Below, one piece after another: positions 1 to 53,051 of a stretch of 53,051 nt of DNA. Position 1 is the stretch's first letter, and every line of letters begins with the position of its first letter. Origin of the DNA: a virus (Duplodnaviria; Caudoviricetes); IMG/VR virus record IMGVR_UViG_3300021368_002465, positions 1 through 53,051 of that record. One strand, written 5' to 3'. The translations under genes and the position numbers were made by a program. The notes under the pieces are model-generated. The model was not told the DNA's origin. It did no database searches and saw only the letters and a program-made list of their open reading frames with translations.

Positions 1-1
1 T

Positions 2-3000
2 TCATCTATAAATGAAAATAGTTCAAATGGTGCAACTGTTGGTTCAATATCCGCAGCAGATAACGAAGGTAACACAATAACATTTGTAAACTTTGAATTA
101 CATCAATTACAATTAGATGATTCAATAGTTTCGAGTGGTTCTTATAGTGGAACATCACAATTAACAGACCCACATGAAAATCCATTCCAAATGAGTACAA
201 GTGGTGTGGTAACAAGAAAATCAGGTGTGTACTTAAACTCTGATTTAATTAATGAATACATTTATAGAGCACAAGTAACAGACCCATATAATGGTACATC
301 TGATGTTGCTTTGATAACAATTAATATTACAGATGATACACCAGCAACCCTTTCAGATAACTGGTCAGCAGGACCTTATATAAAAGAATCTGAATTAAGT
401 GGTACAACTGCAAAAACAACAGATTATGGTTCTACTTCAGCAGATTATGGTTCAAATCAAAGTGGTACTTGGAGTTCATCTAACCCAGCAATATCAATTA
501 ACTCAAATGGTACTTTATCATTAGGTGTTGATTTAAGTGGTTCAGTAACCCAAAGTGGTGATACAATAGATTCAACAATTACATTTACAAATACTTTTGG
601 TACAACAACTACTGATAGTTTAACTTTAGATGTTGTTGGAAATGAAGCACCAACTGCTACATTTACAAATCAAACATCTGTATTTGATTCTAACCAAGCA
701 ACAAGTGGAACAAATTTAGTTTCAGTTTCAATTTCTGATACAGAATCAGATTCACCATATCAATTATCAATTGGTGGAACTGATGCTTCTAAATTAAATG
801 CAGTACCTCAAAACGTTGCTTCTTCATCTTGGGAATTGCAAGCAAGTGAAGATTTAATTGGTGGAACTTATACATACGATGTAACTATAACTGATTCATA
901 TTCAGAAACAACAACTTACAGTAGTAGAACAATTACTATTGCACAAGGAGATACTGGTACTTTAGGTGGAGATACAACTTCTTACATCATTGAATCAGCA
1001 GAAAGTGGAGATGTATTAAGAGATGCAACTGGTTATAACCAAGGAAATGCTTCACAATTATCAGTTTCTTATACAAATTATGGTTCACCGGTAGTTCAAT
1101 CTTATACTTCATCTAATGAGGCGTTTAACATTGATACAAGTGGTAACATAACATTAGGATTAGATATTAGTGGTTCATCTACTGGTAGTGGAGATACTAT
1201 AAGTTCTGATATTACTTTTGTTGACCAATATGGAAACATTGGTAGTGGTTCATTAACTGTTAATGTATTTGCAAATGGAGCACCAACTGCAACATTTACT
1301 GATAATAGTTCATTCTTTAACACAAACCAAGCAACTGGTAGTGTTTCATTGGTAGATATAACTGGTATTTCTGATACAGAATCAGATACTCCATATGTAG
1401 TAACACTTACTGGTACTGATGCAAGTTCATTCAATGTGGTATCACAAAATGTAAATGGAACTGTTTGGGAATTACAACCTTCTTCCGATTTATTAGCAGG
1501 AGAGTATGATTATAATATAGTTGTAACAGATGATTATTCAAAATCTACAACTTATAGTAGAAGTTTAATAGTATCACAATCGGATACTGGTACTTTAGGT
1601 GGAGATACTACTTCTTATATTATAGAATCAGCACAAGATGGAGATGTATTTAGAGATGCTAGTGGATATAATGCTGGAAACGCATCACAAGTAAGTGTTT
1701 CTTACTCACCAAACTATGGTTCACAAGTAGTTCAATCATTTACTTCATCAAACTCTTCAGTAGAAATTGATGGTAGTGGAAACCTTACATTCAATGGTGA
1801 CCTCGCGGGAACTGGTAGTGGAGAAACTCTTAGTTCAACAATAACATTTGCTGACCAATATGGAAATATAGGAAGTGGTTCAGTAACAATAAATGTATTT
1901 GATAATAATCACCCAAGTGCTTCATTTACTGATAATGATTCATTCTTTAATAGTAATCAAGCAACTGGTAGTACTTCATTGGTTGATGTTAGTATAACCG
2001 ATACAGAAAGTGGAACTCCTTATGGATTATCTATATCAGGTACAAATGGAAGTTCATTTAATCCTGTTCCACAAAATTCAGTTTCATCATCTTGGGAAAT
2101 ACAACCTTCTGGTAATTTATCGGCTGGAAGTTATTCATATGATGTAACTATAACAGATAATTTTGGAAAACAATCGGTATATAATAAATCACTTACAATA
2201 TTAGCTGCAGATACTGGTACATTAGTTTCAACTGATACATATATTATTGAATCTGCAGAAACTGGTGATTTAGTTAGAAGAAATACAAATGGTAGAACTG
2301 GTACTCAAAGTTCAGTAGCGGTTACTTACTCACCATCATATGGTTCACCAGTAGCAACAAACTTTGCATCATCTGATTCAAGAATTGCAATTGATTCAAG
2401 TGGTAGATTATCAGTTGGTAACGATGTTAGTGGTAGTGGAAGTACAAATGGTTCAATTATAGCAACAACTATTACTTGGAATGACCAATATGGAAATAAT
2501 GGTTCTGAAGCTATATCAATAGATGTAACTAAAAACTTTGCACCAACTGTAAATTCAACACAAACATTTAGTACAAACACGAATCAGGCAACTGGTTCTG
2601 AAAATATTGTAAGATTAAATCTTGTAGATACAGAAAGTGATACTATTTCTGCAGGTGGATTAACTTGGAGTGGATATAATACAACTTATTTTACACCAAG
2701 TAACTCAACTGGTCAAATGAATTTATTAGTAAACTCAACTTCAGTACCAGCAGGAAGTTATCCATATACCGCATCTATTGAAGATGTACATGGATTTGAT
2801 ACAACAGTACATAGTGGTTCGGTAACAATATCACAAGCTGATATCGGTACTTTGGGAGGAAATACTGCTATTTACTCAATAGAATCAGCAGAAAGTGGAG
2901 ATGTGTATAGAACAGCAACAGGATACAATAATGGAAGTTCAGCACAAGTGAGTGTTTCTTACTCACCAAACTATGGTTCTTCAGTAGTTCAATCTTATAC

Positions 3001-4033
3001 TTCATCAAATGCGGCAATTGCGGTTGATAATAGTGGTAATCTTACATTAGGTTTAGATTTAAGTGGTTCAGTAACTCAAAGTGGAGATACTATAAATTCA
3101 ACAATAACATTTGCTGACCAATATGGAAATATAGGAAGTGGTTCAGTAACAGCAACTCTATTTGGAAACCAATCTCCAGCAGCCTCTTTCGTATCATCAT
3201 CTAATTATGATACCGATGGAGCAAATAGTGGTTCTACTGCAGGTACATTGACAGTAACTGATGTTGAAAACAACTCACCATTTAGTATATCACTTGGAGG
3301 AACACATGGAACTTCATTTGATGTAAGTGGTTCATCTTCACCATTTATTATTCAACCTACTTCTGATTTATCAGCAGGAACATATACAATTGATATAACT
3401 GTAACTGATAGTTATAGTGAAACTGTAACATTATCGAGTGAAACAATAATTGTGGATACTGCTCTAGTAACCGGATTGGCTTATGTGTATAGTACAGGAC
3501 AAAGAAGTGGTACATTATTATATGATATAGGTGCATCGGCTGGAAGTGGTACACCTCCAACATTAACATCATATAGTGGTAATGGATTCTTAGAAAAAAT
3601 TGAAGATGGTGATTTAGGAAGTACTTCATTCACTTACTCATGGGGAGGAACAAAAACAGCTACACTTCTTGCAAGTGGTAGTGGAACAAACTTAGATACA
3701 ATATTACAAGGATTTGGAGATATATCAAAAACAGATTCAAATACATTTGTAATCATTGCACCAAAAGATACAGATATGACTGGAGTACCAACTAGTATGA
3801 GAAATGGTTATTCTGGTACGGCGACTGGAGAGTATGTTTTAGAAGTAGCAACAGATGGAGATGATTTCGGAGCTGGATTAGGAACAGTAGAAGATTCGAT
3901 AGTTTATGATTTTAATATAGGTTCGGCAGTTGGTGGAACAACCAACTACCACTTAATAGTAGCAAATAACACAATTGCACCAGCGAGTTCAATTGCATTG
4001 GCTGTTGTACCATCGAGTGGTTCAACACCATAA
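2..4033 (+). CDS. Large virion-associated protein with tandem cadherin/Ig-like repeats (5' partial; frame is open upstream of the track start at 191)
   Basis: Frame open from base 2 (SSINENSSNGATVGSISAADNEGN, a cadherin-like xENxxxGxxVG..A.D.EG signature). About five ~210-aa two-domain repeats (..YIIESAESGD..DQYGNIGSGS.. / ..SDTESD..WE.QPS.DL.AG.Y..). Confidence 0.75.
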   Translation, partial: SSINENSSNGATVGSISAADNEGNTITFVNFELHQLQLDDSIVSSGSYSGTSQLTDPHENPFQMSTSGVVTRKSGVYLNSDLINEYIYRAQVTDPYNGTSDVALITINITDDTPATLSDNWSAGPYIKESELSGTTAKTTDYGSTSADYGSNQSGTWSSSNPAISINSNGTLSLGVDLSGSVTQSGDTIDSTITFTNTFGTTTTDSLTLDVVGNEAPTATFTNQTSVFDSNQATSGTNLVSVSISDTESDSPYQLSIGGTDASKLNAVPQNVASSSWELQASEDLIGGTYTYDVTITDSYSETTTYSSRTITIAQGDTGTLGGDTTSYIIESAESGDVLRDATGYNQGNASQLSVSYTNYGSPVVQSYTSSNEAFNIDTSGNITLGLDISGSSTGSGDTISSDITFVDQYGNIGSGSLTVNVFANGAPTATFTDNSSFFNTNQATGSVSLVDITGISDTESDTPYVVTLTGTDASSFNVVSQNVNGTVWELQPSSDLLAGEYDYNIVVTDDYSKSTTYSRSLIVSQSDTGTLGGDTTSYIIESAQDGDVFRDASGYNAGNASQVSVSYSPNYGSQVVQSFTSSNSSVEIDGSGNLTFNGDLAGTGSGETLSSTITFADQYGNIGSGSVTINVFDNNHPSASFTDNDSFFNSNQATGSTSLVDVSITDTESGTPYGLSISGTNGSSFNPVPQNSVSSSWEIQPSGNLSAGSYSYDVTITDNFGKQSVYNKSLTILAADTGTLVSTDTYIIESAETGDLVRRNTNGRTGTQSSVAVTYSPSYGSPVATNFASSDSRIAIDSSGRLSVGNDVSGSGSTNGSIIATTITWNDQYGNNGSEAISIDVTKNFAPTVNSTQTFSTNTNQATGSENIVRLNLVDTESDTISAGGLTWSGYNTTYFTPSNSTGQMNLLVNSTSVPAGSYPYTASIEDVHGFDTTVHSGSVTISQADIGTLGGNTAIYSIESAESGDVYRTATGYNNGSSAQVSVSYSPNYGSSVVQSYTSSNAAIAVDNSGNLTLGLDLSGSVTQSGDTINSTITFADQYGNIGSGSVTATLFGNQSPAASFVSSSNYDTDGANSGSTAGTLTVTDVENNSPFSISLGGTHGTSFDVSGSSSPFIIQPTSDLSAGTYTIDITVTDSYSETVTLSSETIIVDTALVTGLAYVYSTGQRSGTLLYDIGASAGSGTPPTLTSYSGNGFLEKIEDGDLGSTSFTYSWGGTKTATLLASGSGTNLDTILQGFGDISKTDSNTFVIIAPKDTDMTGVPTSMRNGYSGTATGEYVLEVATDGDDFGAGLGTVEDSIVYDFNIGSAVGGTTNYHLIVANNTIAPASSIALAVVPSSGSTP

Positions 4034-4061
4034 TATTTATAATATAGGGGAATAAAGAAAA

Positions 4062-4625
4062 ATGCCAAGTATTAGTAGTAAAGTAACGTTAACATCAGCA
4101 GCCTCATCAAGTGGTATCGCAATTGCAGATATCGACTTAATAAGAGGTGCTTTTTATACTGTTGCTGAATATGATGATTTAGCGGATATACCAAACGATA
4201 GATTGAGTGATAAACAAATCGTATGGGTAGAAGATGCAGAAGCAACTTATCAGTTATCTATTACTCTTGCAAATCCACCTTTTAGTTTCTCGGATACTTA
4301 CACTTGGTCTGAATTTAGTGGATTTGGTTCTGGTGGTGGAGGAGGTAGTGGTGATATCACTGCTGTAGTTGCTGGAGATGGATTAATTGGTGGTGGATTT
4401 AGTGGAAATGTTACTTTGCACGTTGGAGCAGGGAATGGTATTGTTACTGGTTCAAACTCGGTATCTGTACAAGGAAGTGATGGTATAACAGTTGATACAA
4501 ATGGAGTATCAGTTACCGCACATGATGGTATAACAGTTAGTAGTGATGGTGTATCACTAAACACAGGTTCAGCTCATTTTACAGGTGGAGTACAAAAAAC
4601 AGAATTAGATGGTGGAGATATTTAA
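4062..4625 (+). CDS. Small tail-fibre/appendage protein, C-terminal ELDGGDI
   Basis: GDITAVVAGDGLIGGG and xDGITV repeats typical of phage fibre proteins; late motif upstream; located in fibre cluster. Confidence 0.6.
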   Translation: MPSISSKVTLTSAASSSGIAIADIDLIRGAFYTVAEYDDLADIPNDRLSDKQIVWVEDAEATYQLSITLANPPFSFSDTYTWSEFSGFGSGGGGGSGDITAVVAGDGLIGGGFSGNVTLHVGAGNGIVTGSNSVSVQGSDGITVDTNGVSVTAHDGITVSSDGVSLNTGSAHFTGGVQKTELDGGDI

Positions 4626-4760
4626 CATTTCCATCAAAACGATATATTTATAAAATATAAGATATTAACACTATATAGTGTTTAACTAGGGCAGATGACC
4701 CAATAAATAAAGGTTATATACGAATTTTTAATTAATTAATTTAACAAGGAAAAAATAATA

Positions 4761-7700
4761 ATGGCACAAATAATTAGACATAGAAAAGGTGTCTTAGAAA
4801 GTGTAAATGGCTCAACTAAAAGAAAAGCGGAGCTTCTCATTGTAACGGGTTCATCTGGAATTACTTCTACAAACTCTGATGCTATGGTATTTTTTGGTGA
4901 TGGTACAGACGCTACCGCAGCAAATAAAGTACTCTATGGTTCAACAACACCAAACTTAACTGGTGCATCGTATGGTGATTCAATAAATGGTATCCCTTAC
5001 TATAACACTTCAGAAAATAAACTTTACATTTTAGGTAAAAGTTTTACTGATGGTAAACTTGAGGTTCAAGCTTCTGCAAATACAGGTGGAACTGGTATTA
5101 TATCAGGTTCTTCTCAAATTGTAGGATTGGGAGCAAACATTTACTCATCTTCAGCTATGGTAGCTGCAGATTTACTTTCTGACAACCGAAATATAGATTT
5201 AGGAACTGGTACATTTGATGCAGGAACTATCACATCAGATGGTACACTCAATGTAACTGGTATTTCTAATCTAGGAGTTATCTCAGGTTCGAATATGGAC
5301 TTGACTGGTAACGCAAATATTCAAGGAAATATCGTACTAGGTGGTAACATCACAATTGGTGATGCATCTTCGGATACAATCGCATTCGGTGGTGATTTAT
5401 CAACTGATATTATCCCTAATGCAAATAACACTCTAGATTTAGGTTCATCAACTGACAAGTTTGCACAAGTTCATGCAACTAGTCTTTTTGGTACTTTGAC
5501 TGGAGCTGTAAATGCAACAAATAACATTGTATCATCTTCAAGTGATACTGCAAATGTTAACATAACAATCGCTGATGGTGTAGTATCTGCGGAACTTTAT
5601 GGTGGTGTAGTTTCTGGTTCATCTCAGATTTCTGCTGACCAAACTGATGGTTGGGCTGCTGATGTTAAAACTCAGTTAAACTCAAACACAGTAATTTCTG
5701 GTTCATCTCAAGTTTCTTATACTGGTCTATCTGGTATTCCTGGTGGAATCGTAAGTGGTTCTTCACAAGTTGATGCGGATACAATTACTAACTTTGATTC
5801 TAATGTAAAAGCTAAATTAGATGCTGATGGAGTAATCTCTGGTTCATCACAAGTTGATGCAGATACAATTACGAATTTTGATTCTAATGTAAAAGCTAAA
5901 TTAGATGCTGATGGAGTAATCTCTGGTTCATCACAATTACTTGACCAAGCAACTGACTTTGGTACTGGTAGAGTAAGTGGTGATAACTTTGGTGATGCTG
6001 ATGGTGGTTCTGATTTTACTGGTTCATTTGCTGGTGATGGTTCAAACCTTACTGGTCTTGTATCTACTTTAACTTTTGGTAATAATGGTGTAGATTCAGA
6101 TTCAACTGTTGATTTACAATCTCAACAATTTGATATTGTTGGTACGGCAAATGAAATTGAAACTTCAGTTTCAGGACAAACTTTATCTGTTGGAATTGTA
6201 TCAAACCCAACTCTTACTGGTAATGTAACTGTAACTGGTAACTTTGAAGTTCAAGGTACAACAACAACTGTATCTTCAACAACTGTTCAACTTGATGACA
6301 ATATTTTATCATTAAATGGAACAGGTGCTGCCAATGGTGGTATTCAAGTTGCTGACTCTAATGGTCCGGCTAGTGGTTCTTTACTATGGGATGGTTCAAA
6401 TAACAGATGGATTGCTGGTGGTGAAGGTTCAGAAGAAGAAATTCTTCTAAGAAATACACATGGTGTAATTTCTGGTTCATCTCAAGTAGTTCTTAATGAT
6501 GCTGATAAAACTGGATTTAACACCGCAGATGTTGCTGAAGATGCAACAAATCTTTACTATACAGATACAAGAGTAAAAACTAAATTAGATGCTGATGGTG
6601 TAATTTCTGGTTCATCTCAAGTAGATGCAGATTCAATCACTAACTTTGATGCAAACGTAAAAACTAAATTAGATGCAGATGGTGTAATTAGTGGTTCTTC
6701 ACAGATTTCTGCTGACCAAACTGATGGTTGGGCTGCTGATGTTAAAACTCAATTAGATGCAAATACAGTAATTAGTGGTTCTTCACAAGTAACTGGAATT
6801 GTAAATTCTCAAATTGATGCTAATGCAGCAATTATCCACACTAAATTAGACTTAAGAGGTTCAGGTATCCAATCTGGTTCATCTCAGATTACTGAAAACG
6901 CTGATACTGGTGAAGCATTAATGAAAGCAGGTGATGGTTCGGTTACTGGATTCAATGCATTTTCTGATGGTGTAGATTTATTCTCAATTGGTACTGCAAC
7001 TGGTAATGTTCAAGATTTAGGAAGTGGTAATCAATTAGCATTGTACAATGGAAGTGGAAACTCAGGTATATTGAGTTATGATTTAGGTGGTACAATTAAC
7101 TCTTATGATTATGCAACTGCAACATACAGATATATTGATACAAACTCTGGTATAGGTATTGCACTTAAACCAAATGCTGATGCTAACAAAGCATGGTTAA
7201 TTGATACAGATGGTGACTTAGTTTCTAATGCAACTGTGGCTGGAGCTGCTACTACTGGTAGTATCTATGGTGCGAATTTAGTTGCAAGAGGAGATTTAAG
7301 TGGTTCTAACTTAAAATTAACTGGAAATGCAAATATTGATGGTAACATCGTACTAGGTGGTAATATTACAATTGGAGATTCTTCTTCAGATACTATTGCT
7401 TTTGGTGGTGATTTATCAACTGATATTATTCCAAATGCTAACAATACTTTAGATTTAGGTTCATCTTCTGAAAAATTTGCAGAAGTACATGCAACTACTT
7501 TCTTTGGTAATGTAACTGGTAATGTAACTGGTACTATAAATTCTAACAATGGTGTAATTAGTGGTTCTGCACAATTACTAAATGTTGCTACTGATTTCGG
7601 AACTGGTAGAGTAAGTGGTGATGACTTTGGTGATTTAGTAGGAACTTCAACATTTACTGGTTCATTTGTAGGAGATGGTTCAGGTATTACAGGTCTTTCA

Positions 7701-8723
7701 ACTACTATTTCAATTAGTGGTTCGGATGATTCAACTGATACTGTATCATTACTTAACTCATCATTAGTATTTGCTGGTGGTAATGGTATATCAACAACTG
7801 TATCTGGTGATAAAGTAACTTACTCAATCCAAGATTCTTCAACTGGTCAAAAAGGTCTTTCACAATTCTCGGGAACTAACTTTAGTGTATCGAGTGGTAA
7901 TGTATCTTTAATATCAGGTAATGGTGTAGATTCAAGTGGTGGTGTAACAGGTGCTAACCTTAACGCTGATGTTGCTGGAACTGGTTTATCTTATTCACTA
8001 AGTAACCAACAGATTGATGTTGATTATGGTTCATCAGCAGGACAAGCAGTTCAAGGTAACACTACGATTACTGTTAATGGTACAGCTAATGAGGTTGAAA
8101 TAACTGGTACTGCGGCTCAAGCACTTGGTGGTGGAGCTTCTTATACTATTGGTTTACCTTCTGATGTAACGATTGGTAATGACTTAACAGTTACTACTGA
8201 TGCATCTGTTGGTGGAAACATGACTGTAACTGGTAACCTTTCAGTATTAGGTACAACTACAACTGTTGATTCAACTACTGTTCAACTTGGTGATAACATC
8301 TTGGAACTTAACTATGGTGGAGCACAAACAAATGCTGGACTTTTAGTTACTGATACTCAAGCACCAAATACAAATAGTGGTTCATTACTATGGGATGGTA
8401 CTAATGACCATTGGATGGGTGGAGCAGCTGGTTCGGAAAAAGAGTTCGCAAGATTAAATGCGGCTCCAACTACGAACACAGTTCTTAAAGCTGATTCTAA
8501 TGGATTGTTAGTTGATTCTGTATTAACTGATGATGGTACTGATGCTACATTTAGTGGTGACTTAATCGTTTCGGGTCTTTCAGTAGGTTCAAATGGTGGT
8601 TTCCTTTATGTAGATACATCAAACCAGATTAACTCAGCAACAGCTACTACAGCTGGTGATGTGATTCAATGGAATGGTTCATCATTCGTTGCAAGTAACG
8701 AACTTGATGGTGGTACGTTCTAA
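4761..8723 (+). CDS. Long tail fibre-like protein with SGSSQ repeats
   Basis: MAQIIRHRKG N-terminus, repeated KxKLDADGVISGSSQ units, beta-strand xTGNxxVxG repeats, C-terminal ELDGGTF; AAGGA upstream. Confidence 0.75.
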   Translation: MAQIIRHRKGVLESVNGSTKRKAELLIVTGSSGITSTNSDAMVFFGDGTDATAANKVLYGSTTPNLTGASYGDSINGIPYYNTSENKLYILGKSFTDGKLEVQASANTGGTGIISGSSQIVGLGANIYSSSAMVAADLLSDNRNIDLGTGTFDAGTITSDGTLNVTGISNLGVISGSNMDLTGNANIQGNIVLGGNITIGDASSDTIAFGGDLSTDIIPNANNTLDLGSSTDKFAQVHATSLFGTLTGAVNATNNIVSSSSDTANVNITIADGVVSAELYGGVVSGSSQISADQTDGWAADVKTQLNSNTVISGSSQVSYTGLSGIPGGIVSGSSQVDADTITNFDSNVKAKLDADGVISGSSQVDADTITNFDSNVKAKLDADGVISGSSQLLDQATDFGTGRVSGDNFGDADGGSDFTGSFAGDGSNLTGLVSTLTFGNNGVDSDSTVDLQSQQFDIVGTANEIETSVSGQTLSVGIVSNPTLTGNVTVTGNFEVQGTTTTVSSTTVQLDDNILSLNGTGAANGGIQVADSNGPASGSLLWDGSNNRWIAGGEGSEEEILLRNTHGVISGSSQVVLNDADKTGFNTADVAEDATNLYYTDTRVKTKLDADGVISGSSQVDADSITNFDANVKTKLDADGVISGSSQISADQTDGWAADVKTQLDANTVISGSSQVTGIVNSQIDANAAIIHTKLDLRGSGIQSGSSQITENADTGEALMKAGDGSVTGFNAFSDGVDLFSIGTATGNVQDLGSGNQLALYNGSGNSGILSYDLGGTINSYDYATATYRYIDTNSGIGIALKPNADANKAWLIDTDGDLVSNATVAGAATTGSIYGANLVARGDLSGSNLKLTGNANIDGNIVLGGNITIGDSSSDTIAFGGDLSTDIIPNANNTLDLGSSSEKFAEVHATTFFGNVTGNVTGTINSNNGVISGSAQLLNVATDFGTGRVSGDDFGDLVGTSTFTGSFVGDGSGITGLSTTISISGSDDSTDTVSLLNSSLVFAGGNGISTTVSGDKVTYSIQDSSTGQKGLSQFSGTNFSVSSGNVSLISGNGVDSSGGVTGANLNADVAGTGLSYSLSNQQIDVDYGSSAGQAVQGNTTITVNGTANEVEITGTAAQALGGGASYTIGLPSDVTIGNDLTVTTDASVGGNMTVTGNLSVLGTTTTVDSTTVQLGDNILELNYGGAQTNAGLLVTDTQAPNTNSGSLLWDGTNDHWMGGAAGSEKEFARLNAAPTTNTVLKADSNGLLVDSVLTDDGTDATFSGDLIVSGLSVGSNGGFLYVDTSNQINSATATTAGDVIQWNGSSFVASNELDGGTF
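5763..5936 (+). repeat. Near-identical 84-bp tandem duplication (SQVDADTITNFDSNVKAKLDADGVISGS x2)
   Basis: Two adjacent copies differing only at a few synonymous positions. Confidence 0.9.
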
Positions 8724-8743
8724 TAGAATTTACTAAATAACTT

Positions 8744-8775
8744 AAAAACCCTCACATTTATGTGGGGGTTTTTTT
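8744..8775 (+). terminator. Intrinsic terminator
   Basis: AAAAACCCTCACAT-TT-ATGTGGGGGTTTTTTT hairpin plus T-tract right after the 4761..8723 stop. Confidence 0.85.
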
Positions 8776-8876
8776 ATATCTTTATTTATTTCTATACTTA
8801 TATTAGTATTGGTGTATCCTAAAAAAACAATTATTTAATTGCCCAATATTTATATGTAACAAATAGGAAATTATAG

Positions 8877-11375
8877 ATGGCTGGAATATTACAACTAAGA
8901 AGAGGGTTAAAGTCAACATACATTTCGGAAGGAAGTAACCTTGCTGAAGCATTTTTCGTTACAACAAGCGAAACAGGTTCAGTATCGGCTAATACCTTAA
9001 TAGTAGGTGTTAGTGGTTCTCTCGGCTCAGATGTAATTACCCTTGCAAAACTTTCATTAGCAAACAAAGATAATACATACGCAGATTACAACTCAGGTTC
9101 ATTTTGGATAACTGGTGATTATACTGGTTCAAATGCACTAATTTTAGATAACTTAAAAGTTAGTGGTTCTGTTTTTATAGAAGAAGATTTACACTTAGAA
9201 GGACACTTATACTTAGGTTCTGGTTCTGATGATGATGTAGTAAGAGTACAATCAGAATTTAGTGGTTCAATAATACCTGATAATGATATTACAGGTTCTA
9301 GAGTATCAGATGCAACAACAGGTTCATATGATTTAGGTTCGGATTCTAAAAGATGGAGAAATATCTATTTACAAAAAGATGCAACTGGTGCAGGATTCCT
9401 TTCAGGTTCTAATATTGATTTAACTGGAAATATTAAAGTAGATGGTGAAGGTAGATTTGGTACTTTACGAGTTGATGATTTAACCGATAATAGAATTTTA
9501 TTAGCAGGTGTAGGTGGTGAAGTAGAAGATGATGGTAACCTAACATATGATGGTCAAGATTTCAGATTAACAGATAGTGATTTTTATCAAAGTGGTAGTG
9601 GAGCTTCTTTCCAATTCTCGGGAGGTGGTGCAGATTTTACTGGTTCTATATCAAATTACGAATTAAGAGTTGATAATGGTGTTGTATTTACAAATGCAGA
9701 AGGAACTCTAGATAATCAGACACAATTTACTTGGGATGGTGGTTTATTAAACATTGATGGAGGAATTTCAGCATCACAAAACTTAAGTGTAGATGGTGAA
9801 TCTTCTTTAGCATCTGCAATAGTAAAAGATTTAACAGAAAATAGGATTGTAATAGCAGGACCTGTTGGTGAGTTAGAAGATGACCAATATTTCAGATATA
9901 CTGGTAATGAGTTTATCATTGGTTCTGATGAACATTTCAAAGTAACTACTCTAAATGGTAATACTTCAATAAGTGGTTCAGTTCAAATGTTCTCAACACT
10001 TAATGTAGATGGACAATCAACCTTAGCATCTGTAAACGTAGAAGATTTAACAGATAATAGAGTAGTAATCGTTGGAGCAGGTGGAGAAATAGAAGATGAT
10101 GGAAACTTTACATTCAATGGTACAGAGTTAAACATAGGAACTGGTAACTTTACAGTTCAACAAGGAAGTGGTAATACACAAATATTAGGAACACTTGATG
10201 TAGATTCACAATCAACACTATCATCTCTTAATGTAGAAGATTTAACAAGTGGTAGAGTAGTACTCGCTGGAACAAGTGGTGAGATTGAAGATAGTGGTAA
10301 CCTTACATTTGATGGTTCACTTCTTACTGTAACTGGTGATACAACAATTACTGGTGATTTAACAGTACAAGGAGATTTAACACAACTTAATGTTTCTACA
10401 CTTAATGTAGAAGATAAAAACTTATTAATAGCAAGTGGAGCGATAGATGCTTCAGCTGCTAATGGGGGTGGAATTACAATCGATGGAGCAGATGCAACAC
10501 TTTTATATGGTTCATCAGATGATTCATTCACCTTTAACAAATTACTTAAAGTAAATGGGAATATTAGTGGTTCTTCATTTAATGGAACAACATTACTTTC
10601 TTCATCAAACGAAAACTTCGCAGATTATTCACAATCAGTAGATTCAAGATTAGATGAAATAGAAGGACCTCTATCAACATCATTAGATACGAGATTAGAT
10701 GCAATTGAAGGACCGATGAGTACTTCACTTGATTCAAGATTGATAGAAATATTCGCAACAGGTTCAGACCACGAAACAAGATTAGATGCACAAGAACTAT
10801 ATAGTTCATCATTCACATCAAATGATTTAGATATGAATGGTAACAAAGTTCTATTTGGTAACGTTTACTCAACAGAAGGAGATTTACCAAACGCAAGTAC
10901 ATATCATGGTATGTTCGCTCATGTACATGGAACTGGTAAAGGATATTTTGCTCATGGTGGTAATTGGATTCCTTTATTAAACGAAAGTACATTCACAACT
11001 GATTCAGCATCATTTGATTCAAGATTAGATGCACAAGAATCATTCAGTTCAGCTTTAGATGATACATTCGCAACAGAAGCAGAAGTAAATTTAGCAACTT
11101 CAAGTTTAAGTGCATCATTGGCAGTTGATATAGCAAGTAACTTATCTGAAATTACTAATCTAAATTCATTTAGTGAATCTATCGAATCACATCTACCAAG
11201 TGGAGTAATAAGTGGTTCATCACAAATCACAGATGGAAGTGGTATAGTTAGTGGTTCAGGTCAATTAGAAGGATATGTAAGTTCATCCACAGCAAACGTA
11301 ATAGAGGTAATGACTTCTGCATCTTATGCAGCAATCACACCAGTAAGTGGAACTCTTTATATAATACAAGGTTAA
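8877..11375 (+). CDS. Tail fibre-like protein
   Basis: MAGILQLRRG N-terminus; four VEDLTDNRVVIAGxxGEIEDDGN repeats; coiled-coil DSRLD repeats; His-rich YHGMFAHVHGTGKGYFAH module; C-terminal YAAITPVSGTLYII. Confidence 0.75.
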   Translation: MAGILQLRRGLKSTYISEGSNLAEAFFVTTSETGSVSANTLIVGVSGSLGSDVITLAKLSLANKDNTYADYNSGSFWITGDYTGSNALILDNLKVSGSVFIEEDLHLEGHLYLGSGSDDDVVRVQSEFSGSIIPDNDITGSRVSDATTGSYDLGSDSKRWRNIYLQKDATGAGFLSGSNIDLTGNIKVDGEGRFGTLRVDDLTDNRILLAGVGGEVEDDGNLTYDGQDFRLTDSDFYQSGSGASFQFSGGGADFTGSISNYELRVDNGVVFTNAEGTLDNQTQFTWDGGLLNIDGGISASQNLSVDGESSLASAIVKDLTENRIVIAGPVGELEDDQYFRYTGNEFIIGSDEHFKVTTLNGNTSISGSVQMFSTLNVDGQSTLASVNVEDLTDNRVVIVGAGGEIEDDGNFTFNGTELNIGTGNFTVQQGSGNTQILGTLDVDSQSTLSSLNVEDLTSGRVVLAGTSGEIEDSGNLTFDGSLLTVTGDTTITGDLTVQGDLTQLNVSTLNVEDKNLLIASGAIDASAANGGGITIDGADATLLYGSSDDSFTFNKLLKVNGNISGSSFNGTTLLSSSNENFADYSQSVDSRLDEIEGPLSTSLDTRLDAIEGPMSTSLDSRLIEIFATGSDHETRLDAQELYSSSFTSNDLDMNGNKVLFGNVYSTEGDLPNASTYHGMFAHVHGTGKGYFAHGGNWIPLLNESTFTTDSASFDSRLDAQESFSSALDDTFATEAEVNLATSSLSASLAVDIASNLSEITNLNSFSESIESHLPSGVISGSSQITDGSGIVSGSGQLEGYVSSSTANVIEVMTSASYAAITPVSGTLYIIQG

Positions 11376-11381
11376 TAAATC

Positions 11382-13553
11382 ATGAGGTTAAGTGCATCAC
11401 AAAACATTTACTTCAATAATGTTTTGGTGGATAATGTTTATATCAATAATGAACTTATCTGGCAACCATCATATTTTGTATCAAATGATGGTATTGATGC
11501 ATCAAATGTAAGTGGAGATGAAAATAACCCATTCCAAACTCTAAACTACGCTATTTCAAGAATCACAAATCAAAATAGAATATATTTTAAGTCAGGTTCT
11601 TATGAGTTTGATGAAAAAGAAATAACAAATACTGGTCTATCAATACAAGGATATAATAATCAAAATGTTACATTTGATGGAACTAAACCAATTAGTGATT
11701 TAGCAGATAGTTCTGTAAATGGTGGTAATTGGCAAACACATACAACTGATATTGTTACAGATACCAACCAAACACTTAGTAGTAAAACAATTTATAAAAT
11801 AAAATTAAATTCAGATGCTGAAGTATGGCAACTTTTTTATAATAGAGATGAAGTAATAAATGCAAGATATCCAAGTGCTCAATGGACTGATGATAGTGTA
11901 TATACTTTTAATAATTGGGGACATGGATATTATGAATATAAAAATAATGGAGATATAACAGATAATACTGAAACTGTTATAGGTAATGGAACTGGTAGTC
12001 ATTACTATTATGAAAATGGAGAAATAGTTGATGTACCACATACTATTAGTGGAAGTTATACTGCTAGTTTATATGATTTCGTTAAAACTCAACAAGGAAT
12101 AGACCCTTCATTTACTACTTCGGGTTCTTTAGCTAACTTAAATGTTGGTTCATTTAGAAGTTATACAAAAGTAGTAAATTCACAATCATTAGATGATACT
12201 AATAATGTTATTAGATTATCTTATGATGATGTTGCTACATGGAAAACAAAACACCATTATTACTATTTAGAGAATAAATTAGAATACTTGAATAGTGAAA
12301 ATGAATGGTTCTTTGATAATGATACAAAATATCTTTATGTTTGGTTACCAAGTGATGCAGTTCCTACTACAACAAACATAAGAGCAAAACAACAAAGTTA
12401 TTCGTTAAATATTACTGCAGATAATGTATCGATTGAAAATATTAATTTCTTTGGTACTACAATAAAAGGAAATAGTGCTAATAACTTAATAGTTCGTGAT
12501 TGTGATTTCTTATATGCAAGTTGTTATGCTCATATGTTGAATCAAATCAATTCTGGTTCAACTATTTCTCCAGCTTCTAATGAAGTTTTTGAAACTCAAA
12601 CAAGATTTACAAGTAGTCCAAATGTTACTTTTAATCGATGTGCATTTAGATATACAGATGGTGATGTAATTCATACACAAGGTGGAAATACAAGAATCGA
12701 AGATTGTTATTTTAATTATATCGATAAGACTGTTGCAAATTTATCATCTGTAATGACAACCCTTAGATTGATGGGTGATAGTAACATTGTTAAAAATAAT
12801 ACTTTCAGAAAAACAGCAGCATCTTCTACATTGAATTCAGGTAATGCACCGATTGTAGAATATAATGATATGGCTGAAAGTGGATACTTACAAAGTGATG
12901 GTGCTATGATACATCTTATGGTATCTCAACAATCAGGTTCTAAAGTAAGATTCAATTGGGTACATGATACAATCAAGTATGGTATAAGATTCGATGGTGA
13001 TGGTGATGGATTTAATGGAAGTATTCACCATAACATTGGATGGAATTGTGAAGGTGGTATTATGGCTAAAGGTGGTTGGTTAGAAAGTGGAAGTAGTGTT
13101 GGTGGTCATTTTATATACAATAACACCTTCTTTAATAGTGTAGAAAAAAATGATATTATGGTATTGAATACCCAAAAAGGGGTGAATATCAATTATGGTT
13201 CGGTAGTAATGAATAACTTAACTGAAAAACTAAGTGGACACAGAACCGATATAGAAGGATTTGAATCTTGGATAACAAGTTCAAATAATTATACAGCATC
13301 TAATATAGAACCTTTATTAACAGATACGGCTAGTTATGATTTCAGACCAATAAACGATAGTTCAATAGTAGATGCAGGAAATACTACATATACCAATTTT
13401 GAATTCAATCCAAGTGGTGTTGATTCATTAACATCTGATATTGGTGCTATGGAGTATAATGGAACTCAATGGGAAGCTGGAATTACTTGGAATAGTAGTA
13501 CTGGAAGTGATAGTGAATATGTTAGTAGTAATAGATTGAGCTTTTACCAATAA
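11382..13553 (+). CDS. Right-handed parallel beta-helix protein, putative polysaccharide depolymerase/tailspike
   Basis: YFVSNDG..GDENNPFQTLNYA motif, ARYP, EWFFD..LYVW, Asn-ladder strands (xxNNTF, HHNIGWN), DFRP..S..VDAG and DIGAMEY end motifs typical of pectin-lyase-like folds. Confidence 0.7.
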   Translation: MRLSASQNIYFNNVLVDNVYINNELIWQPSYFVSNDGIDASNVSGDENNPFQTLNYAISRITNQNRIYFKSGSYEFDEKEITNTGLSIQGYNNQNVTFDGTKPISDLADSSVNGGNWQTHTTDIVTDTNQTLSSKTIYKIKLNSDAEVWQLFYNRDEVINARYPSAQWTDDSVYTFNNWGHGYYEYKNNGDITDNTETVIGNGTGSHYYYENGEIVDVPHTISGSYTASLYDFVKTQQGIDPSFTTSGSLANLNVGSFRSYTKVVNSQSLDDTNNVIRLSYDDVATWKTKHHYYYLENKLEYLNSENEWFFDNDTKYLYVWLPSDAVPTTTNIRAKQQSYSLNITADNVSIENINFFGTTIKGNSANNLIVRDCDFLYASCYAHMLNQINSGSTISPASNEVFETQTRFTSSPNVTFNRCAFRYTDGDVIHTQGGNTRIEDCYFNYIDKTVANLSSVMTTLRLMGDSNIVKNNTFRKTAASSTLNSGNAPIVEYNDMAESGYLQSDGAMIHLMVSQQSGSKVRFNWVHDTIKYGIRFDGDGDGFNGSIHHNIGWNCEGGIMAKGGWLESGSSVGGHFIYNNTFFNSVEKNDIMVLNTQKGVNINYGSVVMNNLTEKLSGHRTDIEGFESWITSSNNYTASNIEPLLTDTASYDFRPINDSSIVDAGNTTYTNFEFNPSGVDSLTSDIGAMEYNGTQWEAGITWNSSTGSDSEYVSSNRLSFYQ

Positions 13554-13602
13554 CTCAATCCATCGATATTTATAAGGTAGTATAGTATAAGGTTAATAAA
13601 TC

Positions 13603-14838
13603 ATGAAGTTAAACGCTGCACAAAACATTTTTTTTGATAATACTGAGGTAGACCAAGTTTATATGAACAATGAACTTGTCTGGCCAACTGGTAGTGAAGC
13701 TCCATCAACTTATACAACAACTTTAGATTTTACTTTGGTTAGTGGTTCAGATTGGGTATTAAAAGGTGGAAATAGTAGTTCACCAGGTTCTACTATACCA
13801 TCAAAAATATATACATTAGGTCCTCAAAGTGCAGGATACGATTATGGTAATACTTTTTTATGGATAGAATCTACAACATCAGAGTCATTTGATGATGTTA
13901 GTCAAGCCAACGTTTTCTGTACTACAAATGGTGCAACAACTCAAAGAGTTATAGCATATGCTGGTCGTGTAAGATTACAAATAGCTTTTAATAATCAGCC
14001 AAGTTCAAATATAACAATGGAATATCAAGGAAGTGTTAATCCTCCAACAACTCCTTGGTCACCAAGTACTGATATAACAACTGTTGCTTGGATTGATGCA
14101 TCAGATTCTTCAACTTACACACAAACTTCAGAAAATTTAACAGGTATAACTGATAAATCAGGAACATTTACAATGACAGTTGGTGGTAATCCGCAAACTA
14201 ATGCAGTAACTCAAAATGGATTGAATGTGTTTGAGTTTGATGGTAATGGTGATTATCTACAAAGTACAACTTATGAGGCACAAGTATCCTCAGGTAACCA
14301 TTGGGCAATTGGAGTATTTAGATATGTAGCTGTAGATAGTAACAAAGATACTCTTTGGAGTTATGAAACAAATGGTTCACCAAAAAGAGATTATGCGGTT
14401 AGTAGTGGTAATTCATCATCATGGTCAGGTGAATTAGATTTAGATGGTTTATCTTCTAATAGAATTAGTAGTACCATTGGTAATACAGAAGTTTGGAATG
14501 CAAAAAGTTTAACACAAAACCAATGGCATGTAGTTGCTTGTTGGTTCAATAAGAGTGGAAATCAAATCGGTGTTAGAGTAGATGGTACAAATGCATTTAC
14601 ACCAGTTAATGATTATGATAACTCATTACAAACGAACCAAGAATTAAGATTAATGAGAAACAGGTCATCACAGGCATTAAATGGTAAATTAGGTGAGTTC
14701 TTTGCAGTAGCGGATATACCTGGTACAAGTGGTACTGATTTAACAGATTTAATAAAAGCAGAAGGTTATCTTGCACACAAATGGGGATTAGAAAGTTCTC
14801 TACCAAGTGACCATTTATATAAGAATTCTGCACCTTAA
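13603..14838 (+). CDS. Virion protein with C-terminal LamG/concanavalin-A-like lectin domain
   Basis: WSPS..AWIDASD, FDGNGDYL, QWHVV..W, and C-terminal EGYLAHKWGL..LP..H.YK motif recalled from phage LamG proteins. Confidence 0.65.
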   Translation: MKLNAAQNIFFDNTEVDQVYMNNELVWPTGSEAPSTYTTTLDFTLVSGSDWVLKGGNSSSPGSTIPSKIYTLGPQSAGYDYGNTFLWIESTTSESFDDVSQANVFCTTNGATTQRVIAYAGRVRLQIAFNNQPSSNITMEYQGSVNPPTTPWSPSTDITTVAWIDASDSSTYTQTSENLTGITDKSGTFTMTVGGNPQTNAVTQNGLNVFEFDGNGDYLQSTTYEAQVSSGNHWAIGVFRYVAVDSNKDTLWSYETNGSPKRDYAVSSGNSSSWSGELDLDGLSSNRISSTIGNTEVWNAKSLTQNQWHVVACWFNKSGNQIGVRVDGTNAFTPVNDYDNSLQTNQELRLMRNRSSQALNGKLGEFFAVADIPGTSGTDLTDLIKAEGYLAHKWGLESSLPSDHLYKNSAP

Positions 14839-14866
14839 ACATATTTATAGCATAGGAAAAAGATAA

Positions 14867-17800
14867 ATGGCAGCAATATTACAATTTAGACAAGGAAGCA
14901 AATCGAGTTTTATCTCATCAGGCCCTTATGTATCAGAACCTTTCTTTGATACAGATACTAATATTATTCATATTGGTAAATCTAGTTCTGCCGTAATAAC
15001 TTTAGTAAAATTAGGTGAAATAAATAGTGGTTCTTTATCTTTGAGTGGTGATTTAACTGCTTCAAATGCAACCTTAAGTGGTGATATTACAATTGGTGGT
15101 AATATTATTTTAGGGGATAGTACTGCTGATGATATCACAATATCAGGTCAACTTGATTCTGATTTAATTCCAAAAACAGATAATACACATGATTTAGGTT
15201 CTACTACTAAGAAATGGGCGAACCTTCACGCAGTTAGTGGTTCAATTGATTTTATTGACTTACGAACAAACTTACCAAGTGGTACAGTTAGTGGTTCAGA
15301 CCAAGTTTTGGGTGGAACTAATATAGTATCATCTTCTATACAAGTGATAAGTTTCTTACCAGATGGTTCAGTTAGTGGTTCATCACAAATAACTTATTCG
15401 GATATATCATCAATTCCAAGTAATATTATAAGTAGTTCAGAACAACTACCTGATGGTATTATAAGTGGAAGTGAACAATTACCTGGTGGTATTATAAGTG
15501 GAAGTGAACAATTACCTGGTGGAATAATTAGTGGCTCAACACAAATAACAGATGGGAGTGGTATATTTTCATCTTCACTTCAAGTAAATCCTGTTAGTAT
15601 TCCTGGTTTCCAATCTGAAGTTAAAAGAAAACTTGATATAGATGGTGTACTTAGTGGTTCAGGACAATTGCCAGATGGGACTGTAAGTGGTTCTGCTCAA
15701 GTTATAGGACATTTACCTAGTGGAACAGTAAGTGGTTCAGAGCAGGTGAATGCCAACACTATAACAAACTTTGATTCAAATGTAAAATCAAAAATAGACT
15801 CGGATGGTGTAATAAGTGGTTCAGTACAAGTTGATGTAACTGCAACAACTAATTATTCATCAGTAGTTCAAACAACAGGTGACCAAACTATTGCTGGTAA
15901 TAAAACATTTTCTAATAACATAGTAATAAGTGGAGATTTGAATGTTGATGGTACAACTACATATACTTCTACTAACAATGTTAATATTGGAGATAATATT
16001 ATAGAACTTAACTATGGTGGTTCTGCAACAGAAGGTGGTATCTATGTAAAAGATGCAACTGGTGGTTCAACTACAAGTGGTTCTTTACTATGGGATGCTA
16101 CAAACGATTATTGGAAGGCTGGAATATCTGGTGGAGAAAGTGAAATTGTAACAGATTCAAATATAGTATCTAAATTACCAAGTGGAACGATAAGTGGTTC
16201 TTCTCAAGTTAATGCAGATACAGTTACTAACTTTGATTCAAATGTAGATGATAGATTAAACGCTAAAACTGTAATTAGTGGTTCTTCTCAAGTTAATGCA
16301 GATACAATAATTAATTTTGATTCAAATGTTAAAGATAAATTAGATGAAGAGGGAATAATTTCAGGTTCATCCCAAATATCACTTAGTGGATTTAGTACAA
16401 GTAATTTATCCGAAGGATTAAATAAATATTATACTAATGCACGAGTTAAAGAAAAATTAGATGAAGAAGGTGTAATATCTGGTTCATCTCAAGTTAATGC
16501 TGATTCTATCTTAAACTTTGATAGTAATGTAAAGGATAAGTTAAATAGTGATAGTGTAGTTAGTGGTTCATCACAGGTTTCTTATGTAGGACTTTCAAAC
16601 ATACCTGATAATATTGTAAGTGGTTCTACTCAAATAAATAATTTAATAATTGGAACATCTTATTCACAATCAATTGATATAAGATTATTGGATGGATTCG
16701 CAAGTGGTTCAGCTACTTCAGAATCATTACACACTTTAGTTGGTAATTTCCCAACAAGTGGTTCATTAGGAACGGCTGCATTTTATAACGTATCATCTTC
16801 ATTAGCAGATGACCCTTCGGTAATTCCAAATGTAAAAGCAGTTTACGATTATATAAATAACACAATCGGAGCAGCAGATATTACTGGTGTTTCTGCATCA
16901 CTTGGTTTAAGTGGCGGTGGAGCTAGTGGATATGTATCACTTTCTTTAGATACTGGTTCTGACCATTTCACAAATGCAGTTCAAGGAATTTCACCTCAGT
17001 TACCAGATGGGTTAATAAGTGGTTCATCACAAGTATCTGCTTCACTAATATATGAATTTGATAATGAGGTAGATAATTATTTAGTTCTTGTGGGTGCAAT
17101 CACACACTCAAATGGTTCTACTGGATTATTTAATGAGGCTGGTTTAATTAGTGGTTCTTCACAAGTATTCTCAGATGTTAGTGGTGATATCATTATAGAT
17201 TCTACTGGAGAAGCTTCCATCGAACCTGGTGTAATTATAGATGGTGATATTAAATCTGATGCAGCAATTTCTCACACTAAATTAGATTTAGATGGTTCTG
17301 GTATTATAAGTGGTTCGGCACAATTACCAACAGGCCTTATAAGTGGTTCGGCAATTACAACTGATGGAACTGATTTGGTTGCAATTGGAACTTCTACTTC
17401 TAATGTTGGTGATTTAGCAAGCGGTAATCAGTTATCATTATATGGAACATCCGTATCAGGTCTAACTTCATTTGACATTAATGGTACTGCAAAATCTTTT
17501 GATTATGTATCATCTGATTTTAGATATATTGATACTAACTCAGGTGTAGGTATTGTACTTAAACCAAATGCAGATGCAGGTAAAGCATGGGTTATTGATA
17601 CAGATGGAGATTTAGTTTCTAACTCAAGTAATGCTTCGGTAACAGGTAGTGTATATGGTGCAAATATTATTGCAAGAGGAGATTTAAGTGGTTCTAATTT
17701 ATTAATAACTGGTGATATTACAGTTAATGGTACAGTAGATGGAATTGATATCGCAACAGATGTAGCAGCAAACACATCAAAGACTGGATATACTGATTCA

Positions 17801-18979
17801 CTTGTAAAAACAAAATTAGATGCAGAAGGTGTATTAAGTGGTTCGACTCATGAGGGTGATTTCACATTTGATGATAATTTAACTATTAGTGGTAACTTAA
17901 CAGTTGATGGTACTACAACATCTGTAAATTCAAATACTGTTAACATTGGTGATAATATGATAGTTCTAAACTCTGATGAGACAGGAACTCCATCACAAGA
18001 TGCAGGTATTGAAATAGAAAGAGGTACTTCTACAAATGTTAAATTCCAATTCAAAGAAAGTACAGATAGATGGCAGTTTACAAATGATGGTACAACTTTC
18101 TTTAATTTACCAACAAGTACTGCAGATGTAGCAGAATTTTCAAATCTTTATTATACAGATGCAAGAGTAAAAACAAAATTAGATGCAGAAACTGTAATAA
18201 GTGGTTCTGGTCAAATATCAATCGGAGCATCACAAGTAACTGAAATTAGTAACTTAACTGCAACTGAAGGAGCACAATTAGAGAACATTGATTCAGTAAC
18301 AATCTCAAATACTCAATGGGGTTATTTAGGTGATTTAGACCAAGATTTATCAACAAACGATGATGCAATATTTAATAAAGTACAATCAAATAATCCTGAT
18401 TTAACCCATGGTGGTCATGTTGCAATAAACAGTTCTTATGATGGTAGTGGGTGGGGTACTAATAAAGGTATAGGAAGAATAACTTTTGGTACACTTGATA
18501 GTAGTTTAGCGAGAACAGTTGCAACTATCGAAGTTAAACAAGAAGATAATGGTTCTGCATATCCAGATGAAACATACATGGTATTCAAAACCATTGCAGC
18601 TGCAGAGGGAACTGCCCAAGAAAAAATGAGATTATCAGCGGATGGTAATCTAAATGTTGTTGGTGATATTGTTGCATATGCATCCTCGGATGAAAGATTA
18701 AAAGATGAAATTATACCAATTTCTAATCCTTTAGATAAAATAAATTCAATTGGAGGGTACTCTTTCGTATGGAAAGAAGAAAAACAGAATATTTATAAAG
18801 GTAAAGATTACGGAGTTATAGCTCAAGAAATCGAAAAAGTATTACCTGAATTAGTTAATACAAGAGAATCTGGGTACAAGGCCGTAAAGTATGATAAACT
18901 TGTATCACTTCTAATTGAAGGTATTAAAGAATTATCTTCAGAAGTAAAAGAATTAAAAGAAAAAATTAATAAGGAATAA
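14867..18979 (+). CDS. Tail fibre with C-terminal intramolecular chaperone (peptidase S74) domain
   Basis: Many xxSGSxQ repeats; C-terminal YASSDERLK..GVIAQEIE..LPELV..YKAVKYDKL..LIEGIKEL chaperone signature. Confidence 0.85.
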   Translation: MAAILQFRQGSKSSFISSGPYVSEPFFDTDTNIIHIGKSSSAVITLVKLGEINSGSLSLSGDLTASNATLSGDITIGGNIILGDSTADDITISGQLDSDLIPKTDNTHDLGSTTKKWANLHAVSGSIDFIDLRTNLPSGTVSGSDQVLGGTNIVSSSIQVISFLPDGSVSGSSQITYSDISSIPSNIISSSEQLPDGIISGSEQLPGGIISGSEQLPGGIISGSTQITDGSGIFSSSLQVNPVSIPGFQSEVKRKLDIDGVLSGSGQLPDGTVSGSAQVIGHLPSGTVSGSEQVNANTITNFDSNVKSKIDSDGVISGSVQVDVTATTNYSSVVQTTGDQTIAGNKTFSNNIVISGDLNVDGTTTYTSTNNVNIGDNIIELNYGGSATEGGIYVKDATGGSTTSGSLLWDATNDYWKAGISGGESEIVTDSNIVSKLPSGTISGSSQVNADTVTNFDSNVDDRLNAKTVISGSSQVNADTIINFDSNVKDKLDEEGIISGSSQISLSGFSTSNLSEGLNKYYTNARVKEKLDEEGVISGSSQVNADSILNFDSNVKDKLNSDSVVSGSSQVSYVGLSNIPDNIVSGSTQINNLIIGTSYSQSIDIRLLDGFASGSATSESLHTLVGNFPTSGSLGTAAFYNVSSSLADDPSVIPNVKAVYDYINNTIGAADITGVSASLGLSGGGASGYVSLSLDTGSDHFTNAVQGISPQLPDGLISGSSQVSASLIYEFDNEVDNYLVLVGAITHSNGSTGLFNEAGLISGSSQVFSDVSGDIIIDSTGEASIEPGVIIDGDIKSDAAISHTKLDLDGSGIISGSAQLPTGLISGSAITTDGTDLVAIGTSTSNVGDLASGNQLSLYGTSVSGLTSFDINGTAKSFDYVSSDFRYIDTNSGVGIVLKPNADAGKAWVIDTDGDLVSNSSNASVTGSVYGANIIARGDLSGSNLLITGDITVNGTVDGIDIATDVAANTSKTGYTDSLVKTKLDAEGVLSGSTHEGDFTFDDNLTISGNLTVDGTTTSVNSNTVNIGDNMIVLNSDETGTPSQDAGIEIERGTSTNVKFQFKESTDRWQFTNDGTTFFNLPTSTADVAEFSNLYYTDARVKTKLDAETVISGSGQISIGASQVTEISNLTATEGAQLENIDSVTISNTQWGYLGDLDQDLSTNDDAIFNKVQSNNPDLTHGGHVAINSSYDGSGWGTNKGIGRITFGTLDSSLARTVATIEVKQEDNGSAYPDETYMVFKTIAAAEGTAQEKMRLSADGNLNVVGDIVAYASSDERLKDEIIPISNPLDKINSIGGYSFVWKEEKQNIYKGKDYGVIAQEIEKVLPELVNTRESGYKAVKYDKLVSLLIEGIKELSSEVKELKEKINKE
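15455..15534 (+). repeat. 33-bp tandem repeat (GIISGSEQLPG), two exact copies plus a partial one
   Basis: ggtattataagtggaagtgaacaattacctggt repeated directly. Confidence 0.85.
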
Positions 18980-18984
18980 ATAAT

Positions 18985-19614
18985 ATGGCTCAAATCATTA
19001 GATTAAAAAGAAGTACAACGGCAGGGAGTGCTCCAACTACCTCCGACTTATCAATCGGAGAATTAGCAATCAACGTTCATGATGGTAAAGTTTTCTTAAG
19101 AAGAAGTGGTTCTGTTGATGATATTAGAACAATCCTAACAAATGAATACACAGGCTCAGTAAATATTACTGGTTCTTTAACTGCTACTTCTTTTGTTGGT
19201 GATGGTTCAGGATTAACAAACATAACAGTAGACCAAGCGGCAACCGTACAGCAATCATTTGAAGGAACAACATGGAATGTTAATCACAATTTAGATACAA
19301 CAAGTCCACTTGTTGCTGTATATGATGAGAATAATTATCAAATCATACCACAAGGAGTTAGAATAGTAGATGCGGATAATGTACAAATAACATTCCCTAA
19401 TTCTGCAACTGGTTCTGCTGTAATAGCCAAAGGTGGTCATATTGTTAGTGGTTCAATTGATGCCGATAACATTAGTGGATTTGATGTAAAGGTAAAAACA
19501 AAATTAAACGCCGATGGAATATTTAGTGGTTCAGCACAAGTTACCTTACAAGGTGATGTAACTGGTACCGCGGCATCTTCTTCTATTGCTGGATTAGATG
19601 GTGGAGATATATAA
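18985..19614 (+). CDS. Short fibre/adaptor protein
   Basis: MAQIIRLKRS..P....L..GELAIN..DG N-terminal anchor; WNVNHNL module; C-terminal GLDGGDI. Confidence 0.65.
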   Translation: MAQIIRLKRSTTAGSAPTTSDLSIGELAINVHDGKVFLRRSGSVDDIRTILTNEYTGSVNITGSLTATSFVGDGSGLTNITVDQAATVQQSFEGTTWNVNHNLDTTSPLVAVYDENNYQIIPQGVRIVDADNVQITFPNSATGSAVIAKGGHIVSGSIDADNISGFDVKVKTKLNADGIFSGSAQVTLQGDVTGTAASSSIAGLDGGDI

Positions 19615-19665
19615 ATTGAGTTATATTATAAAAAGAAAAAATAATTAAATAAAGGATAGATAAAA

Positions 19666-22600
19666 ATGATATTACACAGTCCCATAATTTCAGGTTCGTT
19701 AACATTCGCTGATAATGCAACCTTCGATTTACCAGATAATGGAATATATTCTGGTTCATTTAGTGGTTCAATACAAATTGACCAAGTAAAATCAGACTTG
19801 ATACCTGACACTTCAGGAGCATATGATTTAGGTTCAGAAGCTTACCCCTATAAAGACCTTTGGTTGGTTGGAAGCACTTTGAATCTAGGTGGTATTGGTA
19901 TTTCTGTTAGTTCAGCGAATTCAGGTCTTAGCTTTAAGAAAAAATCAGATAACACTCCAGCTGATATCGGTGCTAAATCAATTAGTATTGGTGGTATTGG
20001 AATTACTGGTAACAAGAAATTCGGTCTTGATTCTAACAACAAAGTACAAGTACTAGATGATAATGATGATGTTGATACTCTTGTTGTTAAAGATGTGATA
20101 CTTAAAGATACAACTGGAAATGGTAAAAACACCAAATTAAAAGTTACTAATGGTAAATTTACAACTTCTCAAGTTAATAACGCTGGTACAGATACGGCAG
20201 ATGATGCTGAGGGTTCTCTTTCAGGTTCATTTACTGGTTCTATCCAAGATGCACAATTCAATGGTGATGCTACCTTCAATAATGGATTGAGTGTAACTGG
20301 TACTTCAGCACTTGGAGTAACAAATGTTTCTGGTCTTGCTTCCTTAGATGGTGGTATTGATGTAGATGGAGCGTTTACAGTAGCAAACACAAGTGGTAAC
20401 GTATCAACAACTGGTACTTTAGATGCTAGTGGATTGGCAAGTTTAGATGGTGGTATTAATGTAAATGACAATTTTACAGTTTCTGATGTAGGTGGTGATG
20501 TTTCTACAAGTGGTAACTTAGGTGTAACTGGTCTTTCAACATTAGGAGCAGTATCCTCATCAGCAATGGATGTAGCAGGTCATATCCTTCCTGCCGCACA
20601 TAACACATACGATTTAGGTTCAACTGCTAGATTCTGGAGAGACCTTTACTTATCTTCAGGTTCATTATACATTAATGGTGTTCAAGTACTTTCAACAGAC
20701 GGGACTGATTTGACTGTACAAACAGATGCAGGGGAATCATTCAAAGTATTAGAAACTGGTGCTGATACAATCACACTACAAACTGCAAATGGTGATATTA
20801 CACTTACAAATGGAAGTGGTACTGGTAACATCGAATTAGATGCACCAATACAAGTAACAGCTGGTAACAATATTTTATCTTCTGATGGAAATGCAATTTC
20901 ATTTGCTAATGATATAGATGCTGGTAATAACAGAGTTGCAGCAAATAATATAGGTAACCTTGATGGTACTTCTACAATTACTGGTTCATTCGTAGGTGAT
21001 GGTACAAACTTAAGTGGTGTAACATCTTATACTGATTCAGATACAAAAACAAAATTAAATGCTGATGGTGTAATCTCAGGTTCATCTCAAGTATTCTCAG
21101 ATGTTAGTGGTGATGTTACTATCGGTTCTGATGGAACTGCAGCAATTCAAGCTAATTCAGTAGCTTTAGGAACTGATACAACTGGTGACTATGTTGCAAC
21201 TATAACAGGAGGTACTGGTCTTACTTCTACTGGAGCTACAACTGGAGAGGGAATTGCACATTCACTATCAGTAGATTATGGTACAACTGCGGATACAGCA
21301 CTTGAAGGTAATACAACAGTAGATGATGTATCAGTTGCAAACTTAAAAACTAGATTAGCTGGTGGATTTGCTTCTAATGCAGTACAAATTGGTGATTCAA
21401 GTGATACTGTTACAATTGCTGGAAATGCAATCGTTAGTGGTAACTTAACTGTAAGTGGTACAACTACAACTGTTAACTCAAATACTGTTAATATTGGAGA
21501 TAACGTTATCGTACTTAACTCTGATGAGACAGGAACACCTTCACAAAATGGTGGTATTGAAATTGAAAGAGGAACTTCAACTAATGCAGCTATCCTTTGG
21601 GATGAATCTAATGACTATTGGGTATCAGGTCTTGCAGGTTCTGAAGAAAGAATCGTAGTAGGAGCAGGTAACACATCTATTACAACATTAGGAACAATCT
21701 CAACAGGTACTTGGCAAGGTACAGCAATAGCTAGAGATTATATAGCAGGTGATGCAATCAATGGTTCAAAAATAGCTGATGATGCAGTTGATTCAGAACA
21801 CATCGCAGATGGAGCTATTGATTTAGCTCACATGGCAGCTGATTCAGTTGATGGTTCTAAAATTGCTGATGATTCAATTGATTCAGAACACTATGTAGAT
21901 GGTAGTATTGATACCGCTCATCTTGCTACTGATTCAGTTGATGGTACTAAAATTGCTGATGATGCGATTGGTCCAGAACACCTTGCGGATAATTCAGTTC
22001 AAACGGCTGCAATAGCAAATGATGCTATTGATGGAGACAAAATTGCAAACGATGCAGTATCATTTTCTCAAGTACAAAATATAACTACATCAACAATCTT
22101 AGGTAGAGTATCAGCTAATTCTGGTAATATCGAATCATTAAGTAAATCACAAGTATTATCATTTATTAATGTTGAAGATGGAGCAACTGGTGACCAAACA
22201 GCAGAAGAAATTAGAAGTGCAGTTGGTACTGGTAATAATGGTGTTATACCATCAGAGGGTACTGCTGGACATTTCTTAAAGCATGATGGTACTTTTGGAT
22301 TACCTTCTTATACTACTAACACAGATACTAACACTCAGAATACATATTCAACTTCTGTTGTATCATCAAGTGGTATTAAGTTAAGATTGACTGGAGCAGG
22401 ACATGATGGTGATACAACTGATGATATACAATTTGTTGGTGCAGGAGCAACTAGTGTAAGTAGAACAGATGCAAACACTATTACCATAACTTCTACTGAT
22501 ACAAACACAACTTACACAAGAAGTGATTTCATCAATCAGGATGTTAATACTAATTCAAATGTAACTTTTGATGATGTTGATGTTGATGGTTTATTAACAG

Positions 22601-23016
22601 TTAGTGGTACAGGTACTTCAACGTTCTCTTCTCACCTTAAATCACATTGTTTAGGTGTTGGTGTTAACCCATCGGGAACATCGGGTGAAATACATGCTGG
22701 AGCGGATATCGTAGCATATTCATCATCAGATAAAAGATTAAAAGAAAACATCAAACCAATTGAAAACCCATTAGGCAAAATTGCTCAAATAAGTGGTAAT
22801 ACTTTTGATTGGATTGAAAATTCCGAAGTACACTCTCATAAAGGTAGTGATATTGGTGTTATTGCTCAAGAAATCGAAGAAGTTTTACCAGAATTGGTAA
22901 CAACTCGTGAAAATGGATATAAAGCTGTAAAATATGATAAAGTTGTGGCTTTACTAATTGAGGCAATTAAAGACCAACAATCTCAAATTGATGAGTTAAA
23001 AGGAAAATTAAGTTAA
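19666..23016 (+). CDS. Tail fibre with C-terminal intramolecular chaperone (peptidase S74) domain
   Basis: 10-aa repeats (IADDAVDSEH/IADGAIDLAH, ~21750-22060); C-terminal YSSSDKRLKENI..GVIAQEIEEVLPELV..YKAVKYDK. Confidence 0.85.
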   Translation: MILHSPIISGSLTFADNATFDLPDNGIYSGSFSGSIQIDQVKSDLIPDTSGAYDLGSEAYPYKDLWLVGSTLNLGGIGISVSSANSGLSFKKKSDNTPADIGAKSISIGGIGITGNKKFGLDSNNKVQVLDDNDDVDTLVVKDVILKDTTGNGKNTKLKVTNGKFTTSQVNNAGTDTADDAEGSLSGSFTGSIQDAQFNGDATFNNGLSVTGTSALGVTNVSGLASLDGGIDVDGAFTVANTSGNVSTTGTLDASGLASLDGGINVNDNFTVSDVGGDVSTSGNLGVTGLSTLGAVSSSAMDVAGHILPAAHNTYDLGSTARFWRDLYLSSGSLYINGVQVLSTDGTDLTVQTDAGESFKVLETGADTITLQTANGDITLTNGSGTGNIELDAPIQVTAGNNILSSDGNAISFANDIDAGNNRVAANNIGNLDGTSTITGSFVGDGTNLSGVTSYTDSDTKTKLNADGVISGSSQVFSDVSGDVTIGSDGTAAIQANSVALGTDTTGDYVATITGGTGLTSTGATTGEGIAHSLSVDYGTTADTALEGNTTVDDVSVANLKTRLAGGFASNAVQIGDSSDTVTIAGNAIVSGNLTVSGTTTTVNSNTVNIGDNVIVLNSDETGTPSQNGGIEIERGTSTNAAILWDESNDYWVSGLAGSEERIVVGAGNTSITTLGTISTGTWQGTAIARDYIAGDAINGSKIADDAVDSEHIADGAIDLAHMAADSVDGSKIADDSIDSEHYVDGSIDTAHLATDSVDGTKIADDAIGPEHLADNSVQTAAIANDAIDGDKIANDAVSFSQVQNITTSTILGRVSANSGNIESLSKSQVLSFINVEDGATGDQTAEEIRSAVGTGNNGVIPSEGTAGHFLKHDGTFGLPSYTTNTDTNTQNTYSTSVVSSSGIKLRLTGAGHDGDTTDDIQFVGAGATSVSRTDANTITITSTDTNTTYTRSDFINQDVNTNSNVTFDDVDVDGLLTVSGTGTSTFSSHLKSHCLGVGVNPSGTSGEIHAGADIVAYSSSDKRLKENIKPIENPLGKIAQISGNTFDWIENSEVHSHKGSDIGVIAQEIEEVLPELVTTRENGYKAVKYDKVVALLIEAIKDQQSQIDELKGKLS

Positions 23017-23112
23017 AATAAAGGTAAATATCCCCCCTTATGGGGGGTAATCCTTATATAAGGATTTTTTAATTACCAACTAATTATATAATGAAAACGG
23101 TAAGTCATAAAT

Positions 23113-24414
23113 ATGGCACAGACAATCAAGTTAAAAAGAACTTCGGTACAAGGTAAGATACCTACTATATCCAACATCGAACTCGGTGAGTTGGCGATGA
23201 ACACATATGATGGTAGAATATTCTTTGAAAAGAATAATGGAACACCATCAGTACAAGAAATCATAACAACAGATTCCGAAGTAACTGGTTCACTTAATTT
23301 GAATGGTGCTATAACGGCTTCTTCATTAAACATTACTGGTAATACTACAATAGATGGTGATTTAACTTTAGGAGGTCAATTAACCATCGGAGATGCAACT
23401 ACTGATTCAGTAAATGTAATTGCAAGTTTATCTTCTTCACTAATACCTGAAAGTACATTAAGTTTTGATTTAGGTTCATCTTCTAAAAAATGGAGCACTG
23501 CTTATATTGGAACATCTAATGTTGCTATACAAAGTATAATAGATACTCGTTCAGGTCAAAACTATACATTAACAGTAGGAGCAAACTCAACTGGTGATAA
23601 ATTTTTAGTAACAACAGATAATACTGCAACAAAAGGTATAGTTTTATCTTCAAGAAATACAGGAAATACAGCAGATTCAAAATTATCATTTAGTGGTTCT
23701 GCTTTTGAGTTTGGTGGAGGAACTGTATCTGGTACATTTAGTGGTGATGGTAGTGGATTGAGTGGATTATCAGTAGACCAAGTTGCAACTGTAACTGGTT
23801 CGTTTACTAATACTAATTCAGTATCAGTAACTCATAACTTTGGTTCTAAAAATGTATTAGTATCTGTATATGATAATAGTGATAACCAATTAATACCACA
23901 AGGAGTTACCTTAACTAATAATAACTCTATATCAGTTACCTTGAGTGGAAATCATTCAGGTCATGTTGTAGTTGCAAAAGGTGGACATGTTGTAAGTGGT
24001 TCAACTGCTGCAGATAATATTACTGGATTTGATACTAAAGTAAAAACTAAACTAAATGCAGATGAAGTAGTTAGTGGTTCGGGTCATCCAGACCACTCAA
24101 CAATTACACTTGGTAGTGGAAAAGGTTTGAGTGGTGGTGGAACAATTAACGTAAGTAGAAGTATAACATTAGATACTGGTTCTAATCATTTTGTAAATGG
24201 TATTGTAGGTGCAACTTCTTATAGAGTAGATGTAAGTGGAGCCGAATACTATACGGTAACACATAATTTAGATGAAGATTATCCTTTTGTCCAAGCTTGG
24301 AACACAACAACTAATCAGATAGAAGTTCCACAATCAGTCACTAGACAATCTAGTAATGCTTTTAGAATAGATTTTTCAGCAGCATTTTCAGGAAAAATAA
24401 TCGTAAAAAAATAA
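23113..24414 (+). CDS. Fibre/adaptor protein, paralogue of 18985..19614
   Basis: MAQTIKLKR..GELAMNTYDG anchor, two VTHNx modules, shared VxAKGGHxVSGS..DNIxGFDxKVKTKLNAD segment. Confidence 0.65.
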   Translation: MAQTIKLKRTSVQGKIPTISNIELGELAMNTYDGRIFFEKNNGTPSVQEIITTDSEVTGSLNLNGAITASSLNITGNTTIDGDLTLGGQLTIGDATTDSVNVIASLSSSLIPESTLSFDLGSSSKKWSTAYIGTSNVAIQSIIDTRSGQNYTLTVGANSTGDKFLVTTDNTATKGIVLSSRNTGNTADSKLSFSGSAFEFGGGTVSGTFSGDGSGLSGLSVDQVATVTGSFTNTNSVSVTHNFGSKNVLVSVYDNSDNQLIPQGVTLTNNNSISVTLSGNHSGHVVVAKGGHVVSGSTAADNITGFDTKVKTKLNADEVVSGSGHPDHSTITLGSGKGLSGGGTINVSRSITLDTGSNHFVNGIVGATSYRVDVSGAEYYTVTHNLDEDYPFVQAWNTTTNQIEVPQSVTRQSSNAFRIDFSAAFSGKIIVKK

Positions 24415-24417
24415 AAT

Positions 24418-25419
24418 ATGTATGATGTTTATTATACAACCGGTGGAGGTCCTTGGTTAAATGCAGGAACTGATACATGGGTTAATATTTGGTTAGAAGA
24501 AATTGCACCAAAGTTGACTGTTAAACCTGTACTTCTCATACATAGAAACAAACCAAAAAACTTCAATAATCATAAATTCGACTTTCCAATAGAAACTCAT
24601 TGGCATGGCGATGATATAAGAAAGTTTGAAAAAATAGTAAAAGATTGTAGAAGGATTCATATTTTACATGGACATTATACACCACAAAGAGCCATAGAAA
24701 ATAATAAACATAAAATATACAGTAACGTACTACATAATTCAGTTGACCATATTGTAAAATCAACTATGTTTAGTGATGTTCCTGTTATATCCCATCCATT
24801 TCATTCCTCTAAGTGGGAGATGGAAGTAAATGAATGGGCAAAAAAATCAATATGGATTGGATTGTATCCATTAAAATATTCTACAATTGATATACCAAAC
24901 TTTTATGAATTCAAAGAGAATAAAGAATTAAGTAATTCAAATAATATTGGATTTGCAGCAAGATGCGAAGGAAGAAAAAATCCTCACCTATTAGATAGAA
25001 AACCAGGATATGCATTTACAGATGGTAAAGAATTAAATGATTTATGGAAAAAAGGACAAGGACTGAATTTTACTAAACTAAAAATATATCAGTATAATCC
25101 AAAATACAAAGATACGTTTTACAATATGGAATGGGGTATATCTCATTCATGTTTTACATATGAACCCTTTGGGTATTCAATATTTGAGGCGGTTGATTAT
25201 GGAAAAATACCAATTTTACACACAACTTGGTGTCCTGATTTCGAATATCCTTATAGAGCGGCATCGCAAACTGATTTTAATAATATTTATAATAGACTAA
25301 CAACAGAGTCATTTGATATAAAAAACAAGTGGTTTAGTATTCTTAAAGAGTATATGGTTAAAAACTACACTAATAAACAAAAGTGGATAAATCAATTACT
25401 TGATATTTATAACATATAG
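24418..25419 (+). CDS. Glycosyltransferase, GT-B fold (GT4-like)
   Basis: GFAARCEGRKN and EPFGYSIFEAVDYGKIPI match the GT4 R..K and ExFG...xEA..xG.P motifs. Confidence 0.8.
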   Translation: MYDVYYTTGGGPWLNAGTDTWVNIWLEEIAPKLTVKPVLLIHRNKPKNFNNHKFDFPIETHWHGDDIRKFEKIVKDCRRIHILHGHYTPQRAIENNKHKIYSNVLHNSVDHIVKSTMFSDVPVISHPFHSSKWEMEVNEWAKKSIWIGLYPLKYSTIDIPNFYEFKENKELSNSNNIGFAARCEGRKNPHLLDRKPGYAFTDGKELNDLWKKGQGLNFTKLKIYQYNPKYKDTFYNMEWGISHSCFTYEPFGYSIFEAVDYGKIPILHTTWCPDFEYPYRAASQTDFNNIYNRLTTESFDIKNKWFSILKEYMVKNYTNKQKWINQLLDIYNI

Positions 25420-25428
25420 GAGAAAAAT

Positions 25429-26700
25429 ATGGCAAGAAGTTCAGGAGACACACTCTCATTAAATGCATTAGCAGGAGCAACGGGAAATACTCAAAATTCC
25501 AATGTATCCTTAAATACAATTAACGGTTCGGCTGGAACAGAAGTATCATTTGATGATTACGGAATTGATTCAGTTGGTTCAATATCAGGATATACTTACT
25601 TAGTAGAAGATACTTCTGATACTTATACACTTGGATTTACTGGTGCTGGAGGTAAATTTTCTTCTATATCTGGTAGATATCAAAACTTTACTTGGGCAAA
25701 AGATGAAATTGAAGTTGAAAGTGATATCACAATATCTTCAAACCAAGATGCAACAGCAACTGTAACTGCTAAAACTGATATAGGTGGTGCATCTCAAACA
25801 TTAATATCAATAACATCTAATCAACAAAATACTCTTCAAGTAACATTCGCTGATGGATTTAATGACCATGCAACAAACTATAATACTGTAAGAGAAAAAA
25901 CTATATATGTAGTTGATTCATATGATGGTAACTCTGATGCTCTTTGTTTATCATTGGATACTCCTATAACAAAGGCAGATGGAACAATCATATCAGCTGG
26001 TGATGTACAAGAAGGAGATGTTCTTAAAGGATTTGAAATAGCAACTTTAGGTGAAGATTCAGATGATGATTATCTAAATTGGTCTACAAATGATTTATCA
26101 ACAACATCGGAAGATGTAACAGTAACTAATATAGTATTTTCATTTGCAGATAGAATATACGATATAAACAATGGTGAATTACAAATTACAGGTGAACACC
26201 CAATGTTAGTTAAAGTAGATAATACATTTAAGTTCAAACCTGCTTTAGATATTCAAGTAGGAGAATATTTGGTAAAAGGAGATAACTCATTAGTAGAAGT
26301 TACTTCCAAAGAATCAACAGTTGGTTCAACCGAAGTTGTTTCAATAGATGTAGAAACTGAAGATACTTATTTAGTAAATGGATATATTACTCACAACAAA
26401 GGTGGTAATACATTTAGTGACCCTCTACCATCAGCGGTAACAGGTCTTTCTTATTCAGACCCTGATTTATCATGGACTGCATATACTGGAGCTAGTGATT
26501 ATTCTGTACAAGTAGATAATAATTCTGATTTCTCATCACCTATTATTAATAAAGGTAATTGGAATGATACATCAATGCAAGTTAGATTAGGTGCATCACC
26601 ATTTAACTTAACTGATGGTACTACATACTATGCAAGAGTAGCGGCTAGAAAAGGTGGAAGAATTGGAACTTACTCAAATACATTGACATTTGAAGCATAA
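25429..26700 (+). CDS. Virion-type protein with internal Hint (intein-like) domain and C-terminal FN3-like domain
   Basis: Hint residues 173-323: CLSLDTPITKADG (block A), ITGEHP (block B), TYLVNGYITHN (block G). C-terminal LSWTAY.GA.DY.VQVD..DFSSP..L..GTTYYARVAA is FN3-like. Confidence 0.8.
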   Translation: MARSSGDTLSLNALAGATGNTQNSNVSLNTINGSAGTEVSFDDYGIDSVGSISGYTYLVEDTSDTYTLGFTGAGGKFSSISGRYQNFTWAKDEIEVESDITISSNQDATATVTAKTDIGGASQTLISITSNQQNTLQVTFADGFNDHATNYNTVREKTIYVVDSYDGNSDALCLSLDTPITKADGTIISAGDVQEGDVLKGFEIATLGEDSDDDYLNWSTNDLSTTSEDVTVTNIVFSFADRIYDINNGELQITGEHPMLVKVDNTFKFKPALDIQVGEYLVKGDNSLVEVTSKESTVGSTEVVSIDVETEDTYLVNGYITHNKGGNTFSDPLPSAVTGLSYSDPDLSWTAYTGASDYSVQVDNNSDFSSPIINKGNWNDTSMQVRLGASPFNLTDGTTYYARVAARKGGRIGTYSNTLTFEA

Positions 26701-26767
26701 TATTTTATGTTTTCTAAAAATTTATATATTTATATATATTAATGTAAAAACACAAAATTAATTAGTT

Positions 26768-27073
26768 ATGGCAAATACGCAAAAATTTACAGAACAAGAA
26801 ATTCAATCAATTAACGAATTGAAAAAATCAGTTAGTATTGTTTTCACACAATTAGGACAACTTTCTATTCAAAAGGCAAGAACAATTCAACAAATAGAAG
26901 AAAAAGAAGCTGCTTTAATACAAAAACATCAAGAGTTGGCTAATTCTGAACAAGAACTGTTCAAAGGATTGAATGAAAAGTATGGAGATGGGAATTATGA
27001 CCCTAATACTGGAGAATTTACACCAGTTGAATCAGAAGCTCCAGCTGAAGAGGAAGTAGCAGAAGAAAAATAA
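26768..27073 (+). CDS. Small coiled-coil phage protein
   Basis: Helical heptad pattern ending LNEKYGDGNYDPNTGEF; own TATTTATA motif upstream. Confidence 0.6.
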   Translation: MANTQKFTEQEIQSINELKKSVSIVFTQLGQLSIQKARTIQQIEEKEAALIQKHQELANSEQELFKGLNEKYGDGNYDPNTGEFTPVESEAPAEEEVAEEK

Positions 27074-27087
27074 GCTTCCTTATTGAT

Positions 27088-27828
27088 ATGAAACACGAAT
27101 CATTTATTTTACCATTCCCTCATGTAGAAATTGAAAATCTAATCACCAAGGAAGAGAATGAATACTTGTATTCAGCTTCACTTGATGTATTATCACCATC
27201 TGAAGAAGATTTGAAATCTTACAAATATTGGGTTTTAGATGAGGATAGATATAAAATAGATGATTTTGGAATAGAGAACTTAACAAATGAAGAAAATAAG
27301 TTCTTAGTACAGAACAACCATGGAGTATTTTTGTACACACAAGAATATCTTGATATCCAAGATAGAGTTAATACTAGGTTAAGTAAAATACAGGCAGATA
27401 ATTTAGATAATTTTCCTATTCAAATTAATCCTAGTACTGGAAAAACGATGAAATGGAGTGTAAATTTATGTATTTCTAATGATTTACATGCACTTTATCC
27501 TCATTCAGATGATATTTATATTATAGGTGGTCATATGGGTTATGATGATAGAAAAACTATTGAAAAACTTGAACTACCTAGATATAAAGGAATTTTATTC
27601 GTAGGAGATTTAGATTTGGATTATAAAGATTACGGAACTAGATTTTATACGAAAGAAGAAAAAAATGATTCATCAAATCCATATGATGGGTTTGTAGAAG
27701 AAAAAGAAGTGAAATATATTCCTAGGAATGCTCACTTTTTCAAAACACAACCGAATAGTTATCATGGTACTGATTTCAAAGAAGGGTTTCCACACAAAAG
27801 AATATTTGGAACAATTTCTTATTATTAG
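27088..27828 (+). CDS. 2OG-Fe(II) oxygenase superfamily protein
   Basis: HxD (PHSDD), GTRFY strand, distal His (SYHG) and downstream Arg. Confidence 0.6.
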   Translation: MKHESFILPFPHVEIENLITKEENEYLYSASLDVLSPSEEDLKSYKYWVLDEDRYKIDDFGIENLTNEENKFLVQNNHGVFLYTQEYLDIQDRVNTRLSKIQADNLDNFPIQINPSTGKTMKWSVNLCISNDLHALYPHSDDIYIIGGHMGYDDRKTIEKLELPRYKGILFVGDLDLDYKDYGTRFYTKEEKNDSSNPYDGFVEEKEVKYIPRNAHFFKTQPNSYHGTDFKEGFPHKRIFGTISYY

Positions 27829-27910
27829 TACAAAAAATATTTTTCGGTGAAGTTATTAATACTTATATAAGAGTATATTATACAAAAAAATTAACTAAGG
27901 AGTAAATAAA

Positions 27911-30286
27911 ATGGCAGAAAAGATTGTATCACCTGGTGTATTTACGAGAGAAAACGACCTTTCTTTCTTATCACAAGGGATTGGCGAAATCGGAGCAGCA
28001 ATAATTGGACCTTTCCATAAAGGGCCTGCTTTCGTACCAACCGTTGTTAATACACAATCAGAATTCGAAGAAATATTCGGTACACCGAATGGAGACTACT
28101 ATTCAGGATATACCGTACAAAATTACCTAAGAGAAGCTGGTGTGGCTACTATTGTTCGTGTAGGACATATTGGTGGTTATACACAAAGTAAACCTCTAGG
28201 TATTAAATTAAGTGGAGTTGGAACTAAAGATGACCAAATAATTGGTATTCTTCATGCAACTGATAACTTAGCATTAGATGTTGAGTTAAACGATACCACA
28301 GTAATAAATTCATCACCCTCAGCATCAGCATTTGAGATTTCAGGTTCTTTATTAGGAACTGCAATTTCAGCATCTGTACTTCCATCAGCTGGAAATGATA
28401 TATCAGATGTATTTGGTGAAGATGCTTTCGGTAGTAAAAACGTATATTCATACAAATATTTTGAAAATGCAGCAACAAACTTTGCTGACCACTTAACTAA
28501 TAGTGGTTCACAAGTTTCACTTGTTGAATTAGCAGACCAAGATTTTTCACATGATGTTCAACACGCTTCCACTCCTTGGATACAATCACAGTTGATTTCT
28601 GGTGAAAGACATAACTTATTTAAGTTACATACCCTTGGTGATGGTAATTATGCAAATACAGAATATAAAGTATCTATCTTTAATGTAAAAGCAGCTGGTA
28701 CTTCAAATGCAACTGATTATGGAACTTTCTCAATTGCTATTCGTTCATTTGGTGATACTGATAAAAGAAAAGTAGTACTAGAAACATTTAACAATGTAAC
28801 ACTAGACCCTGCATCACCTAACTATATTAAGAAAGCAATAGGTGACCAAAACATCACTATTGATGCAGTTGGAAAAATGACAATGAATGGTGATTATGCA
28901 AATCGTTCTAAGTTTGTTAGAGTTGAATGTATCGCTGAAGGTGCATCACCTGTAACTGCAGTACCATTTGGACATGGTGCTTATACTAATCCAATTTTAG
29001 TAGGTGGTTCAGAATCAGATATTCCTGCAGTAATTTTCTCTACTGGTTCAGCTGATAACAACTCATCAAAATCAGTAGTTTACTCTGGTATTGACTTAGA
29101 AAGTAACCTTATTAAGATTGATAACAAAGGATATTTAGCACCACTACCTGCTTCGGCAACTATTGGTGGAAATACTGCTTTCTCATTCGATGCAAATATC
29201 AATGTTTCAGGTGGTACTAAGAATCATCAAGATGATGGATATGGAACATTTAACTTCGGTTATACTATATCTACATCAGATGATGCTTCAACAATTAACA
29301 AAAGACAATTTACAGTAGGATTCCAAGGTGGATTCGATGGTAAGGCTCCAACAATAAAATCGGCTAAAGCTGATGATTCAGAATGGGGAGCAGGAAATAC
29401 ACAAGGATTTAACTTATCAACTTCAACGGCTAGTGGTTCAGTTGCTTATGTAAAGGCAATTAACTCAGTATCTAATCCAGATGATTTCGATATCAACTTG
29501 GTATCTGCACCTGGTGTTGTAAGAAGATTACACTCTTATGTATTTGATAAAGTAACTGATATGGTAGAGGCTAGAGAAGATGCATTCTTCATCGGTGATA
29601 CAACTGATAAGAATGATACAATTGCTCAGGCAATCTTACAAGGAGAATCAGTTGATTCTAACTATGTAGGTACTTACTACCCATGGGTTAAAACAATCGA
29701 TTCAAGAACTAATAAGTTAACTTCAGTTCCACCATCAGTATTGATGCCAGGAATATACGCTGAAAATGATGCAGTTGCTGCTGAATGGTTTGCACCAGCT
29801 GGATTGAATAGAGGTGGTATCACAGGAGCTGTTTCTGTACTAAACAGATTAACACATGCTGAAAGAGATACACTATATGAAGGAAAGATTAATCCAATCG
29901 CTTCGTTCCCTGGTGAAGGTATCGTTGCATTTGGACAGAAAACTCTACAAGATAGAGCATCTGCACTTGATAGAATCAACGTAAGAAGATTATTAATCAA
30001 AGTTAAGAAATACATTGCTTCTACTTCAAGATACTTAGTATTTGAACAGAATACATCTCAAACTAGAGGAAAATTCTTAAATACTGTGAATCCTTATTTA
30101 GAAGGAATACAACAAAGACAAGGACTTTACGCTTTTAGAGTAGTAATGGACGAATCAAATAACACACCAGACGTTATCGATAGAAATATCTTGGCAGGGG
30201 CTATTTATTTACAACCTACAAAAACGGCTGAATTCATTGTAATTGATTTCAACATTTTACCAACAGGAGCATCGTTCTCGGCATAA
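27911..30286 (+). CDS. Contractile tail sheath protein
   Basis: SPGVFTREND N-terminus, WFAPAGLNRG, INPI..F..EGI..FGQKTL, DRINVRRL, P.K.AEFI. Confidence 0.97.
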   Translation: MAEKIVSPGVFTRENDLSFLSQGIGEIGAAIIGPFHKGPAFVPTVVNTQSEFEEIFGTPNGDYYSGYTVQNYLREAGVATIVRVGHIGGYTQSKPLGIKLSGVGTKDDQIIGILHATDNLALDVELNDTTVINSSPSASAFEISGSLLGTAISASVLPSAGNDISDVFGEDAFGSKNVYSYKYFENAATNFADHLTNSGSQVSLVELADQDFSHDVQHASTPWIQSQLISGERHNLFKLHTLGDGNYANTEYKVSIFNVKAAGTSNATDYGTFSIAIRSFGDTDKRKVVLETFNNVTLDPASPNYIKKAIGDQNITIDAVGKMTMNGDYANRSKFVRVECIAEGASPVTAVPFGHGAYTNPILVGGSESDIPAVIFSTGSADNNSSKSVVYSGIDLESNLIKIDNKGYLAPLPASATIGGNTAFSFDANINVSGGTKNHQDDGYGTFNFGYTISTSDDASTINKRQFTVGFQGGFDGKAPTIKSAKADDSEWGAGNTQGFNLSTSTASGSVAYVKAINSVSNPDDFDINLVSAPGVVRRLHSYVFDKVTDMVEAREDAFFIGDTTDKNDTIAQAILQGESVDSNYVGTYYPWVKTIDSRTNKLTSVPPSVLMPGIYAENDAVAAEWFAPAGLNRGGITGAVSVLNRLTHAERDTLYEGKINPIASFPGEGIVAFGQKTLQDRASALDRINVRRLLIKVKKYIASTSRYLVFEQNTSQTRGKFLNTVNPYLEGIQQRQGLYAFRVVMDESNNTPDVIDRNILAGAIYLQPTKTAEFIVIDFNILPTGASFSA

Positions 30287-30340
30287 TTAATTAAAAATAA
30301 AAAAGAACTATATTTATAGTAGTTAATAGGAGATAAAAAA

Positions 30341-30829
30341 ATGGCAGAAGTATTAGAATTTAACGATATGTTCTACACGAACTTCGAACCGAAGATGAAG
30401 AACAGATACATCATGGAAATTGATGGTATCGCTTCTTATCTTATCAAAGCGGCTAACAGACCTTCAATTACATTTGAACCTGTTGTTCTAGACCATATCA
30501 ACGTAAAGAGAAAATTAAAAGGAAAAGGTGAGTGGCAAGATGTAGAGGTTACTCTATATGACCCAATCGTACCAAGTGGTGCACAACAAGTAATGGAGTG
30601 GGTAAGAACATCTCACGAATCTATTACAGGTAGAGATGGATATGCTGATTTCTATAAAAAAGATATCGATATCTATATGTTAGGACCAGTTGGAGATAAA
30701 ATCGAAAATTGGAAACTAAAAGGTGCATTCATTAACAGTGCAGTATTTAATGATTTAGACTGGGCTTCTAATGACCCATCAGAAATCACTTTAACACTTT
30801 CTTACGATTACGCTATATTAGAATACTAA
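30341..30829 (+). CDS. Tail tube protein (T4 gp19-like)
   Basis: Follows sheath; EPK..NRY, W..V.VTLYD, YKKDI, W.L.GAF, LTLSYDYA. Confidence 0.9.
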   Translation: MAEVLEFNDMFYTNFEPKMKNRYIMEIDGIASYLIKAANRPSITFEPVVLDHINVKRKLKGKGEWQDVEVTLYDPIVPSGAQQVMEWVRTSHESITGRDGYADFYKKDIDIYMLGPVGDKIENWKLKGAFINSAVFNDLDWASNDPSEITLTLSYDYAILEY

Positions 30830-30858
30830 TACAAACAATACTTTTGATACTTCCATAT

Positions 30859-30890
30859 AAAAGGTTCTCTTAGTGAGAACCTTTTTTTTT
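30859..30890 (+). terminator. Intrinsic terminator after tail tube
   Basis: AAAAGGTTCTC-TTAGT-GAGAACCTTTTTTTTT. Confidence 0.9.
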
Positions 30891-30941
30891 ACAACTTTTT
30901 CAAAATTATATATTTATATACAAACAATAAAAATTAAGTTT

Positions 30942-31700
30942 ATGGCAAATTATGATTTTCCAACAGAAATAATCTCATTACCATCACAAGGTAAAGGTTA
31001 TCCTGAGAGTAATCCTCTCTCGAAGGGAACCGTTGAGATAAAATATATGACTGCAAGAGAAGAAGAAATTCTCGCATCGCAGAATCTAGTGAGAAAGGGG
31101 GTGGTGATAGATAAGTTATTCGAATCAATTATAGTTGAAAAAGAAATTAACGTAGATGATATCTTATTAGGGGATAAAAATGCAATACTACTTGCAACTC
31201 GTGTACTAGGTTATGGTCCAGAGTATAAGATACAACTCACTAACTCAATAGGAGAACAACAAGAGGAAATAGTTGATTTAGGTAAAGTACAAACAAAAGA
31301 AATTGATTTTGATAAACTTTCACCAGACAACAAATACGAATTCACCACACCACATGGAGGAAATAAGTTAGAATATAAAATTTTAACTCATGGTGATGAG
31401 AAAAAAATTGATGCTGATATCAAAGCACTACAAAGATTAAATAAAGGTAGTGTTGCAGCTGAATTAACAACAAGATATAGATATATGATTCTATCAGTAG
31501 ATGGGGAATCAGATACTAAAACAATAACAAATTTCATTAACAATAAGTTTATAACTCGTGATACCAAAGCGTTTAGAGAACACATACAAACGATAACACC
31601 CGATATCGTTATGGAGTTCGAGTTTGTAGATGATGAGACGGGAGAAGGAGAGGTTAGGTCCATTCCCATGGGCGTTGGGTTTTTTTGGCCTACCGAGTAA
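30942..31700 (+). CDS. Baseplate hub assembly / tail assembly chaperone (T4 gp26-like)
   Basis: LPSxG..Y, MTAREEEIL, GDKNAILLATR..YG; sits between tube and tape measure. True start is the ATG at 30942 (the track's GTG at 30873 lies in the terminator). Confidence 0.75.
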   Translation: MANYDFPTEIISLPSQGKGYPESNPLSKGTVEIKYMTAREEEILASQNLVRKGVVIDKLFESIIVEKEINVDDILLGDKNAILLATRVLGYGPEYKIQLTNSIGEQQEEIVDLGKVQTKEIDFDKLSPDNKYEFTTPHGGNKLEYKILTHGDEKKIDADIKALQRLNKGSVAAELTTRYRYMILSVDGESDTKTITNFINNKFITRDTKAFREHIQTITPDIVMEFEFVDDETGEGEVRSIPMGVGFFWPTE

Positions 31701-31917
31701 CTACTCAGTTATACTCCATCAACAGATTTTTGAAATGTGTTATTATGGTAATGGATTTACTCAAGAAGGAGTTTACAGATTACCGATACATATTAGGAGA
31801 TTTTACTACAAACAACTTTCTGATACAAAGAAGAAAGAATCAGATGATGTAAAGAAATCTCAAAGACAACAAGGAGGTTCTTCCCCAAAAGGACCAAATG
31901 TAAGAGTGAGGAAATAA
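31684..31917 (+). CDS. Second chaperone ORF (T4 gp51-like), probably reached by frameshift from the upstream gene
   Basis: LHQQIFEMCYYGNGFT..VY.LPI..RRFY in the +1 frame, overlapping the end of the upstream gene at GGG-TTTTTTT-GG. Confidence 0.6.
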   Translation, partial: FGLPSNYSVILHQQIFEMCYYGNGFTQEGVYRLPIHIRRFYYKQLSDTKKKESDDVKKSQRQQGGSSPKGPNVRVRK

Positions 31918-31934
31918 TTTCCTCACTTTTTTTA
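31905..31934 (+). terminator. Intrinsic terminator
   Basis: AGTGAGGAAA-TAA-TTTCCTCACT followed by a T-run. Confidence 0.85.
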
Positions 31935-31970
31935 TGCTCTATATTTATAGTAGTATAATTGGAGATTAAT

Positions 31971-32210
31971 ATGAAGATAACTAAAAAACAATTAAGAGAA
32001 CTTAAATCTAAGCCTTATTTTCAGAACGAAGGTTTTATATCAAGACTATTTGCTAGAAAACTTGGAAAATTATTAAAAAAAGATAATGATTTCAAAAAGG
32101 CAGTAGATAATTTAGATAACTCAATGGAAAACTTAAGAAAGCAAATAATTGATGCAGAAAAAAATGGTATCAAGATTCCACCTGGAATGAAAAAATATGC
32201 TGGAATGTAA
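31971..32210 (+). CDS. Small basic hypothetical protein
   Basis: GGAG 6 nt before ATG 31971; late motif at 31942. Confidence 0.6.
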   Translation: MKITKKQLRELKSKPYFQNEGFISRLFARKLGKLLKKDNDFKKAVDNLDNSMENLRKQIIDAEKNGIKIPPGMKKYAGM

Positions 32211-32213
32211 TAA

Positions 32214-34637
32214 ATGGCAAAGAATAAAGCACAGTTAGAGAAAGAGTATCAAGATGCTCTAAAAATATCATCTTCTATGGTTAGTGACTTAACTAAACTA
32301 TTAGATGAGAATACTAGTGCCACAAACAAAAAAACAAAAGCAGAGAAAGGTTATCAAAAATCTCTAAAACAAATGTTAGAAGATAGTGATAAGGCATCTA
32401 GTATTCAAGACCGTATTGCTAGTATAGAACAACAAAAAGAAAAGTTTGCTAAAAATTACTTTGGTAAAAATAAACAAATTGGTCAATTAGCAATTGCAAA
32501 TCTAAATGTAGAACAAGATAAATTAAAAACTCTTGATATTGTTGACCAAAAAGCTAATGGACTTGCAGATAAACTAAGTTCAGGTCTTGATGGAATGCAA
32601 TCTAGCTTAAAAAGTATCCCAGTCTTGGGAGGATTATTAGATAGTGTTACCAAAGGCCCTCTTGAGGGAATGAAAAGTGCTATTTCTGATTCTGCAAAAA
32701 GATTTGTTACCGGATTTGGTGAAGCCGCTAAAGGTGGTAAAGCTGGTATAATGGGATTTGTTAAATCTTCAATAGGAGGATTTAGAGCAATGGGTATTGC
32801 AATGTTAACAGGTCCTCAAGCAATTATATTTGGATTACTTGCAATAATAGCCGCAGGTGTTAAGGCCTTTGCAAACATGGAGGCTAGTGCAAAAGCATTT
32901 AGGGATGAGACTGGATTACTAAATTCTCAAACCCAACAAATGCAAACCAACATCAATTCTGTTTATATGGAAACTGTTGGATTGGGTGCATCGATGGAAG
33001 ATGTTGCTAAAGCAGCAGCTGATTTCACAAACGAATTTGGTGGTATTGAACAACCCGCTAAGAATACAATGAAATCCATGATGGTTCTTAGTAAGAACTT
33101 TGGAGTTTCAACACAAGATGCCGCAAAATTAAATAAAGCATTCCAAAATATGGGAGGATTGAGTGAAGAAGTTGCTCAATCTAATTTAGAATCCCTTACC
33201 TCATTAGCGGCTCAAGAAGGAGTTGCTCCGAGTAAAGTGATGGCTGATATTGCTGATTCTGCTGAAGATGCAAATGGATTCTTTAGAGGAAATGTAGAAG
33301 CGATGGGAGCTGCGGCAATAAATGCTGCAAAATTAGGTACATCTCTTAAAAAGGCAGTAGAGGTTTCTAAAGGTTTATTAGATTATCAAAATTCAATTGG
33401 TGGTGAAATGGAAGCTAGTGCTATCCTAGGTACTAACTTAAACTTTTCACAATCTCGTTATCTTGCGGCTCAAGGTGATGTAGTTGGTGCACAAGCCTCG
33501 ATGGTAGAACAACTTAGAAATCAAGTTGATTTACAGAATCTAAGTATATTTGAACAAGAGGCTCTTGAAAAAGCAACTGGTATGACAGTTGGTGAAATGC
33601 AGAACATGGCTAGAATCCAAGAACTAGGATTAAGTACAGAAGGTGAAAGAGGAAAACTTTTACAAAAAGCACTTAAAGCTGGAATGGATATCTCTAAGAT
33701 GAGTAAAGAAGAGATTAATGCAGCAACTGATAAATTAGCATTAGAAGAAGAAAGACAAGGTAGATTAGAATCAATGGGTAATCAATTATCTGCAATGGGT
33801 TCTCAAATACTACAAATGTTTTTACCTATTGGTGAACTTTTAATAGGAGCTATATCATTTGTAATGCCACTTATCAAAGGAATATTCGGAACAGTTTCAG
33901 TTGCTATTAAAAACCTTATTAAGGCATTTGACCCAATCAAAACAATATTTAATGATATTTTTGGAGGAGAAAGTGGAGAAGCTGTAGATGGAATTAAGAA
34001 AACGTTTGAAGTTATTGGTAACATAATTGGAGGAGTTCTTACAGTTGGAATTAATTTATTTGCCAACTCAATCAAAGCAGTATCTAATGTTATAAGTGGA
34101 ATATACGATATATTCAAAGGATTGATGAATGGAAACTTTGACCAGGTAAAAGAAGGTTTATTTTCATTAGGTGAGGGTATCTTAAGATTCTTTACAGCAA
34201 TACCAATGGCTTTATTAGATACATTTGGAAACGTATTTACTGCTGTTAGAGAATCTCTTAGTGGAATGTTTACTGGTCTTAAAGAAAAAATACTTAATAT
34301 ATTACCTAATTGGGCATTAAAATTACTTGGTAAAAGTGGAGGAGCTGAAACACAAGAAGCAGCAATGGAAACTAAAGTTAATGATGCGGTAATTGGTCCA
34401 AGTGGAGATGTAATATCAACATCACCTCAAGATTACTTAATTGCAACACAAGACCCACAATCACTTGCAGGAGGTGGTACTGTATCAATGGAAGGAGTTA
34501 TTGCTGAACTAAAAGAACTAAAAGCGGCTTTTGTATCAAATAAAGATGTTTATATAGATAATGAAAAAATTACCTCTCGTATCACCAAAACACAAGAGAA
34601 AAGTAATATTAACCAATTTGGATTAATGGGAGCTTAA
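32214..34637 (+). CDS. Tape measure protein
   Basis: Long Ala/Gly-rich helical protein with hydrophobic segments, located after chaperones and before baseplate genes. Confidence 0.8.
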   Translation: MAKNKAQLEKEYQDALKISSSMVSDLTKLLDENTSATNKKTKAEKGYQKSLKQMLEDSDKASSIQDRIASIEQQKEKFAKNYFGKNKQIGQLAIANLNVEQDKLKTLDIVDQKANGLADKLSSGLDGMQSSLKSIPVLGGLLDSVTKGPLEGMKSAISDSAKRFVTGFGEAAKGGKAGIMGFVKSSIGGFRAMGIAMLTGPQAIIFGLLAIIAAGVKAFANMEASAKAFRDETGLLNSQTQQMQTNINSVYMETVGLGASMEDVAKAAADFTNEFGGIEQPAKNTMKSMMVLSKNFGVSTQDAAKLNKAFQNMGGLSEEVAQSNLESLTSLAAQEGVAPSKVMADIADSAEDANGFFRGNVEAMGAAAINAAKLGTSLKKAVEVSKGLLDYQNSIGGEMEASAILGTNLNFSQSRYLAAQGDVVGAQASMVEQLRNQVDLQNLSIFEQEALEKATGMTVGEMQNMARIQELGLSTEGERGKLLQKALKAGMDISKMSKEEINAATDKLALEEERQGRLESMGNQLSAMGSQILQMFLPIGELLIGAISFVMPLIKGIFGTVSVAIKNLIKAFDPIKTIFNDIFGGESGEAVDGIKKTFEVIGNIIGGVLTVGINLFANSIKAVSNVISGIYDIFKGLMNGNFDQVKEGLFSLGEGILRFFTAIPMALLDTFGNVFTAVRESLSGMFTGLKEKILNILPNWALKLLGKSGGAETQEAAMETKVNDAVIGPSGDVISTSPQDYLIATQDPQSLAGGGTVSMEGVIAELKELKAAFVSNKDVYIDNEKITSRITKTQEKSNINQFGLMGA

Positions 34638-34640
34638 TAT

Positions 34641-36338
34641 ATGCCAACACTATTAGAACTTTTTAAGAATAAAGATTCGTTCAAGTATGGAACAGCTTAC
34701 TCTGAAGTAAAATCTGATACTGAAACTCTTGTAGAACAAGAAACAACTGGTATTAGAATTAAATCTTTGGTAGAGATTAATAATCCTCTTATTTATGGAA
34801 ATGAAGCTGGTAGAATATCATTAAGAAGTACACCTGATTTAGAAAAAATGAAATCTAATACAGGTGGTGAAGGTGGAGATGGTGGATTAATCGGAAAAGG
34901 TTTAAGTAAAATTACTGGTGGAGCTGTATCCTCAATTTCTGATGTTAGAGATAAAATAAACTCTAAGTTAGGTATACCAGAAAACTTAATACCAACAAAA
35001 GTATCTGATAAAGTAATTGAATTAAGAGGTAAAGAACTAACGTCTGCAGACCCAATAACACCTGATACTATGGGTAAAAATGGAACTGGTCTTGGTAAGT
35101 TCTTAAAAAATAGTGGTGGTGGTAACCCTAAAACAATTGGAAAACAAGCTTTAGGTAATGGTATTGGATTTGCAAAAGATAAACTTAGAGGAGCTTTATT
35201 TGGAGAAGCACAAGGTTTAGGAGATGCACAAAGTACAAAAGAACCTCAAGTTAATTATACGACTAGTAAAAAGGGAGAAACATATTCTGACCAAAAAGAA
35301 TCTGTTAAAAATGCTAAAGGTGATGAATTATTAAAAGAATTAAAAGAAACTAAATTAGATTTATCTAAAGTATCACCTATATATGGAGTAGAAAGAAAGG
35401 CAAGTGGTAATAAACAAAAAGGAACATTTGGTATAGGAAACAATCCATTTTCATTTGATTCTGCTAATCCAAAAAAAGGAGAAAAATTACCAACATTTAC
35501 ACCAAAAGATGGAGAAGGATATTCTGATTTTATAAAAGATAGTGATGATAAAGTAACATTAGCTCAAAGAGGTATTTCAAATAGTGGTGATGTTATCGCA
35601 ATGGGTGACCCATACACTACCACAGTAAATACTGAAAATGGGGAAGTAACAGTTGAAGGATTTTCACCAGTAAAAGATTTAATACCACTATTCATTGGTA
35701 GATATAAATCAACAACATATCCAATGATGGCATTTAGATGTTCAATTACAGGTCTAACTGAAACTTCTTCACCATCTTGGGCATCAAATAACTTTGTTGG
35801 TAATCCATACAAATATTATATCTTTGAAACAGTAGAAAGAAGTGTATCTTTTAATTTACAAGTATATGCACAAAATCCATTAGAACTTGCAAATAACTGG
35901 TCTAAACTATCGAACTTAACCAAATTATCATATCCTTTGATTGAAAACAATATGGCTCATCCTAACTTTACAGAATTTACTCTTGGAGATATGTATAGAG
36001 AAAAAGTATGTATCCTAGAAGCACTTACATATACATTTCCTGATAATGGGACATGGGAAATTGATACAGAAGGATTACTATTACCAAAATTCATTGATGT
36101 TGCTTTAACACTTAAATTTGTTGAGAATATAGAAGATGGTTCGGTAAGAGGATTATATTCATATCCAAAAAATCTTTCTAGTGAAGGTGAGGTTAGTTCA
36201 CAACATGAAATTTATTCACAACCAAATAAAATAGAATATTTTGTAACTGATGAAAATGGTGAATTAAAATCATCAAGTAAAAATAATTACATTGATGCAG
36301 GTGTAGGAGTTAGAAAAACAATAAAGATTAAAAATTAA
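34641..36338 (+). CDS. Baseplate / tail-tube initiator-like protein
   Basis: C-terminal FR..ITGL.E..SPSW..GNP..Y....ERSVSF..LGDMY..LP..IDV tube-like domain; position after tape measure. Confidence 0.55.
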   Translation: MPTLLELFKNKDSFKYGTAYSEVKSDTETLVEQETTGIRIKSLVEINNPLIYGNEAGRISLRSTPDLEKMKSNTGGEGGDGGLIGKGLSKITGGAVSSISDVRDKINSKLGIPENLIPTKVSDKVIELRGKELTSADPITPDTMGKNGTGLGKFLKNSGGGNPKTIGKQALGNGIGFAKDKLRGALFGEAQGLGDAQSTKEPQVNYTTSKKGETYSDQKESVKNAKGDELLKELKETKLDLSKVSPIYGVERKASGNKQKGTFGIGNNPFSFDSANPKKGEKLPTFTPKDGEGYSDFIKDSDDKVTLAQRGISNSGDVIAMGDPYTTTVNTENGEVTVEGFSPVKDLIPLFIGRYKSTTYPMMAFRCSITGLTETSSPSWASNNFVGNPYKYYIFETVERSVSFNLQVYAQNPLELANNWSKLSNLTKLSYPLIENNMAHPNFTEFTLGDMYREKVCILEALTYTFPDNGTWEIDTEGLLLPKFIDVALTLKFVENIEDGSVRGLYSYPKNLSSEGEVSSQHEIYSQPNKIEYFVTDENGELKSSSKNNYIDAGVGVRKTIKIKN

Positions 36339-36340
36339 TT

Positions 36341-36634
36341 ATGGCAGGTAGATACACATTTAATCCAAAAAAGAAATTATCAGATGGTAGAGAAGTTTAT
36401 GTTTCTAAAAAACTTCCAAAAATACCAAAAACTGATAATGATATCTATGTAGCAGTTCAAACAGGAGATAGATTAGATTCGATTGCACAAGAATATCTTG
36501 GAGATGCTTCTCTATGGTGGGTTATTGCAAATGCTAATCAAATTCACGATGCACCATTTTCATTACCAGATGGAACTGTTCTTAGAATACCTGCTAATAT
36601 AGACGGATTTTTAAGTCAAGTAGATAATAGGTAA
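36341..36634 (+). CDS. LysM-like baseplate protein (gp53/tail X-like)
   Basis: GDRLDSIAQEYLGDASLWWVIANAN..G..LRIP. Confidence 0.85.
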   Translation: MAGRYTFNPKKKLSDGREVYVSKKLPKIPKTDNDIYVAVQTGDRLDSIAQEYLGDASLWWVIANANQIHDAPFSLPDGTVLRIPANIDGFLSQVDNR

Positions 36635-36638
36635 TAAT

Positions 36639-39227
36639 ATGGGTAACTGGCCACAATTTTCATATCCTTATAGTGGGATACAAACTAAATTAGATACATG
36701 GGGTGGAAACAACTCACCAATGCCATATGCAAGTGGTAGAGGTGGTGTTAGTGGTTTAATGCCTTGGGTACGAGTAATCTCATCATATGGTGCAACTACA
36801 CCAGAATCTTCAAAAAATGGACTTATAATGCAATCTAATTATCCTGAAGATGGATTCAATATTAGATATGGAAATGGTTCTACTGGTCAAAGTGGTGAAT
36901 CTGGTATTTGTGGATTTGAATTGGATTATGAAACACCAGTTAGAGTACCAGGTAGACCAACACGACCTGCACCTATTATTAGTGGGTTATCTGTAAGTGA
37001 AGTAGATGTGGGTAGAAAAACCACAAACTTTTCAATCACTTGTTATACATTAGAACATATGGAAAAACTGGCTAAATATTTTTTAGAACCAGGTTTTTAT
37101 GTTTTAGTAGAATGGGGATGGAATACTCGTGATGCGAGAAAAAATTGGTGTGGAGACCCAAATACAGGTGCGATAACACCTTGTATGATGGCAAAGTATA
37201 TAAATCAAAAATATCTTTTACAAAAAAGAATAAGTTCTAATTTTGAATATGATGCAACTCTTGGTTTAACTACAAATGGGGGTGTTAAGTTTGGAGATAA
37301 TGAAACATTTATATTAGATATACAACTAACTTCTCAAGGTGAGGTTGCTGAGTATATGCAAGGTCATAAAGGAGGTAGTTCTAATAGTACTAAAAATATA
37401 TCATCTGAAAGATATGACCCAGCGGAAATAGATGATTCAGCTTCTAAAGATGGAGTTGCAAAAGCACTATTTAGGCAAATGTTTAATGATTTGAATTCAG
37501 AAAAACAAACAACTGAAATTAAATCTTGGGAATCTCAAAACATTTCAGATAAGAAAAAAGATTATGCATTTATAGAATATGGTAAAGCAAATGCTGATAA
37601 TCTATGGGCAGATGAATCTAACTATATTAATATTGATAAAGTTATGCAAACATCAATATTAAAGGCGCTCAAAGATAAAAAAAGTGTAAAGGCAACTAAG
37701 GAAAAAACAGGTAGTGATTTTGAGATGCCAGAAGATAAACCATTACTATCAACCGAAAGATTTATTAGATTCGAACTTGCTTGTGCAATAATGAATGAAG
37801 ATTTTACTGAAAAATCTAGTAAAGCTGAAGGTTCTCTTAACTCTTCTTGTAGTAATGAAAAGGTTAGTCACATAGTTAATATAGATACTTGTATTTGTGG
37901 TGCATTTCCACATATGTATTCTCTTGATAAAAATATATTATATCTACCAAACCCAACAGCACCTTCTTTTAATATAGATAACGCTTTCAATGGAGAAACT
38001 ACTGAAGTTAAGTTTGTTGATTTAGAAAACTTAGATTCTAATTTACAAAACTTACACCCTAAACCAACTGATGGTATAAGTTGGAGTGGAACAAGAAAGA
38101 AAAATAATGATGGTTTTGGTGGAGCACCCCATGCCTTTCCTTGTCAATACGATTTAACTACTGATGATAATAAATGGGAATACGACCCTCAAAGCTCTGT
38201 TAAGAGTTATGAAATGAAAAAAGGATATTGGGGATGGTTAAAAAATATGTACATAAATTTTGATTACTTTAACAAAGTAATGAAAACCCCAAACTATACA
38301 ATAAGAGATGTTCTATATGATTTACTAAATGGTATGAGTTCCGCTGTTAATTCCCATTGGAAATTTCAGATTATAGAAAGAGCACATCCAAATACAGGAA
38401 AAACAGAATTACAAGTAGTTGATATGAATTTTAGTGGTATAATAAATCATAATGAAGATAAAATACCAACTTATCAATTAAGAGGAACAACTTCACCATT
38501 CATCGAAGTTGATTTTGATGTTACTACTCCAGCGGCAATGCAGAATAGTATATTACAAAAAAGAGCAAGTAATGATAAAAATGCGGAAACTATACAAGAG
38601 TTTGGAGGATTGATACCAGTTGTGGGTTCAGTATGGTCTAATCCTGATGCAGCAGATAATGATGGTATTACACCAGTTGATATGGTAGGTACGATAGTAA
38701 GTGGTATAAAATTCAAAGAACCTCAAAAACCTAATGAAACAACTAATGCTAGTGAAACTCAAGAAAAGGATGCCGATGCTATTAGAAGTTCTAATTATCA
38801 ATTTTTTACAAACAAAGCGGGTGTTTATCCTAAAGTACAAAATAGAAATGATATGGCAGGTATTGTTGAAGAGTTAAATGATGGAAATGTTAAAGAAGTT
38901 TTTATGGTTGGTACTTTTAATGACCCATTATTATTAAGACAAATATACTTAAAAGATATAGATGCTGAGGGTTGGAGAGATATCACTTCACAAAATGGAG
39001 GTAAGGTAAATACTCCATTTGGTATGGCAAAAGTAAACTTTAAGGTTCATGGAATTAGTGGATTCAAACGAGGTGATACTTTAAGATTTGCTGGTTTACC
39101 TAAAAACTTTTCAAATCCTCATGTATATGAAGTTACAGGTTTAGAACATGAAATAACAACAACAGGTTGGTACACTATGGTACAAACAGGTATGAGAGCC
39201 TATGGTTCAAACACAGCGGCAAGATAA
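36639..39227 (+). CDS. Baseplate hub-like protein
   Basis: FLEPG..V.VEWGW near N-terminus; C-terminal GISG...GD.....LP....YEVT...HEI...GW.T typical of hub proteins. Confidence 0.55.
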   Translation: MGNWPQFSYPYSGIQTKLDTWGGNNSPMPYASGRGGVSGLMPWVRVISSYGATTPESSKNGLIMQSNYPEDGFNIRYGNGSTGQSGESGICGFELDYETPVRVPGRPTRPAPIISGLSVSEVDVGRKTTNFSITCYTLEHMEKLAKYFLEPGFYVLVEWGWNTRDARKNWCGDPNTGAITPCMMAKYINQKYLLQKRISSNFEYDATLGLTTNGGVKFGDNETFILDIQLTSQGEVAEYMQGHKGGSSNSTKNISSERYDPAEIDDSASKDGVAKALFRQMFNDLNSEKQTTEIKSWESQNISDKKKDYAFIEYGKANADNLWADESNYINIDKVMQTSILKALKDKKSVKATKEKTGSDFEMPEDKPLLSTERFIRFELACAIMNEDFTEKSSKAEGSLNSSCSNEKVSHIVNIDTCICGAFPHMYSLDKNILYLPNPTAPSFNIDNAFNGETTEVKFVDLENLDSNLQNLHPKPTDGISWSGTRKKNNDGFGGAPHAFPCQYDLTTDDNKWEYDPQSSVKSYEMKKGYWGWLKNMYINFDYFNKVMKTPNYTIRDVLYDLLNGMSSAVNSHWKFQIIERAHPNTGKTELQVVDMNFSGIINHNEDKIPTYQLRGTTSPFIEVDFDVTTPAAMQNSILQKRASNDKNAETIQEFGGLIPVVGSVWSNPDAADNDGITPVDMVGTIVSGIKFKEPQKPNETTNASETQEKDADAIRSSNYQFFTNKAGVYPKVQNRNDMAGIVEELNDGNVKEVFMVGTFNDPLLLRQIYLKDIDAEGWRDITSQNGGKVNTPFGMAKVNFKVHGISGFKRGDTLRFAGLPKNFSNPHVYEVTGLEHEITTTGWYTMVQTGMRAYGSNTAAR

Positions 39228-39228
39228 G

Positions 39229-39621
39229 ATGGGTATATTAGATTCATATGGTAAATTAAAAAAGGGTAACAAACCAAGAACAAAGGTTACTCTATCCGCA
39301 TATGTCCCAAAACCAAAAGCCTCTGATTATAAAAGAGGATATATTAGAAGATTCTTTGCACAACCAACAAATGATAAACTTGGAGTGGTAACTGAAATAT
39401 CAGGAGATGATTATATAAGAATATCAACTTCTTCTTTATATAGAGCAGTTACTTTAAGATGGAGAATAAAAGGACCATTAAAAATGACTTTCAAAGATGA
39501 TGGTACTATTGCTGATAGGGGAGTTTCTGAATCAAATAGAATAGCCTTAGATTTAGTTTCAAAGGATATGCCTGGTATCAAACTTTATATACTACATCTT
39601 CTACAATTTTACAAAAAATAA
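39229..39621 (+). CDS. Hypothetical phage protein
   Basis: P.P...DY.RGYI.RFF motif; ATG at 39229 directly follows the previous stop. Confidence 0.6.
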   Translation: MGILDSYGKLKKGNKPRTKVTLSAYVPKPKASDYKRGYIRRFFAQPTNDKLGVVTEISGDDYIRISTSSLYRAVTLRWRIKGPLKMTFKDDGTIADRGVSESNRIALDLVSKDMPGIKLYILHLLQFYKK

Positions 39622-39629
39622 TTCACTTT

Positions 39630-39665
39630 TTGCTTGGATTTCTCATTATTTTTTCGTATATTTAC
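39630..39665 (+). promoter_or_regulatory. Bacteroidota-type sigma70 (early) promoter
   Basis: TTG (39634) - 20 nt - TATATTTA, resembling -33 TTTG / -7 TAnnTTTG. Confidence 0.75.
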
Positions 39666-39683
39666 TATGTAAATAACTGATAT

Positions 39684-39914
39684 ATGAGAAATAAAATAAG
39701 CTTTGAAACCCTAACTAAAATCAACGAAACATTTGGTGAATTTGAAATTGGACAAACCTTTGGTGGTGGTAATCCTGTTTATTTAAGATTTGGATATTGG
39801 AAACAAGTTGATGTAAAAAAACTCAATGAAATATTAAATCCAATCAATGAGGTTGTTGAAGAAAAGTGGGATGATGATGATTGTGGATGGCAATATAGTT
39901 ACAAAATAATGTAG
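39684..39914 (+). CDS. Small hypothetical early protein
   Basis: ORF directly downstream of an early-type promoter. Confidence 0.65.
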   Translation: MRNKISFETLTKINETFGEFEIGQTFGGGNPVYLRFGYWKQVDVKKLNEILNPINEVVEEKWDDDDCGWQYSYKIM

Positions 39915-39917
39915 TTT

Positions 39918-39953
39918 TTGCTTGGCAGTCTCGGCTTTTTTTCGTATATTTAC
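39918..39953 (+). promoter_or_regulatory. Bacteroidota-type sigma70 (early) promoter
   Basis: TTG (39922) - 20 nt - TATATTTA; shares 26 identical nt (ttttttcgtatatttactatgtaaat) with the promoter at 39630. Confidence 0.75.
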
Positions 39954-39999
39954 TATGTAAATGAGTGATAATAAAACAATAAAATTAAACCTTAAAACT

Positions 40000-40581
40000 A
40001 TGAGTAAAAAATTCAAATTTTCAATTAAAGGAACTGAGTTCCAATTACCCCTTTCTCAAGTACAAGAAGATTCGTACAACAACAATGAGAAATATATCTA
40101 CATGAACGCTAAATCAGCGGCTTCAATAATCAAACAATTTGTTAAACAAAATTATCCTGAACTTAAAGTATGGGCTACTTCTGATGTTTATAGTGGTGGT
40201 TCTTCTGTAAGAGTTAATGTTTCTGAAAAAGATGGTTCACCAGTTGATTCAACTATCTTTGATAAAATCCAAGAATGGGAATATATGTTGAAAGGTGGTT
40301 CTTTCAATGGTATGATTGATATGTACGAAAGTAGAGAAGATAAACCTACTACTGATAATGGTACTCCAATGAAGTATTTCCCTTCTTACATCTTTATTGA
40401 GAATAAACCTAAGTGGGATTCAATTGAATATTGGATATCTCAATGGAATGAGTACCAAGTTAACATAGATGCTGAATGGACTGAAAAAATCCAAAGATTG
40501 GGTGGTTGGTTAGAATATAACAAACAATTCATGAACAAGAAGATTGTTGATAAAGTTGCTAGTTTAACTGTAAATGCTTAA
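40000..40581 (+). CDS. LPD29-like (large polyvalent protein-associated domain) protein
   Basis: A..IKQFVK..YP..KV...S..YSGGSSVRV and FNGM.D.Y match my recollection of LPD29. ATG 40000 preferred because 39961 abuts the promoter. Confidence 0.6.
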   Translation: MSKKFKFSIKGTEFQLPLSQVQEDSYNNNEKYIYMNAKSAASIIKQFVKQNYPELKVWATSDVYSGGSSVRVNVSEKDGSPVDSTIFDKIQEWEYMLKGGSFNGMIDMYESREDKPTTDNGTPMKYFPSYIFIENKPKWDSIEYWISQWNEYQVNIDAEWTEKIQRLGGWLEYNKQFMNKKIVDKVASLTVNA

Positions 40582-40584
40582 AAT

Positions 40585-40803
40585 ATGAAAACACTATTAG
40601 AAAGATTAAAACCAGAAATAAAAACAACCTTGTTAGATGAACAAGAAAAATACCCAAATACTGTTGGTGAGTTACTAGAAGTTCTTGGAGAAGAAGTAGC
40701 AGTTACTCAATTAACATTGAAAAATATTAATAACTTAAGTGACTTTTCACCAAATAGAGTTAGTACTATTTTAGAAATTTACGATATGTTCGATGAAATA
40801 TAA
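40585..40803 (+). CDS. Small hypothetical protein
   Basis: MKTLLERLKPE..; tightly packed in operon. Confidence 0.65.
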   Translation: MKTLLERLKPEIKTTLLDEQEKYPNTVGELLEVLGEEVAVTQLTLKNINNLSDFSPNRVSTILEIYDMFDEI

Positions 40804-42187
40804 ATTATTACTATTATCATTATTAATTATAGGATGTACTAAAGAACCATTTGAATACGAAGATTCTACTCCTATTGGCAATCCAAAACCTACAATAGAT
40901 TTTAGAAACGAATCATATTCTAGTATAAATAATACTGTTGGTAATATTGAAAGACAAAAATGGAATCTTCACTTTAGTGATTATGATTTTATTTGGAATG
41001 AAGTTACACAAAGAACAAATGTAGATAATTATTATCCAATCTATAAAGCATCTGTACAATATGATTTCTTCGATGATGGTAAGGTGGATTTACTTGTATT
41101 TAATGCAGGTAGTGGAGAGAAAATACCAGGTCTTTATGTATTAGTAGAAGATGTACTTGAAGATAATAGAACTATAACAACCTTCCCAAGTAAATTATAT
41201 TCAGCTAATTCAGCAGTTTTATCAGATACCGATGGTGATGGTAGAAATGAAATGTTATTATTTGGTGAAAATAGTCATAACAATTCTGAGTTTGGTGGAC
41301 CTAATAATTATTTAGAAACAGGATATAGAATATTTTTTGATTCTAATAAAAATATTATAGAACAAAATATTGGTAGTGTTCCAATTGGAGTACATGATGT
41401 AACAAGTGGTGATATTGATAATGATGGTGATATAGATATTGTAGTATTTCCAACAGGTGTAAACCAAGCAACTGTAACACCAAACTTTTACTTTCCATTA
41501 AAACTAATCAATGATGGTTTTGGTAATTTTGTTGAAAAACCATTTTTTTCTGATGAGGAGTTGATAACTTCAAAATATGGTTTTAATGAATGGCTAGCAA
41601 CAACCTTTCACTTATTTGATGTAAATAATGATGGTTATTTAGATTTAGTTGGAGGTCATTATATAGGAACAGGAGACCCTAGATGGGGTGCTGAATTTAT
41701 TAAAGATAAAAAAGATTTAACCTTTACTGGTATTTTTATTTCATATGGAACATCTAGTGGAGATTATTATTACGAACAAGTTGGATATTTTTCAGAAAGT
41801 GCATTAAGTGATAAAACACAAATATTATATGGATTAACTTTTACTGATTACGATAATGATAATGATTATGATATTGTAATGAGTACATATGAAGTTGATA
41901 TAAATGGTTCATTTAATTTAGATTCTGATTCATATATAGTACACTTGTTAAAAAACGATAACAATAACTTTGTAAATGTAACTGAATCGGTAATTGATGG
42001 TTTTTCTGATTTATCTGGTACAAGATTCAGTAATTTTTATAGACCAATAATTAATGATGTAGATGATGATGGTGATTTTGATATTGTTGCAACTGCATAT
42101 AGATATGGAAACAATAATATAACTTATCCTAAATTATTATATTGGGAAAAAATTGGAAGTGGATATGTTAGAAAAGAAATTTATTAA
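40793..42187 (+). CDS. Lipoprotein with FG-GAP/VCBS (DxDxDG) repeats
   Basis: MKYKLLLLSLLIIG-C signal II; repeats DTDGDGRNE, DIDNDGDID, DVNNDGYLD, DYDNDNDYD, DVDDDGDFD. Confidence 0.8.
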   Translation: MKYKLLLLSLLIIGCTKEPFEYEDSTPIGNPKPTIDFRNESYSSINNTVGNIERQKWNLHFSDYDFIWNEVTQRTNVDNYYPIYKASVQYDFFDDGKVDLLVFNAGSGEKIPGLYVLVEDVLEDNRTITTFPSKLYSANSAVLSDTDGDGRNEMLLFGENSHNNSEFGGPNNYLETGYRIFFDSNKNIIEQNIGSVPIGVHDVTSGDIDNDGDIDIVVFPTGVNQATVTPNFYFPLKLINDGFGNFVEKPFFSDEELITSKYGFNEWLATTFHLFDVNNDGYLDLVGGHYIGTGDPRWGAEFIKDKKDLTFTGIFISYGTSSGDYYYEQVGYFSESALSDKTQILYGLTFTDYDNDNDYDIVMSTYEVDINGSFNLDSDSYIVHLLKNDNNNFVNVTESVIDGFSDLSGTRFSNFYRPIINDVDDDGDFDIVATAYRYGNNNITYPKLLYWEKIGSGYVRKEIY

Positions 42188-42191
42188 AATA

Positions 42192-42223
42192 TTTGTATAA
42201 TTCAAAAATAATTCGTATATTTG
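42192..42223 (+). promoter_or_regulatory. Bacteroidota-type sigma70 (early) promoter
   Basis: TTTG - 20 nt - TATATTTG, exact match to TAnnTTTG. Confidence 0.8.
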
Positions 42224-42230
42224 TAAAATT

Positions 42231-42368
42231 ATGGTAAAAACAGACTTAAAACAATTCGAAGGTATGTACTATATAGGTGATATTGTAGATGTAGATGGTG
42301 ATGGTTGGGTAGATGAAGAAACGGCAGAGTTAATCCTATTAGAACATAACGCAGGAGTTACTGAATGA
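42231..42368 (+). CDS. 45-aa acidic protein missing from the ORF track
   Basis: MVKTDLKQFEGMYYIGDIVDVDGDGWVDEETAELILLEHNAGVTE; fills the gap between promoter and polymerase; ATGA stop/start overlap with 42365. Confidence 0.65.
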   Translation: MVKTDLKQFEGMYYIGDIVDVDGDGWVDEETAELILLEHNAGVTE

Positions 42369-43621
42369 TTATAGTAGAAACCAATAAAGAGAAAGACCAA
42401 TTTCTCGAATATTGGAATAATGAGGAATCTACAATTATTCCGATTTGGGAAGATTTGGAAAGACATCCTATGAATAATAGGTTGTCATTTTTGTATGTCC
42501 GATTTCCAAACATGGATTTCATTCTTCCTTTTAATCATAATGATTGTGAACCTTTAACTATTGATTTATCTCAATCCAAGCAACAAAAGTGGATTTGGGA
42601 TAAAAAAGGGTTCTTACAAACCGATATTTTAATTGAAAATCTAAAAGATGTACAAACCTCTTTATTTTTCAATTCAAACAAAATATATCCATTTAAGGAT
42701 AAATTAGAGGTTCTAACAAACTTTTATTATCGTTTGGGTATAAGAGATGATTTAGGTAAATCAATCCCTATAATGAAGTGGGGTGAAGTACTACGAGGTA
42801 TTGTAGATGAATGGAAGTTAATTCCTAACAATACTTGGGTAGATGATACGATGATTCCTATCCTTTCAGACATTGAACGAATGGGGATTCGGGTCGATAC
42901 AGAAAAATTTATTGATAGATGGCCTAATCACCAAAAACATATACTATTGGGGAATGTATTCACCGAATATAACCCTTATACCATAACAAGTAGACCTTCT
43001 AACAGACATGGTGGTGTAAACTTTAGTGCTTTGAACAAGAAAGATGGTTCGAGAGAATCCTTTGTACCAAGAGATGGTAAGTTGTTCTTACAATTTGATT
43101 ACGATGCTTATCATGTACGAATTATTGCCAAGTTGATTAAATACAAACTACCCGATACATCGGTTCACCAATGGTTGGCAGACCAATATGGTTGTTCATA
43201 TGATGAGAGTAAAGGAAGAACATTTAGAATCTTATATGGTGGTGTGAGTGATGAAGATAGAAAAATCCCTTTCTTTGATAAAGTAGATACCTTCATTAGA
43301 AAGATGCAAGAAGAATCAATCAAGAATGGGTATATCCAAACACCTAAAGGTAGAAAAATACCATTAGGATGGATTGAACAACCCAATGGACAGAAGTTCT
43401 TCAATTATCTACTTCAAGCGACTGAAACTGAATTCAATATTGAGGTACTGAATAAACTTAAGAAATTACAACTTCCTCTTCCTATCCTATACACTTATGA
43501 TTCATTTCTATTCGAGTTTGATGATTCTGAGGTAGAAACAATTAAATTGGTTAAATCCGTTCTCGAAAGTTATGGGTTTCCTATCAAAGCCGATTGGGGA
43601 AGTGATTACTCAAAAGTTTAA
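42365..43621 (+). CDS. Compact family A DNA polymerase-like protein
   Basis: TSRPS, motif A FDYDAYHVRI, motif B K...F...YG (SKGRTFRILYG), GYIQTPKGRK, NYLLQ, motif C YTYDSFLF. Confidence 0.8.
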   Translation: MIIVETNKEKDQFLEYWNNEESTIIPIWEDLERHPMNNRLSFLYVRFPNMDFILPFNHNDCEPLTIDLSQSKQQKWIWDKKGFLQTDILIENLKDVQTSLFFNSNKIYPFKDKLEVLTNFYYRLGIRDDLGKSIPIMKWGEVLRGIVDEWKLIPNNTWVDDTMIPILSDIERMGIRVDTEKFIDRWPNHQKHILLGNVFTEYNPYTITSRPSNRHGGVNFSALNKKDGSRESFVPRDGKLFLQFDYDAYHVRIIAKLIKYKLPDTSVHQWLADQYGCSYDESKGRTFRILYGGVSDEDRKIPFFDKVDTFIRKMQEESIKNGYIQTPKGRKIPLGWIEQPNGQKFFNYLLQATETEFNIEVLNKLKKLQLPLPILYTYDSFLFEFDDSEVETIKLVKSVLESYGFPIKADWGSDYSKV

Positions 43622-43657
43622 TATTTATATATTGATATACAAAATTAAAGAAATATT

Positions 43658-44278
43658 ATGAAACTATTAAAAATCTTAATGATATCACTACTGCTTGCAG
43701 GATGTGGTAGGGAAGAAGTTCTTGGTCAAGAACCTCGTGAAAAAATGACAGAGGTAATTGTAGAGAACCAAGTGTTCAAGGTTTGGTATAACGAAATCAA
43801 AGAACAACCAGTGAAATTGGTCTACACTTCAACAGACAGACCTAAAAATGTAGATAGAGGTTCAATGAACTTTTATACAGAACCAGATTATTACACTTCT
43901 AACAATGCAGATTATTACAGAAATGTATGGGATAAAGGACACCTTGCTCCAGCTGCAACTTATTCTGATTCTATGGAGAATCTAAAGTTAACATTTTCTT
44001 ATCTAAATTGTGCTCTACAAAATCAATATCTTAATAGAGGTGAGTGGAGATTATTAGAAGAACAAGAAAGAGTTTGGGATGATGAACAAAATCTTACAAT
44101 CACAGTTGAACTAATATGGGAAGATGGGTATGAAATCTTACCAACAGATGCTCATGTTCCAACTCATATGAGTAAAACAATTTACTTTGAAAAAGATGGT
44201 AATTGTAGAAAATTTGTATTTCCTAATGAAAAACCAACAAAAGATTGGGAAGAGTACGAAGTAACTTGTACTAATTGA
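43658..44278 (+). CDS. DNA/RNA non-specific endonuclease (His-Me finger) with lipoprotein signal
   Basis: DKGHLAPAA (DRGH-type), TFSYLN..LQ...LNRGEW..LE; N-terminal LLLAG-C lipobox. Confidence 0.85.
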   Translation: MKLLKILMISLLLAGCGREEVLGQEPREKMTEVIVENQVFKVWYNEIKEQPVKLVYTSTDRPKNVDRGSMNFYTEPDYYTSNNADYYRNVWDKGHLAPAATYSDSMENLKLTFSYLNCALQNQYLNRGEWRLLEEQERVWDDEQNLTITVELIWEDGYEILPTDAHVPTHMSKTIYFEKDGNCRKFVFPNEKPTKDWEEYEVTCTN

Positions 44279-44293
44279 TATTTATAGTATAGT

Positions 44294-46414
44294 ATGGATT
44301 ATAAGCAACTCATAGATAAACTAGTAAGAGAACTCTCATATAGGGTAGGTGTTCCTAATATATACGATAAGGAACATCAATCTATTATATCAGAAATTCT
44401 TACAGAGTGGGGTGAGTTTGAAGCAAAACAAACTATTTTTGAATTTCTTACTGAAAAAGATGATACGATTGACCCTGAAACTGAAATTACTTATCAGAAC
44501 AAAAAGGGTGAAACAAGAAAAACGACTTATAAAACTGCTATAGCATCTAATCAAGATTCACCACAATTCAAAGCTGCAGATGCATTAAGAAACAAAACAA
44601 AAAATAAAGGTACTGAAAAACTAAAAACTTCTATAAGTGGTAAAAAGAATTATCAACATGCACCTGATGTAAATCCAGAAGTAAATAACACAGATGGAAG
44701 TAACGAACCGATAGAAATAAAATCTAATGAAGATGTAAAGGTAGAAGTTGATGAAATTCAATCTGATTTACAACAGAAAAGAGATATGGGAACTGCAGGT
44801 GCAGGTGGACCAGTTGCATCTCAAGGTGAATCTCGATATTGTAATACAATGAATACTTTGAACGTATCGGATTTCAAAGAAAAAAATAAAGAATCAATAT
44901 CAGAAAGAAAAAAAGAATTAGAATCATCTAAAAAATTAGCATCAGAATTAAGAACTGCACAAGCTTTAGGATTAGACCCTAATAGTGATGAATTTAATGA
45001 TTATCTTGCAACTCGTGAAGAATTTGCTCAACAAGAATTAGAAAGAATTAAAAATATTGATAATTCTGTATTTTATCTAAAAGGGAAAAAAGGATTTAAT
45101 GGTAAGGATGACCCATATCTTGAGTGGATGAGAGCTTCTTACGATGGTACTCTTGCAACTCGTAAAATATTAGATGAAAATACTAATATGGATATGAGTA
45201 AACCTAATACTACAATTCAATCTGAAGGTGAAATTGATGATAAAGTAGAATCTAAAATATCTAATAGATTAAAAAAGGCTACTCAAGATGGTAATCAAAA
45301 TGATATTGATTATTATAGAAATGAATTAAAATCATTCCAAAAATTTAGAAAATATCACGATACATATACTGTTGGACAGGACTCTGAAGGTAGAATGAGT
45401 GTAGTATCTATTTCAAATAAAAAAGGAGATGATTTAAGAGACCCACAAAATAATACCACACCAGCGAAACGATTTAATATTATCAAAGAACGATTTGGTC
45501 AAGATGTTGCAAAATCAGTAATAAAATCAATTGATGAAGGTATTGAGTTAGTATCAGATGTAAAAAAGGCAGCAGTTAAATCAACTAACGTAATTGATAT
45601 AGATGAAAATATTGTAAAAGTTTGTGAACTTCCACAAATGAAAAAATATATAGATACACTTGATGGTAATGCTAAGTTTGTAAAATATGTTGGGGATAAG
45701 GGTAAATCTTATGATACATTAAATACTGAAGATAAACTTAGATTAATGCAAGAACATTCTAGTTTTTTACTTGCAAATGGAAAAAATCCTGCATTTGAAC
45801 CTTATGGTAAAATTATGACAAAGGTTGGTGAGTTTACACAAACAAAAAAATTCCAACAAGAAAATCCATCTATTAATTTTGAATCATCATCAATAACACA
45901 ATGTATTACGATAAAACAAAATGAAAAAGATGCTGTTAAAAGTTCACATAATAAAGTAGTTGAAGATATAAAGGGTGCTGATGAAAAACTTGGATTTCCA
46001 AAAGATGGTAAAAACGGCCCTCATACACAAGGATACATTGGAACAGTAATGGATGCAATGCATTTTGATTCTTATATAGATGGTGGTGATGGGAAAATGA
46101 TTGTACAAATGGGAATCAGAGGAGCACAACCACAAGATATAAGAGGATGTTTAGGAGAAAAGAGTGGATACAAAGGAGATATATCTACAACTGAAGGTAG
46201 GGAAGGGTTAAAGAAACATCTTAGAGAAAAATGTAAAGTGGATTCTAAATCAGGTGCAATAATTATTACAAATGAAAATGGCTCAACCGAGATATGTGAA
46301 GATACTTGGAGAACCGCTGGTACATCACAAAAAGTAGCCAGTCATTTTGGTAAAGATATGAGAGATTGTATCTCATCTAAGGTTGATAATAGAAGAACAA
46401 CCCCCTCTGAATAA
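44294..46414 (+). CDS. Large hypothetical phage protein
   Basis: 706-aa charged ORF with late motif upstream; no family recognised. Confidence 0.7.
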   Translation: MDYKQLIDKLVRELSYRVGVPNIYDKEHQSIISEILTEWGEFEAKQTIFEFLTEKDDTIDPETEITYQNKKGETRKTTYKTAIASNQDSPQFKAADALRNKTKNKGTEKLKTSISGKKNYQHAPDVNPEVNNTDGSNEPIEIKSNEDVKVEVDEIQSDLQQKRDMGTAGAGGPVASQGESRYCNTMNTLNVSDFKEKNKESISERKKELESSKKLASELRTAQALGLDPNSDEFNDYLATREEFAQQELERIKNIDNSVFYLKGKKGFNGKDDPYLEWMRASYDGTLATRKILDENTNMDMSKPNTTIQSEGEIDDKVESKISNRLKKATQDGNQNDIDYYRNELKSFQKFRKYHDTYTVGQDSEGRMSVVSISNKKGDDLRDPQNNTTPAKRFNIIKERFGQDVAKSVIKSIDEGIELVSDVKKAAVKSTNVIDIDENIVKVCELPQMKKYIDTLDGNAKFVKYVGDKGKSYDTLNTEDKLRLMQEHSSFLLANGKNPAFEPYGKIMTKVGEFTQTKKFQQENPSINFESSSITQCITIKQNEKDAVKSSHNKVVEDIKGADEKLGFPKDGKNGPHTQGYIGTVMDAMHFDSYIDGGDGKMIVQMGIRGAQPQDIRGCLGEKSGYKGDISTTEGREGLKKHLREKCKVDSKSGAIIITNENGSTEICEDTWRTAGTSQKVASHFGKDMRDCISSKVDNRRTTPSE

Positions 46415-46510
46415 CTCTAATTTGTGGTAATGTACATTTATAGTGTATTTTCAAGTTTTGAAAAAATCCTATTATATTTATATACGAACATATAATTGAT
46501 AGGAAGATTA

Positions 46511-46912
46511 ATGCAAACACAGTTACTCTGTACATTTACAACTAAAGAGAAACTTCAAAATACCCTACAACTTATTAGAGAAACATATCATATAGTTTAT
46601 AACTACATATATGTTCTTCAGAATAAGGGTAACTTGGATGAGTTGTTTATTACATACAATATAGATACGGCTTATAAACCGGATAAACCTTTGGATGATA
46701 CTATATTAGTACATCGTAAAAAACAAAGTAATACATTGTACACTATTAATGCTCTTAACGAATTAGTTAAAGAAGAAAATGGTGGAGTATTGGATAAAAC
46801 ATTTACTATTGATTGGGATAAATTCAAAAACTCAATTATAGTAACCAATGTAGAGGGAACTAAAAAAATCTCTACAAGAATTTTTGAAATTATAGAGTTT
46901 AACAGTCTATAA
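46511..46912 (+). CDS. Hypothetical phage protein
   Basis: MQTQLLCTF..HRKKQSNTLYTINALN; AGGAAG before ATG 46511. Confidence 0.7.
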   Translation: MQTQLLCTFTTKEKLQNTLQLIRETYHIVYNYIYVLQNKGNLDELFITYNIDTAYKPDKPLDDTILVHRKKQSNTLYTINALNELVKEENGGVLDKTFTIDWDKFKNSIIVTNVEGTKKISTRIFEIIEFNSL

Positions 46913-46921
46913 CTTAAAGTT

Positions 46922-47530
46922 ATGCTAAAAGACATTCATGTTTTTGATGATATCATTTCATCAGAAAGTCAAGATTTATTAGAATCATTCGTTATCGATA
47001 CAAAAGGTTTCAAGTTTGGAAATAACTTAAAACACTTTGGAGTAAACTTTCCACAATATGTTTTTGCAAAATCATCAACTGATTCTTTCCCTCATTACAT
47101 AAATCAAATATTCACAGAAATACAACATAATACTTTATCTAAAGTTAGATTAAGTAATTCTATTAATTGGAGAACTAAAATAAATAAATTGGTATCTAAT
47201 GATAAACCATCTGATAATCCAAACTATTCAATACACATAGATAGAGATGAAGAACATTTATCTTTGGTATATTATATAAATAATTCAAGTGGAGATACTG
47301 TATTTTATAAATTAAAAGATACTTATAATATAGATAATTGGAAAGAAACAGTAATCAATGGTGAGTTTGATGCATTCACAGAAACAAATTCAATCCCACC
47401 AAAGAAAGGAAGAGTAGTTCTATTTAATGGAAAAACATTTCATAGGTCAACATATCCAACTGATGGAGATAGATTCGTAGTAAATATGAACTTTTATTAC
47501 AATAAGATACAGAATACCAAGTTATTTTGA
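46922..47530 (+). CDS. 2OG-Fe(II) oxygenase superfamily protein
   Basis: HID (HxD), LVYYIN.S.GDTVFY, PKKGRVVLFNG..FH, distal R. Confidence 0.8.
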   Translation: MLKDIHVFDDIISSESQDLLESFVIDTKGFKFGNNLKHFGVNFPQYVFAKSSTDSFPHYINQIFTEIQHNTLSKVRLSNSINWRTKINKLVSNDKPSDNPNYSIHIDRDEEHLSLVYYINNSSGDTVFYKLKDTYNIDNWKETVINGEFDAFTETNSIPPKKGRVVLFNGKTFHRSTYPTDGDRFVVNMNFYYNKIQNTKLF

Positions 47531-47571
47531 TATGTATATTAGTCATGATTACTTAATTTTAATTTTAATAA

Positions 47572-47579
47572 TATTTATA
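47572..47579 (+). promoter_or_regulatory. TATTTATA putative late promoter (representative copy)
   Basis: Same octamer shortly upstream of genes at 4034, 4645, 8847, 13567, 14842, 25404, 26727, 30311, 30911, 31942, 43622, 44279, 46475, 47572 and 50329; TACTTATA at 8795 and 27860. Confidence 0.7.
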
Positions 47580-47607
47580 GGTACATAGTAAATAAGGAAA
47601 AACTAGT

Positions 47608-49539
47608 ATGAGAGGAACAATAATTGGAAGTGATTATATCTTTGACGGAACAGATGCTAAGGTTCTAGAGATAAACACCAACACAGGAATATTCAATCAA
47701 GCATTACAATACATAGATGTAGACCCATTTTTTGACTTCTTGGAAGCAAATAATATAGAAACTTTAGAATTCATTTACAATGAAAATATTACACCTGCAA
47801 CTGGTCAATATAACTTAGGTTTCAATGGTCTCCTCGCTTCAGAATGTGAAGCTAGAGGAATTACTTACGTTCAACATGAAGTACAATCTAGTGCAATCAC
47901 AATTCCATCAGTAACAGATGCTGATGATAAATTTATCTTAAGACATGCTTACGATGTATCAGCTATTGTTGATTCAACATACTGTGCTGATAAATTTGAA
48001 TTCCTTGAGTTGATGAGTGGTTCGGATGCACTTCCAAAAACATATGTTTCATCATCTGATTTCTTATACGATACTTTAGATACAATAGATACATCAGTAA
48101 CAGATGCTCCTAATCTTATTGAAAAGGCTAGATACCCAAATTATGATTTACAGTTATATCCTAAAATGTATAGATTTACTAATTCTAGTGATTTGGCAGA
48201 TAAAAAGGCTGATATTACATCTGATAACTTCTTTATTCAAGAATATATCAAAGATGATAATAACATAGTAGATGATAGAATTACTGTAATTAGAAGTTTA
48301 GATATTATACATGGAGCTAACCTAGATATTATAAATCTAGGCTCATACAGAAACTCTTCTGTTTTACCACTATCACATGATAGTTCAACTTTTAGATTAA
48401 ATTTAGGAGCAGAAGGATTAGAATCTAGTTCGATAGATTCTTATACAAGATTTAAGTATTTGAATAAATATTCGGGTAAACAAACAATGCAATACCACAC
48501 AGATGCGGAATCTGATATTTTGATACCGAATGATGGTACTACAAATGTTGAAAGTTTAGAGGTAAGTTCTTCAGTAATTGCACCTAGATTCCAATTAATA
48601 ACTGGTTCTGAATATGATGGTAATCCAAGTGAAGAATATCAAGAACATAACGGTACTTTAGAATTAACCACATCATCACTTTCATACGAAACATCATCAG
48701 TAGTTAGTATAGTTTCGGAAAGTGTAGAAGATTTATTTGTTAGAGTAACACTTAATGATGGAACTTCATTTGATGATGCACCAGAAAACGAAATTTATAC
48801 TGTAATATCAGGTTCAAATGATATAACAAGATTTGAATTTATTAATAAATTGTTAGTAGGTGATAAGATTGTATATTTTGAAACTGGTTCAAGTAATGTA
48901 CAAACAAAAGAAATCACTTCATTGGATATAGTTTATAAAGATAACTTTTATATATACAATGTAGATATCGAACCATATGACTACTTCTTAGTTGATTCGA
49001 AAAATGACGATGGTTTATTCTCAATTCACCACAACGCATGTAACTACTGTTATACAACTTGGGCACCATGTGGTAACTATTGGTGTGACAATAACTGCTC
49101 TACTTGTTATGGTGGTTGTTTCGTAGCAGGAACTAAAGTTATATTATCAGATGGAAGTGAAATGAATATAGAAGAAATAGAACCTGGCCAGATGGTTAAA
49201 ACATTTGATACTGATGAAAATGTTGTTTCAGAAGGTTTTGTTGGTGATATTCAAGAAAAGCAAGTAGAAACACTTGTTAAGATAACATTTGATAGTGGGT
49301 TAGTTATTAAAACTACACCAGACCACCCATTCTATTTATCTAATAGAGAAGATGCAGATTATTGGACTGTGGCTGATGATATTGTAAAAGATGATGTTTG
49401 TCTTAAACTTGATGGAGGAGAACTTAAAGTAACTGAAGTAGAAATTATAGAAGAAGAAACAACAGTATATAACTTAATAGCAGTTTCTAATTTTAACAAC
49501 TTCTTTGTAGAAGGAATATTAGTACATAATAAAAAATAA
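47608..49539 (+). CDS. Polyprotein: circularly permuted ATP-grasp-like domain + degenerate Hint + six-Cys peptide + Hint
   Basis: N-terminal GSD..LEINTN, LIEK, FIQEY; Hint-1 ~297-476 ending YNVDIEPYDYFLV..HHN; peptide 477-503; Hint-2 504-641 CFVAGTKV..TPDHPF..VYNL..NFFVEGILVHN. Confidence 0.8.
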   Translation: MRGTIIGSDYIFDGTDAKVLEINTNTGIFNQALQYIDVDPFFDFLEANNIETLEFIYNENITPATGQYNLGFNGLLASECEARGITYVQHEVQSSAITIPSVTDADDKFILRHAYDVSAIVDSTYCADKFEFLELMSGSDALPKTYVSSSDFLYDTLDTIDTSVTDAPNLIEKARYPNYDLQLYPKMYRFTNSSDLADKKADITSDNFFIQEYIKDDNNIVDDRITVIRSLDIIHGANLDIINLGSYRNSSVLPLSHDSSTFRLNLGAEGLESSSIDSYTRFKYLNKYSGKQTMQYHTDAESDILIPNDGTTNVESLEVSSSVIAPRFQLITGSEYDGNPSEEYQEHNGTLELTTSSLSYETSSVVSIVSESVEDLFVRVTLNDGTSFDDAPENEIYTVISGSNDITRFEFINKLLVGDKIVYFETGSSNVQTKEITSLDIVYKDNFYIYNVDIEPYDYFLVDSKNDDGLFSIHHNACNYCYTTWAPCGNYWCDNNCSTCYGGCFVAGTKVILSDGSEMNIEEIEPGQMVKTFDTDENVVSEGFVGDIQEKQVETLVKITFDSGLVIKTTPDHPFYLSNREDADYWTVADDIVKDDVCLKLDGGELKVTEVEIIEEETTVYNLIAVSNFNNFFVEGILVHNKK

Positions 49540-49550
49540 AAGGAAAACTC

Positions 49551-49685
49551 ATGGCAAAAATTCAACCAAGACTATATAACGATATTATTTCGACTAAAAT
49601 TTCAAGTACATCCTCGGATGAAAAAACAAAAATTTCAGCTATTTTTGCAAACATAGTTCAAAGAATAAAAGACGCTAATTCATAA
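49551..49685 (+). CDS. 44-aa protein missing from the ORF track
   Basis: AAGGA RBS; MAKIQPRLYNDIISTKISSTSSDEKTKISAIFANIVQRIKDANS; 11 nt after the polyprotein stop. Confidence 0.65.
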   Translation: MAKIQPRLYNDIISTKISSTSSDEKTKISAIFANIVQRIKDANS

Positions 49686-49697
49686 ATTTTTTATTTT

Positions 49698-49732
49698 TTG
49701 CTTGGATTTGTAAAATAAATTTCGTATATTTG
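49698..49732 (+). promoter_or_regulatory. Bacteroidota-type sigma70 (early) promoter
   Basis: TTG (49702) - 20 nt - TATATTTG. Confidence 0.8.
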
Positions 49733-49749
49733 TATCAAATATAAGTTTT

Positions 49750-50214
49750 ATGGCAAAAAAGAATACAACGAGTACTACTACGACTCAGAAAAAAGTAGTA
49801 AAAAAGCAAACTAGAAATCATAAGTTAAACTTTAAGGCACCTGAAGAAGAATCTTATTCTGTTATTAGGTATGATAATCCTGATATAGTAGAGAAGATGG
49901 AAAAGGAATGGCCTGAAATGACAGATGAATTCAAGAGAATCATGTTTACTCAATATGAGCTTTTCTGTAAAAAGCAGGCAAACTATGGACCAGATAATAT
50001 TTCTGTTGGTTCTAATTTAGAAACCAAACAAGATATTAATATATCTCTTACAGGTCTTTGGTTTAGAATGAATGATAAGATTCAAAGATTAAAACAAATG
50101 GTAGTACAAGGTAAGAAAGATGAGGTTGGAGAGGCAATTGAAGATTCATACCAAGACCTATCAGTTTACGGCATCATTGCTCAGATAGTTAGTAATGGTA
50201 AGTGGGCAAAATAA
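49750..50214 (+). CDS. DUF1599 / nucleotide-modification-associated domain protein (MazG-like helical fold)
   Basis: KK..NYG, R..DK..RL, E.IEDS..DL..Y.II. Confidence 0.65.
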   Translation: MAKKNTTSTTTTQKKVVKKQTRNHKLNFKAPEEESYSVIRYDNPDIVEKMEKEWPEMTDEFKRIMFTQYELFCKKQANYGPDNISVGSNLETKQDINISLTGLWFRMNDKIQRLKQMVVQGKKDEVGEAIEDSYQDLSVYGIIAQIVSNGKWAK

Positions 50215-50222
50215 TTCAATAT

Positions 50223-50258
50223 TTGCTTGTATAATCAAAATATTTTTCGTATATTTAC
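50223..50258 (+). promoter_or_regulatory. Bacteroidota-type sigma70 (early) promoter
   Basis: TTG (50227) - 20 nt - TATATTTA. Confidence 0.75.
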
Positions 50259-50417
50259 AAAGTAAATTGAATTAACACAATTGTTAATAAAAAACCAAAG
50301 AGATTCGGTGGTTTTTGAGGTTTTATTATATTTATATATACACCGAGTGTTAATAAGTTTGGCACTCAAAAATTAAACTTAAAACAATAAATTATTTAAC
50401 ATTAAAGGATTAAAATT

Positions 50418-51224
50418 ATGGCTTTAGACATTAACGCAATCAGAGGTAGACTGAACAAACTACAAAACACACAACGTAAATCAGATGCATTATGGAAACC
50501 AACTCCAGGTAAGCATCAAGTAAGAATCGTTCCTTACAAATTCAATCCAGACAATCCATTTATTGAATTGTATTTTCACTACAACATTAACAACAAAACT
50601 TATTTATCACCACAATCATTTGGTAGACCAGACCCTATTGTAGAGTTTGCGGATAAACTAAAAAGAATGGGTGATAAGGAAGATTGGAAAGCGGCGAAGG
50701 CGATGGAGCCTAAGTTAAGAACTTTCGTACCTGTTGTTGTAAGAGGTGAAGAAGGTGAAGGAGTAAGATTTTGGGGATTTGGTAAAACTGTATATCAAGA
50801 GATTCTTGGTTACATTGCTGACCCTGACTATGGTGATATCACAGACCCAACAAGTGGTAGAGATTTAACAATCGAGTATAAATCAGCTGAAGAAGCTGGT
50901 ACTACTTATCCAACTACTACTATTAGAGTTAAACCAAGTGAAACTGCAGTTAGTGAAGATTCTGAAAGAGCAACTTCTTTCTTAGAAACACAAACTGAAA
51001 TTACAGATTTATACTCTGAATTATCTTACGATGAATTAAAATCAGTATTAGAAGGATGGTTGAATCCAAGTGGAGAAGGTGAAGATGAATCAAAGAATGA
51101 AGCAGTATCTCAATCAACACTTTCAACTGAAACTAAGAGTGAACCAGTAGCACAACCTACAACTTCAGATTCAAAGAAAACTGATGATGTAGCGGCTGCA
51201 TTTGATGATTTATTTAACAACTAA
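50418..51224 (+). CDS. Single-stranded DNA-binding protein (T4 gp32-like)
   Basis: WKP..G...VRIVP, GV.FW.FGK.VY, DITDP..GRD, acidic C-terminus ending FDDLFN; next to the recombinase. Confidence 0.8.
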   Translation: MALDINAIRGRLNKLQNTQRKSDALWKPTPGKHQVRIVPYKFNPDNPFIELYFHYNINNKTYLSPQSFGRPDPIVEFADKLKRMGDKEDWKAAKAMEPKLRTFVPVVVRGEEGEGVRFWGFGKTVYQEILGYIADPDYGDITDPTSGRDLTIEYKSAEEAGTTYPTTTIRVKPSETAVSEDSERATSFLETQTEITDLYSELSYDELKSVLEGWLNPSGEGEDESKNEAVSQSTLSTETKSEPVAQPTTSDSKKTDDVAAAFDDLFNN

Positions 51225-51234
51225 ACCTTACTAA

Positions 51235-52356
51235 ATGGCGAAAAAGAAAGCAAAAGAGCTTGACTTGGCAGATATTCTGGCGGGTGAACTTAACAAACAA
51301 TCAAAAGACCAGAAGGTAGCATTCTTCCTTAATGAAGATGAGGCTCCTACAAATGTAGAGGGTTGGATTTCTACTGGTTGTGCAATGTTGGATGTTGCTA
51401 TCTCCAATCGTCCTTATGGTGGTTTACCAGTCGGTAGAATCACAGAAGTTACAGGTTTGGAACAAAGTGGAAAATCACTACTATCAGCTCACCTCCTTGC
51501 AGAAACACAGAAACAAGGTGGAGTAGCGGTATTGATTGATACAGAAACTGCAGTGAGTAGAGAATTTTTAGAGGCTATCGGTGTTGACGTCTCTAAACTT
51601 CTTTATGTATCAGCAGATTCAGTTGAACAAATCTTTGATTTTACCGAAACAATCATCGAGAAGGTTAGAGAAACATCTAAAGATAAAATTGTTACTATTG
51701 TAGTAGATTCAGTTGCGGCGGCTTCAACTAAAACAGAGTTAGCGGCAGATTATGGCAAAGATGGATATGCTACTGATAAAGCAATTATCATTTCAAAGGC
51801 AATGAGAAAGATTACCAATATGATTGGTAGACAGAAAATCTCATTAGTATTCACTAACCAACTTAGACAAAAGATGAATGCCATGCCATTCGGTGACCCA
51901 TGGACTACAAGTGGTGGTAAAGCTCTTGCTTTCCATGCATCTGTAAGATTGAGGTTGAAAGGTATGGGACAAATCAAAATGAAGGTAAACGGCAACGATA
52001 AGGTTGTTGGAATCAAAGTTCGATGTCAAATAGTAAAAAACAGAATGGGCCCACCATTAAGAGCGGCTGATTTTGAGATTTACTTTGATAGAGGAATTGA
52101 TAATTATGGTTCATGGCTTAAGGTTATGAAAGAAAACAAATTGGTAAAACAATCAGGTGCTTGGTACACTTATGTAGATACAAGTACTGGTGAAGAAATC
52201 AAATTTCAATCAAAAGATTTTATTGGATTGATGGAAGAAAGAGAAGATGTTAGAGAGCAAATCTATAAAAGGATTTGTGAAGAATCTATCTTACAGTATA
52301 AATCAGATACATTGGATATTGATAATATGGAAATAGATACAGAATTACCTGAATAA
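51235..52356 (+). CDS. recA: RecA/UvsX recombinase
   Basis: ISTG..LD, GGLPVGRITEVTGLEQSGKS (Walker A), IVVDSVAA (Walker B), FTNQLR, TSGGKAL.F.ASVRL, KNR..PP. Confidence 0.95.
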   Translation: MAKKKAKELDLADILAGELNKQSKDQKVAFFLNEDEAPTNVEGWISTGCAMLDVAISNRPYGGLPVGRITEVTGLEQSGKSLLSAHLLAETQKQGGVAVLIDTETAVSREFLEAIGVDVSKLLYVSADSVEQIFDFTETIIEKVRETSKDKIVTIVVDSVAAASTKTELAADYGKDGYATDKAIIISKAMRKITNMIGRQKISLVFTNQLRQKMNAMPFGDPWTTSGGKALAFHASVRLRLKGMGQIKMKVNGNDKVVGIKVRCQIVKNRMGPPLRAADFEIYFDRGIDNYGSWLKVMKENKLVKQSGAWYTYVDTSTGEEIKFQSKDFIGLMEEREDVREQIYKRICEESILQYKSDTLDIDNMEIDTELPE

Positions 52357-52367
52357 ATTCAAAAATT

Positions 52368-52598
52368 ATGAGTAAATTAATTACAATGTTGAGAAAAAGT
52401 GCCGAGGCTGATAGAGCTAAGGCAATTTTATCTCTAGATTTATTAGATAAGAAGGCGGTTGGTATTGGAGACCATTCAACAGAAGATTTCTATAAAAATG
52501 CAGAGGAAGCACTTGGATTACTTGCTGATTCTCAAGATAGATTGGAAGCTATTGAAATTTATATCTCTGAAACCCAAAACAAAGACCTTCTTACATGA
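52368..52598 (+). CDS. Small hypothetical protein
   Basis: Helical ORF with VGIGDH motif; ATGA overlap with the next gene. Confidence 0.7.
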   Translation: MSKLITMLRKSAEADRAKAILSLDLLDKKAVGIGDHSTEDFYKNAEEALGLLADSQDRLEAIEIYISETQNKDLLT

Positions 52599-53051
52599 AG
52601 CAACTATACAAAAACATACTAGAGTCAGTTGAAACTGATAGAACTCAAAATATCAATAGACACAAGAATTCTCGTGTATTAATTATTGATGGGTTAAACA
52701 CATTTATCAGATGTTGGTCATCCATTCCTACAATGAATGATGATGGTGACCATGTTGGTGGAGTGACTGGTGCATTGAAATCTATTGGATATGCAATCAG
52801 ACAAACTCAACCGACTCGAGTTGTTGTTGTATTTGATGGTAAGGGAGGTTCAACCTCTCGTAAAAAGAAATTTGGTGGTTATAAGGCACAAAGAGATAAA
52901 AACAAACTCAGAGTAAATCGAGCATATGCTGATTTGATGAACGATGAGGATGAAAGAGAATCCATGAAAAGACAATTCGTTTGGTTAAATGAAATGTTAG
53001 ATGGGTTACCTCTTACAACTATGATATATGATGGTGTTGAAGCCGATGATA
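52595..53051 (+). CDS. 5'-3' exonuclease / flap endonuclease (Pol I N-terminal, T4 RNase H-like), 3' partial
   Basis: Own translation: LIIDGLNTFIR, VVVVFDGKGGS..RK....YK..R, GVEADD. Confidence 0.9.
   Translation, partial: MKQLYKNILESVETDRTQNINRHKNSRVLIIDGLNTFIRCWSSIPTMNDDGDHVGGVTGALKSIGYAIRQTQPTRVVVVFDGKGGSTSRKKKFGGYKAQRDKNKLRVNRAYADLMNDEDERESMKRQFVWLNEMLDGLPLTTMIYDGVEADD

Follow-up and report, generated by a model that had tools for sequence, protein, structure and literature searches.

A large family of uncultured-phage proteins joins a candidate permuted ATP-grasp-like domain, a degenerate Hint domain and a six-cysteine tail, with a BIL-like Hint as a sporadic addition

Type-A BILs are defined, in the passages of PMC4031507 used here, by an N-terminal Cys, a block B His, a C-terminal His-Asn and the lack of a +1 nucleophile; such domains mainly cleave and can also splice by aminolysis (passages of PMC4031507 and PMC7664689). 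A natural Hint with a related activity is BIL2 of the Tetrahymena BUBL1 locus, which is placed between small domains and, as presented in the corresponding passages of PMC8616854, hands the upstream C-terminus to a Lys amine, giving an isopeptide without ATP. Given this natural Hint that makes Lys isopeptides, the statement in a preliminary description of the locus reported here, that no natural system of this kind had been described, was too strong. As to gene context, passages of Iyer et al. 2010 (PMC2938197) describe cyanophage and bacterial neighbourhoods of tandem dioxygenase, tryptophan-halogenase and sulfotransferase genes, and the products of such dioxygenase/halogenase/sulfation clusters have been unknown since that description.

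The protein described here (P0001) is encoded in a stretch of 53,051 nucleotides of viral DNA (IMG/VR record IMGVR_UViG_3300021368_002465), referred to as the window, and its parts are listed in Table 1. It is best read as a three-part core, formed by a permuted ATP-grasp-like domain, a degenerate Hint (Hint-1) and a Cys6 tail, into which a BIL-like Hint (Hint-2) has been inserted, the whole being self-processing. The family would accordingly be large, uncharacterised, phage-only and putatively autoprocessing, and the probability given to this explanation as a whole is roughly 0.55.

Table 1. Positions of the ORF, its parts and the adjacent upstream features in the window
Feature	Position	Strand	Basis or remark
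2OG-Fe(II) oxygenase directly upstream of the ORF	46922..47530	+	Pfam 2OG-FeII_Oxy_3, 2.5e-7
TATTTATA promoter-like motif	47572..47579	+	29 nt before ATG
Whole ORF, P0001	47608..49539	+	643 aa, open throughout; coordinates include the stop codon
N-terminal domain, aa 1-292, candidate circularly permuted ATP-grasp-like fold	47608..48483	+	AF2, Foldseek, Pfam, ESM Atlas, alignments
N-terminal beta-hairpin, aa 1-26, G7-x-D9 ... E21-x-N23	47608..47685	+	AF2 strands 2-13 and 16-23
Hint-1, aa 297-476, degenerate Hint domain, insert of ~30 aa	48496..49035	+	hhalign A3 vs A4, AF2 strands
His475-Asn476, end of Hint-1, candidate Asn-cyclisation site (N476-A477 bond)	49030..49035	+	Conservation
Cys6 aromatic-rich tail, aa 477-503, Gly-Gly end	49036..49116	+	Translation, homologue tails, AF2
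Hint-2, aa 504-641, type-A BIL-like mini-Hint: Cys504, T570..H573, H640-N641	49117..49530	+	Pfam, phmmer, Foldseek, alignment A4
Lys642-Lys643, C-flank of Hint-2, matching the conserved terminal Lys of Hint-free homologues	49531..49536	+	Alignment, plain tails

Homologues of P0001 at E ≤ 0.001 numbered 155 among the 8000 candidates scored, most of them of ~495 aa with a query coverage of 78%, and a profile of the N-terminal domain matched 327 clusters (50% identity), invariably at the N-terminus. A search for shorter, stand-alone N-terminal domains returned six matches, all on short contigs or in small pieces, and gave no evidence of a split form. The members are annotated solely as hypothetical protein and are nameless in the sources searched. 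None of 50,697 deposited phage records contains the family, and the search of 185,579 species genomes gave a single match, on a 5-kb MAG contig, apart from which it is known from uncultured phages only. A literature search found no paper with this domain combination.

The AF2 model of the N-terminal domain (pLDDT 85.5, pTM 0.83) had zero Foldseek matches at E ≤ 0.001 in the two libraries searched (PDB and BFVD). Among the top 25 PDB matches, none of them at E ≤ 0.001, several were ATP-grasp enzymes (5oev, DdlB 8evy, PurK 4ma5, ACC 5csl/5csk and PC 3tw6); the first, the glutathione-synthetase-like 5oev, gave an E of 8.9e-3 with a TM of 0.25-0.32 and an rmsd of 14.7 Å. The best BFVD match, above E 0.001, was a viral D-Ala-D-Ala ligase, and the ESM Atlas neighbours fall in ATP-grasp clusters. 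Pfam RimK was matched at E ≤ 5 by 9 of 53 family members (best E 0.012, all ≤21 bits), and the Pfam scan of this domain in the window protein gave no match. Searched against the PDB, the profile of the whole family (A1) gave nothing relevant, the best match being a nanobody (E 0.34).

Residues D9, E21, N23, K129 (in a DK motif), K173, Q211, E212, R229 and D232 are invariant in this domain, and the invariance of D9, E21-x-N23, K173 and Q211-E212 holds in two alignments, of 60 and 53 sequences. Seven of these residues (K129, K173, Q211, E212, D9, E21 and N23) correspond to what we take to be the ATP-grasp landmarks, namely a DK motif, an ATP-binding Lys, a QE hinge and a D/E...ExN metal hairpin, and they are colinear with RimK only after a shift. 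When the first 28 residues are moved to the end, the DK, the Lys strand, the QE(F/Y)I hinge and the D..ExN follow one another as in RimK, a correspondence of no statistical significance. The N-terminal hairpin is a putative Mg/ATP hairpin, which is C-terminally placed in ordinary ATP-grasp enzymes, and the permutation point would be one at which only this last hairpin was moved to the front. The comparison of profile A2 with E. coli RimK in hhalign had a probability of 0.7%, without significance; it maps the hairpin to RimK 236-265 at an equally non-significant E of 0.078. Against a 117-sequence RimK alignment, whose sequences are 87-100% identical and thus offer no diversity, the match was insignificant with or without the permutation; over these RimK comparisons the probability lay at 0.5-0.7%. 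The preliminary description had proposed a permuted ATP-grasp domain from the motifs and their order; both stand, and Foldseek, Pfam and hhalign lend the fold no statistical support. Landmarks, order and top folds agree, and the assignment is suggestive only, as nothing in it is statistically significant.

Hint-1 was recognised from its profile (A3), which hhalign aligns with that of Hint-2 (A4) over 115 columns (probability 95.2%, E 2.7e-8), pairing His297 with the Cys1 position and D-A-P-E-N with T-T-P-D-H; the Pfam scan of P0001 gave no match covering this part. At block B, A/S and a variable residue occupy the positions of the T and H of Hint-2. The strand pattern of the AF2 model parallels that of Hint-2. 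Residues H297, H475 and N476 are invariant (53/53 sequences), the His475-Asn476 pair is likewise invariant in all 60 sequences of the second family alignment, and, of 54 superfamily representatives matched up to the end of the profile, 51 have His-Asn. At the level of sequence, Hint-1 is therefore confirmed as a Hint homologue that has no N-terminal nucleophile and no block B T..H and retains the C-terminal His-Asn. It cannot form a thioester, since the N-terminal nucleophile and block B are lost.

The tail that follows (ACNYCYTTWAPCGNYWCDNNCSTCYGG in the ORF translation) contains C478, C481, C488, C493, C497 and C500, the remaining Cys of P0001 being at 80, 126, 504 and 598. Five of the six (C478, C481, C488, C497 and C500) are invariant in the family alignment and G489 is nearly so. 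In the family core the tail has 24-37 aa, six Cys in CxxC...CxxC spacing, many Trp and Tyr residues, and a Gly-rich stretch with a Lys at its end. Exactly six Cys are found in 161 of the 172 tails assigned to the plain or the Hint-2-bearing type, and a Lys lies within the last two residues of at least 124 of the 145 plain (Hint-2-free) tails. The pLDDT of the AF2 model is below 50 over residues 479-501. The residue after Asn476 is Ala in the window protein and one of 17 types across the family (Pro in 19 sequences). Homologues without the Cys-rich linker, named beforehand as a case against the preliminary description, are not what was found among the close members: His-Asn is followed by a Cys within three residues in 178 of 179 unique family sequences. 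The invariant His-Asn before the Cys tail fits C-terminal cleavage via Asn cyclisation, and release of the tail through cyclisation of Asn476 appears plausible. Peptide release cannot have been the ancestral role of this His-Asn, because some superfamily members stop 1-9 residues past it, without a Cys tail.

Hint-2 is matched above the cut-offs by Pfam Intein_splicing (3e-10), Hint (3.9e-10) and PT-HINT (1e-7), with 40.5 bits for PF14890 (cut-off 35.8), 40.1 for PF01079 (29.7) and 32.7 for PF07591 (27.7). In the Foldseek search with the AF2 model 66 PDB entries matched at E ≤ 0.001, BIL and intein structures being at the top; the best was 6y75, BIL2 of Tetrahymena (E 2.9e-12, TM 0.82), the BIL of C. 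thermocellum 2lwy had a TM of 0.89, and hedgehog 1at0 was also among the matches. A phmmer search of the PDB pointed to the same protein (6tmm/6y75 at 1.7e-9). In the PHROGs search with P0001 the matches were confined to the Hint-2 part and none was to a structural protein. In Hint-2 numbering, C1, T67, H70, H137 and N138 are invariant in the seven aligned copies, and the +1 residue is Lys in six of them and Phe in the seventh (L018). The domain has neither an endonuclease domain nor a +1 nucleophile; a class 1 intein would begin its C-extein (+1) with Cys, Ser or Thr, which is not the case here, and by its residues (Cys1, block B His, His-Asn, no +1 nucleophile) it falls within the type-A BIL definition. 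The residue-level observations of the preliminary description were thus borne out: six of the ten Cys lie in residues 477-503 (chance ~1.25e-4 for at least six within 27 aa, if ten were placed at random over 643 positions), Hint-1 has His for Cys1 and His-Asn without a block-B TxxH, as hhalign and the conservation agree, and Hint-2 has Cys1, TPDH and HN-KK without a +1 nucleophile, on which Pfam, Foldseek and all seven copies concur.

Hint-2 is carried by 27 of the 179 unique close members, and in 145 of them the Cys-rich tail is the end of the protein and Hint-2 is missing; a close sister at 61% identity (P0011) is without it. On a tree of 175 cores there are at least seven changes of C-terminal type, and Hint-2 stands at five or more separate places. 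Distant relatives have tandem arrays of two to three Hints. A second self-cleaving module is found at this site in other members: in forms of 578-581 aa an S74-like domain starts right after the '...GK' at which three sisters end (P0017, P0020 and P0021), and Peptidase_S74 is found at the C-terminus of relatives above the Pfam cut-off of 22 bits in P0225 (25.3) and P0183 (23.2) and below it in P0219 (21.5), an L006 fragment (17.5) and P0201 (17.2). The Pfam S74 scan of P0180 gave no match, the 78-aa S74-like segment of P0014 had only a chance match to KtrA in the PDB, and the window protein is without the domain. Hint-2 is regarded as an insert because it is patchy on the tree, is followed by a Lys flank and has Hint-free counterparts whose tails end in Lys. 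The two-Hint arrangement is a sporadic add-on and the core of the system lies elsewhere. Two-Hint cyclisation is not the family mechanism, since most homologues lack Hint-2, its occurrence on the tree is patchy and an S74 domain occupies the same site in other members. The preliminary description had joined both Hints into one cyclising machine, a view that this distribution, the Hint-2-free sister included, does not sustain. The freed N-terminus does not have the form expected for TWIN-type ligation either, Cys never being the +1 residue in 178 sequences. What had been expected of homologues held for the six-Cys tail and the His-Asn, which are kept, and failed for the residue after His-Asn, which varies, and for Hint-2, which is mostly missing.

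The ORF lies among DNA-metabolism genes of the window (2OG oxygenase, DUF1599, SSB, UvsX), the tail module being at ~1-40 kb. Genes of the cluster of the upstream 2OG oxygenase are found near the family gene at 26 of 81 loci, and those of two further 2OG clusters at 68/81 and 63/81. In relatives the cassette comprises a tryptophan halogenase (1.6e-89), several unrelated 2OG oxygenases, an APS kinase (3.1e-18) and sulfotransferase-like genes, and the set persists through rearrangements (e.g. L013 and L018); the synteny could partly come from common ancestry of related phages. For two of these proteins, p252 and p187, the assignment as sulfotransferases is a lead only; it draws on a PRxGST-type motif, which we take to be a sulfotransferase sign, on a NodH match at E 0.042 and on the APS kinase nearby, and Pfam gave no match. 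The 53-kb window has no halogenase, p96 or sulfotransferase-like gene, and the 2OG oxygenase is its sole cassette gene. Two other ideas on context were rejected. The gene is not a T4-like cyanophage core gene, as the window has a piece of a family-A polymerase; the nearest cultured relative by RecA, Microcystis phage Mel-JY01 (54.5%), also speaks against a T4-like reading. Nor does TATAAATA indicate a late promoter, since the motif has the opposite orientation, reading TATTTATA on the + strand, and is also present before replication genes.

The data show which domains are present, how far they are conserved, how Hint-2 is scattered over the family and which genes lie nearby; every chemical step of the processing proposed here is inferred. 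In the lineage of the window a type-A BIL-like Hint (504-641) has come to lie between the terminal Lys of the tail and the Gly-rich stretch before it. Through a thioester at Gly503-Cys504 and cyclisation of Asn641, Hint-2 would remove itself, and either the carboxyl of Gly503 would be left at the end of the tail, free or activated, or the tail would be joined to the KK flank, by its alpha-amine as in type-A BILs or by a Lys side chain as with BIL2 of Tetrahymena. With either outcome the product would again end in '...GG-K', as Hint-free homologues do. A probable and separate cyclisation of Asn476 in Hint-1 would free the tail from the enzyme-like body. The tail may well be the substrate of the adjacent oxygenase and, in relatives, of the halogenase and sulfation genes too.

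The alternative that survives best, possible if on the unlikely side, is that the tail is not released at all. The protein would then be an ATP-grasp-type ligase for a small amino-acid-derived metabolite, Hint-1 would be structural, the tail would form with His475 a fixed Zn or Fe-S site and Hint-2 would be a selfish passenger. Six Cys in CxxC...CxxC spacing could equally belong to a metal site that is never released, the catalytic-type residues of the N-terminal domain are invariant and tail-less superfamily members occur. Moreover, passages of PMC2938197 read dioxygenase/halogenase clusters as secondary-metabolite pathways, some with ATP-grasp peptide synthetases. However, the His-Asn is kept in tail-less members too, which a simple role as co-ligand beside the Cys cluster does not account for. 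Across the superfamily the body is conserved while the length and Cys pattern of the tail vary widely, which is unusual for a cofactor site, and two kinds of self-removing modules have been recruited that leave a defined tail end.

A reading that goes beyond self-processing, and that we hold as doubtful, joins all parts into a phage system for making or tagging peptides, in which the tail is modified, cut and ligated. The cassette enzymes would add hydroxyl, halogen and sulfate groups to the Cys6, Trp/Tyr-rich tail, and Hint-1, reduced to an asparagine lyase, would cut it from its carrier. The C-terminal end of the tail would then be ligated either to the tail itself or to a Lys on a target protein. 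The fused permuted ATP-grasp domain would do this with ATP in most phages, and the BIL2-like Hint would do it without ATP, through the Gly503 thioester, in window-like lineages.

A virion or adhesin-type protein, with a hypervariable Cys-rich tip decorated by the cassette enzymes and with S74 or BIL as a self-cleaving folding or assembly module, seems improbable. In its favour, intramolecular chaperone domains of the Peptidase_S74 type are characteristic of phage fibres and spikes. Hypervariable C-termini would also suit such a protein, as would the proposal, in passages of PMC2938197, that operons of hydroxylase, sulfotransferase and PAPS synthetase modify tail-collar or collagen-like proteins. 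Against it, the window gene stands outside the tail module, fibre-like repeats and structural PHROG matches are absent from the protein, and the best, if weak, fold matches of the N-terminal domain are enzymes. Least probable is a natural TWIN-intein pair serving to excise the 27-mer for head-to-tail cyclisation or conjugation: the defects of the two Hints are complementary, Gly-Gly precedes Cys504 and Hint-2 resembles BIL2, which hands an upstream C-terminus to an amine, but the tail occurs mostly without Hint-2, whose place on the family tree is patchy, the first Cys after Asn476 comes only at +2 or +3, and the invariant KK behind Hint-2 suggests that an acceptor or extein is built in, and that the distant N-terminus does not serve as one.

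The putatively self-processing core with an inserted Hint-2 represents a new domain combination in a nameless but large phage family. It offers a natural experiment in Hint chemistry, in which one Hint is reduced to the C-terminal half-reaction and one site receives interchangeable self-removing end modules (a BIL, tandem BILs or S74), and it provides a candidate substrate or partner for the dioxygenase/halogenase/sulfation clusters of aquatic phages. Provided that cleavage and transfer do take place, protein engineering could gain two tools from the family, a Hint acting as an Asn lyase and a compact BIL passing a Gly carboxyl to Lys. Should the wider reading with modification and ligation prove true, a new class of ribosomal natural products or a ubiquitin-like tagging system of phages would be at hand, and the dioxygenase/halogenase clusters of phages would have the substrate that has long been sought for them.

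Several known systems can be set beside the window protein. Eukaryotic glutathione synthetases are circularly permuted ATP-grasp enzymes, and the top fold match of the N-terminal domain is a glutathione-synthetase-like protein; the motif order likewise implies a permutation, the structural similarity of that match (TM above) being low. The S74 chaperone domain takes the same C-terminal site in other members, after the conserved terminal Lys. Peptide-halogenating RiPP pathways offer one comparison and enzyme-fused RiPP precursors of the borosin/omphalotin type another; in the latter, modifying enzyme and C-terminal core peptide form one polypeptide and a separate protease releases the peptide. 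The window protein similarly has an enzyme-like domain and a C-terminal tail in one chain, and tailoring-type genes adjoin the family gene in relatives (the window has one, the 2OG oxygenase), whereas release would here occur by Asn cyclisation of a Hint. The cassette of relatives lends indirect support to the candidate RiPP of the preliminary description. PT-HINT domains of polymorphic toxins serve toxin release; these and the Hog domain of hedgehog are Hints beside a variable cargo that they supposedly free, as in the window protein, but Hint-1 is devoid of the N-terminal nucleophile used by Hog and the cargo is a short Cys-rich tail instead of a toxin domain. The neighbourhoods of Iyer et al. 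2010 hold, in the passages used here, the same kinds of enzymes as those around the family gene in relatives, and no Hint-bearing, Cys-tailed protein is mentioned in these passages (PMC2938197). Hint-2 shares with type-A BILs Cys1, the block B His, the His-Asn and the missing +1 nucleophile, and differs from them in its location, since it closes a phage protein except for a C-flank of two residues. BUBL loci, which Dassa et al. are said to have reported in 2004, alternate Ubl and BIL domains. With regard to BIL2 of the Tetrahymena thermophila BUBL1 locus (6TMM, 6Y75), the host here is a phage, the cargo is a 27-aa Cys-rich tail and not a ubiquitin-like domain, and what lies upstream is an enzyme-like domain to which a degenerate Hint is fused. 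It is nevertheless the best match of Hint-2 in both sequence and fold, at 24% identity, and to the Lys that acts as acceptor there corresponds the Lys-Lys flank that follows Hint-2 here.

Six of the ten cysteines of the target protein lie within its tail, residues 477–503 (ACNYCYTTWAPCGNYWCDNNCSTCYGG), a clustering with a chance of about 1.25e-4 if ten cysteines are placed at random; the remaining four occupy positions 80, 126, 504 and 598. In the AF2 model of the whole protein (mean pLDDT 82.4) residues 479–501 fall below 50. The tail is flanked by two domains, Hint-1 (residues 297–476) and Hint-2 (residues 504–641), preceded by an N-terminal domain (residues 1–292). The sequence details given for both Hints in the preliminary description were all found: HTDAESDIL at 297, DDAPENEI replacing block B and HN at 475–476 in Hint-1, and Cys504, TPDH and the terminal HN-KK in Hint-2. 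A short ORF with a good AAGGAA ribosome-binding site begins 13 nt past the target stop.

Coordinates and frequencies of the features (cassette counts refer to 80 loci plus the window)
Feature	Coordinates	Strand	Count	Remarks
Target ORF	47608..49539	+		643 aa
Downstream ORF	49552..49686			44 codons
FG-GAP-repeat protein	40793..42187			464 aa; Pfam FG-GAP_3, 4.2e-11
Family-A polymerase piece	42365..43621			418 aa; PHROG 2.2e-15; Pfam under cut-off
ORF adjoining polymerase piece	44294..46414			706 aa; no family match
TATTTATA	4034, 8847, 13567, 14842, 25404, 26727, 30311, 43622, 44279, 46475, 47572	+
His-Asn, then Cys within three residues			178/179	unique sequences
Plain tail, no further domain			145/179	unique sequences
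Hint-2 present			27/179	unique sequences
S74-like extension			5/179	unique sequences; about 85 aa
Cut by contig end			1/179	unique sequences
No such His-Asn found			1/179	unique sequences; homologue P0010, 479 aa
Tail with exactly six Cys			161/172
Tail with at least one Trp			170/172
Plain tail, Lys in final two residues			at least 124/145
p96			at least 68/81	95–96 aa, six invariant Cys
2OG oxygenase cluster a			at least 68/81
2OG oxygenase cluster b			at least 63/81
2OG oxygenase cluster c			at least 26/81
p252			at least 62/81	no Pfam match
p187			at least 54/81	weak NodH sulfotransferase match, E 0.042
Tryptophan halogenase			at least 52/81	Pfam 1.6e-89
GDSL/DUF6071-like			at least 35/81
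DUF2061 (membrane protein)			at least 25/81
Cytidylyltransferase-like			at least 24/81	weak match
Radical SAM			at least 19/81	weak match
APS kinase			at least 19/81	3.1e-18

Hint-2 is a canonical Hint domain, matched above cut-off by each of the Pfam profiles Intein_splicing, Hint and PT-HINT. Its closest solved structure by sequence is the bacterial intein-like domain (BIL) BIL2 of the Tetrahymena thermophila BUBL1 locus (6tmm/6y75, E 1.7e-9), and a Clostridium thermocellum BIL is also among its best sequence matches with a solved structure. The fold search with the whole-protein model gave 66 PDB matches at E<=0.001, in which the same BIL structures rank first, followed by mini-inteins and hedgehog. 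Across seven aligned copies from different lineages (32–74% identity) Cys1, Thr67, His70, His137, Asn138 and the following Lys-Lys are invariant, and in none of them is position +1 a Cys, Ser or Thr. These features match those published for type-A BILs, of which Hint-2 is, as far as sequence tells, a new member.

Hint-1 has no Pfam match of its own in the target protein. Comparison of its profile, built from 53 family sequences, with that of Hint-2 gives an alignment of 115 columns with a probability of 95.2% (E 2.7e-8), in which His297 falls at the Cys1 position and D-A-P-E-N opposite the block B residues T-T-P-D-H. Because of this alignment, the strand pattern in the AF2 model, which echoes that of Hint-2, and the invariance of His297, His475 and Asn476 (in 53/53 sequences and in the 60-sequence whole-protein alignment), Hint-1 is considered a Hint that is predicted to be unable to form the N-terminal thioester and that retains the residues of the C-terminal half-reaction.

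The N-terminal domain was modeled confidently (pLDDT 85.5, pTM 0.83). Its fold search returned no match at E<=0.001 in PDB or BFVD; above that value, ATP-grasp enzymes top both lists, in PDB the glutathione-synthetase-like 5oev (8.9e-3), DdlB, PurK, acetyl-CoA carboxylase and pyruvate carboxylase, and in BFVD a viral D-Ala-D-Ala ligase (0.046). When 53 members were scanned singly, 9 touched Pfam RimK weakly (best E 0.012) and the window protein gave no RimK match; ESM Atlas features lead to ATP-grasp clusters (0.91 and 0.89, at lead level). The hhalign comparison with RimK was not significant (probability <1%). Moving the first 28 residues to the end produces a colinear alignment of 218 columns, likewise not significant, which matches the DK motif, the Lys strand, the QE(F/Y)I hinge and the D..ExN hairpin, and the residues of all four are invariant within the family. 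From these motifs and the consistent weak matches, the domain is probably a circularly permuted ATP-grasp.

A typical homologue has 491–513 aa, covers 78% of the query and ends in '...MHN-x-C..C....CG...C...C..C..GG..K(L/I/V)'. The C-termini were compared in a pooled set of 202 sequences (121 homologue proteins and 81 ORFs from loci and window), 179 of them unique, with tails of 24–37 aa (median 30). On a FastTree tree of 175 cores, from which the tail and later columns were left out, the C-terminal type switches at least seven times and Hint-2 occurs at no fewer than five separate places; the sister of the window clade, P0011, is without it. Hint-2 is an insert. The S74-like extension starts exactly past '...GK', where its sisters P0017, P0020 and P0021 terminate. 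Peptidase_S74 scores over the Pfam cut-off (22) in the more distant members P0225 (25.3 bits) and P0183 (23.2 bits), and reaches 17.5 bits, under that cut-off, in a fragment from locus L006.

The N-domain profile retrieved 327 clusters (50% identity) at E<=1e-3, 266 at 1e-10 and 104 at 1e-30, the match being always N-terminal in proteins of 440–906 aa. The Hint-1 profile was matched by 85 of 144 newly listed representatives of this superfamily and extends to its end in 54 of these 85, 51 of which finish in HN. What follows HN varies among members: a Cys-rich stretch of 20 to >100 aa with differing Cys patterns, a canonical Hint beginning directly at HN|C, an S74 end, or merely 1–9 residues containing Lys; in P0276 (906 aa) and P0288 (904 aa) arrays of two to three canonical Hints come straight after the His-Asn of Hint-1. 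Therefore, the conserved body is the N-domain plus Hint-1, and the tail is variable cargo. At the extreme C-terminus a Lys is nearly always present. Tandem canonical Hints also stand right behind the His-Asn of the degenerate Hint in P0271 and P0273, and some Hints of tandem members are parted by KK (e.g. 'HN-KK-CF...').

IMG/VR contains no fewer than 194 loci of the family, and the contigs that carry them reach 334 kb. With three members as queries, tblastn against 50,697 deposited phage records matched the Hint-2 part alone, and these matches were of intein type; a scan covering 185,579 species genomes found the family once, on a 5-kb contig of an archaeal MAG that is probably a mis-binned phage contig. 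The window record, rated 27% complete, encodes a tail sheath, a tape measure, SSB, UvsX and a piece of a family-A polymerase; judged by RecA, the cultured phage closest to it is Microcystis phage Mel-JY01 (54.5%). The polymerase piece matches only the C-terminal part of the enzyme, which suggests a split or fragmentary gene, and the FG-GAP-repeat protein sits at the border between tail module and DNA-metabolism genes. The motif TATAAATA occurs 21 times in the window (11.5 expected), 18 of these on the minus strand, that is, as TATTTATA on the plus strand. At least ten TATTTATA copies lie 15–45 nt upstream of a plus-strand ORF start, the target's included, and the motif is likely a promoter element common to structural and replication genes.

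Neighboring genes were surveyed within 6 kb of the family gene; many contigs are short, and the counts in the table are lower bounds. The cassette is retained despite rearranged gene order (e.g. loci L013 and L018), which argues for a functional link of its genes with the family gene. In the window only a 2OG oxygenase is kept, directly upstream of the target, and no halogenase, p96 or p252/p187 occurs anywhere in the 53 kb. The cassette was seen at L016:6179-11579, L041, L063 and some 50 further IMG/VR loci, and not in the window. It includes unrelated 2OG-Fe(II) oxygenases, between two and four in number, together with p252 and p187, each present once or twice; these two, possibly sulfotransferases, have a PRxGST-like motif at the N-terminus. 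A radical SAM enzyme belongs to the cassette in some loci only. The protein p96 (e.g. L016:7667-7951, 95 aa, immediately upstream of the family gene) has the pattern CxxC...CxxCxC...C and a weak FtrD-like Pfam match under cut-off (1.9e-4); neither the window nor the loci most closely related to it (L001, L002 and L008) have this protein. The unrelated p96, p252, p187 and p231 share a C-terminal K-(T/S/N)-(I/L)-(I/L/F), which could be a signal that the proteins have in common or an element in the DNA where the genes end.

Asn cyclisation would be the sole reaction left to Hint-1. His-Asn is invariant throughout the superfamily, tail-less forms included, which argues that this or a related reaction matters. 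Cleavage at Asn476 is proposed tentatively (probability roughly 0.45); that the tail is a released, modified peptide is more doubtful. Once released, it might be acted on by the ATP-grasp-like domain. For Hint-2 the expected steps are an N-S acyl shift at Gly503|Cys504 and cyclisation of Asn641. In type-A BILs, according to the passages cited, cleavage at both ends predominates and splicing is possible through attack of the freed C-flank amino group on the N-terminal thioester (PMC4031507, PMC7664689). Self-removal of Hint-2 may restore a '...GG-K' end or pass Gly503 to a Lys; both are favored by analogy over simple hydrolysis, because the invariant KK flank corresponds to the terminal Lys of Hint-free tails and BIL2, in the cited part of its description, joins the upstream C-terminus to a Lys as an isopeptide (PMC8616854). 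Head-to-tail cyclisation of the tail by both Hints, as initially proposed, is very improbable, since Hint-2 is missing from most members and the N-terminal residue set free would be other than Cys.

In the literature searched no paper with the whole-family architecture was found, and database sources give no family name beyond 'hypothetical protein'. In this architecture a permuted ATP-grasp-like domain would be joined to a Hint that acts only as an Asn lyase, then to a Cys-rich cargo that varies, and finally to end modules that remove themselves and can replace one another. Comparable phage and bacterial clusters of dioxygenase, halogenase, sulfotransferase and PAPS synthetase genes have been described and, in the sections cited, are read as peptide- or protein-modifying pathways with unknown substrates (PMC2938197, PMC3037559). 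The preliminary statement that no natural system had been described does not hold, since the BUBL loci and the pretoxin-HINT proteins are natural analogues already known; the domain combination itself is new.
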